This document shows positions 1 through 64,000 of a stretch of DNA of 64,000 nt, in pieces. Made by a program: the position numbers and the translations under genes. The stretch is taken from the NCBI GenBank assembly GCA_003344405.1, contig NOWV01000011.1, positions 248,001 through 312,000 on the forward strand, written 5' to 3'. Each line of letters begins with the position of its first letter. Position 1 is the first letter of the stretch. Under the pieces are notes generated by a model. That model was not told the origin of the DNA and made no database searches. It worked only from the letters and a program-made list of their open reading frames with translations. This DNA comes from Trichoplax sp. H2 (Eukaryota).

Positions 1-23
1 TACCTAGACGATCTAGGTACAGA

Positions 24-3000
24 TTAATCTACTTTCACTACGGAGTAGATCTTTCTAACAAATGTGTAACACGATAAGAAGCCAACGGTACCTAAAATTG
101 TTTTAAAAATATAAAATGAAAGGTATCAAGATGATTTGCAAGAACCAAGAATGATTACGTTTCCTTACCAGTTAAGAGGAAGAACAGCAGCGTCATGAGT
201 ATGGTATAACCAAAAAAGAGGAAAGTACTTGCACCACCAGTAATAGATAAATTTGAAATAAAGAAGTGTATTGAATAAATGAATAGATAGATAGCTGTAC
301 TACCACTTGTTAGAAATGATCGCCACCACCAATGATAGTCCTATTGCAAAGTAGAAACGTCAATGTATAAGAGTCACACTCTTGCTAATTCGTGTACGAC
401 TGTCGTCAATTTATTAACTTATTTATCATGATACCACATGAATCAAATATATTGCAAATATTTTCCGTAATCATAGATTTTGTTAACCTCTGAACAAAGA
501 TGGAAGTAGCACAATAGAATTGTTGTCTCGGCGCATGTTACAATCAAAATAGAAAATACCAAGAAGAGAAAACCAAACATGTAATATATTTGATGTGACC
601 TATAATTAATGGTAGCAATATTATCATTCAGTAACCATGCTATACTGTTTATTGAAGCTACATATCAATAATTTCAACGTACTGCTTACCATAAGCTATT
701 CATAATGAAAAACATTTGAATAAAGATACATCCAAATGGTAAGATTCCTCCCATGAGAATGCACGGTAATGGTCTAGTGAAAAATGGCTATATACGCGTA
801 ACAAAAGCATCAATATAGTCAATCGCTTATGCTATTTGATAGGAACTACCATAGAGTAATAACTGAATAGCTTACTTGCTCAGGTATTTGTCTAGGTATT
901 TGATTTGTTCTGACAGGATTTTCGATAGTCTATAAAGTAAAAATGGATTTATTGATGTTACTCCCATAAAACCTTACTATAATCTATTTTTCTTAAAAGA
1001 AGATAAAATAGCAACACTGGCATATTACCTTTTTCCTAAAACCAAAGAATGCTCCTACAAAAGTCAGCGGTGTTGAAACACCAAACCTACGTCGGACAAA
1101 TACCAACACGATGAAATATTCCAATATTACATCAGATTAGAAATCCAGTAAGCAAGACTAGGGGTGAAAGTTTACTAACGAGTAACTATTGTAATGTGTC
1201 ACACTGACCATAAAGCAATTAAGGCTATTAAAGTGCCAAAGGGAACAGCTGCAGATGATCGCCTTGCCCACATCACTAGGTTCAATAGGAAGAAGATTGC
1301 AAAGCAAACACTAATGAAAAATTAAAAGCAAGTATTTAGTGTTAAATTGGAACAGGGTGAGTTCATATTTATTAACCAAATAAAAAAGTATTTCTTGGTA
1401 ATCTTAATTTCTGTTAAATACAGTTATGTAGAATATGCATACCCAGGTATGAAAAAGGCAGTCATGATTACGTTAGTTTTCCATTTTTCTCCACCAATTG
1501 CTGCAAATCATAATTATCAACGGTTTAATTAATATGGCTACTTTTACGCCAACTGTTTTAGCTTTGCCTAGGATAGATATTAAATTTACCTTTGTAGATC
1601 CTAGCTGAAATATATCCTGCACAACATCCCAAACAGACGTACAAAACCTACAATAACGAATAGTGTCATCAAAAAAATTACAAAAGCAGGCATAAATCTA
1701 TAAATAAATACCGTAGCGCAAGTCATGAGTCCACCACGGTTAGCAGGAGATAAAAATCCCAAGCATGCAAAAACTGTAAAGGAAAGAAAGTGCAATATTA
1801 TTGCAATGACAAGAACAAGTGAAGTCATATGATTGTCTTGGACTTACACAATGTTACCACGGTCATTATAAAAGTTTGTGATCCAGTGCCAACTAAAACC
1901 GACAGCAACATTCCTCTTTTAGGAGGTCTAAAGACATCGCCGTGAACTAATTTCCAACCAAATTCTTCTTGTGCATCTTCCTAAAATTTTTAAAAAATCA
2001 TTGTAGATTTCAAGTCAATGTCTGCAATATATTAGTCTCAAATGTCAGAATAGAAAGAAACTAACCAATGAATCCAACTGATTATAACGAGCAATATCTT
2101 TATGTAGCGTTCGTAACAACACCATAGCAACCATACCAGAAAGGAAGAGAACGATAACCACAGAGTTGATAATACTGGAGACGTTAGCAAAAATAGAAAA
2201 TACCGTAAATACCATTGTAATAACACTTTAATAGTTAATCTATTACAACGGGCAAAGTACTGTATCTCACCTGAACCACTGAATATTCGAATGGGGCATA
2301 GAATCTAGAATGTAATCCCATCGTGAGGCCCACATCTTGCTATTATCTCTCTATAAGATACCACGAGCAATAAAGATCACTTAATATGGACTACTGTCTG
2401 TCAGTTATCAATCACTAACTCTTAACCATTAGAAACTCTGAGACCCTCAGGGTTTCTATTTAGCGTCAGTGAAAAAACAAGATAATCTATCTTAATATTC
2501 CCTTACGTGAAATGACACGGAATATGTATAGACTAGGCTGATTCGATCCTTTGACTCTTCACGAAAGCTCCAGGGATTTTTATTATTACAATCAATTTTT
2601 CCTGGTTTATGGTCAATACTAGAATAAGAAATGAATTTCGCAACATGAATTACCATCAATAGTGAGATAAGGCATCGTTTGTTTACAAATAGTAACATAC
2701 ACATAGGTAATGTCTACATTACCTTCGTAGCTGAACTTTTGCAGACAGTAGACGAGCTCCATTTGGTTTAAGCTTCTTCCCGTCAGAACTTTCCTGTTGG
2801 TCGCCATCGTTATAAGTAATTCGTATATCGATATGATTAAAGATGAAATACTGGTTTTTGCCATAAAATTTTTCCTATAAGAGTAAATATTGTCTATAAG
2901 TATATTGCTTTGATATCATTTATTTAAAATACAGATTTTAAGCTTTCAATACTAGGAACTAACTGATAGAACGCAGGCTTTTTTCCTAGCACCGTCATGG

Positions 3001-6000
3001 TCAACATAGCACCCGATAGGAAATCCAATTGAACAGTATCTTTTATTACCTTCCACAGGATAGCACCAAGTAACGGGCATATTATCTATAATCCTGAAAT
3101 ATTAATCATGAAAATAAATCATAAAGAAAATCGTGCCATCTCGAACAGTCATTGCACGCCAATAATTGATTATGTGTAACAGTACATAACAGATAATTAT
3201 AATTCTTTTCATCTTGAACTAACCAGTGATTCTGATAATTTTTAGTGATTCCTTTTCTTAGCATATTTAACTTGGCTGCGTCTTGATTGTTCTTAGGATT
3301 ATACTCTTTGATACACACTTTAGAACATGTGATATTTTCTTTGAAATTGATCTGCATGTAATAATTTGATTATAAGTATAACTAACTTAACAGATCAGGT
3401 TAAGTAGAATAATAGAATTGGATTATGAAACTTACGTTGTAAGGCGAAGGCCGAATACGTTCACCAAATAATACCTGTCGTAAAGAATATAAGGTATTAT
3501 TGATGTACATTTATTTAGGTAAATGATAACAAAGTATGATGGAGTAGTATAATTAATAACGTAACTAACCGTATTATTATCGCACTATAGTAATATTAAA
3601 GATACTATACACCAATTTTGAAAGGAACAAAGAAAGACTGAACATGGATCAATGTACGCGTAGTACAATTTTATTTTAATTAAATTAATGATATCTAGCA
3701 AGTTCTTAATCTTAATCTGCTATATGAAGTAAATTATATGTTGATAAGCATGCATTTATGTTTCGTATTTATAGGAGTATGACTTTATGAGATGAGAGAA
3801 GTTCTATAACAAAAAAAAATCAAAACGCAGAATTGTACAGTACTGTTTAGTTACCGTATATATAAGTCGTATCAACAAGTAGGAAAGGTAGTTTGGTTTC
3901 AACTTGATAAAGAACGAAATACTAATATCTCAAATCTCACAGAAAAACTTGATATTATCTTTGTAATATTTAGGGTAATATTTTCATGTATCAATCTGTG
4001 TCTTTTTATGTTTTAGTTAAATAAAGCGATAATCAAAAACAAGGCAATCAACGAGCAGTTAGGTACAGAAAATAAAGGATACTAGCTGTAAACTTATAAT
4101 ACCATCTACTACTAAAATGAGCATTCATTTTGAACAAGTCATTCTATAAATCCTGGGAGACCTGAGTAACTCAAGGTAGGATACTCGCATTATGAAATTT
4201 GCAGATTTTTTTAATGGTAATCTACGTCTTCACCCCTCCAACGAGGAACATATGTTTACCTCTGCAAGGTATAACGAAAGTACTATAGAACTAACCAGCG
4301 ATCATACCAAATAGTTCCCAATATTTTTATAGTAAATAGATTGGTGAAATAATCTTGTGAAATTAATGGCTAATTTACCCTTAATGTAGTCGAATCGGTC
4401 TATAAACATGCACTAATAAAACTGGAATTCTTAAAAGTAGTTGTACGCTATTTATTGTATAGTCAGTTGGTGAAAATTTCAGTCTAATGTCAATAATGCT
4501 TGTTTCCTTAAACGATTTTCAATGATACATAATTCTACTTATCAATGATCAACAGATCATAAATAATATGTATACTGTAGTTATAATTACGTCATTTATG
4601 CAGTTGGAGTGTTTTTTGTATTTACTTCGTTAGTAACAACTGCAACTGGTAGGAATGATCGACGAGACGATTTTTAATCATCATTACTAAAATAGAAAGT
4701 TAGCACTATTCCTAAATTTAGACGAAATACAAAAAAGATACTGAAGATGTAATAATCGGACACTGTGAACTGGATACGATGGCTGCAATGTACATGCAAC
4801 AGTTTAATAAGTTAAAAAGAGTGCCTACTGTACGTCAGATTTAAAGTCTACGGAATGAACTTTCAATTGACAAGCAATAAAAGATGGCAGTTAACGGGCA
4901 TAATGATCCGTAAAAGTCAGTGTCGAGTTTCTCATGGCCACTTAAAATCTCTATGGTTGACATTCTAATTCGTTATTGAAGAGGGTTAGGTTATGGCTAC
5001 TTCTTATACAGAATAAAAACAATGGAAAATAGGCAAGATGATGATGTGGTGCTAATTCCAGAACGATATAGAAGTTATTGAGATGATTGTTGATAGTGAA
5101 TGCCATCAACTTATTTATTAATAAATGATATTCACCTACGGCAACTGAGTATTTATGATGATGAAAAATTATAAGGACAACATTAATATACGTAGTTACC
5201 TGTCCTAAATTTTCAACAGGAGAAGTTGTTATATTGCTACTACAGAAATCGAACCTAAAACAAGGGTATAATTAGTTCATTAATAAATTAATTATATACG
5301 TATATAAAGTTACAGTTAGTGCATATTGTCAGCAGAGAAGCCGCTTCAATATGACAATTACAACGATAAGTAACATTGATTTTGGTAAATTTTAAAATTG
5401 AATAGCTGTATCATTGCGTAAAGCATACGACAGTATGACTGATCTATAGACTAACAAGCGGTAATAAGACTACGATGCCTTTATTATGCACTATTAAGCT
5501 TACGATGAATATTCATAAGGTATTACAGATTCTGAACTATCCAATCGGTTCACCATAATGGGAATGTCAGACTTTAATATTGCCATTTCATCCAAGATGA
5601 GATAGGGGATGAATTCGTTGATTAAATTACAGATAGAAAGGATAATAAAATTAATTAATACGCAAGCATTTAGTGAAAAAAAGATCGAGACAAAGTAGCA
5701 GGTACTTAGTGTGTTTACAATGATTATGGTTGGTTAAATAGTGATAAAATAGCGCAACAATTTGGATAAGTTGTAGTGAAAATCGAGTGCTAAACGAGCT
5801 ATTGATTTGTCTTATGGCTATTTTGTACTGTCAATAACAAGTCATCTTTTCTGCCATTTGAGTTTACTTATGGCTATTGAGACACAGCTATGTATCAAAG
5901 ATGAATGCAGTAAACTCCAAAATCAACTATTGATTTAGCACGTTCAACTTGTTATTGCTATCATTCTAAGTTATGATTTTATAAATTATATAGTAATGGA

Positions 6001-6460
6001 TAGCGTATTTTCGTTCAAGGTGTCTAGAACGTATGCTAAAGTAAGAATAACAAATGGATTCATTTTCTTCCCGTGTACTAGGACAGCATCTGGTAGGTTA
6101 ATAAGATTACTTTAAGGCCATTTTACTACATATTTTAATGGAGTATAGTAAGAAATGGACTTCAATGCGTAGATAGACTGAAGTAAAATGGTTGGTATCG
6201 CTCGATAGATCCAATGATTCTTATCGTATGCTTTGGTTTCTACATTGGTTGTGTAGGAAAAGGAGCGCAAAATTGGCGTCTAACACTGGTATTCTGGTTA
6301 TTTTAAAATTGCGTAAGCTTACACGGCAGGATTCGACTTCCGTTCCAATTTTACAATAAGAGACTGGAGCAATTCCTGGTAGATAGAAAGCATGGAGACT
6401 GCTTGAAAGTTGCAATAGTACGATGATACTAAGAAGCGAAGACAATCGCCATGACATCAT
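24..6460 (-). CDS. TM9SF2: Transmembrane 9 superfamily member 2 (nonaspanin/EMP70), copy a; multi-exon, coordinates give the start-to-stop span
   Basis: Exon 1 (6460-6323) reads [36 protein letters not shown], a signal peptide followed by FYLPG. Exon 2 (5571-5504) [15 protein letters not shown]; exon 3 (5254-5200) FDFC...VENLGQ; an exon near 3436-3474 [13 protein letters not shown]. Later exons give [47 protein letters not shown] and [13 protein letters not shown]. The last exon ends [12 protein letters not shown] with TAA at 26-24. The introns checked are GT-AG and phase-consistent. Confidence 0.96.
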
Positions 6461-8310
6461 TTGCCGGCCACGCAGGCAGTTGTAACACATGTTCCACTAG
6501 ATAGAAAAGAAGAATATAACGGTCAGTATGGTTGAAAAAAGAGCCGTACCAATGGAGTGTTGTAAGCAATATGATGATGGATAAAATGAAATGAATTATT
6601 CCACTACAGTATCGCATCATCATTCCTTGCTTTAACGATACACTATGCAATAGGCAAAGAATCAAAGGATGCTATTAATATGATAAAATGAGGAGAAATT
6701 GAAGCATGTTGTGAACAAACAAGAACTGTTGAATTAGCGGCCATAGAAACTCCATGATTGATCCATGGTGTAACAATATCATCCAATATCTACTGATATT
6801 TCCTGTAATTCTAGCTCGAATTGTATTGTAATATATTCGATACTCGTAAAGGAATGACTTGAATGTTGTAATGTAGAAATAGAGCAATTACCCTCAGCAA
6901 TTTCTCCTTGCAAATCGCTTTTCTGAAAGACTGGATGGCAGTTTACTAATAATGCTCCAACTGTTGTCGACAAGATGGGCAGAAATAGTACTTACTATAC
7001 AGTGTAGAGTAGAGACCCTTAGGACAAGTCTTATACTGTACAGTATAAATCAGTGCCTGATTGCAGTGTATTTCTACTCTTGATTTAATCAACTGCGCAG
7101 TATCGCTAGTCAGTACCATTTGGGTACCATTTGGGTACCGATAAGGGGCGTGCAGTCATGGAGACGTGGCAGGAAGTACTGTAGAGTACACGCCACACTA
7201 GCAAAACAATGATGTCACCCGTGCTTAACTAGAAGCATCCAATAGCGACATTATTTTTGCAAGTAATGTTACACTGGCTATAACGTACTTTGTTGATAGC
7301 GTATAGGACTGCAAAAATAATGTCACCAATTTTGGCTTACCGTTGTACAATCAATGGCCTACAGGCTACAGTACAGAGTCCCTGCTATCAATGACATCAT
7401 TTTTGCTATCCAGTCATGGCCAACAATGGTGTTATGGAACTGCTCTAAGTCGATCATTTACTGTACTGCAGTAGTCTATGGTACAATATATATCACAATC
7501 ATGGTAGAAATGCTTTCTATGGAGACACCATACTTTGTTTTACAGTTTATTCTGATTATTGATTTCTTACTGAGTAGTGTGGACATTCGTCGAAATCGAC
7601 TCCTATTCAGTCAAGATATGGAAATGGGTTCACTGTCACATTGTCACCGTCATTGGATGATGGTGCCGGTCTGGGTGTTCGAAAATTTCCTTACCCTGCA
7701 TGGGCTCATCATTGATGACAATTAAAGTAGACAAAAAGAAGTTGTAGTCAGGCTGTTATTCATTGCTCTTTGTGCAGTGGAAGTGGTCAGAATAGTTGTC
7801 TCTAGGCTGCGCTTTTCACCTATGGTTACAGGAGTGGAGTTTTCTTTTCATAGTGACATTGGCTTTGCTTGCAATTAACCTAGTATAGGCTATTATGCCA
7901 ATGAGCTCAGAATTATTACTGAGTATTGCTATTACTCGGTACAGTGCTATACTGTACTATCACTCTCTATAGGGAATCATTTTGCCATACTTATTCACTA
8001 TCCAATGACCTGACGAAGCCGCTCACCAAGGATTGCTGAAAATGGCGTGGCAAAAGTAATGTCGCTACGACTAGCCCGGGCCCTCCACTTACTATACAAA
8101 GCCATATAAAATGTGTCCAGACTTTTCGGACGCCCTGTACTGTAGATCTATTCCATGATTTTCGATCTCCATCGTACCGACGTCCTAGACGTCCATGACC
8201 TAGACCAAAGGACTTAATAACGCTGTCGCACGACGTATCTCATACGAGACGGTGGAGAAGAACTACACCAGCTACTCGACTTGATCAAAACTACAACGAC
8301 CAGCTTGAAA

Positions 8311-11300
8311 ATGTTTTTTCATCATATCTACAGCCTACATGGCTTTCGTAAGTAACTCTTTCATTCTCTGCTTTTGCTCTCTATTTATCAATCTATCTCG
8401 GTGATCAATTAGAATGGAAGGTCTATTGATTCATAGAGAACAATTTTAGTCGATCGTGCATGAATTCGACACCACGGTATGCTGGCCAAAGTGATGTCAA
8501 TACAACAATTGCGATACTGTACAGTTTTCCTCTCCAGTGCGTTATATCGTCTACTCTTGTCAAGATGGCAATAATCTTGATGATAGTCCAATCATTCAAT
8601 TCTCTTATAGCAAATTTTAGCGTTATCGTTGTACAAAGATTTCACCGTCTAATATTGACTAATCAATAGGATATGGTATCGAGGATACCTATCGACCAAG
8701 ATTGGGTATCGGTCAAATCTTGATCAACTCACCCTAGTGATATCATCTTCATCATAGCAATCGATAGTCAATTAGTCAATTTACTAGTCCATACAGCGTA
8801 GAACTGAAGGTACAATCGATTAAAAGGACTTGTAGCCAATCTTGATGATGCCAACAGATCGTCAATGGATCAGTTTACAAGTTCATGCAGCGTAGAACTG
8901 ATGGTACAATTGATTAAAAGGGCTAGTACCGAATCTTGATGATGCCAATAGATAATCAATTGGTCAATTTACTAGTTTAGAACTGACAGTTCAATTGATT
9001 AAAAGGACTTGTAGCCAATCTTGATGATGCCAATACATAATCAATTGGTCAATTTACTAGTTTAGAACTGACAGTTCAATCGATTAAAAGGACTTGTAGC
9101 CAATCTTGATGATGCCAATACATAATCAATTGGTCAATTTACTAGCTCATACAGAGTAGAACGGACGGTTCAATCGATTGAAAAGACTTGACTGAGAAAG
9201 AGTTATAAGCAAAACCGTTGACTACTAAATATATCCATAGTAAATCAAGCCTTGTATAGATTGACTCCCTAATAAGAATAAGCAGAGGCATAATGGGCTA
9301 GAAGAGTAATTTCATCATCATTCAATAAGTAAATATAGATAGTCAATTTACATAGTTGCTGCTATAATTATAATGGATAGGTGACGTTCTCCTAGCATCC
9401 ATAGACTGCGATTATAAATCATTGAATATGACCACCTCAGCGAAGATGGATATAGAGACTATTCTAGAGTAATTTCAACATTTATTGAACGAGTACCTTA
9501 TAGCTATTTACTTGCGAACATGGTTGATGTAGGAGGCAGTGAATGTACTGCACTCGTAGTATCTACAATACATGTACTAAAGGCTATGCCTGAAGATGGG
9601 TATTTATAAAAATCTTATTATATTTAACGTAGCCACTGGTAGTAACCAGTATTTACATCGAGTCTACTATAGCAATTGACCATGAATAACCATGTTAATG
9701 TATTGGACAAGTAATGGACTGATAGCATCTACTAAAACTGTAACTAAAAAATCTTGGTATACCATCACCCGTAAGAAATAGTGACATAGATTTAATATCT
9801 AATACTTGCTAGGTGATGATATGCCCTAGTAGATGTGTATGGTTAACTGACTAATCAGATTGCATAATAATCTATCATTATGGAAGTAATTTACCTAAAG
9901 ATTGCTGCATGATTAAAAAATAGATATTTGCAAAATTGACTTCACCTAATCACTCTAGTAAGCAATAGATATCATATACCGTACAGCAATGCATCGTTAT
10001 TTTGTAAATACGAGTTACATTGATGTGTAGGTATGACATATATTGGGTCTGTATTCCAATTGTGGGTTTGATTCAAAAGAAATACTATCAAAATTCTGCC
10101 TAGTCTAGCCTGATTATCCTGTGAATTGTAGACAAAATGTATAGTAATTTTATGACAAATACAACAGTATGGTTACTAGCATTCAGTTTTACTACTATCG
10201 TTGCAATAATCATAACGATGAGAAAGTTGTTAAAATGAATAATGCATATTTCTCTCAAACTGTAGTAACTTCAATTGCAATCAATAGATTTTTATTTATA
10301 GAATGAATCACTACTAGTACTTTACAATTGTGCTATCGTCTTGATAAATAAATTTAGCAGTGTGAAAGTAGATTGAAACTAATAACCCATGCTACCATCT
10401 GATCGTAATAGCTTGACTTGTCATTGCTTCAAATATATATAGGCTATGCTCCTGTTACAAAAACATTACTTATTGTCACAACAACTACATCTCTGGCAGT
10501 AACAAATCTTTTCCCTCAATTGATACAAAATTTGAATTTAGATCTATCCGCAATTGTGTCCAAGTTAGAAGTAAGTTAAACCTATCCAACTTCAACTATA
10601 CTTTAATTGCATCATTCTAAACATGAAATGAAAATAAATGCTATAATTTATTTTTATTTTATACAGTTATGGAGACTCTTTACGTCTGCAACCATTTATA
10701 GCCGACCTATTGATATTATTTATGGTACTATCCTATTGTATAACTTTCGTTTATTTGAAAGACGTTACGGTACTGCTAAATTCTTGGTAAGTTACTCCTG
10801 TCTTGTCAAATTTAACAGCAAGCACCAAAATTATTACAATTGTATCACTATTACTTGTTTTATCAAATTTCAACATTGTCTTTGTTCAACTTGTAATGGC
10901 TACCGTATTCAGTTAGGCTTTCACAAAATTACTAAGTAGACTTAGGATGGTTACACAAAATTTTCATCTGTCATTAAGTTTTAACTTTAATAAATGAATA
11001 AAATACGATATTATAAATGTAAAAAATTCAGAGGTATACCGTTTGATAGTGGTTTTAACTAACATAGAATTTTTGAGTACAGTACAAACTTTAAGAAACG
11101 TAAAATCTTGCGTAATGTTACATAGATATAAGAATAATGCCGATGTAAACTTATTTTGTTTCTATATTTTCATTTTCCGTGATAGTCCTATTTAATTGCT
11201 GTCTTTGGCCTTTCCTCACTTTTCCAATTAATACTGCTGATGCTATTTAAACATCAACAAACAATTATGGATTTCCCAACTGGACCGTACTAATCAAACG

Positions 11301-12984
11301 CTATTTAATTAATCTGCTTTAAGAATTAACAAATTTGAACCAATAGCTTCCCTCTGTTGTGGTAACACTTTTAAGAAAGTTTAGTCATACCGCCCTAGCA
11401 CACTCTTACATTACGTACCAAGTTATCTACAGTACTGTGTACGCTTACCATTTTCATTCAGATTGAGATAGTTAGATAGTACTTTAATTGTAGGTTTGAT
11501 AACTACATAACTTAACCAACATCTCTTGTGACGATTCCATATACGAAACACACAAACTATAGCTTTTTTGTATACCTCAACTATTTGTTTAATGGCAACG
11601 ATAGAATATTTACTGTAGACAATAATAGTATTACTCATCGTGTCTTTATAAAAGTTAGTCAAAAAAGATTTTGAATAGATCGCTATAAACTATTTTGAGC
11701 TCTCGTACGTGTATAGATTGATTGAAATGACATGCAATTTTACTATTTCTTTGGCTTCCTATGTGGTTTTGTCATTTTTATTAAATATAGATACTGCTGG
11801 ATATATGGATTATTAGTTTGTTATTACCGAGAAATTCCAAAATTATCGTCATCGACTTTCAGTCTATCGGACAAGAGTTTACTATACTTGTTAAGTTTAC
11901 AGGTAAACCTATAGACTATATTGCAATCATGCCATGAATTCTCCAGGAACGGTGAATGTATTTAATCAATATTTCTAATATTTATTAATCTTTTCTCATA
12001 TTAAGTTTCTTAGTCAATCTCGTGGATCTATTTTTGTTGGCTTAAGTGGCATGGTAAATGAATCAACTACTAATAAATATACGTATTCTGAATGTTGCAA
12101 TTATACGATCATACTGTATATTGATTTACGTCTAATTATGGCGTCTATCTTCATCATATAATAGCTGGCAGGAATAATTGCCCGATTTAAGCTAAATTGG
12201 TTTCATCAGATACTGCGCTTTCCGGATTCTGTCTACCGATTTTGTCATACGTATCTTGGTAGGATTTTATACTCTTCTGCACCATTGGCTGATAGTCCTG
12301 AAAATCCGATGGGTGCTACAGTAGAAATTCAACGTAGTCAATATTTAGACGAAGTGGAAGCCCAGATAACTCGTGCACAGATAAGACAGTTTGGAATGCT
12401 AGATGATAATCAGCAACAAGTAAATTTAGCCAGAGACTAAATTTATTAGTTTAACCTGACTTTTGGTGCCACAATGACATCTCGAAGGAAATAAAAAAAT
12501 TTTTTATTTCATTAATTTTCTAGCGTAATCGCGTCGGCCAAGGTTACCAAGAAGTTTTATTACCACCTGAGGAAGGGCCATTTCGCCGTCGGTTTCGAAC
12601 AAATAGAGATGATAATCCAATAAGACCATCTGAGCCACAATTCCATGAACAACCTTCAATTCATGAAGCTGAAAATATTCCAAGACCTGACGATATTTCT
12701 GAAGATAATGTAAGTCTAGATTATTTAATGATGGCATGAAGGAACAGTTCTTTGTGATTTTGGTACATAGAAATTATCACAATAACACGAAAGATCCTTA
12801 ATTTATTGCGTATCTCCCGCTACTTTACATGGCTTTAATCACTAATAAGTTATAACGGATTTTTTTTCTAAACTAGGTTAAAACACTAGTAGAAATGGGA
12901 TTTTCACGTTATGCAGTAATGCAAGCTTTGCAAGTTACTAATAATGATGTCGGCTTAGCAACAAATATTTTATTAGCAGAATAA
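8311..12984 (+). CDS. UBAC2: UBA domain-containing protein 2 (rhomboid-like pseudoprotease with C-terminal UBA); multi-exon
   Basis: Exon 8311-8347 MFFHHIYSLHGF; 10443-10570 YAPVTKTLL...; 10667-10786 LWRLFTS...LLYNFRLFERRYGTAKF; later exons give SLSDKSLLYLLSLQ and PMGATVEIQRSQYLD. The final UBA exon reads VKTLVEMGFSRYAVMQALQVTNNDVGLATNILLAE*. These match UBAC2 motifs recalled from vertebrates (NFRIFERRYGSRKF, MGATLDIQRQ, LMEMGFSR). Confidence 0.93.
8755..9190. repeat. Minisatellite of about 4.5 units of 94/85 bp in UBAC2 intron 1
   Basis: The marker AGAAC(T/G)GA recurs at 8800, 8894, 8979, 9064 and 9158 (periods 94, 85, 85, 94). Shared core: ttgtagccaatcttgatgatgccaat...gtcaatttactag. Confidence 0.9.
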
Positions 12985-15072
12985 GCAATAATAGTCACGA
13001 TACAGTATACTCATAAATTTTTTATTTTCTATAAATGAATATCTGTTGTTCGTTTAATGATATCTGCCAAATATAAGAACTAGTATAAAGTTATATGTCT
13101 TGATGATGCATCCAATGTTTAACATCAGTCATTCTATGAATGGATACATATTTATACATTATTTGCTTGGATCATTCTTCCTGTAAATCATACATTTCGT
13201 AAGTGAAAGCTGCAGCATACTACAGTCCTTATAAATTAGACAAAGTTAATCAATTTTAATTCTATAGTCAATGTAAATGATTGTGTGTCGATTATGATTA
13301 GCGATTTAACACATCTATTAGTTATGCAGTATATGTAATAATGCTAATACCGGTAGTCCCAAATCCCTAATGAATTATGATTATTCGGTGTACCTTTTTA
13401 TCATAGTATACAGTAAGCCTAAGTAGAGCGAAGATTTTAGGGATAGCCTAGAGTAACTAAAAATGTTTGCTATAAGCATCATATGCCGGTAATGCTCACA
13501 CGTTCTGCTGCCTCAACCGATTAAATAAAGATGGTAGAAGAAGTATGAACTAATAATACTTACTATATTATTAAAATCACTTGGTATAATATTACGAATT
13601 TACGACGATGATAAACGAGTCTTCAAATTGAAAATGTAGTGAAGCAATCTATGCTTAATATTATTAATTAGTAGCTTAGAATAAGAACTTATTGTCCAAT
13701 GAAACGCTGAATATAAACAAAATTAAGCGATCACAATAACGTTGCTATACCCAACTTGAATATTATTGATGCAACTCTTAATGAAGTAATTTCATGATTA
13801 CCGCAATTTCTGTATCAGCTAACGTAGAATTATGCATAGAAGTACTGTATTATTAGCTATCCTGGAATTAAACTGACCCGGTCTATTACGCATACTAAGG
13901 ACAGTGGTATAGTATCGTTTGCATTACAATCTGATTTGTAAGGGATGCCAAACCGTTCATTCTAAAAGTCAGCGTTAAATATTTAAAATAATAGCATCTG
14001 AGTTGACTATTGAAACCACAAACTCTACCGCATTACGACTATGATAAATAACTATCTACAAAAAATTAGGTATAACTTGGACACTTAAGGTGACTGAGAT
14101 ACATCTACTAGTAAAAATTTAGTATATATATATTGTGTAATTTACTATAATTCTAACAAATTGAGATAACCGATCCTAAAATTATTTAAATTTTGCTATA
14201 CATTAACAGGAGACACAATAATCCTCAATACTTACTCATACACTGTACAGTATGTATGTAGGTACTGTTTTACTAAGTCTCGCATTTAACCATTGAAGAA
14301 ACTGGGTATACAGCTAGCTTCTAAACTTTTAACATCGTACCTAATGTATGTATATTTCCTCTAATACACACAGTCAATTACCAACTTCAGTTACATTACT
14401 ACTTGAGGTAATTTAATAAGCTAAAATCATATTATTAACAATATCTAATGAATATCAAGCGTTCTACAAGTAATATTGATCTCATTTATCAATGTAAAGC
14501 CATCAATGTAAAGCCATTGGGTGACTTCAATTACAAAAGTAATAAATTTTATTATTACAATGTTGCTATGCATATAACTATTCAAATTAAAGAATACATT
14601 ACAGCTATGATCGATACTTATATGTTGTTAATAAGAGATTTAAGAAATAGTTAAGTACATCTGTATATGCTTATACAATGCTAGACAATATTCGACGGAG
14701 ATAACAGAATACCATGTTTAATTAGAGTTGCTGAAATACCATCATTGTTAAATTCCAACATTACCGTATGTTTGCGATAAACTCGTACATTCAATTTACT
14801 AATATTTACTAAACGGTTGAAATTTTATTAAGAAATATACTATATATAATTCACTATCTTGATATTGTACACAGAATTCATTTAATAGTTGCAGCTTAAA
14901 AAGTACAGTACATTGGCATTTAACAAATAAATTAGAATTAGTATTACAATATTTTCGACAAGTGAAAACTATATAGCATATTTATAAAATGTGATATCGT
15001 ACTGAAAACTCTTAAAGCTTGTATATAACTACAAATGTTAACATTTTTGAGTGTGATTCCCATTGGCTTACA

Positions 15073-18000
15073 TCATGCTACACCAACAGCAGAATAAATC
15101 TTCCTTACAAAGTAGTAGCTCGTCAAAAAACCAATCGAGCCTACAAGAGACCAAAAGAAACCCAGAATGAATATTAATGGAGTAACGTATGTCATCATTA
15201 CCTTTACATAAAATTGTATACGAAAGGCTGGCACACGTTTGCCTCGTATAACATTTTCTAAAAATAATAACTAACCCCCTAAGATGAATACAAATAACAT
15301 ATAGATTGTAGTATATCCAATAAAGAGGAATATGCTTGTTCCACCAACGAGACCAGACCTTATAGATACAAAATATATAGAATAAAGGAGTATATAAAAA
15401 CAGCAACCGCCGCCAGTTAAGAATGAGCGCCACCACCATTGGTAATCCTATGCATCAATGCCAAGCAAAAATAGAATAATTTCTGAGTACAGCGGTAATA
15501 CAATCGATTAGGCAAAATTCGTGTAAGTCCATGAACTATTATTCTATCTCAATAGAATATAAAATACCTCAACAGATAAATGAGCGTAACACAAGCATAT
15601 TGTTGACTCTGCAGTAGTTAGAATAAATACACAAAACAATGGAAAGAGAAATCCAGAGGCGTAAAAAATTTGATGCATCCTATAAAGTAATTTGTAAGCA
15701 TACAGAAGAATTCAAATATGGGTATAAGTAACAATTCACTATGCATGTACTAGTCTATTCATACTACTACCTACCATATCGAGCTTAAAATGAAGTAAAA
15801 TGGAATAAAAAAGCTTGAGAAGGGCAACAATCCACCCATGAGAACACCAGGCCATAGTTTCATAATAAATTTCTATATGATTAAAATATTTAAGTGATAT
15901 TTAGCACTATTATAATCCTTTCAATATCAATTATTAATCTTCGCAATATACGAGTATATATACATGCTTATTATCATCTGCACTATATAATACCGTTGGA
16001 GGAATTTTTCTCGGAATACGATTCGTTTCCACGGGATTTTGAATCGGCTGAAATAAAATTATTCAAGTTGGTTTAAAAGACGTCTTCATCTAAACGTTTT
16101 AAAAACTCATATATTTAATGTATGTACAAATTGTAACCTTCTTTTTAAAACCCAAAAAAGCTCCAATAAAAGTCATCGGCATTGAAATTCCAATCCTAAA
16201 TGTCATATTATTTTACATTTTAGCTGAATCGAATGGTCAACTGTAGTAATATCAATATCTAGGACAGGCTACTAGTATTAATACGTATGCGATGAAATTA
16301 AATGTAAGTATTTCACCCACCACAGTGCCATAACTGCTACAAAAGTACCAAAAGGTATAGCTGCCGAAGATTGTCCGGCCCATACAAATATATTTAACAA
16401 AAAGAAAATCGCTACAACCACCCTAGATAAATAAAAAATATTCTTTAGTAAGTTATAAAGAAAACGCTCAGCAAGCCAGAATAGAGAATCATAAATTAGC
16501 ATAAACTATAGCAAATATTACGTACGCAGGGAGCAGAAAAAATGTCATAAGTGTCATAGTTTTCCAATGGAGCCCTCCGATTGCTATAAATATAACAGAT
16601 ATTTCTTTTATTACGAACATACAGCTGTACATAAAAGTATCGATAAAGATTGCTATGGTTACCTTTATAAATCCTTGCTGCCGTATAACCAGCAAAACAA
16701 CTTGAAAACAAGTAAAGAAACTGCAATACCAGAAAGTAGACAGTAAGTACGTTATTAAATTATAGCTGTACGCATATTATACCGAATTAAATGAATGTTA
16801 AATACCAGAGCACATGTTGCAAGCTCTCCGCGTGAAGCTGGAGATAGCGCTCCAAAGCAAGCGAGCACTAATGCGAATGATATAAACACTTTAGTTATAA
16901 AAGGAAAGATCTTTTAATGTAATCGCCCTAACTAAATGTTTGTCATCCATTCTTCATCTTACGCAGTATGATGGTAGTAGTAATAAGGAGTTGTATTCCA
17001 GTGCCAGATAAAATTGATAATAACATAGTCTTTCCAGGAGGTCGAAATATGTCACCATGAATCAATTTCCATCCAGGTTCTGCCTGAGTTTTCTCCTTTT
17101 AAATAAGATACACTTATGATCAGACATTGTAGGAAAAGCTGTATACACAGTAGATAAAAAAAAGGTTAGTTTAGTAGTGTGCGAATTATACCAAAGACTG
17201 TGATCGACAACATCTGATTTCTTTATTGCGGAGAGTTCGAAGAAGTATTAAAGCCACGCAAGCACAGAGTAGTACAGCGACAATCGTAGAATTTATCAAG
17301 CTGCAGTAAAAAAATGTTAGTCGATAACTGATAGTTTATTTCATTTACAACGGGGTATAACCTTTCTTTACCTGAACCAAAGGATAGTGGGATGAGAATG
17401 AGATTTTAGGATGTAATCCCACCTGGATGACCACAAGGTGGAGTTGTCTCGCTAGTAATATTACAAATATAATGATCGCGAGAGACATAATAAATAAGCA
17501 TTAGCCAGGAAATAAAAACTAAGAAATTTCAACGTATTTACCTTAAAATGTACAGAATAAGTGTAGGTTATTGATGTATTCACTACTAGGTTATCTCTGA
17601 ATATCCATGGAGAAGTGATATTGCAGTTAACCATATTCGGTGGATGGCGAATACTAATTACATCATATTTCAATCGTTGTCAGATATACTGGCAGTTAGT
17701 GCGCAATAGGTACGTAGCGATATCAAATGCAGCCTACCTACGAAGCGTAGCTATAGCAGATACAATATTCGCCCCTTGGTTTTTATTTTCGTTTTCATAG
17801 TTATAAGAAATTGTTATATCAACATGATTATAGACATAATAGCGATTTACTTTTTCCTAAGATTGCAGAAACATAATATAGTGTTAACCATTTTAGTTAT
17901 GGTATACGAGCATGATGAATTCATTTAGATTGCAGTGTATAGTATTATACCGAACATATTTGATTATCCATGCAGCCACCGATAAAAATTCCTAGCGAGT

Positions 18001-21000
18001 CAATAGTTTGATGGTTGATAGCTTGAAAACATTGTGTTACTGGCATATTATCGATGAGCCTAATGATATAGGATAGATATAATGAGATATTATTTGGAGT
18101 TTAAAAATAAATGTTATAAACTTGTAGCAATTACAAACGATGACATAATCTTGTCATGACAAAACGTAGTTAAAGCATTAGGAAGAACCAATAGATTTTT
18201 ATTACATAATTTAGTACAGCGTAACCAAGATTAACTAGATTACAGACGAACACTACAATCTTTCTAACTACTGTATTACGGTGACTAACACAAAAGACCT
18301 TGTCACTATACAAGTATTTCTTTAACTATAATTTATAATTGCATAAATAAGATCAACCAGGACTTACCAATTGTTAAGGTATCTCTTGACTATGCCATAT
18401 TTTAATTTCTTCAGTTTAGCTAGACTACTCTTATCCCCTTGAAAATAGCTTTTAGTACAAACTTTTGCACAATTAACATCTTCCAGAAAATTGATCTAGA
18501 TAATGTCAATGTTTTAAATACATAATTTTATCATCTTTTCAAAATATATTCTTCACGCTGCATCGATATACTTACAGCATAAGGTGCTATGTGAAGGCGA
18601 TCTCCAATCAGAACCTATCATACATCAATGCATCATTTAGCAAGTAGATGGTAATCAGATCGATGCTATCGTTTAAGCACTAGACGATGGACAATCATTA
18701 TAGTAGAGTTTATGTTTTATGAATTCCAACTCTAGCATAAGTACAGTAGCGTAGTACTAACCATTTTCAGATGTATATTTTGAAATTATAAATAAGACGA
18801 ATCAATGAGTGCAGTCCTCAGTTTTATCCTATTTATTTCTCATGAAGACCAATCAATGCAACAGTTTCTAATATCAAGCTTAAATAATGTATCTCATGAG
18901 ATAGGAACATAGTCGTACCTCCATCACTTATAGAATAGCAACAACTTTCATTAAGCGTGGCACATACGTCTTAGATACTTGGTTTTTAAACAGTATTTTT
19001 GATTTATTCAAATGGTATGATATTATTTTTGTTATAATGATTACTATATGATTTTGATAGCAAGAAATTGTATAATACAGTATAGGTCTTATTTACATTA
19101 ATTTTACACTTTAAAGAGAAGTTCTCGAAAATAGATTTCATCAACCTTCGTAATAACTATATTATAATTATTATCCAGTAAGATTTTACTAGCCAATTTC
19201 AAAGCAGATTTAACCTTTACTCTTCAAGGATGCAACTATTAACTAAATTACGGCCAATACTAGCATGTTGAATTTTATGACTATACTCACAACACTATAC
19301 GGATATGTTAGTCTGTCGAATTTCTAGTTTGGAAATTTTAAAATTACAAAATTGCACGTTGAACTACCTAACATAAAATCAATCGATGAAAGTGAACAGA
19401 CATTATATATTGATATCATCGCTGGTAAGATTGGTAGTGATGTTAACTTAACAGTAATACAGTACAGTATCGTGATATTACAGTCTACATTTTTTGCGAA
19501 CTGATCAGATTATTCAATTCAAACTGATAACTTCTACTACCTACTTTCATTATCTATGAGTGGTATTAAATTTATCAAGCTAACTTTAGTGCATTTAAAA
19601 AGTTACGATAGCCGATAATGGCCATTTACCTGACCAATCGTTTCTGCAGGGGCAACCTTGCTGCCATTGTACTGGCAGAAATCAAACCTATATCATGGAA
19701 TGGATACAAGAAGAAATGTCAGGATTATTTACTGTTGAAGGCTACAGTACTGTGTTACCATGCAGGATAGATCATTTATTTATAATATTTGTAATATAAT
19801 CGTATGAGAAGATGACATATTTACACTTTTATTGGGCAAAATTGCATCATACAGTTCATACTTACGAAGAATATTCATACGGTTCAGCAACTTTCGGACT
19901 ATTTAAAGTATTGACCATGAAAGGAATTTCTGACTTTATTGACAGTCAGCAAGTAAAGGCAGTCCATCATCATCATCGAGTCGATGATGAAGGAAAATGT
20001 TCAATAAATATCGTAATGGTATCATTCATATTTCGGACGATGAAGAAGGAATGGTAATTTACCAAACATTGCAGTGCCGTCATCCGTGTTCACATTCGTG
20101 AAGGAGAAAAGGCATTCAATAAACACAGCAGTGCCACCATCCATGTTTCCATTAATGAGCATGGAATGATGTCCAACAAAGTATTACATTGCCATTAACA
20201 AGATTGCGATTAATGAAGAAAGGAAAATATTTCAATTTACACTACTAACATTTATCCATTTCATATCTCATTAAGTGCTTTTGAGTTAAAGTATTACATG
20301 CACTGTACGTATTCTAGTCTAACATGCTATCTATTCTATGCGTTGTGGAGATTTCTCTTTTATTACAAAAAGATATCCTAAATATCGTATTAGGACGACA
20401 TTACAATGTACTCGTATATTAGGCGTTAACAGTATGCAATTGGCATGCTAGATTAAAGTCGTCCAAAAAACAGCTGAATAGGATCTAACTTGAAGATAAT
20501 CCCGAATAAGGAGTCGAAAAATGCTGATGTACGATATCGAATAGTCACTTGATGATTAACCACCGATTACATCGGATATAAGATATAAATAAATGTCGCA
20601 ATGCTCATCCATGTTTCCATTTCATACAATACAAGATTGGGTCGAAGTTAGAGTAATTACAATAGAAACAACTGGAGTGATTCGTCTTCAAGTGATTACT
20701 GAAAACTAAATCAAGAATGCTTTAACACAATATCTAGTCGCTATTAGACGAATATTATATCCTCTTTGGATACTATTATGCAAAATTGAGTTGAGATTAC
20801 AACTGTGATCATTAAAGTACCGTAGAAATAGGACTGTGGAATCTTCAAGTGACTACCGAAAACAAAGCCAATGAAGCTTAAGATACGATACATATTTGCT
20901 ATTTGGCAATCAATACCGAATCCTATTTGGATAATACCTTGCAAGATAGAGTGGCTTTAGCTTTTGGACAGTAAAATGATGGTTTACCACCAGGTAGGTA

Positions 21001-21075
21001 AAAAGCAAAACTTAGACTGAAGGATAGCAATAATTGGAGTGCTAGAAGAATTATACGCAATTTCGATCGCATCAT
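15073..21075 (-). CDS. Divergent TM9SF2-like paralog (copy b); multi-exon, apparently intact
   Basis: Exon 1 (21075-20938) MMRSKLRIILLALQLLLSFSLSFAFYLPGGKPSFYCPKAKATLSCK is 138 nt, the same length as in copy a. Further exons: [100 protein letters not shown]. The last exon ends YFVRKIYSAVGVA with TGA at 15075-15073. Intron positions match copy a where compared, and no stop was seen in the exons translated. Confidence 0.92.
19950..20240. repeat. Degenerate tandem repeat, about five units of 53-58 bp, in intron 1 of TM9SF2-b
   Basis: A (a/g)tgaag(g/a)a-like marker followed by ...caa(t/c)aaa...cagtgcc..catcc recurs near 19986, 20039, 20097, 20155 and 20212. A partial copy (catccatgtttccatt) lies near 20606. 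Confidence 0.6.
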
Positions 21076-21836
21076 TCTGAAAAATTTTCCTTATTTTCGA
21101 TCAATCTGCCCACCAAAGTAAGTTCACTAGGTCTAGTATAGACTACCAAATAGCTTTTCCACAGAATAAATCAGTAAAATTGCCTAATAGCGGCTAATGA
21201 TGGTAAATATACGATTCTTGAATAACAAAGTGAGGATTGGAAGACCTTGCTCAGCTATACAGTATAACTGCACTATGGCTGTGGACGAGGAATGAAGTGA
21301 TGGAATACTGTATAGTGCTACAGTCTGCAATAAATTCTAGTCTATACTATAGTTATAATCGCTTGAATGAGCATAAAGACTGTCTTATGATTAAAACTCC
21401 ACGCATCCTATAATGATGCTCATACATAATTAATTTTTATGACCATAGTAAATCCTTATAATATTTACGACTAAAACAGGATATCATTAGAATGTTCAGG
21501 ATCGATTTTATAATATATTGAGCTAGTACTATATGTTTGTGTCACTTTTATAAGCTTATAAGTGAAATGAATAATGGAATAGTACGATTTTACTTGATCG
21601 ATGTAAAGGAAATTTGCTTATACCGTGGAAGGTAGAGCAACTCTAACTACAGTATAGTAAGTGTGCAGCGCCTGCTATAAAATCAGCCAAATAATTTCAG
21701 AACCACAGTATATGAGAGAGACTAGACAACAGATCAATTTTGAATGGAGAATAAAAGTATATATACTGGCCTTATTATTGGTCTCCTAAGTATATTGGTA
21801 CAGAGATAAAAGAATATACTATCAATTAATATCAAC

Positions 21837-22050
21837 TAAATCTATCTGTAGTCTACGTCGTTTCTATTAAGTACAGTAATTGTCTATTTAGATCAGGTAT
21901 TTTTATTGCATTAAATCTGCCTGTAGTCTATGTTGTTTCTATAAAGTAATCGCTTATTTTAGATTAGTAATGTTATTGCATTAAATCTATTTATAGTTTC
22001 TATCGTTTCTATAAAGTAATTGCCTATTTAGATTAGCAATTTTATCGCAA
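21837..22050. repeat. Intergenic tandem repeat, three units of about 70 bp
   Basis: taaatct...tagt...gtttctat(a/t)aagta...att...tattt(t)agat.ag...ttat(t/c)gca starts near 21837, 21912 and 21982. Confidence 0.85.
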
Positions 22051-22761
22051 AGATTGATAAATCGATAAGTAGTAGGAGTAGATTTTACTCATATGAGTAC
22101 TTATCATCTCTAAAAAAAAAAGACAATCGCTTGCTTATATCACTAGTTCTGTTGTAAAGGCGGACTACACATCCTGCAGCATCAGTACAATATTCTGTCT
22201 AGTTATATGCAAGGTCATACTCAATTCATGCCGTACTTTATCATGCACTATAATCATATAAATGATTTTCGCTTGTACGTGTACGAGTTGATATATTACA
22301 TAACGATGTTTAGTAGAGAATAATGAATTAGTAATCCTCCATAATTTAAATCATAATAAATATTTATAATCGAAGATCAAACATCACAATTTCTCGGTTT
22401 AACAACACCGTACAACTTTAAAATCGATCAGAATAAAGTATATTCTATAAACATGCAATATTAGGCATACACTTGTTCAAGCTATTCAATAAGCGCAGAG
22501 CCAAAAGGTAACTCAAAGTACAATATTACCGTAAATATGCCGAAACTGAAGTTTTAACATTAAAAGCGGATAAAATATAGAGAAATGGAAAAGACATTTA
22601 TAAATTAAAGTAACAGTCTCTCTCAACATAATTACAATCGGAGTACAAATAGATCGGAAACAATAATAAAGAATGTATACTCATCATCTGATTATATATT
22701 ATATATTAAACATGATCAAATCTTTGGATTGTATAACTTTTAAAGAATTGGTATTACTTGG

Positions 22762-25700
22762 TCAATGACGGACAACATTGTGGCGACTTCGATTGTTAGT
22801 AGTATACATTTCGATCAGTCGTAGGACTTCGGAATCTTCAGCATTACGCGGATCAGCTATTGAATCAGTTACAAATACACTCGTCAATTGCAATCATGTG
22901 CTAGCAATGACATTGATAATGAAGTTGTCATCAATGGGTCTAATTCATTATCGCTTTAAAGTTAATTCATTGCAGCATTAATATCAACAAATTTAGGTGT
23001 ATTTATATCGACAATGTTATAATCCTACATTTGGTCTACCGGCAGAGTTAACATAGATAAGAAATTCGAATTATGGCCTAATTTAATTTCTTTGCAAGGT
23101 TATGCATTAATAATATCATTTCTTTTATCTTACTTCGACTATTAAGAGATTCATCGTTTGCAATGTTGTTACCAATAACTGATTTCGTCTTTCCTATTAA
23201 CAATATAGTTATCATGAAATATCAGAGATTTAATTATTATGTATAAGCTAAATGTATCATAAAATTGTTAAATAAAACGCTCATGTTAATCATTGCATCA
23301 TAGGTACCCTGCTTCTTGCGAGATGAAGGCAAAAACTTTCTAGAATCGTTAATGTTTTCCTAAAAACAAACACAATTTTATCAAACAAAAAATTAATAAA
23401 GCTAGATCAAAATACAGCACCAGTGTTATGTAGAAGAAGATCTGCTCATAACTTGAAGCCTTAATCTTAGATTTACCTCTTTTACTAGTAATTCTACCGA
23501 AGTCTTGGCCAGTCGACTAGGTCGTAGCATCTTAACATTCCACTTAACTGCACTACCATTTGAATCGATAGCCTGTAATAGAAATAACGGTTATAAGTAC
23601 AAAGGCAATTGATTTATAAGATTTCAATTTCTATCTGACGTTTACAGTATAAGTATAGAAAGAATAGGCAGCTCCATACCTGATCGATTACCTCTTCTCT
23701 ACCTTTTATATCATCATCAATAGATAACTATAATATAAAGATTTTAGACGTAGCAAAACCAATTTTATTTTATGCTCTTTTGGTCGATTTAAAAGAAATG
23801 AAAGATTATATTACAAATCGTGGATAATTCTAGTGAACTTTAGTCCGACTCTACAGTATAATTCTAGGTGTAAAATTTATCAAAATACTTTACTTTTTCC
23901 ATTTCATGATCAAGTTTCGTACTCCGCTGTCCCTGATTTATGATACGCAAAATTATATTAGTTGCATATCGATAGTGATCAATTTCAAATTTCGGTACAA
24001 AATTTTGATTTATTAATATTACAACCTCGTTTATAGTAGTATCTGTTCCTTTTCCGTCAAATTTCTAGCCCAGTTAAAAGAAAAAATAGTTTAATCGTTC
24101 CAAGAAAATTAATTATGACTACACTGATGCTAAATAAACAATGATTTAACGCATTGCAGGAAAATCGTTACGAGAAAGACGCACATTATATTTCATTTAA
24201 TAACAACAGTGAACACTATGAAAAGGAATTAATCTTAATTTGCTAATATGATAAAATTTCACTGTTTTACTTACATAAGTCAAGCGATTAAGAAGAGATA
24301 ATAAATTTTTCGCATCGTTTATTTCCAAGTCAAAGGAATAAGACACAGTTTTATCTACCAAAAATGTAACTCATCTGATTAGGTAGAGTACACCACTGAT
24401 AATAATTCTTGATACCTATCGTAACTTTTGCAACTGCATACAGTACCTTCTATTTCGATGCTTGTGTAAGATTTATTTCCTGAATTACGTAACTTAGTAT
24501 TTACTTTAAAATTTGCCGATATCGGAATATCACCCTGTAAACCGGCGCAAAAATAAAGTTAAATATCAAAAGATATTGGAAAGGGATGTCTATCATTGGA
24601 ACCATGAGACAAATGTTAGCTATTGATCTCACCCGACAATAGTATCCACTTAATTTTTCAACTACACCTACAAGTGCAACAGCCGTATCAAAAACCAATA
24701 CGTAACGGTCGCTGGCCTATGATACAGTATTGTAAAATAATACATGTATATAGTTATCATAGAAGATTTGTAAGTCAGAAATAGAAAATAATAGAATAAA
24801 TAATAGTATTGTATAGCACTGTATTTATGCTAGACCTCAGGATCATTCATTTGTGTCTTGCACATGAACATTGGTAAGCCGTATCTACCCTTGAGCTGAG
24901 TAAAATGATGTATGCAGCATTAAAAAAATTAGAATAGTATTTCCCGAACAAGTAACCAAGCAATTTACAAGCGATACCGTACAAGTTAATAGAAATCACC
25001 GATCAATTTAAAGTAAATAATATTATTTTATTCTATCATAGTTAAAACTTTAAACTATTATAACCACAAATACTATGCGTGTATACTGCCATACTATGAT
25101 ACACATGCAGAGAGCAAAGCAACAATCACGCTAGATAATAAACTCATAGTTTACATTGCAACCATTACAAAATTGCAATGATAAGTTATCATGCCATATT
25201 GGAGCAAAGAGATGAAGTGATAAAACAAACCATATGCTGTCCAATTTATACAGCGAAATTATAACTTTACTGCTACTATCATTAAATTTTTGATTACCGG
25301 TATCAAAGTGATATAGCTAATTTAGAAAGAATCGTCAAATAAAGATACTATGCGAATCTCTAAAATAAGAGGTAAATCTTACAAAAAAAGTAGCTCCCTT
25401 TTATTATACATACGTTTTCATCCGGAAAGCCCTCGAGCTTCCCTGTAATAATGTCTGTTTCAATTTCTTTATTCTTCCTTACTATAGCGCATGATTTCTG
25501 TAATTGAAGATCCATCAAGGTTATAAACTAAATTACTATTTTAAGTATGATACTATAATATATAAATATTTTAAATAATCTAACAAAAACAATGACTATA
25601 AGGAATTACATTAATATCAGATAGCAATTCAAATGCTTCGAGTAATTTATTTCGTCCTGGATGATGATCCTAATAATAAAGACCATTGCATTAAAAATTT

Positions 25701-28700
25701 ATCTTGAAAACCGCTGTAATATAATCTATCAAATTAAACCTACTTCTACACTATTTAGTAGCTCTCTGAGTTTATTTGGGTACGCTTCTAAATGACGTAA
25801 AGGCTAAAATGGGCAAGGAATGTGAATGAAAATTACAAATTTTGAAGCATTAATGATATCAATGAATAGCATATTTTTCCTTAGTCCTTACAATGCTAAT
25901 GCAAGAGGTCACATTTGAGGACGTCTCCATTTTTGGTAACTGCATCTTTTCTAACAACGCATCCAAAGCTTCCCTGTTAAGGCGAATAAGAAAATGATCA
26001 GCTGCTATAAAATTTTAATTACATAATGCTAAAGACACATTACTACGAATGACGAAGTTATACCATACGTACTTATTCTGAATAATTGTTGAAGCTACAA
26101 CGGGATGACAACTAAAGTAACTTTTATAATTTTCCTCCAACTGTAACAATTATGTTCACTGGTTTCAATATGCGATAACATCAAGCGACTAAAATTCAAT
26201 TAATTGGTAAACCTCTTTACGATTTTCCAACAAAAAACTACCAATAGATTGATCATTTTCATGGAGGCTAGATTAAAGGAACAGAAATATTTACATAGAT
26301 TAAATAAGATTACGAAAACTAGTAGTATATCCAAAGTGTTAAAGAATGATCAATACTTACGCAATATTTTTTGTCAATCTAACAATAAAGGCCTCGTGCA
26401 ATATTTTAATAGAATCTAGGCTTGTATAAAGGGGTTGAAATTCCCCGGTAAAAATACTAATATATAAATAGTTTTATACAATATTTCCATTAGTCATATT
26501 GCATCCAGTCAATTACTCAAATACGCTAAACACTAACCTCCTTTCAGACTTTAACGGTAGTAAACACTGCGATAAAATATTCTATAGTCCATACCAAAAT
26601 TAATTTATCATATTATTTATAAAAATTTTTTAATAAAATTATCAAATTTTTTACTAACAAATAGCATACCTTTAATTCCTGAACGTAAACCTTTTCATTC
26701 GAGAGCAAATCCATCACCAACGACTTGTAGTACTGCCCGACTGTCCTGCGCTTTTCTTTATGATCTGGAAGTACTGCTATTTGCAGCATTTACGTGAATA
26801 TCATATATTTATAATCAGGAATCAATAACTAGCAATTACTTAATGCATAGCTTATTCAACAGATAGTGACGAAAGGATTATTAATTATCAATGGTAGAAT
26901 AGGTTGTATTTCTTTATAGTTTGAAAATGTCCTGCTATCCAATCTAACATATACACATATAACACTTACTAAAATGGAAAGTACATGCAATCCTATTTAT
27001 ATTTCGAAGTTAAAATTTATAGGATCCTTACGTTTATCACCTAGAACTGCGGATACACCAAGTTCTTCAGGTTGTTGCTTTGCTATAAAATTTAGGCTTG
27101 CAGACTAAAGAAAATAGAGTTTAAAATCATTATTTAAGGATATATTTACTAATAGACATCATGTGATTATTGTGCCTTACTGCCGTTATACGTATGCCCG
27201 TAAAAGTATCATAATTATAGAATTAGTTATCCTTATAAGATACTAGTGACAAAGTTTACCTTTCTTCTAAGCAAGTTTTCATTAGAAGCCTAAAAAATAC
27301 ATCAAAAGTATTATTTAACGACACAATATGTATAATTGCTACATAAAAATAATAACAAGCAATGAAAAGGTTTACTCGGTATTTTGACGATTCGTCTGTT
27401 ATTGTATGGCTCATGGTCTATGAAGTATAAACAGTAAATATCGATTATGTTTAACTTATAGCAATATATAAAAGCTTAACTCTATAAAGCATTATCTTGA
27501 CTAACCTCTTTAATTTTCGCTTTACCAGATAACTGACCGTAAACATTCAGTTTCTTTATAAGGTACACACGAATATTCAATATGAGATTGTATTGATCAA
27601 GTGATCGTAACAAAACTACCATTTACGGGTGATTAATACTAACGTCGTTAAGTTTCTTTTGTAAGATTCTCAGTATCTGTTCAAAATCTTTAACATCAAG
27701 GATATATGTCTCGTAGCTTTTATTATCTGTAGCAATAACAACGTTCCCTTAGTAAATCAATACTTGCCCATACTTGTTTCTACCATAGATACTTGAGGCA
27801 AGAATCCTTTAATCAATATATTTTAGTATCCTTCTTGTGATAAAACTAAACATAAAGCAGTCTTACCTCTGATTTCAATAGCACATTTATAGCCATCGCT
27901 ATTTTCATCAAGCTTAATCACATCATTTACTACAGTAATCCCAAGATCTGGGGTTATACTAAACGTACCCTAATGAAAGAAATAAGGTTTAAATATGTCT
28001 TATTATAAGCTATCATGGGTGTTAGTGCTTAAATCAATTTCTATTCCATATACGCTGGACAAAATTTATTTATAACCTCCAAACAGTATCCTTGAAATCC
28101 AGAACCCGCACTAACGAGCACAATCACTTTATCGAATATCAATAAATAGCGTTCCTTAGCCTAAAATAATATCAAAAAAAGGTAGAACAAAGAATCACAA
28201 CGGTTGTATCTCCAATGGGTATTTTTTTCGAAATTAAAAAATCTTGTACGGTTACTGTTAGTTAACTCTGTAGCAGAGATAGCAATGGTTGTATATGCTA
28301 TATAAAAATTAGCAGAAAAGAAGTAAATTTTATAGAAAATATTAAAGTTTACAATCTGCTTAGTTTTATTTACAGATACTCTATGTTCAATAATATATCC
28401 AGACATTAAAATGATAATAAAACGTATGGCCAACCTCGGCGGCTTTAATCCATACAGTGCATATGTAAATTGCTTTTCCGTAGGTGTGCGCTAACTATTT
28501 TTAGTTCATATATTTAAAAGCGATTAGATAAATGACAACTAGTATTATTTAATCAATCTATAGAGAAAGGTATAATTGCAGCTTACATATTTTCCTTCAA
28601 AACCTATCAATTTTTTAGTGACAATATCAATTTCAGTTTCTTTAGCTTTTCGCAATTTTGTACAAAGATTCTTTATCAAAGTAAAATGGTAAGTACGGTT

Positions 28701-31700
28701 AAGATGAAGGATGTTTTTGGGTCGATTTATTCCTTAGTAATTGAATAATATCAACTTACAAACAATTCGGAAAATACTACTAACGCATCCCTCAATGCTG
28801 CTTTGCATGGATGTCCATCCTATAATTAACAAGATATCAAACGTTTCAACAGTGGTTTTAACATGAATTAAAATAAAAGTATTTCTCTAAGATTGCAGCA
28901 GCAATCAAAAGCAATATTAAATAAATAAATACCCTAATGTTTTCTAAGAGTCCTCCCAGTGCTTTTAGATACGCCTCAAAATGCTTCAAAGGCTATGATA
29001 AGAAAAGAACTTTTAATTATAAACGTGTCATAATACGTATTTTAACACGAACAAATCATGCTGTTGGTAATTAGTGATATTGCTGAATAATACCATTTCT
29101 ATGCAGGTAGCAAAGGTTATGCCTTGATGCGTTGGTAATCGCTTATTTTCTATAAAAGCATCTAACTTAATCCTTAATAAGAGTACAGCCCATTATTAAT
29201 ATAAGATCTATTAAGTAAAGTGACATGTAATGTAACAGTTTAAATGATCTGTTGGTGCTACCAACACACCTATTCCGTCGTACTAATACCGAAGCGACCG
29301 CGAAGTTGATAAAGTAAAATCGGTAAAAAGCTTCGAACTGCAAATGTTGATAATAACATAGATTAAAAATATTCGTTAATACAAAGATATGCCAATATGA
29401 TGTACTGTATAATAACTAGATTGAAAAGTAATCGAAATAATCACCTGACGCAAATAATTGAGAAAGCAGCTACCAATAGATTGCTCGTTATTGCTGCGCC
29501 TATTGCATATAGATTAAAAGAATATTGATTTTATTGCATTTATTATTGAGTTTAAATTTTATTTGAAAAACTACGCTATAATATAATTTTAATTAACTTT
29601 GGTATATAACCCAAGTCTACATTTAAAATTTAGGTCGTGATTGTTGTATTACTGGCTTGAACAATAATACTACCGTAGTAAGAATTTCATTAGAAGACGA
29701 GTTATCGCTATCAATATATAATACTACAGCTCAAACTTCTATCTCGGTGTATATTACCGTAGTAAAATTTTATATGAATACATAACATTTTGCCACTTGA
29801 ATTAATGAAACTCACGCTGTTTCATCCTTCAATCTTTTCAAAAATCCCTCATGTATTTTAATTAATGATTCAAATTTACCGCAAACGGTTTCAGAATCAC
29901 CAACCGGTAGCCTACAGTAGTTAGTACATCGACACCAATTAATTTAGAATAACCATTTGTATTTATTATAGATATATACGATATTATTGATACGTTAACT
30001 TACACTTCTTCTTTTTTAAAAGGTATAAAATAATACTGGTAAATGTCCTGTTGAAAAAACGTACAATAAATACATATATATATATATATATATATAATAA
30101 TACAATAAAGGTTTACAAAATTACATAGCAAATTAACCTTAACTAATCACTAACGGCGTCATCACTGGATTACGACGCTCTAATACTTAATGTCAAAAAA
30201 TTACCCGTAATTTTTCAATAAATTCCTCTTCTTGTTTTACGATATCTCGGACAACAATACCATAATATTGGCCAGAAGTATTTTGTCTGGGCAATGTAGA
30301 CGATCTGACGTTACTCACTTGATTGAAATCAGAAAAGGAAATTATCTATGGTGAGCTATGATTAAATGGATGCTTGATCTATTAATTATGGAGCCAAATC
30401 CAATAAAACTGATATTACCAGAATAACTACTTGATATCTATTGTATTGTTCTATACAAGCGTAAAAATATGCATTTTAACAATTTTCTCTACTCATAAGT
30501 AAATTTAGATACGAAAATCAGTGTACTAGTAACAAAGGTACAATGCTGTCAATTTACGTAAGACAGATGTCATCTTTTAATTGTTTCAACATAAACTCTT
30601 TCCAAACGTAGTAAAGACGTATATTAATAAAACTGGAAAAAGCCATAATTCAACATTTACTGTGCTGATTGAGAAATACGTTAGCAAAAAAAGATTAAAC
30701 TTAAACAGTTTACGATTTTAAATCTAGTACATTTTATTTACCAAATAGCAATTAGCATTACCTTTAACCTCAGTAACATGATTAGCTGGAAACCATCCAT
30801 AGCCATCCTTATCACGTAATTTACCCTTCCACCAATCTCTATCAGGTTGCTAGAAATATCAATATTGTTATATGAAAAGATGTAATTTTATTGTTTATCA
30901 AAATATAGAGCTACTAATTTCGACAGTAAGGTAATCACATTAATTATGCTACACACGTACACGGGTTCCCATTAATTCATAGTACCGTACAATAGGTAGT
31001 ATACATTAATTAAATTAAAATCTTTATAGTTATTAAAGGAATGTCGCAAAATTATCTTAATCAAAAAAGGCCATCAAATTAAACGAAAATTTCACGAGTC
31101 TGTTATATCAAATTAAGTAATAAATGTAATTTATGGATTTGAATTATTATTTTCTACGTTAACTAAATCACAGTCTTACCTCTATAATTTCAATATAATC
31201 TCCCTTCTTAAAGGATAACTAAAACATGAAAGAGAATTATCACATGTAACCTAATTAACCGTTTATATCATCTACCATCTGGTATCTTCTTCTATTCTAG
31301 TACTATGGTCAATGCATTGAATGTTTACAGCGAATAAAGAAGATATTTCAAAATTCAGATTATCGCAGCACAGAGTGGACTACACCTTTCTTTCTTAATT
31401 ATACGTGCATACATAGATGTAATATTACTAGCTTGCGAATCGGTGGGATCAAAAACCAAAATAGTTCATTACTAGGCAAAATTGCCTGTACTTATTATTA
31501 TCTTCAAGTTAAAAATTATTACTGTAATAACTATAATATGAAGGCTAAAGAAAGGCAAATGCAATCATTTCAATATCAGCCTGCCATTTCTTGTCATGTT
31601 GATATCAGCATCATCTTATTTAAGAAGCCAATCTTTGAATAGTATCAAACAAATCTTACATATCTTCGACTTTCTCTCTAATACAATACAGTGCTGTAGA

Positions 31701-31945
31701 ATCAATGCTACTGTAATCTACAGTATACTAGTATGACAAATGTAAGCATTTGTTGAATTATGTATGTTGTATCTACTCGTAGTGATCAACTTTAATATAA
31801 CATCTAAAAGGAAGCATGAAAAATTGTTGTACACCTTTTACGTTCTATGCGTTCGATTAGAACTTACATCACTATTGCTATCAGCACTGTAATCATGTTT
31901 CGCTTTAACCAAGCGGCGTTTTCCTTCTTTTTCAATTGATTTCAT
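22762..31945 (-). CDS. ARHGEF7: PIX/COOL-family Rho GEF (ARHGEF6/7-like) with architecture SH3-DH-PH-DH-PH-GIT-binding motif; more than 30 small exons
   Basis: Start exon 31945-31868 MKSIEKEGKRRLVKAKHDYSADSNSD, then LSFKKGDYIEIIE and QPDRDWWKGKLRDKDGYGWFPANHVTEV (SH3). DH1 begins GQYYGIVVRDIVKQEEEFIEKLR; PH1 has AKERYLLIFDKVIVLVSAGSGFQGY. DH2 begins GQYYKSLVMDLLSNEKVYVQELK; PH2 has ASDRYVLVFDTAVALVGVVEKLSGY. Then WNVKMLRP (cf. PIX WSLSCLRP) and a final exon EDSEVLRLIEMYTT (cf. beta-PIX GBD EDAQILKVIEAYCT), with TGA at 22764-22762. Confidence 0.88.
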
Positions 31946-33391
31946 GATCAGCTTGGTTAAGCAAGTGTTCTATGATAACCGCTTGTTATTGTTTGTTTTA
32001 ATTTCCTACTATCATCAATAAGAAGAGTCATTCTAATTAATAGAGGAAGCAGAATCAACATTTTAAATTGACGGAGAAGTACTGATGTTTATTTTTGTAT
32101 TTTTACGAGTAAATTATCTTAACGACTATTGTAGTCATTATGTTAAGATAATTTTGAAATAATTACAGTACATACTGTATTGTTATCATGATTAAAAATG
32201 GATGATTTTGATCAAAGGATAAAAATACGACGTACGTACTTTAGGTAAGCGTATACGTCTAATGTCTGAATCCTCTAGTAGGATATCTTGACAATCTAGA
32301 TACATTTGAAATTGGTATGGAATATAGAATAACACGTTTATTGATTGACAGTAACATTCAATGGGATGTGATTGAACTTTAGGCATTAGCATGCACAAAA
32401 TATAATTACTAAGCAGATAATTTAAATTCAACAGTTCTAGAATTGAATACTAATCCGATATTCATTATCAATCAAATCATATGCTAATTTAATCTCGTCA
32501 AAGTGGAATTACTTTGCAACATATCGAATTTGTCGATGCGAAGAGCTCGTTGGATCTGTAGCAAACTACTGTATGCATATCTCGCTAAGCGTCTTTCAAT
32601 CGACCGATCCGATGCGTCCATTGAAAGACTGTTTTTTTTATCACTGATAATGAAATGATCGATACTGTACTGTAGTAGCTGAATTGAACGTCTATCTCAA
32701 TCTTACCCTTCTTTCCGTATAACCGCCCAATTTCAATATTATGTTAACGGTAAGGATGAAGGAATAGTTTACGTCTTGGACTGGGTTGTCTAATGGAGGA
32801 GAGAAATTTGGCAACTTTTTAAAGCCGGTGAAATTTATTTCCCTGCTGGAACATTCATCCAATGCAGTCCACTAGTACACCACTGTACTGTCATATCATA
32901 ACAGTGGACTCAGCCATTGCAGCTCACCTGCAAAACATGACACGATAACGGTAAAATCATCTTCTACAGCCAAACACTATTGTCAACAGTGCGGTACAGT
33001 ACAGTACATTCACCTATGCAGCCGCATCATATTCAGTATTGTACTGTACACTGTACTGTACAGTACAGTATGATGGTATTCAGTTACAGTACTTTGCACT
33101 GGTTCCTGGTACGGTAAATGCCATTCGCTTGTGTTGTACTCTGTACCATGGACTCGTGACACAAACACTGACAGACAGCCTGAATGCTATTTTTAGTACA
33201 GTAATGCCGTTACTGCAGTCACACCAGACGCCGTCAATGGCCCGTCATTCTCTAGGCTGAAACGGACGTACCGAACTTTAAACTCACCCGTGTGTGAAAA
33301 GCTTTGTCGTGGCAGTAATCGTGTCAGCCCACTCAAGCCACGGGTCCACAAGCTGCCGAAAAAGAGAGATAACCCATTTGCCAAGTTCAAC

Positions 33392-36300
33392 ATGGCTTCT
33401 CAACAGAAGAAACTGGACGAAAATAACTTGAAAATTTTACGAAGCCTCGTTTCACAAGAGCATAATAAACGTTGCTTTGAATGTAGACAGCGAGGCCCAA
33501 CTTATGTTGATGTAACTGTGTACTCGTTTGTCTGTACGATGTGCAGCGGTTTACTGTGAGTATCGTTTTTGTTTCATGTAATTCGATGCATTCTTTGTAC
33601 TTGACTCTGTAGAGAGGAGACCACATTCACTCTTCTTCATTGTAGCCTAGCTGTCTTTGACATTTTCACTGAATTTTCTATTTGCTAACCAGTCAATGCA
33701 TCATCTGCTTGAATGTACAAAACTCATCATTTGCAACTTTGCCTTTTTATTCGTAGACAAGCAATATTCCTTTTATCATAATGTGGTGATAGCTGTAGTT
33801 GGAGTTGTTCGTTCTTTTTGAGATTTATGTCTACTCTATCCTGTTATTGCACTTTGATGAAATTAAACTTGTAAATCATGACGCTCACCTATGCTGGACC
33901 CTAGCGCCATTGATTGATTCTACCCTTTTAACATTTATTCCTCACAATAAGTACATTGGGGGCAATCGTGTAGTGCCACTTATTTTGAACGAGTGTTTTA
34001 TTAATTCAATACCGCACAGCAAACCTTCTCTAAAGTACAATACACTACTGAGCAGTAAAAATTAAAGTTATATTATATCGTAGTTAACCTATCAATGGCA
34101 ATATTTCGTAGCATCATCCATTATTTCAACGCTGTCTACTGCGTATGGTGAGCCTTTGCTATTTAAATTCGTAAAATAGAATACTTTGTATAAAGTAGTA
34201 ATCTTCATCAAAGTCATAGGGAGGATACCAAGAATTAGCTTATTTAAATTGTACTAGACTACGCTATCTCGTCCATACATTCACTATTTTTCCATAATAA
34301 TGATATACAGTCAAAGATACACTATATCGAAACTTTCTTACTACAGCATTACTAAGTCAATTTTATCGTGTGCTTTATTACGTTCAGTAAGACGTAATTC
34401 TTGCTCCCAAAATTGGAATATATCTCGATGAACTTTGATTCGGTCTGAATGTACAGTACAGTACCTCATTAAGTTAAACGGAGAAATCCCAAGTTATCTT
34501 GAACCGTTATTATGACAACTTGCACTAGTAGAATTAAAATGAACTAGCCTTCTGAAGTCGTAGACTTAGTAAGTGAATTAAAGCATTGAAATTAGGAATA
34601 CCACCTAGAATTCCTTTCTCGTTGAAGGAATTCGAGTAAACACTAGCCCTTCCTGTTTAACTCTTCAGCGGACTTTCAATGACGTCAAAATGGTTGAATA
34701 TACAGACTGTATACAGTACAATTTTACAGTCCATACTATGAACATTATTAGTGAATCACGCTTTCATTTTGTCAAGCTGGTCTGTGACCCATTCATGATG
34801 GTGTGAGAAAAGAAAACTCGGCTAAAATGCCCTGCGTCCTATTTTTATAGATGCTCGATCATAAATTCATCATACTTTCGTTCTTTCGTGAATATAAAGT
34901 AAAGTTTAAATGAACTAAGGAATGGAATGCGAAATAGGCCCGAGCAAAGTAATGTGTCATACTCTACAGTACAGTATGCAATTATCTCACCTTGCCGAAA
35001 GTTCAGGAGTCCAGTGCAATATGTACAGTATGTACTGGACAGTACAAAACTAGAGAGTAATGCTATACTAATATTGACAAGTCGTGTGAAGGTTAAAATT
35101 AAAATAAAAACAAAACTACACTACAACTGTAACTTCAGTTCATAGCACAATATACAATATTGTAGTATCCGTCTTCCTATAGCCATAGTACAGTACTGTA
35201 CTGTACAGCGCTTCCATGTGATGTAATTCAACGTACTGTACCATACCGTGCTGTGCCGTACCATACCGTACCATATCATCCTTATGGTGCTTTCCGCCAA
35301 ACCCTTCATATTGCCAGTAGAGTTGCTAAAGCAACTTCTCCAGAATGATTTATCGTTTGATTTCTTCTATTTGACACTATTAAGTTATCGAGTACATCCA
35401 GCGGATTATTTTGCATTTTAAGTTATGCATACCTTAAATAACCATCATATTCTCATAACGAGCAAATGCAAATTTAAAATGCTACGCTCGATTCAGCAGT
35501 TACTAAGATCTCAAGACCTTCCTATTGGAAGACATGATTCCCATGATGATAATATAGAATTATGGAGTAATAGAAGTAAATTTACCAAGAAAGTACTAGT
35601 ATTACAGCTATACAACGCAGTAATAACTATCTGTATTTCTTGCATATATACGATTAGGATTAATCGTTTTAAGTAGATACATTCTTACATCAATAAATGT
35701 GCTTTACTCCTAAAGTTATTGACTAAGCAATCAATCACTCATACTATTATAATTATACTGCAACATACGTATTGTACTGATTGCTTTCTATCGTGCAATA
35801 CTCCGAATTACTATAAACCGTAGCAAGATAACGCAGTATACTGTACTTGACCATGTATTTCAATGCGTGAAGATGGATAGCATTGTAAATCTATATAAAA
35901 CTAACTTAATGAATACATCTTTATATTTCTTAAAAATGATTCTATCTGTAGCCGTGGCCTTAACCCACCTCATCGCGTTAAGTCGATGTCAATGACTAGT
36001 TTTTCCGCTGCTGAAATGGACAACATTAAGTCTTACAAAGGGGGCAATTTGGTAAATTATTTTGTTCGCAGCTTTAGATTTGTAACTTGTATTCTTAATT
36101 GAACAGTCTCCAGTACCACTATACACTTGTAAATAAACTTTACGCCTTTGATTGTAATTAATTCTTACAGTAGCAACTTAAAAAACATTGTTTTCAGAGT
36201 TTTCCTATTCGTTACGTTTCAAGTAATACTACAAAATATCAATATTCTGTAATATAGTACCATAATCGATACTACACGTACTGTACTTGACGTACATACA

Positions 36301-39300
36301 TGCTATTACATCAGATTTATATGCTAATAATAAATTTAATGATTGCCCGCTGTATGTATATTCTTACTGTACAAAATGTATTTTAGATTTGAGTTACTAT
36401 TTATGGTTGGATAATGATTTAATCTATAGCAATCACTTTACGAACGTTCATACAAACGTCCTGTAGTGAAACATATTTAGATCAAGCTTTCCAAAGCATA
36501 CTGTACTTTACTTTTATCATGCAAGTATATAAGTTAACGTAGTATCAGTTTTTGGATGTCCTATTAACAATTACTATCGATAGATCACAAATGCACAATA
36601 TCTCTTCGTGTATTCTTCGCGTATAACTCTGCAATGCTTTGGGTAAAATTAGGCCTGCCAGCGAGTTTGGCTGGGTAAACATGAAATTAAAACTGATGGG
36701 CCATTACCAGATGCTAAAGACGAGCAAAAACTCAAAAAATTTTTGGTTTACAAATACGAAAAGAAGACATGGTACCTTGACCCTGCTATTGCTTTGAAAG
36801 ACTTACAAAATCAAGCCGATAGTGAAGTCAAGCCCTTATCTCAATTAGTTGGTGCTAAAACTACGCCTCTTGTAGTTGCCAATAATATCAATCAGGTAGG
36901 ACTGCATGACTTGCAGTGATAAGTGGCGCTCAATTGGCAACACAAAGTAACTTGATTACAATAAGAAGTACGGTTAAAATACCTATTGTTAAATTATTTC
37001 CCTTAACTCATTTTATATACGCGGGACTAAAATAAAACTCGAATGTACAGTCAAGCCCAAAGATTGAAACTAAAGCTCTTGCTCGACCGACTGGAACAAC
37101 TTCCCCCACTTCTTCCAATTTAGTCGGCACTCAACAACAGAATAGTCAGCCAACTGCTGACCCGTTTGGAAATTTTTCAAGTGATCCTTTCGGTTCTAAC
37201 TCCAATTGTGAGTATAGATTTATTATCATAACCATATAGTAATCTTAAATTAACTAATATGATCAGTTACCTTGTTTTGATATACCGGTATGCGACTAGA
37301 CTTGATGTAACAGTAAGAGAATTTCGATAAGTTAAGACTGTTTTTCTCTTATAGCCAATGACAACTTTGGCGCGTTCACGCAGTCAGCACCTGGTAAGTA
37401 ACGATAATAGTCATTTCTAAGTTCCCGTAATGGAACATAAAATATCTGTTTTGTCATAATTACGCTGTGCGTACTATTTTAATCACAACTTTCACAACAA
37501 AGTAATTTCGACAATGGTACTTTTTTTGATAGGTTCACAACAAGCCGGAAACGGTAATATAGTTATAAAGAGTATTGCTTTACCTATAATGCTCTATGTT
37601 GATTAACTTAATGATGATAAATTTACTGCTAAATTCGTACGCTCAATTAATTCTATAAATTTTAAAACTCTCCTACCGAGCTTAATCTCCTAACAATTTT
37701 TAAACAACTTTTGACTTAGCAGTCAGTAACGATTTTGCTAATTTTGGTAGCCAACAACCAACACAATCAGGTACAATTTTAGGATTAGGCTATTATCAGC
37801 TAGAACTGTGATGACCGAATATGTTATCAGTCTCAACCGCTATAAACTAAATAAACCCCCAGCTATATTTATCGAATCATACTATCATATATCATTAGCA
37901 AGCCACTTATTGTAGATGTTTGATAATGTGCTGACATTCTATACTAATTCACAACTAATGTAATCTTCTAAATTAAATAATCAGCTTACGTAAAAAATAT
38001 CAGTTAGAGATAACTAAGTAAAAAGCTGACTTACATATACCGATGATACAGTACATAATTCGGTAATACTTTAGTGATAGTGTAAATAACTTCAGCTATT
38101 TCTGTTGAGTATAAATTAGTTTGTCAGTGTAACTGCCCGAGGGACTGCTATTACGTATATTTCGGTCAGTATTTAAGTCTTATTGGATTATTAATGTTAT
38201 ATATCAATATTAATGATGAATTTATGTCTGCAATAAGTGGATATGATTAGCTACAGTTACAATTTAATCAATGATACTGCTTTACTAACAATCTAAGTTA
38301 CGAGAAACATCATCATAAAATTGTTTATTTGTTATATTGCAGGTGGGGGATTTGCTAATTTTGATAGTCAGCCTGCTGCTCAACCAGGTATAGACTTTGT
38401 GGTACTGTATACCTAAAAAGAACGGTTGTAACTTTATCCTATATACTGTATACTAAAACATCATCATAAAATTTTTTATTTGTTATATTGCAGGTGGCGG
38501 ATTTGCTAATTTTGATAGCCAGCCTGCTGCTCAACCAGGTATAGACTTTTTGGTACTGTATAGCTAAAAAGAACGATTGTAACTTTATCCGATATACTGT
38601 ATACTAACGATACAGGAATCTAATTAAGCCTTTTACCTATTTTTTAGCTAATAACGACTTCACTAACTTTGTGAGTCACACTTCAACTCAACCAGGTAAA
38701 AGTCATCATTGTACCGTATATTTGTTATTTCTAGAATAGTACAATATCGTAGACAGTTGCGCTATTCAAACTTGCTTAATTGAATTTTAAGCACATGTAT
38801 ATAAATCGTTGCCTTATTTAGTAAACAATCAGTTCGCATCATTTGGCAGTCAACCACAAAACAACGATTCCACTTCGTCAACGTCAGGTAAATTAGTTAG
38901 GTAGCTATCTCTTTTGTAAGACGTAGAGTTAATTCTTATGGCATTTGCATAATAGGTGGAAAATCAGCTTACGATATTTTCAGACAAGGCGGATCAACAG
39001 ATACAGTGTCTGGTTAGTAATAAAATTCAAGATTTTTGGTAATGAATCTCCTTCTGAAGAACACTTAAAATTTATTATCTTAAAATTTTTAACGTAGTTA
39101 TTATTTGTCTTACTTTAATTCAATGTAAAAATCTCACTTAGAAACTAATTCTGGGACTGCAACACCTGTTCTGCAAAGTAAGCGATAGGATGTGTAAATT
39201 TTATGAAATGTCAACAAAATTTAAAATATTTTAAATCGTGGGATCGTTTACATAGGCAATACTAATGCTCCCGCTTCTCAACCTACGCCGAGTAATACAA

Positions 39301-40513
39301 CAACGACTACAAATGATGATAGATATGCAGCTATTTCTGGTCTAGACAGCCTTAGGATCACTGATACTGTTACTAGTAAAGAAACTGGCTTTTCTCTCTC
39401 ATCGTCTAACCCCAATCCTTTCGGCAGTAATATTTCTACCGATACAGGTTCTTTCCAAGGCTCGCAATGGCAACAACAGCCCCAAACTTCAGTATTTGGT
39501 ACTTCTTCGACGAATATCAATCCAATGTCTTCAATGACCAGTTCTCAAGGATTTAGTAATACTCCTACAACTTCAGTTTTTTCGAACATGGATCCGGGAC
39601 AAATGCAGCAATCCTCCTTTGGTGGTGGGCAATATCCTTCTACTCAGTCATTTGCAAGTATGATTTATTTTCCTAAACGAAATAAATATTAGTAAAGGGT
39701 CCGTAATACTGTTGTAATTGTTATTGTTATGACACTTTCTAGAGACAACTCAACAATCGTCGTCATTTGGACAAAATATCCCATCTCAGAATGCTTTTGG
39801 ACCTCAGTTTAACAATAACCAGATGGCTGGTTTTGGGGGTCAATCTCAGTCAAATTTTGGTAATCAGCAGTTTTCAGCAAGTCAGCAAGGCGGTGGATCT
39901 CAACAACAGCCAACATCGTGGGGACAAACACCATCAACTCAACAGTGGGGACAAACATCATCAACTCAACAGTGGGGACAAACACAATCAACTCAACAAT
40001 GGGGACAAACACCATCAACTCAACAATGGGGACAAACTCAGCCTGCTAACAATAATTGGGGTCAGTCGCAACAACAACAACAACAACCATCTAATAATTG
40101 GGGGCAACAGCAATCCGGTAACTGGGGCCAACAACAACAGCCATCAAATAATTGGCAACAGCAAAGTGCTGGCATGAACAGGAATCCTGCTCAGGGTCAG
40201 CAAACCGGTATGAATAACTTTGCAGCTGTAGGTATGACTGCTATGGCTGCAAATCAATTTGGAAAAACTAACAGTGCGTCCGCAGGCTTTCAACAACAGG
40301 CTAAAACGAATCCATTTATGGTTTGTATAATCGCAGATAACAGTAAAATTTTTTAACAGTTCGTAGTTGTAAACTTTATTACCTAATGAAACTAAAACTA
40401 AAATATTTTACGTAGCATTCATATATTTAATTTTAAATGTTTTTATATCATCAATGATCTATTAGGGTGGTGGAGGTAGTGGTTTTGGAGGTAATAATCC
40501 GTTTATGCAGTGA
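33392..40513 (+). CDS. AGFG1: ArfGAP with FG repeats (AGFG1/2, Hrb/drongo family); multi-exon
   Basis: Exon 1 MASQQKKLDENNLKILRSLVSQEHNKRCFECRQRGPTYVDVTVYSFVCTMCSGLL contains the CxxC-x16-CxxC zinc finger. Exon 2 (35952-36051) LRGLNPPHRVKSMSMTSF; exon 3 ACQRVWLG...YKYEKKTWY. A low-complexity region follows with DPF, FxxF and three NPF motifs, and the protein ends GFGGNNPFMQ*. Confidence 0.93.
38306..38606 (+). repeat. 151-bp direct tandem duplication containing a 45-nt coding exon with its splice sites
   Basis: Exons 38343-38387 and 38494-38538 both encode GGFANFDSQPAAQP. The flanking intron sequences (catcatcataaaatt...tgttatattgcag and gtatagacttt...gtaactttatcc) are nearly identical. Confidence 0.95.
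39912..40040 (+). repeat. Coding 27-bp tandem repeat (about five units of STQQWGQTx) in the AGFG gene
   Basis: Units of tcaactcaaca(g/a)tggggacaaac(a/t)nnn; translation TSWGQTPSTQQWGQTSSTQQWGQTQSTQQWGQTPSTQQWGQTQP. Confidence 0.92.
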
Positions 40514-42464
40514 TTCATGTGCATCATGTAAAGATCTTCATGAGAGGAATTACAGTAGTGATTGGCTATAGCGAATTTATTACTTGGCATCCACTGATAT
40601 AGCGTTGAAATACAGTTTAAGCGGGAAATAGCATTCATACTGCATCAAGATTTAGCTCTGTCTAAAGTTTGATACTGATCAATTGATGAACAAAAAATAA
40701 GTACTAAAATTTCAGCTTTAATGCGTTTTACGTTTACATTTAATTTTATTTAATAGCATATTGTAGTGTGAATTGTGATTTAAATTACTTATATTAAAAC
40801 GGTATTAGGTTTGTCATAGCAATGCTGTACATTATGTAACTGATTAGTAAGCGGTCACCGAGTGTCTGAACTAATACTTTTGACCTAGATTTTGTTCTTG
40901 GTGGATTTCAGTAATGCAAAAGTTATACAATTATTTATTGGCGGGTGTGTAGGAAATTGCTATCAGGAGATCGGTTAATCTGATACCTGTGGAAAGAGTC
41001 ATGCAGTCTTTGCTTCTTTCAGATGCTTGGTTAAAATGCATTTGCGTAGATCTTGTAGCACATCACTGTACCTAACACCTGTATTGGACAGTAAATATAA
41101 AATACTGAAAGTAATAAGCTTGTATGCAGATTAGTTTTTCATACATTACCTGGGAATCATTACTTTTGATATAAAAATTTTCATAATTATAATGAATAGA
41201 TTATATTTCCAATAGTTTTTTTTGGTATAAAATACACATGATTATATGACATTCTAAATAGCGATGGTTTGCAAATTGCAATGCAGCTAGCATTCAGCAC
41301 CTATTATGATTAACCTCTCTTGCACGGTCATAATTTCGCATGCATTAACCACCATTTATCGTGTAATAGAAATTTACAACTAATATAGTTTCAGCATTTT
41401 AACTTATTATTACGCTTATTTGCAAGGTACTGCCATAACGTATTTACCATAACGAATGAGCTTTTCTAATCGTATAGTCGCAAATAGAAATGTGTACACT
41501 AAGGATAAATTTTACTTTCTTGTCATTGAAATTAAAATGTAAGTTTGTAAATATTGTATCATTAAATTAATATTCGTAATTATTAAAAGCCCTTTAAATT
41601 GCTATCAATGTTTCTGAATACTGATGTCTATCTAGATATTCAGTTTTTTGTACTTGATGGATTTTTACTAACTTTCGAGCTAAGACCACAAACAGCTAAC
41701 TACGAGGTTAGGATTACATTGCATGTACAATATTAAATATAGCACCTTGTATATGATTAATATACTTGTATACAGTAGATCCTGTAAGTTAATTAATGTC
41801 ACCTCTATTAGGAAACGACTTGACAATGTTGTTACCAATCTTTGTATGAGTAAGAATTGAATTTCATTGCGTGCTTCCTTCAAGTTATTAGCCAAATCCG
41901 TTAATTTTGAAAATATGTCGATAAATGTAAGAATGATAATTAGTACTAGTACAGTAATATCCAATTTATGTCATAAGTATAATATACTACTACGATATGC
42001 TGTATAATTAATTAACCATAAGTTACAGAAAATGCCTAACTTCATATCACGGGCACACGAGTTCGGCTGTTTTATTACTGTATTATCACGAATTATAATA
42101 ATTATATATAATTATTACTTATTATTGCCCTAGTGAATACAGTACCGTACGATAATTTTCGATAAATCTAAGTACTCCTGTTTTTTAAATATGACTAAAC
42201 GGAACAGTTAGCCTGGTAAGATCAAGATTTGTAGTAGCTTTTGCTACATGGCTATATGATTAAGCTGAAAAGATGCAGCGTTTAGTCAAAGTTAACTGTA
42301 TTATGAAAATGTGAGATATCATGTTCCGTATTTAGAGAAGAATATTCATCAATATTTCCGTCGCACTACACCGTTAACGACTAATATAATTATTAATCGA
42401 ACTAACAGTTCAAGCGGTTGAGCACTGAGCAGTCCGCCGATACCAGACCCACTACTTCTCCAGT

Positions 42465-43210
42465 AATAACAGTACTACGAATGGTACTGTACACTTGTAC
42501 AGTATAGTACAGTCTTTACTACTCTTGTCGTCAGCAATTCAAGAAATTTTGCATTTGCGAGTTTCAAGAGTCGCGAACATAGAGGTCAAAAAAGCTCTCT
42601 ACACCAGTCAGGTATGAGTGCAGTAGCTCCTAGTAAGGCTAATAGATGTAGTCGTCTCTGATTGGCTATCATATTCAGTATAAGATAAGATAGTTACAGA
42701 TACTTACAGTACAGTACTGTACATTACAGTACACTACAGTACAGTACAGCGTGGGCGGGCTAATTTCTATGATGTTTGTGCAAACAGATGGATTAAATTT
42801 TGGGGGGAGGACAAATTTCATATCAGTCGATAGATTGACTTGTATTTTATTGAAAATCGACGGAAATTTCATTGTCTTATTTTCAAAGTTTATCGGGAAA
42901 ATGGACTGGGACAAACTGTACAGTACTGTACTGTACACTGTGTCACCGGGTCAGTATTCACTGTACTGTACACTGTACAGTATGTACCAGTACAGTAGTA
43001 CAGTACACAGTGGTGAGTCATCCGTACAGTACAGTATAGTACGTTGCAGTACCGTTTATTACTGTATTGCAGACTGCAGACTTGAATGGGTACAACTACA
43101 GTAGGTACGGCCGTGGACTACTAAATTTCAATTTACCGGTGAACTTAGTGGTGTACAGTACAGTTGTCCCATCGCCGTACTGTACGACATACAGTGCAGT
43201 ACTGTAATCA
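42465..43210. repeat. Cluster of CAGTA/TACTG pentamer and TACAGTACTGTA-type palindromic low-complexity sequence upstream of FIS1
   Basis: Dense runs such as tacagtacagtactgt (about 42705), ctgtacagtactgtactgtacactg (about 42917) and ctgtactgtacactgtacagtatgtaccagtacagtagtacagtacacag (about 42961). Confidence 0.8.
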
Positions 43211-43610
43211 CCAGAGTCGGAAGATCTCTAATTGTAATGTAGATTATACTGAAACGATTGACAGAACAATGTCGTTTTAATGGATTTGCTCATCATTTGC
43301 AGCATTCCAATTCATTGATTTGGCGTTTTCATTAGGCTAGGAGTAGAGAGTACCCGTATTAAATAAAGAGCATATGCTTATGCTGTTGGTAAGTTATTGT
43401 ATACTGTACTACAACAAATGCGTGATAAATTGATAGCTAGATTTGCAGCATAATGAATGATACTTTCATGCTTCAGTGATGCTTGTGTAGCTTAATAACT
43501 AGACTAATTTCTCTCCAATTCAAAACAATACAGTATACGCTTCTTAACCTTACAAACGAACTGCCATCTCATAAAGTACTGTGTCAACCGTTGCTCCTAA
43601 ATTAAGGGTT

Positions 43611-46319
43611 ATGGACGAATTCGTTGTGCCTGATATACAAATTGAGGTCTGTATGCTTCAGGAACTACAGTGCAGCACCATAGGTCACACCACTATATAG
43701 TAATGCAAAGTTGATCTTTTTACGATAGCTAACGTTACACTGTGATTTATTTTACTCGTTCACGTCCTTTGTGTATTAGATTTAACGAGAGATTCACAGT
43801 ATCACTATAAAATAGACTGTATTCCATGGTATTTGCAAACTAAAATCGGTTATGCATTCCTGTGCTATGTCAGCCCTAAATCTACGTACATCTGCTCGAC
43901 TTTAGCTTTAGCTAAAGCAACTAACTTTTAGTAAACAGAGTTGTGTCCTTGTAATCCGATTGCAACATCCCACTGTGCAATTAGTAAACTATATAAGTAA
44001 TATGCAGTAAAAGTATGCACTGTTGCAAGTATACACCAATGAATCCAACTAAAACTGTGTGATATATTATAATGTCCAAGTTATTAATTAGAAGTAACTT
44101 TGAACATTACGCTGCATATCACAAATGATCATTATACGAACATTACATGTACATGTACAGCACACTGTATACGGTAAAAATAGCTCCTGAAGTCAAATGA
44201 GAAATCATAGAGAACATGCAAACTTTTCAATTTGGAATACCGTGTTATAATGAAGTGCTGCAATGATTATTCCAGCAAAATCTGCTAAATTAAAGAAACA
44301 GTGTAGTTGTACAGTATAACTTGATCAGTGCAGTAATATTTACTTTATTATTTATATTACGTACGTATATATTATCGCAGTATTGTCTAAAATTAGTATA
44401 TTATTAAAGGAACTGAAACAGGCGTATCTAAATGAAGTAACAGCGGACGATTGCGGCAGCAAGGCTACTTTTAACTACGCGTATGGATTGATTTTTAGTA
44501 GAGCCAATGAACAAGTCAAGAAGGGCATATCTCTTATTGAAGGTGAACTCAAAATAATACTCTCATTTTGTCTTATTTCATTTTATTACTTACATGTCTT
44601 ACTGTCATTGTATATATATATACGGTATGCAGTTATATGTGCTGTATATAATAGCTAATTCATAATCTAAGTCCGCTAGAATCGATTCGAATTTCTACTC
44701 GTACTAGCGTTACAACGAGCACAGTACAGCACCCTATACTTGATATTGTTGTGTCAAGAAACACAGTAGTACAATACTTAGAGTGCTTACCGATATGTAC
44801 TATGATTTTGCGTTAAATATCTAACGATAGTCTTTTTATATTTGCTTATTATTACTTAGAACTGTGCTACAGTGGAGAGGATCAGAGAGACTATTTATAT
44901 TTATTAGCTGTTGGCCATTTTAAATTAAAGGTACATAAAAAGAGTCTAATTACGAAAGATGCCGGCTGGTCGTTGGCAAACATTTTAAATAGATTATTCA
45001 TTTAACAACTCACTTTCTTTTACTTTCTAGGACTACAATTATGCTCTAAAGTACATTGAACGCGTTCTTGCCATAGAACCGTCTAATAATCAGGGAAACA
45101 GATTAAAACAGCTTATCATGAAAAATATGCAAATAGGTAACGCTATAAGTAATGGAAGTGTAAAACATTCTATGTTAGCACATATTCTACAGTATAATGC
45201 AATTGCAATTATAGTACATTATTATCCTGTTGTCGAAATAGTACCATTTATTAGTGGATGATTAGGGAAAAAGATAAATAACACTAATACAAATCTTACC
45301 TTCATATTTTATAGTAGACACAGATTTAAAGAGGTTCTTTTATCTTTCACCATAATCTGTCATTTATTTACTTTTCCATCGTTGTAGCTGGTACTGTGAT
45401 GACATAGTACATTTAATAATATATTACTATCAACAATTCACTATAGCCTAGAAAAAGTACTGCATTATTACTTGCTAAACCGACAGCTAGCTGCAACACT
45501 ATCGAAGTACTGTACTTTCGTTGGATGGCATTACGATACGACTACATTAGCGATACATAATTAAAAGTATACGATCCTTGTTCTCTATCAACTAATTTAA
45601 AATATGTACATGCAGTATGATATCATAGATGGGGGATTAATTACATATTATTATCATATGGTTTTCGACTATATTCAGTATGCAATCGTAAACATCGATA
45701 ATGTCAGATTTCAGTATTGCAGATAGCATATCATAAACTTTTTTCGTAGTCTAAATCGATAATTAATTGATATTTCAGTCTATAATGCATTAGTATTTTT
45801 GCTTTACGTTAATTTTCTGAAGATATAGAAATAGAATTATTAATCTCAATTATTATATATAAAAAATATACCGTAGTGTATCTATACAACATTACATCAT
45901 TATTCTGCAGTAGTGGAAAACTTAGTTAATTCGTGTCTCATCACTTGCAATACTTACCCCGTATTCACTGATATTCACGATGTTTAGCTTAACCATTGTA
46001 AGGTCTGTCGCAAAATCCATGATTACAGTTGCGCCTAACGCATTAGCTGATATGGGATACATAAATCAATCAATCATTATTATACGTAGTTTTTAAATGG
46101 ACGATTTATTCAGATACTCGAATAAATAGCTGCAGTATCATGGTAATTCCACAACTGCAATCGTATTAATTTTTATTATACGAACTGTATTATAGTCTGT
46201 ATAGTATCTAGTGTGACCTTATTTTCTCAATATCATATTTAGATGGATTAAAAGGTATCGCTATAGTTGGAGGCATAATCGCAGTTGCTGCTGGTGTGGC
46301 CTTTGCTATTAAGCGATGA
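43611..46319 (+). CDS. FIS1: Mitochondrial fission 1 protein (TPR, tail-anchored); five coding exons
   Basis: Exons 43611-43646 MDEFVVPDIQIE; 44410-44542 ELKQAYLNE...ATFNYAYGLIFSRANEQVKKGISLIE; about 44860-44930 LCYSGEDQRDYLYLLAVGHFKLK; 45031-45136 DYNYALKYIERVLAIEPSNNQG; 46243-46319 DGLKGIAIVGGIIAVAAGVAFAIKR*. These match FIS1 motifs (QRDY.FYLAVG, EP.NNQ, DGL.G.AIVGG). Confidence 0.93.
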
Positions 46320-47699
46320 AGACGTTTTGTATTTTATTGATATTTCTGATCAGTATTTCATGTGAGAAGTGAATTTTGCTGGGAATAATTAGATGTTACA
46401 TATAGATGCTCAGTTGGAGAAGTGGTATATTAATCATTTAATTAAACTCATCTCAAATACTCACAATGGAATATTGTGCATTTGCTTTACTATTGGACCA
46501 AATTGTATTGTACTGTACTTATAACTAGTACAGTATGTAACTATGTATAACTAATTATAAATTAAAATTAATTAATCTATACAAAAGAGGACTTAAGGGC
46601 GATCTAGAAGTCAGTTTCGTCGAGAATTGCGTAAATAAAATCGAATAAGAAATACTGTATATACGTACGTAGTTAAGAAAATGTGTCTTGTTTAGTGATA
46701 ACAGTGATAGATATTCCACATAGATGATTTTAGGTGTTCATAATGGCTGTCCTGCTACTTTTACAGTATACACGCATACTGTGTATAGGGATTATTGCTG
46801 ATTGTCTGATGAAATTAATTGATGAATCTTGACTGACTTTACTTACCACATTAAATTTTAGTTTACCGGTAAAAACTATGGAAGCTATATGTGGCATATT
46901 GTAACTTGTAACAGTAATAATATTGTAATAGGTAAGCAAAAGGTACAGCTATTGCTTGACAATGCACAAAATACAGTATGACGAACGCGTGCTCCACTAG
47001 TTCTACAGTGTACTGTATGCTCGAACTCGCAAGGCTAATGGACTCAGAAAGATCATTCTGAGACTGTAGAAGACCCGAGAGATTGATAAAGTTTAAGTTC
47101 ACGTAGCGTAGATATATTAAGGCTGTCTTAATTGATGTAGAGCAAAAGTACTGTATCTGTTAGCTATAATTTGTGTTAAGAAGGGGGATGTGATATGTAA
47201 CATTCTATGTAAAAGTAGAATATTTGTCAACAAGGGAAATACGAAGCACTGTAATACCGGTGCTTTGCGTTTGATAGTAACTGCAATAAAGCTAATCGCA
47301 AAAGGTTTCAGACTTGAACCCAAGCGCGATCAGGTGTAACTGCTTTTAGTTGTAACTCGTCACTATTCTATGATTTCCATCTCAATCCCTCCCGGTGTTG
47401 TACCCGATGGTAATAAGTCTATTCTGATCCTGTATCATCTCCGCATCGTGTTGATCGTTTCAGCATTTCGTTTTCGACACGCTGTATTACACTGTACAGT
47501 ACTGTACTTTTCAAGAATGAATCAATCTAAACTAACATTACAAATACAGTATAGTATAATTAAGTGTAAACTGAGGGTTGCTTTCCTTGCACCTTTCGCT
47601 GCAATATTAGTATTGCAGGTTATTGCTGTGCTTAGTTTCGTTATTTACCGACAATGTTCAATCGACGATATCCACCCTTTCTATTAAATGAAGAGGCGA

Positions 47700-49060
47700 T
47701 TCACTTTTCCAATGTGTGACGTCATCTTTCGCAGATGTCAGACCTGCGTTCATCTTCTGTCCGTCCGCATTTTCATATGATACCATGTGACACGCCGTGC
47801 CGTACTGGTACAGTACAGTCAGGTCTAACAGTACTGTACTGTAGTAAAAAGTGCATACTGTAATCCCAGCCATAGTTCGACTCATACAGTACTGTATGTG
47901 GTCACAGCTTATGAACTATGGAATACCCCAACAGAGAGAGACTAAGTGGTCACGTACTGTACCGTGTACGGTACAGCAGGAGAAATATCTCATCCACCTG
48001 ACCTTTAGTCATTCGAGGTCAGACATGTTCAGATGATGTTGCTGTGGCCAATCAGCAGTTTTACAGTCGGAAGATAAACCAATCACACAATCGTAAGATA
48101 CCGACAGTTGACAATTGCTGTAATTGGTGTATATTTAGAATAAACAAAAGAATTCCGTAGACTAGTGCGTCATCTTCAATCAATAGAAGCGATCGTGCTT
48201 CAAGCATTTATGTACATACAGTACAGTATTTACTATTTCCTGGAGTTCTATCTCCAGAAAATTGAAGAAATTTCTCCTCAAAATGGATTACTAATACTGT
48301 ACTTTAATGCACATTATTGTGCCAATCACTGTCCATAGAGTACTGTAAATCATGTAGCAGCTGTGTACACTGCATAGATGAATGTCGTTGTATTACATAA
48401 TACTGTACGTTCTACTGGATTATCATGTGTCAGTATGGTTGATTTTCACTTTTTATCGTAGTCAACGCTATCCAGCAGTATTGTCTCTGCTGCGGCCTGT
48501 ACAGTACTGTGCTATCATTGGAAGCCTTTTAGTAGTAGTACTATTTAAAGATGACTAAATAAATAAATAATTTGAAAAGTTTTACACACCGTAGATGTCT
48601 TACTGTAATAACTGTTACGGCCATTAATTCCACCAAGTCTACCTGAATCACAATAGTCATGAAGGAAAGAACCTCGATGATTACAGCACCAATACTGTAC
48701 TGTACAGTACTGTACTAATGTTAGGTCACCGCCCACTACCGACTGTAGCCGCTCCCAAAACCGTTTGACAATCCTTATCGGGCAGCTTTTCACTGACAAT
48801 AGCTTGTACTGTACTGTACACTGTATAGTACAGTATAGTACTGTAAAGTATTGCTGTACAGTACAGTACTGTACTGTATTCTCTTTACAGTACACAGGGC
48901 AGTCGAGGGTCTTTTGTTCGTTGTTACCAGGTCAAGTTGTGTTAGTATACAGTAGTATACACAGTAGCAAAGTACAGAGGGGCGGTAGATTATATACGGA
49001 GGTTTTGGTTTAAAGCGACAGTCGACAGATTGCCAATCTGCCAGCACACAAGTGAGTTTC
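47700..49060 (+). promoter_or_regulatory. Putative promoter region of the ELOVL gene
   Basis: CRE-like TGACGTCA at 47717-47724, CCAAT boxes near 48049 and 48079, a GC box (GGGGCGG) near 48979 and CAGTA clusters, followed by a consensus donor CAA|GTGAGT at 49052. Motif matches only. Confidence 0.35.
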
Positions 49061-51234
49061 TTTACTGATTGCTTTGACTAATATCACACTGTTTCTTATT
49101 CAAGTCATACACAATTCAAATTTGAACAAAACTATCCATGTTTCATGTTAAAATCCACTGCTACACTGACTTGCAATCTTTCCACTATCATTCTTAAAGG
49201 AAATCGAAGATTTATACCATTTGATATCGCACTTTCAATCGTGGATCACTCTTGCTGCAAGATACCTCGATAGCGCTCTTGATAGGATCAATCGATTCAA
49301 CATCAGCAACCAGTAGTATTTCTATCCTTTTATTCCGCGTCATAAGGTAAATTTGGACATTATTGATAATCATCCTTGATCATGATATCTTTTGAGGCAT
49401 TTCTCAACTTGTTTTAAATGATTTCTGTTAACCCTTGTTACCTTATGGGTCAAACAACCCCCGGTCTCCATCCATATTTTCCCACGCGCTCTCTCTCTCT
49501 CCCCATACAGTCCGCTCGGCTAGACCCTACAGTATACAGTACGCTACCGTTACTGTACCGTACCGTAGAAAACTCTGCTGTCGATAGGGCGATAGTGTCA
49601 AACAAACCGTGTCGTGCTCACTACGACTCACCATGTAGCCCAGCATCCTTTGGTGCAAGTGTAGAAGTTCAAAGATGACTGACCTGTTGCCAATCGACTC
49701 CACAACTGGGCGTGAGGATTAAAATGGCCACCAAGGAGAGCGATCTGCGTACAGGATGTAAAATTTGACTCTACTTTTGTTGACGGTGGCAATTCTGTAC
49801 CGTTAATGCAGTGTAATTCAAAGACAAGATATCAAGACTAATAATAACGAGTAAAGTAATCGTACTCTACAGTATGGCCGCAATATCGATTGATGTGTAT
49901 TTTTGTTCAAAAATAGCAAAGAAAGTGTTAAATGTCCGCTAATTTATACGCTGAAAAATAGCGGACATACTGGACCGTAGTATACTGTAGTAGTATGATC
50001 GTTAGGTGATACAGTATGCAAACTCAAACAAAATAAGAGCGGCGTTCCAATGCTTGTATTTAACGGTTGCGATCTTCTTTTTTATCATGATACTGTACAA
50101 GGTTTAGTGAAATGTGCTCAATGCTCGGAACAACGTAGTCAAGCCGAAAGCCTCCACACTGTATTTACTAAATTTGAGATTTACGCATTGCTCACCCAAA
50201 TGATCGATATATCAACAAATCAGTATACAACGCTTTACTTTCCTGTATAAGTGTGATCCGTTTTCTTCAATATTGTTTGAATAGGAAAAATTAGAAGTAA
50301 AAACGCTTCAAAAAAGACCAATCGTCATCAACCTTTCTATACAGATATATTAACTTAAAACCATGCATTTGCCATCCATTTTGTACAAATTGATGCAAAA
50401 ATTGAAATATCGAATGGATCGGATCACGTCGTACAAAGATATTTCCATCAATGACAGTAATGTAGGATGCAGTGTACTTCGTCTTACTACATTAACACGG
50501 TAGTAAAATCATTCTTATCAACACTGTTATTAATCTTAAATAGCGAAACTTTTTTACTGGCTGTACAGTACAGTACTGTATATGGTTTTGCTATTCAAAG
50601 GTGAAATAAAAACTGTAAAAAACTCATCACACACACTGCACAGATTGCTCTTGGCTTCGAGCACCTGGATCCGTCATCAAAACTTTACTTTAAATTATTT
50701 ACATTTCATCAGCGATTTGAGCGCCGTATAACTTGAAGCTAAACTTCCATCGAAGTAAAGCAATTAGTGGGTAATTAAATATTAAGTACTACTGTAGACC
50801 TTCGTACACGGGAATAATCGAAATGTTTTAGATTTCAACAAATTTTTTTTTCTACAATTCAGTGTACTGTACTGTACTGTACGTGTACATGTCGCGCTAT
50901 TGTTCAAGTGATCGTAGTAATGCACTTTATTTTATTGCATCAAACTTGGATTATAATTAGCAAGCAGCATAGAGCACATTTGTACATATGGTACTCATTG
51001 AGGAAAATCAGTCAAATTGTATATACTGTATGAATTCATTCCAATACTTCAAAATGCTTACTCGATATTGAAAGTTAAATATGGATTGTTATATCAAACT
51101 TTATGATGTTCCTTTTCTTACTATATTCTAGTACAACGCCTGACTGTCAAGCTTAAAGAATTCCCATTTACCCTTACATCATTTTACCGTTTTTTATTAC
51201 CTGTAATAAAAATCAAAATTAATTAATATTAAAG

Positions 51235-52071
51235 ATGGCGATATTGTCTGTTGAGAATTATTTCAATGAAAAAATCGCAGCTGATTGGATGAATGTCCTA
51301 GCACCGTATTCTGTTCATATCTCTGTTTTGTACCTCGTATTGATATACTGGGGTAAGCAGTACATGGCTTCAAGGAAGCCATTCAACATGCGCCGCTTAT
51401 TATTTACCTGGAGTTTAACATTGGCAGGTTTTAGCTTTATCGGTACAATCGCTCTTGGTTCTTATGTACTTTCTAGTTGGTATTATCATGGTTTTACCTA
51501 CTCGGTTTGTGATCGCACTAGTTGGAAAGGAAGTGGAGGATTATGGGCGTTTCTATTTGGTTTGTCAAAATTGCCAGAATTAGGCGACACCTTCTTTATT
51601 GTAGTGCGCAAAACACCTCTACCATTTCTCCATTATTACCATCATATCACTGTTTTTATATATTGTTGGTATAGTCTAAGAGACCTTATCGCACCAGGCC
51701 GTTGGTTTGCTGCTATCAACTTTCTTGTTCATACGGTAATGTACACCTATTATGCCATTAAATCGACCGGAATGTACCGACCTCCCAAATGGATCAATAT
51801 GGCAATTACCACTCTACAACTTTCTCAGATGATTGTCGGTTGTATAGTTAACACATGGGCATACACTGTCTTGAAATCTGGTCAACGCTGTGGTACTACA
51901 TGGTCTAACCTTAGATGGTCCCTTATTATGTATTCATCGTATTTCCTCCTTTTCGCTCATTTCTTCTATCAGACTTACTTTGTTAATGCCAACCGCTGGA
52001 AAATAGCCCAAAAACAGAAAGAACAGAAGATGAAGGCAGCAGCAAGCAGTCAGAGTGAAACTGCTAAATAA
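51235..52071 (+). CDS. ELOVL6: Very-long-chain fatty acid elongase, ELOVL3/6 subfamily; single-exon CDS, 278 aa
   Basis: Uninterrupted ORF with the ELO motifs KLPELGDTFFIVVRK, FLHYYHH (HxxHH), NFLVHTVMYTYY, ITTLQLSQM and MYSSYFLLFAHFF. Confidence 0.93.
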   Translation: MAILSVENYFNEKIAADWMNVLAPYSVHISVLYLVLIYWGKQYMASRKPFNMRRLLFTWSLTLAGFSFIGTIALGSYVLSSWYYHGFTYSVCDRTSWKGSGGLWAFLFGLSKLPELGDTFFIVVRKTPLPFLHYYHHITVFIYCWYSLRDLIAPGRWFAAINFLVHTVMYTYYAIKSTGMYRPPKWINMAITTLQLSQMIVGCIVNTWAYTVLKSGQRCGTTWSNLRWSLIMYSSYFLLFAHFFYQTYFVNANRWKIAQKQKEQKMKAAASSQSETAK

Positions 52072-54426
52072 ATAAAAGTAGCAACCTTGCTACTTTGGTA
52101 GCCTGATTATCTGTAAAGAAATTACTGCAGTATGTAACAAGTTGCCAACATACAATACGTTTTCAGAAATTCAACTATAATATTCGACTACTACATTTTA
52201 TTAATGGTGCTAACAAGTACCATCAGGATATTACCAACTCATACTGTACTTATTCAATTTTACGTCACGTAAGGAGAAAAGCTATTTGTGTGTCTGTATG
52301 ATAGTTATGTAAGCTCGTCGCAGCTTAATTTACTGCTCTAGCAGATCTACAACGAAGCCAATGAAAGACTGTAGTTGAGCGTGTTAAATAATTAAATGAG
52401 TTGTCATTTTTTATTTTAGTTTTCTTTTCAACCCGTAAAACTAAATAAACTCGTGCGAAGCTTGCAGAATTAGCAGATGAACGATTTTATTATTAATCAG
52501 ATCTTTATATTATTATTGTTATAACTATGGTTATATGAGATTTTAAAATGGATAATTTCATATTTTAATTATAGTATAGTATATAATAGTTCTGCTAGCT
52601 AAAACCAAATTGAGGTTACTGCTACAGAATTATTTCCGTTGGCAGACCACCAAGACAGTAGTGTTCATGACCATGTTAGTTACTGTGTAGCTGCATTTAT
52701 TATTTTTAAACTCACCTGTACAACTGTATTGCAATAGCTGCTTTGCACAATACGACGAATTCATTTATATATGCTTTATACATACATAAATATCTTCATA
52801 GTATTCAATGCCAACACTTCTAAACTGTAGATGGCGCTCTTTGCAATCAATTATCGCAAATGCTGTACCTTGTAGTAGCATTCATTTTGCGGTATTATAT
52901 AGTACAATGTTGTGATTTCGTAAATATTAATTAACAGTGTCGGATACACGAACGGTAGCAATTGTAATTATAAGCGCCCAGATCAAAGTTAGCTCTATTT
53001 AAGCAAAAGCATCAGATTATTTCATCACAATCTCCCAGGGTAATTAACAATTGTCGCTTATTTTAAATAAACGTACTACCTATTAAAAAATTACAAATCT
53101 TACTTCGGATCTCTAAATTAAAGCCTTGATATCTATAATCGCTGAATGCCATCGCAGTATCAAAAACTCTCATTTTGACTTTTACTCCACTTTATATGGA
53201 ACAAGCATTTGCTTTTATCACATCCTCTGATAAATAATAGCCATTTTTACGTACCCCGGCTATATTTTAGTTCGGAAATATGAACGCGCGCTAATTTCAA
53301 TTTCTCCAATAGGTTTGAGAACACTTGGTAACCTTGTAATTCTGTGAATAAGCCAAAAATGGAAGCTGCAGCTTCATAATTTCAGGATACTGCATCATAT
53401 TGGTGAAATTTGAGTTGTGATAAAATACTCGTGTGATGTACGCGTATACTTTTCTATAACATTTCTTTAACCCAAGTTGGCATAACTATAGTGATGCTTA
53501 GCACTGTGTACATACGTATATACAAATTCAACACTCCAATGATGTAAATCAGTTTGATGATCGCGGTAACTTGCATTGATGTCAATATCACGACTGAAAA
53601 ATTATGTCAGCAAAACAATTTATTGCGGGGTGTGGTAAAGATGACACACTGTTGTAAGGTTGAACTGAAATGTAAATTCTTGTACTGCCTGATCGCATTT
53701 GTTCTTCGCGTATTATCAATATACCTACAACTATCGAAATGCATGTGGCAGCGTAAAAATCCGAAAGATGTATGATATTTTGATGCGAACACAGCAAAAG
53801 TCCAGTAACGCTACCTTTGTATATTGTATATTATTCAAAAAAAAGTGTATAAAAGTACCTAAAATGCGGTTACATCAAACAAAAGGTAAAACCAGTTGTA
53901 CATTTAGTATTACGCAGGGAAAGAATTGAATATCGTATACTGAAATGACAATAAAAGAAATAGAAAAACGCAAAACGTTTATAACGTCTATCTACCATAT
54001 TCTCCGCGTTCACTACACAAAACTTAAAGTAAAAATTATCGAAAAATTTCGTGTAGCAAGTTATATTTGTTAAGTAAGCTATTTTAGGTGTTTTGTTCGT
54101 AGATCATTAATGAATCATTACGCTATTATACAAGGAATGTTAATCACAGTTTAAAAGGCTTAAACAGTATGTACAACTAAGGAAAATTTTAACACAGATT
54201 TCAACAACGCCAAGAAGAGTGACTTATAATAACGCAACAATTTCGTCGGGAACAAAATTACAACTGAAATTCTAATCAGAATATAAGAAAATGATAGATT
54301 AGGAATTTAACGATAATACGAAATCGTGTTTATAGCTAGTAGCAGTTTTAAGATTTTAATCTAGATAATTAGTTATTAGCACGACGTCGAATGACATATA
54401 TTGCACTTTTTACAGAAATTTATGCC

Positions 54427-57400
54427 TTAAGCCTTTTCCATCAACTTGCTATAATTGTAGCGTATTTTCCGACTCGATTTTTTCTCTTTTGGTTGGCTAG
54501 CTAGCCAAGATTCTTGAGAATCAGGAGCGTCAATATAATCAGATCTAAGGATCATGATAAAGAAGTGTTAGCATTCAAGTGTGGTATTTATAAGAAATAT
54601 CACGTAAGCAAAATCATAGCATAATCTGTTCATATTATTCCTTTAGTATTTCGCTGTAATGTCATAATCTACTTACTCGCTATCTGAACTTTCACTCTCG
54701 ACAGCTTCCTTGCTAATTGATTCAGCAATTTCGCTTTCATCATGCTTACCGCTATTATCTTTTGTCTTAACTTCTTTACCTTTCTTTACTTTAGCACCTT
54801 TTTGGCTGTCCTCAACATCCATTGATCTGTCTTTACTTGTGGTATCGTTACTGTTGTTTATAGAATTCTAATTGCAATATCATAAAAGCTCTCTATCAAC
54901 TTTAATCTATAAAGGAATGCAATATTAGATGTGGTTATTACATTTGACTGTCTAGCAGCTGTACGGCCGGATGACCTCATGGAACGTCGTCCTTTCGACT
55001 TTCTTTTCCCCTTCTGCTCTTTTACCGCCTTATCTTTGCTCAGCCATTCGTCTTCCTGAGGCTCTGTAGGTAGAATGTAACACTTCAGCACATGACTGAC
55101 CTAGACTCATTTACTCAATTCCCGAGAGCAATTATATTCAAAATTACCTTCTACGGGTTCACTATCTGCTTTGTCGTCTTTGTCATCTTCAATATCAGCC
55201 GCTTCTTCTGCATTGTTTTTCTCACCTTTTAAACCTTCAAAGTATATCCGAAGAGGGTATAACTCTTCATTTCTCATATTCGATTTCAGTTCACTAGGTA
55301 ATAAATCTTCCAAAAAAGGCAGCCTAATAGTGAGGGATGTTATTACATCAATAATCGCTACATCTGGTGATCGCCTGACCAATAGATATAAAAGAAAAAC
55401 AATACTTTTAGGATGCTTATACTAACACTCCTGCCGTTTTACTGCTTTTATCAACATCTAACAATCTGCACGAAAATTCGTTTAAAATAACTAAGAAAGG
55501 CAAGCGAGGATATGTAGGGACATCGTCGGATTTTTCAAGGGCATATTTGATCCCATCCCTAACCAATAAAAAAAGATGTCAAAAAGTGTTGATAGTTAAA
55601 ACAACCACTATTCAATAACCAAAAATCATTTCGGTTTTACCTATGTAAATTAATGAGATTTTGTCTGGTTGACTGGCTCTTGAGAGATTCTACTCCAAAC
55701 GTTAAACCGAAGCGTCGTGCTAACTCCTACGATGTTCAAAAATTTGTTAAATAGAAATGAAACTAGGATATAAATATTCATTTACGAGTAAATACCTTTA
55801 ACGGCTCAATATCTTTCAAGACGGATGAAGGACTTGCCAAATTTTCAAATTTAACACTTTCAAAAGCCTGTTAATTAAAATATTTGCAACGTTTATAGCC
55901 AATAAATATCTTGACAATGTAATTCATAGACGCTAAACTCACTTGCTGAAGACTTAAAAGGATCGTCGTTGTATATGCGGACAGATTACTTTGCCTTACT
56001 TTCGTCATGACATACTTAATAATATCTCCAAAATCTTTAAATCTCTGGCGTAAATTAACAGAGGAAGAATTTCCCCAAATTAACAGAGTATCGGTTATCA
56101 GTTAATAACTAAGAAAAAACTTCGTATATTACTTCCGTTTTCACGTATGAAATATTTCCATCATGATGAAGTTACCTTCAAATAATTAGCGAAGACTGGT
56201 GCAGCCAATTCGGTGTCAAATATTTTGTATACAATTAATTTACAAAATGCCGCTAATAAATTTCGTTTTTCACAAAACATTTCATAGTCGCTGTCTGGTA
56301 CATCTACACAGAAATTTGAAACTTTACCAAGTCGCTAATGATGGATGCAAACGATACGACATCAATTTTACCGTCTTTGCGAGATTCCAAATCAAAATCT
56401 TCATCAACATCGAAAACACATGACACAATAAAGTCTCTACAACGAATCTGAATGCTTCGATCAGTTTCATAAGCAAGTATGGTGGCAGGATCTATTTCAG
56501 TTCATTGTAATAGAAAATAAATATCGTACCGAATTTGTTAGGCATAACTAATATTACAGGACAATGTCACTTTCATATTATTCGTACCTGACTCCATTAA
56601 AGGCTTGGATACCATCATAAGAGTGTCGCAAAGAATACAAAATACCTAAAACGAAAAAAATTATTTTAAGTTTCAACCAATTTTATTTTTTCATAATCAA
56701 TCTGAATTTTACCTTTTTCTGAACAATGGAATTACCAAATTGCATTAATTCGTCACACATTCTCAGCAAATGGTTAAAGTTCTCCAATAAAGGACCTGTT
56801 TTCAACTATGGTAATTGACTTAAACGTTAATTTTTAATTGTCCATCGTTAATGGTTAATGAAATAAAATTAAGATTACTAAATTACTGATGACAGTGACA
56901 ACTACTTGAATCAATAGATATTCTCATCAGCCTACAAAATGTACCTGTCCACCTTCAGCTTCGTCATCCGAGAATTCCCAAGCAAGACTTAGTTGAACGC
57001 CTGACATTGCTAGGCATAACATCTACAATAGTGTTGACAATGCATTAATTCAAATAAACAAGAGAAAATAGTTAGAATACTTTAATTAAGGGATAACGAA
57101 ACTACTTAGTTCATACTGACCTCATCGTTAATCGATTTTCTAAGCCCGTAATCTACGACCGCGTTAAAATATGGTATGCACTCCCATGCCTTTATATTAA
57201 ATTCTCTACAAAATGCACATCAACATATTAAAGAAAGTACAAAATTTCTTAAAATAATAACCTTTGAATAATGATTAACACGTACTTGTGCATAACTATG
57301 ATTTTTCTTAAGTACGTTAGCATATTTATTTCCGTATCATGGTCACATTCTGACAATGCCTAAAAAATGTAGAGAATCATCAGGATTACAAATTGAGGAG

Positions 57401-60400
57401 AAAGCTACACCCATGACGTCTTAATATAATGAGATTGAGATTTACCCTCTCAACATTATCATTGATAGCTTCTTTTCCTCCAGTGCCTCCGAATATTTCC
57501 TTAAATTCATCTGTAACCCTGTCCATAATTTTGTGACGAGTAACTTCCTAATAACAAAAAATTAATAAAACAGCACGCTACTAAGAAATTGGTGTATCCG
57601 TTGATTTTACAGATCTTCTAACCCTTTACGAGCATATTAACTATGTTAACAAATACCAATCTATCAATAGTATTGCTTATTTAACGATAATACAAACCAC
57701 AGCTGTTTTAACATTAGATTCTTCGCCTAACAAACAACGTAACGTCTTGGCGCATACATCAAGCACCTAATACGCAAATAGATATTGATCACTGAGAATA
57801 TATCATTTTGTAACCGTCATCTACTGATATATATCACGTACACACCTCCATATCCGTATGTTTGTCTAGAATTCCTTCTATTTGTTTTAGCAACGCTTCC
57901 AAAACCTGGATATAATATAAATTTCACGCCGGATGGAAATACGTTATTGCATAATTTAAACTTACTTCATTTAAACGAAGTTACTTAAATTTAACGCATA
58001 CGTTTTGAAGCTCCATTTCTCCATACGCATCTAAGTCCATATATTGGGGTATTTCTACAAGAAATCCTATCTTTTCTCTTTCCGCAGAAAACTGCAGATC
58101 ATTTGATATACTTTAGTATTGCGACAAGAAATAACTAGAAATATCACATGTAATGATCACTATAGATTATACCTTAGCGAGAAGTTTCGGCAATATAAAG
58201 GAAAAATGTGTACTAATCCCATCTTTGAGTGATCGCTGGGCCCTTTTCTCTTTGCTAGAGATAAATCCCTAAGTAAAAACTGGATTAGCTACTAAAGGCT
58301 TACTTGCATTCAATAGCTAGTCTTCATAGATCTGTTACAATAGTACCTTTTTCCCCATCTGCCTACCAGGTGGCCCATGACCAACAGAACCTTGCTTAAT
58401 AGCACAGCACATGATCTTGATAAGTCTAAATTCTTCCTCATCATCTAATGGTTCTTCATCTTCCTTTAAGTGTTGACCTAAAAGCATTCCAGTCATTATT
58501 TCCCAATCCTAGGAACGTTTAATTGAGGAACATCAGATATCCAAAGTTAGAATCATGGAAATAATATTTAAAGCATGGTTTTAATTTACCTTTGTTTTCT
58601 TACCTTAAGTAATTCTGTGGAATTCCATAAGCTATCAACTAGATAGTCCGCTAATTCATGTACCTGCAAAAAAATGTAACTGTAACATGCGACACCAAGT
58701 AAAAGCGAGACAAATATGAATTGTATAACATAATAGCTGGTCAGGACTTACTTCCGTATCGATAAAGAATCGGATCAAATCTTTCATCATGCGTATCTTG
58801 GCTTTCTTTTTCATTAAATCTTAAAATGATTTGCAAATTAATCACCCATCGTAAAAATCATATTTATCTTATATTTGTTACTACCGGTAGAAACACCATC
58901 ATCTTTTTCCGTATCATTGTCACCAGAAAACAACCAAGTACTAAGAAATTCTCCAGCAGCATGACTAATGTTCGGGTTGGAACAAAATACAAGCCGATAG
59001 ACTTGAGCGCAAGCAACATCATCTAAAATATCTTCGTATCTTTGGAATAAACCGGAGTACAGGTAGATAGAAAAATTAAAACAAATACTAGGGAATGAAA
59101 GCAAAACTGCCGAGTCAATGTCTACCTCAATAATATGGTCATTAATTTTATACTTTCTACGCAAACATCACATTCTTTATCGGACGTCATAATGATCATT
59201 CGTTCCTAAGATAGCAAAGTTAAGTATAATTACTGTATAATAGTTATAAGTATAAATGGAATAATTAATCTCACTTACGCAAAATCTTTTAGTGAAGATA
59301 TTCAATTGAGAAGAGAAATTCGCAACAGAGTACAGTTCCTGTAATACTTTGACCGCAGCAATGCGAACTGAACTGACCTATATCAAAAAATTAAGTAATT
59401 TGTGGACATCATAAATTAATACACTATTAACGAAGTAAGGTAACTGTAAGTTTATAGCAAACTAAATCATACCCAGCGTTTCTACTATACCTTATCGTTC
59501 AATGTCCACCCGATATATTTCATACAGTTATCATTCAAAAAAAGTGGACTGAAGAAATGAAGAAACATCATAAGTTTTGTAACAGCTATCGCCAGTAATC
59601 ATACACCGTGTAATCTTAATCACAATCGAAAAAATCAATTACAGACATTCAGGCATACCTATAATATCTAATCCAATTTCCTAACTGTTCTATGCACAAC
59701 GTCCTAATCTGAGGATTTATATCTCTATAATAAAAAGTAATTTAAATTAAGAAATACTCTTACAACATTAACTAATAGGATTAAGATTACCTATAACGAT
59801 GAACGAAGACACCAGTAAGAATATTCTTTAACAAATTTTCAAGAAAGGAAACATTCTCTTTAAGCTAAGAGTAGATGAATAAACGAGGCCTGTTGTAACA
59901 TGTGACACTCCAACAAATGAGATAAAAGGGATTATACCCGATCACATTTCGCAGTTAATGTATCTATCTTGTCACGGCCTTTTTTAGAGCTTGACTTTCT
60001 TTTTTCATTTTGTAGCTGATGCTGTAATGTAAATGATCCTGTTATCTATTACTTGCGCATGTTCTTTTAAAATTACGAGAATATAAGTAAGATGAGTATA
60101 CTAATCGGAATGCTTCAGCTCAAAAATACCTGGCTAACTTCCAATTCTCGTTTGACAGTTGTAATGACGGTAATTAATCCATTCCCAAGGTGCATCCCTA
60201 TAAATAGCGCAGATATAAAATATAAAATTATAAAATTGACAATGATAGCCGAAGGCATCTTGACAATTTTGACATCACCTAGGAATGTGCTCGTGTGCCT
60301 AAAAGCCCTAACTTGAGAATCAGCAAGTCTTATAAGCCATGATACAACAACAACCATGACATCATCATCATAGATAATATCATTCTGACAAGCAGCTACA

Positions 60401-62849
60401 AATTGGACAATAAAATCGCGCAAGTATCCCTACAACCAAAATCGATTTAAAAAAGATTATTAAACTCATGAAAATTACTTTTAATTCAAAGCCGCAATAC
60501 AAGCAAGCCATGCGAAGGAAACGTTACCTTCAGTTTCTTATATTTAGGTCCGGTCATGATAATAGGATATTCATTGCTATCCTGCAATTAAAGTTAAATA
60601 TTATATTATTACCAAGTAATTAACTTATGAACAGCGTAGCATTGAATGATAAATTGGTACGCCACTTCACGGTTAATGTATTCCCAGTAATCTGAAAGCA
60701 GACCTCATCAAATTTTAAAGTTAATTCTTGAATAGACTTGATATTTTCGGACTCTTTCAACATTTCTTCCGTAACAATGCCTGCAATGGTACAATATAAG
60801 AAAAATTAAGTAATGCACATATACAATGCAGAGTCCTGCAAATCACTTCAAATGACATTGTGGTTTAGTTATGTTCTCTGTGATAAATTCACCACGATAT
60901 AGTGTTACGATAGATGATAATGGTAAAGCGCGTAAGTATGTCCTAAAGCAATATATTTATCATTTTTAATTATCGTAAACACCTACCTTTACAGCCGCAG
61001 CAATGAACAATAAATTGAACAAGCTCTATCAGTCCTTTTTTATTATTTTGATTGTAATGAGTTATCCAATCATCGATGGTCATCTAGGAAAAATTTACAA
61101 TTTTTTTACGTTGTTATCACGTTTAATAACCAAGCATCAAATTCCATGATTTGATATGCACCTGCATAGCTTGTCCACTTAATACGGCCGCAAATATACT
61201 AGCATCATGTTCTACATTTAATACTTTTTTGGCAGTACTACGTCTTTTACGTTTCGCAACAGGTGTACTATCTTCTGTCTTATTAAGCTACAATATCCAA
61301 GGTTCGATGATAATTATAATTAGATGAATGAATTTGTGAAATTATTAACAGGAATTAAATGTTTAATCATTGCTATACCATAACAAGCATACATTATTTG
61401 ATATCATATCAGCATATAGAATTTATCGTTTTTATGTCCTTACACTTCTTTTACGCGGACTTGTCAAATTTTTAGCACGATTGTTTTTTCCCTTTTTCTG
61501 CGATGCAGGCGTATATTCTTCGTCACTAATACAGAATTGATGCTTTAGCTATCATAACATTTTCTATCAACTCTTAAGTCTAATGTTTTTTTATTCACTC
61601 TAGTACTGATTTAATCTACCTAAATTTGCTATCAAAATTAATCTTTACCCACTTAATTATTAACATATTAACAAAAAGTCAATTTATTACTTCGACTAAG
61701 AAAGCTATTATGAGGCACCTACAACATACATACGACGTTAATTAATAGAATAGAATATCATCACATCGTTTCACTCTCATATTACTGTATTATTGCCGCT
61801 ATGGTAAATTTCAGAGCTGGTGGGTAATCCTTCACTTAAATCTATAACAAATGACTACAATTATAACCAAGTGCCTTTCTCGTTGAATTTTAAACTAGCA
61901 ATAAAGTGCAATACATTCAATCAGTAGTAGGCTACAACTAAGCAACAAATACTAGAAATGTTTGGTGTAACTATGACTCTTTTATGCCGGAGTATTTAGA
62001 ATCTATCCATTGTCTATAGCATAAATCAGCACATATACACGTATATAATGAGTAGATATATAGGTAATGTTAATAAATCTTCTGCAGCACTACAAATATT
62101 AAGACTTTCAATATGTGTCAACAGGCCTGTAGTAAAATATATATTTACTCGTATAAGAAGTACAATCAATTGATTAATCAATTAAAAAGAGACTTTTTCA
62201 TATAAAAAACTTAATTACTTTATCTCATCTTCAGATGCGGTTACTCTCTCATTCTCATCAACATCGCCATCTACAAAAAAATTGGTCTTGGTAACCTTCC
62301 TTCGTTTTGGAGTCTAAATATTGGGTAATAAATAGAAGCAACGGCTTTATCAATTCATATTAAATGATCTTTCTGTCAACTAGCACTAACTAATTTATAT
62401 TTGATAAATACGTAAATCAATTCAAATGGTAGTATATCCATGCCGACATTAGTTACAAGAAAGAACTTATTGAGTATCATTTTACTGAACTCCAAACGTA
62501 AACATTGCATATTATAAATTGTCTTGTCCAGCATGGAGACATATTTAAATTAGAGTATAGTGAAAAGATGAGTCCTTATATCGACTTAAGATGTAGTAAA
62601 CAACTATAAAGATATGCAGTATTCGTATCTAACCAATATAGGGTAAAAATTGACTTTACTATAGAAATATGCCATGTTGGTAAAATCGACTATTTTACAA
62701 TAAGAATATGAATATCCTGTAAAAAAGATTTAAGATAATATTGAAAATTATAAAAATTATACAACACTTACCCGCGTTTTAGACTGCCTTCCTTTATTAG
62801 CGGCAGGATTGCCCGGTGAAGTACTTTTCCTTTTACGTAAAGTAGGCAT
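54427..62849 (-). CDS. Cohesin subunit SA/STAG (Scc3 family); multi-exon
   Basis: Probable start MPTLRKRKS at 62849, with an in-frame TGA just upstream. Exons give IDDWITHY...[117 protein letters not shown] and ELARRFGLTFG. TAA at 54429-54427. STAG1/2 versus STAG3 cannot be resolved by eye. Confidence 0.92.
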
Positions 62850-62944
62850 GGAGAACTGAGGTGGTGGTGGTGGTGGTCAATGGATATCTATGGAACATGA
62901 ATTGTAAAAAATCACTATTCATTACAGTAACGTACGAGCGTTGC

Positions 62945-63370
62945 GTATGGAGAGAATTAGCAACTAAAAAAATAATTCGAACTATCTCAGTGTTCCATTT
63001 ATCTACGATCAACACAGACTAGGTAACATTGTAACGCATGGTAACCATACTATAACTTGTGGAATGATATATTACGTATATCATTTGAAGGTATCATTTA
63101 GCATTTCCTCTTACTCGTACAGTATTTAGAATACCAAAAACGAATCACTGTCCATTACAGTAATATACTATACTCACATAGCTTGAGAAAAGAATGAAGA
63201 AATGAAAATTAATTTGAACTATTTCAAAGTTCCATTTTATCTACAATCAATACAGAATAAGCGGCATTGCCATGCCATGCATGGTAGCAATGCTGAAGTT
63301 TGCGGAATAGCATAGTGTATTATTTGAAGTGTCATTTAGCATTTCCTATTCTTGGTACGGTATTTTTAGT
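62945..63370. repeat. Diverged direct duplication (two copies of about 185 bp, period about 240 bp) upstream of the STAG start codon
   Basis: gaactat.tca..gttccattt(t)atctac.atcaa.acaga...gcatggta...atttgaag..tcatttagcatttcct occurs at about 62978-63130 and about 63216-63370. Confidence 0.8.
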
Positions 63371-64000
63371 TCCTATCCATGTTACTGAAATAGATAATCA
63401 GCCAACAGAATGCAACCACTACAATGTCGTAACATGAATACTAATAACCGAGTGGATGCAACTGTCATAAACTGTATCTTTCACTCTTTTCCACTGTCAA
63501 GGAGAATATCAAAGTATAAATCCATTTGTATCTTCCACGCGGGCAAGTACAGTATTGAATGTCAGTGAATGTATAGTAGTCCTGGATAAAGCGTCTCTCT
63601 TCTATCCTACAGTATTTCCCGCCGTAGACGAGTTGCTATCCAATTTCTAATTGTTCATAATAGTCTATTGGCCAACTTTAACCAAAGAGTAAAGTAATTC
63701 TACTTGTCTAGTTTACTCTTAATCCATGTAGACTACCATAGCCACTCTTTCTACATTGTAAAGTGTGTAATAAAAGCAAGCCTAATGCTGTACAGTGCAT
63801 AAAATAGAACATACAACTATGAGATCTTTCAATAGACTGTGTACAAAAGTGCACTCATTTTGCCACCAATTCAACAACAACATTTGCCATTCTCAATTTG
63901 CTGTCATTACGTCTACCTCATACCAGTATAAAGAGCTAGTTATTTTTCAAGGGTATTTCAATCAGCTTTTAATCCTAAGCCTAGAAACTTACCGAAATTG

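Follow-up and report, generated by a model that had tools for sequence, protein, structure and literature searches.

The window analysed here is a 64,000-nt stretch of Trichoplax sp. H2 DNA, the minus strand of which encodes, from position 31945 to 22762, the 927-aa NCBI protein 'Rho guanine nucleotide exchange factor 7 [Trichoplax sp. H2]' (P0001) with a letter-perfect match. The exact exon model, whose translation is P0001 plus the stop codon, has 40 coding exons, and every intron is GT-AG. The gene model itself is already public as the NCBI annotation of P0001; the new part is that its architecture is recognised. On the whole, the protein is ordered as one SH3 domain, a first DH-PH module, a 64-residue linker, a second DH-PH module and a weak GIT-binding-type C-terminal region, and all the features listed below lie on the minus strand. 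A non-coding 5' exon at 32707..32954, with a GT donor, forms the final 248 nt of an X8 RNA contig that is 3449 nt long, while exons 1-3 (30762..32008) carry 63 nt of 5' UTR, the start codon (31945-31943) and the SH3 domain; in-frame stops are present upstream of the ATG within these RNA-supported 5' exons. Module 1 (DH1-PH1, aa 69-398) is encoded by exons 4-16 at 27644..30317, and module 2 (DH2-PH2, aa 463-785) by exons 21-33 at 24275..26776. Between them at 27032..27553 are the linker exons 17-20 (aa 399-463), which have 48, 42, 30 and 73 nt (193 nt in all) and are located at 27553-27506, 27417-27376, 27289-27260 and 27104-27032; compared with the N- and C-terminal regions of the same protein, the linker resembles neither (best E=0.54). 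Exons 34-40 (22762..24064) encode the C-terminal region (aa 786-927) and the stop codon, followed by a 3' UTR at 22408..22761, with the X8 contig continuous over 22408-22856.

The original prediction held that four small exons join PH1 to DH2 in frame through GT-AG introns and that the whole is one gene, and both claims agree with the exon model and with RNA. Across the linker exons the reading frame changes its phase from 0 to 1, and the stretch from PH1 through the linker to DH2 is present with all its joints (27553>27644, 27417>27506, 27288>27375, 27104>27260 and 26776>27032) in one assembled RNA contig each of X7 (recorded RNA), X6 and X8, which come from three studies. The 3449 nt of the X8 contig consist of 449 nt (last exon and 3' UTR), 2689 nt (exons 1-39), and 63 and 248 nt (5' UTR); this sums to the full 40-exon model, and therefore no exon is skipped. 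Run X4 provides short unspliced pieces without joints, which are uninformative either way. Assembled contigs are blind to the starts and ends of transcripts and silent on promoters, leaving room for additional isoforms or an internal promoter or start. This blindness, together with loose ends of X8 contigs at 24019, 24399 and 22693, could be taken to mean that two adjacent single-cassette genes, or one-cassette isoforms, have been misread as one protein by annotation or assembly. Gene predictions do disagree: that of T. adhaerens (P0002, 811 aa), which is the sole other placozoan sequence compared, differs from P0001 by one residue in the common exons, omits exons 17, 18, 23, 34 and 35, and has a different end. 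We nevertheless consider such an artefact highly improbable and already largely refuted, as the in-frame GT-AG splices occur in contigs of three studies with lengths fitting the full model, the SH3, the start codon context and the GIT-binding-type region each occur just once, and there is no nucleotide similarity between the modules to mislead an assembler.

Scanning the spliced protein with Pfam yields one SH3 (SH3_1, aa 14-61, E=2.2e-14) and two RhoGEF stretches, the first at aa 90-260. The SH3 is located immediately N-terminal to DH1, as PIX requires. Neither module has a Pfam PH match at E<=10, and the PH parts are defined here from the alignment with PIX relatives and from the ESM Atlas model, which has a mean pLDDT of 0.61 across the whole protein. 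When the scan is run exon by exon, the SH3 exon is the sole match, the exons being too short for this kind of scan. Neither P0001 nor the window has a CH match (best E=0.5); the CH domain is N-terminal in alpha-PIX and the long forms of beta-PIX and is not universal. Of the claim that the protein has one N-terminal SH3 and one C-terminal GBD, the first half stands, while for the second Pfam gives a weak RhoGEF67_u2 (GIT-binding region) match at aa 837-919 that runs collinearly along positions 13-96 of the profile but stays below the cut-off (12.2 of the 26.8 bits needed, E=0.24). In addition, two PIX-specific motifs follow the last PH, namely W....LRP at aa 838 and EDSEVLRLIEMY at aa 903 (pattern ED..L.(V/L)IE.Y). 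Among 122 PIX-like hits the first is found in 38 and the second in 41, and neither occurs in any of 27 non-PIX GEFs or 59 SH3D19 proteins; the motif HMM score of the C-terminal region is equalled by one in 2000 shuffles.

The C-terminus also bears on how the protein may assemble. Pfam betaPIX_CC has no match in P0001 at E<=10, and a coiled-coil profile built from 18 relatives likewise has no match, either in P0001 or when all six frames of the window are translated (best E=1.5, on the wrong strand); the chain ends 12 residues past the GIT-binding-type motif, with the stop codon in a contig-supported last exon. A passage of PMC4503440 attributes the di- and trimerisation of PIX to the C-terminal coiled coil. 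One may then suppose that the tandem cassette substitutes for oligomerisation, the coiled coil being lost and the two DH-PH units of each chain forming a built-in pseudo-dimer. If this were true, the placozoan PIX would have swapped quaternary for primary structure, giving a Trio-like tandem GEF that arose independently by convergence, and nature's own test of how oligomerisation sets PIX specificity. A coiled coil is indeed seen in many PIX-like relatives, but not in all: 17 of the 59 top ones, many of them partial or divergent, are without the coiled-coil or u2 family and yet carry no second cassette. Since contact between the cassettes is hypothetical, and there may be no link between losing the coiled coil and duplicating the cassette, we regard this substitution as unlikely. 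We would give equally little weight to its extended form, where the intramolecular DH-PH pair would fix the oligomer-dependent choice of GTPase, with one cassette docking the active GTPase while the other exchanges.

The two modules correspond to each other exon for exon. The 13 exons of module 1 have lengths of 113, 44, 96, 55, 68, 79, 60, 60, 84, 60, 84, 103 and 83 nt, and those of module 2 have 107, 44, 96, 55, 68, 82, 60, 60, 84, 60, 84, 88 and 80 nt. Nine of the 13 pairs are equal, including the first two of the four exons in the PH part (60 and 84 nt), so that the equality of lengths predicted for the DH part reaches beyond it. Intron phases are the same at all 13 positions (0, 2, 2, 0, 2, 0, 0, 0, 0, 0, 0, 1 and 0), as is that of the intron preceding each module (phase 1), which confirms the matching exon boundaries. 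The ten peptides quoted as paired exons are all found on the minus strand at the given places with AG...GT flanks; among them 'NILSQCLLPLKSERR' is correctly placed, though its final residue is read-through into the intron. By BLASTP, module 1 and module 2 share 98 of 317 residues (31%) with 6 gap positions (177 bits, E=1e-57), and therefore their likeness is far beyond chance. At the nucleotide level the modules have no similarity to each other, which shows that the duplication is old. Both carry the same non-consensus residue at 12 of 66 PIX-conserved columns. Together with the sister placement described below, the E-value and the 13+13 exons agree with the predicted old intragenic tandem duplication of the entire DH-PH cassette.

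Both cassettes are of the PIX type. A careful tree, made of 41 rows of the author's selection, has module 1 and module 2 as sisters (UFBoot 100, SH-aLRT 99) within the PIX clade, and splits PIX with both modules from 12 non-PIX GEFs at 100/100. In a tree of 104 rows, made by the quick method only, the modules are again sisters (SH-aLRT 98), and the split between PIX with both modules and 26 non-PIX GEFs has an SH-aLRT of 96; the outgroup non-PIX GEFs are identified solely by their Pfam architecture. At the base of the PIX clade are the PIX-like proteins of two holozoans, Capsaspora and Sphaerothecum. The phylogeny thus places the two DH copies as sisters inside the PIX clade, with no grouping of DH2 with a non-PIX family. 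The search for relatives of module 2 gives 228 at E<=0.001 with PIX proteins on top, and 42 of its 59 best relatives have PIX-only Pfam families. The homologue search with residues 464-785 retains just the two Trichoplax proteins out of 5246 candidates. For residues 1-398, 59 of 61 matches are bird SH3D19 proteins caught via the SH3, and this search is uninformative on PIX. Among solved structures, the top PDB match of module 1 is 1by1, the 'PIX' DH domain (E=8.3e-19, aa 85-279), followed by 2pz1, 4mt6 and 3jv3 (E=1e-15 to 1e-11). With the ESM Atlas model, module 1 and module 2 superpose on ARHGEF7 clusters with TM 0.82 over 313 residues and TM 0.80 over 311 residues, respectively, while other GEF families reach 0.61-0.66. 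Membership of the PIX family, as originally proposed, is therefore well supported, with both DH-PH units in the PIX clade and 1by1 and the ARHGEF7 clusters as the nearest structures.

As DH-PH sequences of the PIX type, however, the two modules rank with the most divergent: of the 66 PIX-conserved columns, module 1 matches 28 and module 2 matches 31, while the median PIX hit matches 82%. The glutamate of CR1 is kept in both DH domains, where 'TE' is read as QE in DH1 and NE in DH2 exactly as first noticed, and the near-invariant PIX residues G, Y, R, G and F are kept in both modules. Both cassettes look constrained, since they retain the CR1 glutamate as well as residues of the fold core, and they are therefore taken as functional GTPase-binding units. 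The Asp of HPD, invariant in 76 of 76 PIX rows, is lost in both (HPC and HPG), and the CR3 stretch 'xxKY' has Ala in both where 67 of the 76 rows have Lys or Arg. Judged from these shared losses, canonical exchange activity could be weak or absent in both cassettes. It is also conceivable, if rather doubtful, that one cassette is a pseudo-GEF, that is a folded non-catalytic DH-PH with a regulatory, autoinhibitory or GTPase-docking role, and that the other exchanges. The modules do differ at the nine columns on which 95% or more of the PIX rows agree, DH1-PH1 retaining six and DH2-PH2 eight, and in DH1 both the 'HP' His and the Glu in 'ELxR' of CR3 are missing; the long retention of a divergent copy is consistent with an altered role. 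However, neither copy stands out when the CR1 Glu, the common CR3 losses (Lys to Ala, with the Asp lost) and the similar match to the PIX consensus are considered. From the residues, neither DH appears clearly to be the dead copy, and if one is degenerate, it would be DH1 rather than DH2.

What is confirmed is a real variant of the known PIX family with a doubled cassette, not a new kind of system. The explanation we favour, and consider probable, is a single PIX (ARHGEF6/7-type) locus with an old head-to-tail duplication of a 13-exon cassette in the placozoan lineage, both cassettes being in one mRNA and dividing the ancestral tasks as functional GTPase-binding units. Long ago, the DH-PH cassette was copied head to tail within the PIX gene, and both copies have remained whole, in frame and spliced into one message. 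The protein may work in a PIX-like way, its SH3 recruiting a PAK-type kinase, its C-terminal helix binding a GIT-type partner and its DH-PH units engaging Rac/Cdc42-type GTPases, with two GTPase-binding cassettes per chain. The cassettes would presumably share out the ancestral tasks, either by serving different GTPases or by separating exchange from regulatory binding, and neither would be a dead relic.

PIX is a conserved hub in Rac/Cdc42, PAK and GIT signalling. Since placozoans have neither muscles nor nerves and yet move and contract, the regulators of their Rho GTPases are relevant to early animal cell biology; the value of the present case is comparative and mechanistic. A PIX with two long-kept cassettes indicates that a Trio-like tandem GEF can originate independently by duplication of an exon block, and how the frame was preserved can be read from the linker of 193 nt and from the phases of the introns. 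A diverged pair of PIX DH-PH units within one protein is also a natural test of what determines GTPase choice, and may show whether multivalency can stand in for coiled-coil assembly.

We finally compare the protein with known systems. The closest is PIX/Cool (ARHGEF7 beta-PIX and ARHGEF6 alpha-PIX), with which it shares the SH3 directly before DH, the placement of both cassettes in the PIX clade, 1by1 as the nearest solved structure, ARHGEF7 clusters as the nearest predicted ones, and the PIX motifs after the last PH. It differs in having two DH-PH units instead of one, in that the coiled coil and CH are undetected, and in that both DH domains are without the HPD Asp and the CR3 Lys/Arg. The double module is not widespread, since of the 106 PIX-like relatives scanned 104 show a single RhoGEF stretch, 2 show none at threshold, and none shows two; we also found no description of a double-cassette PIX in the literature searched, including the main text of Fort & Blangy 2017. 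Other SH3-DH-PH GEFs, such as ARHGEF4/Asef, ARHGEF9/collybistin and intersectin, have the same domain order and supply the next-best PDB matches; they are, however, below PIX in sequence score, and ARHGEF9 reaches TM 0.61-0.65 against 0.80-0.82.

Alpha- and beta-PIX have a single DH-PH, whereas tandem DH-PH pairs are typical of Trio and Kalirin, in which the two cassettes target different GTPases, and Sec14 and spectrin repeats precede two DH-PH units of different DH subfamilies. The Trichoplax protein resembles Trio/Kalirin/UNC-73 in carrying two DH-PH units in one polypeptide. Unlike them, it is without Sec14, spectrin, Ig and kinase domains (Pfam gives SH3 and RhoGEF only), and its DH1 and DH2 are mutual closest relatives, both of the PIX type. 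The tandem arrangement is therefore of an origin independent of Trio, analogous and not homologous to it.

A search of the database proteins with one exon of module 2 as query returned two proteins containing it at 100% identity, namely 'Rho guanine nucleotide exchange factor 7 [Trichoplax sp. H2]' of 927 aa (P0001) and 'uncharacterized protein TRIADDRAFT_55213 [Trichoplax adhaerens]' of 811 aa (P0002); for both species the PIX protein is already publicly annotated. P0001 fits the minus strand of the window with zero mismatches, and P0002 fits with one mismatch and several exons skipped. Splice-aware reconstruction yields 40 coding exons on the minus strand (31945 to 22762) with GT-AG at every intron, and the CDS of 2784 nt translates into P0001 plus stop. 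In-frame stops are present upstream of the ATG, in exon 1 as well as in an RNA-supported non-coding 5' exon (32707-32954, minus strand). The T. adhaerens model P0002 is without five exons of the H2 model (17, 18, 23, 34 and 35), of which exons 17, 18 and 23 are present in the RNA contigs (joints listed), its C-terminal end is a read-through of the exon 38 donor, and a Val/Ala difference in module 2 is the one residue at which its shared exons depart from P0001. P0002 appears to be an incomplete prediction and not a biological difference between the species.

All ten peptides quoted in the original prediction were found at their places in the window, and the exon-for-exon duplication of the DH-PH cassette claimed there is well reflected in the gene structure. 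Module 1 (DH1-PH1; 30317..27644, minus strand; exons 4-16, aa 69-398) has exon lengths of 113, 44, 96, 55, 68, 79, 60, 60, 84, 60, 84, 103 and 83 nt, and module 2 (DH2-PH2; 26776..24275, minus strand; exons 21-33, aa 463-785) has 107, 44, 96, 55, 68, 82, 60, 60, 84, 60, 84, 88 and 80 nt, so that 9 of 13 are identical; the intron phases are the same throughout, being 1 before the module and then 0,2,2,0,2,0,0,0,0,0,0,1,0. BLASTP aligns the modules at E=1e-57 (177 bits), with 98/317 (31%) identity and gaps at six positions. Since nucleotide comparison of the modules finds no similarity left, the duplication is old. With phase 1 at its start and phase 0 at its end, the unit that was copied would be out of frame in a bare head-to-tail join; the reading frame is restored by the four linker exons 17-20 (193 nt, 3x64+1), which have no similarity to the rest of the protein (best E=0.54).

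A double-cassette model could be an annotation artefact, a reading on which RNA bears directly. From 20 listed runs, contigs of four (X4, X6, X7 and X8), one each from four studies, were examined; because the CDS makes up 30% of the stretch, runs with about 0.2-0.3 of sampled words fit spliced mRNA, and X7 is recorded as RNA. The joints 27553>27644, 27417>27506, 27288>27375, 27104>27260 and 26776>27032 all lie in one contig each of X7, X6 and X8. They extend from PH1 through the linker to DH2 and into both modules, have ends CT..AC (GT..AG on the minus strand) and fit the gene model exactly, in agreement with the predicted in-frame joining of PH1 to DH2 via GT-AG introns. The X8 contig of 3449 nt (22408..32954; 449 + 2689 + 63 + 248) corresponds to the complete 40-exon model plus UTRs, the listed pieces of the X6 contig (2826 nt) sit where expected with no exon skipped from 39 up to 1, and X4 gives unspliced pieces only. 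A single spliced mRNA carries both cassettes, and the artefact is contradicted by these joints and largely excluded; the joints are those listed, while transcript starts, ends and rare isoforms are beyond what contigs can reveal. Single X8 contigs depart from the reference at 22693 in the 3' UTR and, within introns of the C-terminal part, at 24019 and 24399; either alternative splicing or chimeric contigs may account for this. Beside the gene, each of the four runs has a very high summed contig depth (about 400 to 4000) over a stretch of about 30 nt of TACAG/TACTG-type units at 33036-33074, with many loose ends on both sides and low agreement; the short motif is therefore present in many transcripts or loci, and looks like a dispersed simple repeat. 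Contig depth at 32718-33585 is far above that of the PIX gene, and a loose end at 33555 common to X6, X7 and X8 points to a splice junction in a strongly expressed neighbour gene, with the next exon beyond the stretch covered.

Pfam matches in P0001 are a single SH3 at aa 14-61 and two RhoGEF stretches, with no PH match in either module. Among solved structures the protein is closest, over aa 85-279, to 1by1, the DH domain of PIX (E=8.3e-19). In the ESM Atlas model (pTM 0.39 and mean pLDDT 0.61 for the whole protein), residues 69-398 and 464-785 best match ARHGEF7 clusters, with TM 0.82 over 313 and 0.80 over 311 residues respectively, against 0.61-0.66 for collybistin, Vav, Cdc24 and Tiam clusters; this supports a complete DH-PH fold in both modules. 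Searched exhaustively by HMMER, module 2 has 228 protein matches with E<=0.001, of which the strongest foreign one has 123 bits and 32% identity; module 1 scores similarly against them. The top 59 matches have one RhoGEF stretch each by Pfam, 42 of them with PIX-only families (RhoGEF67_u2, betaPIX_CC or RhoGEF67_u1) and the remaining 17 mostly SH3-DH(-PH). Among 74 lower matches scanned (16 under 300 aa omitted), 47 are PIX-like or fragments, none with two RhoGEF stretches and 2 with none at threshold, and 27 are other GEF types, e.g. Tuba-like, FYVE- or C2-containing. A second DH is thus found in 0 of 106 PIX-like relatives scanned (59 top and 47 lower), and the double-module PIX is not widespread. 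Two RhoGEF stretches are also present in each of two non-PIX matches, P0143 and P0166, alongside BTB in one and PH in the other; therefore tandem DH occurs also outside Trio/Kalirin and Trichoplax PIX.

The 149 matches gave 76 PIX-like and 26 non-PIX rows covering the cassette, with 47 partial rows dropped. A quick tree of 104 rows places the two modules together (SH-aLRT 98), adjoining all other PIX rows (90) and separate from the outgroup (96). In a careful tree of 41 rows hand-chosen to span the clades (27 PIX, 12 outgroup and the two modules), they are sisters (UFBoot 100 / SH-aLRT 99) within the PIX clade (100/100), so DH2 does not group with non-PIX GEFs, in keeping with the proposed intragenic origin. 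Corals, amphioxus, shark ARHGEF6 and cockroach ARHGEF7 lie in the interior of this clade, and at its base are the Capsaspora (P0183) and Sphaerothecum (P0161) rows, CH-SH3-DH-PH proteins of unicellular animal relatives, which makes the PIX architecture older than animals. Long-branch attraction is a formal worry, given the length of both Trichoplax branches (1.1 and 1.4); exon structure, physical adjacency and 12 derived residues common to both modules at PIX-conserved columns independently argue for the sisterhood. As the stem under the pair (1.18) is about equal to each tip, the duplication may roughly be placed well after the placozoan split and long before the present.

Residues were compared after aligning the 104 rows with L-INS-i, at columns which we take to be the GTPase-contacting residues of other Dbl GEFs. 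The comparison confirms the CR1 readings 'QE' in DH1 and 'NE' in DH2, the CR1 Glu being retained in both (E98 and E490). The CR3 'xxKY' has Ala in both modules versus Lys or Arg in 67 of 76 PIX rows, and an Asp present in 76/76 PIX rows is absent from both (HPC, HPG). Of the 66 columns with at least 70% conservation among PIX rows, 28 agree in module 1 and 31 in module 2, against 82% for the median PIX row. Raising the threshold to 95% leaves 9 columns, of which module 1 keeps 6 and module 2 keeps 8. By these counts and losses both cassettes are unusually derived, the changes common to them are older than the duplication, and DH2 is not more degenerate than DH1. These residues bear on the rival reading that one cassette is a pseudo-GEF: the unequal retention at the 9 columns speaks for it, the CR1 Glu and the losses common to both modules against it.

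For the C-terminal GBD of the original prediction the evidence is divided. RhoGEF67_u2, a type of stretch near the C-terminus which is presumably the GIT-binding helix, gives a collinear match at aa 837-919 with E=0.24, under its cut-off; of two motifs of this region, each present once, W....LRP lies at aa 838 and EDSEVLRLIEMY at aa 903. Motifs of these types recur in 38 and 41 of the 122 PIX-like matches, in 0/27 non-PIX GEFs and in 0/59 SH3D19, and a profile of the second (24 relatives) matches solely the aa 903 site, with a score equalled by 1 of 2000 shuffles. Neither a coiled coil nor a CH domain is found in P0001 or the window. The PIX domain order is described as CH-SH3-DH-PH-GBD-CC, with the coiled coil acting in di- and trimerisation (PMC4503440). 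Another rival is that the cassette pair substitutes for this oligomerisation. We favour a PIX-type adaptor and exchange factor which would carry two predicted GTPase-binding cassettes per chain, the two having probably divided the ancestral tasks between them.

Full-text literature search found no description of a double-cassette PIX, though the supplementary tables of Fort & Blangy 2017 may list it. On the whole, the double-cassette PIX is a real and well supported variant of a known family, of moderate interest. The main-text passages of Fort & Blangy 2017 give the 22 placozoan RhoGEFs as a count alone and tandem DH for Trio and Kalirin only.
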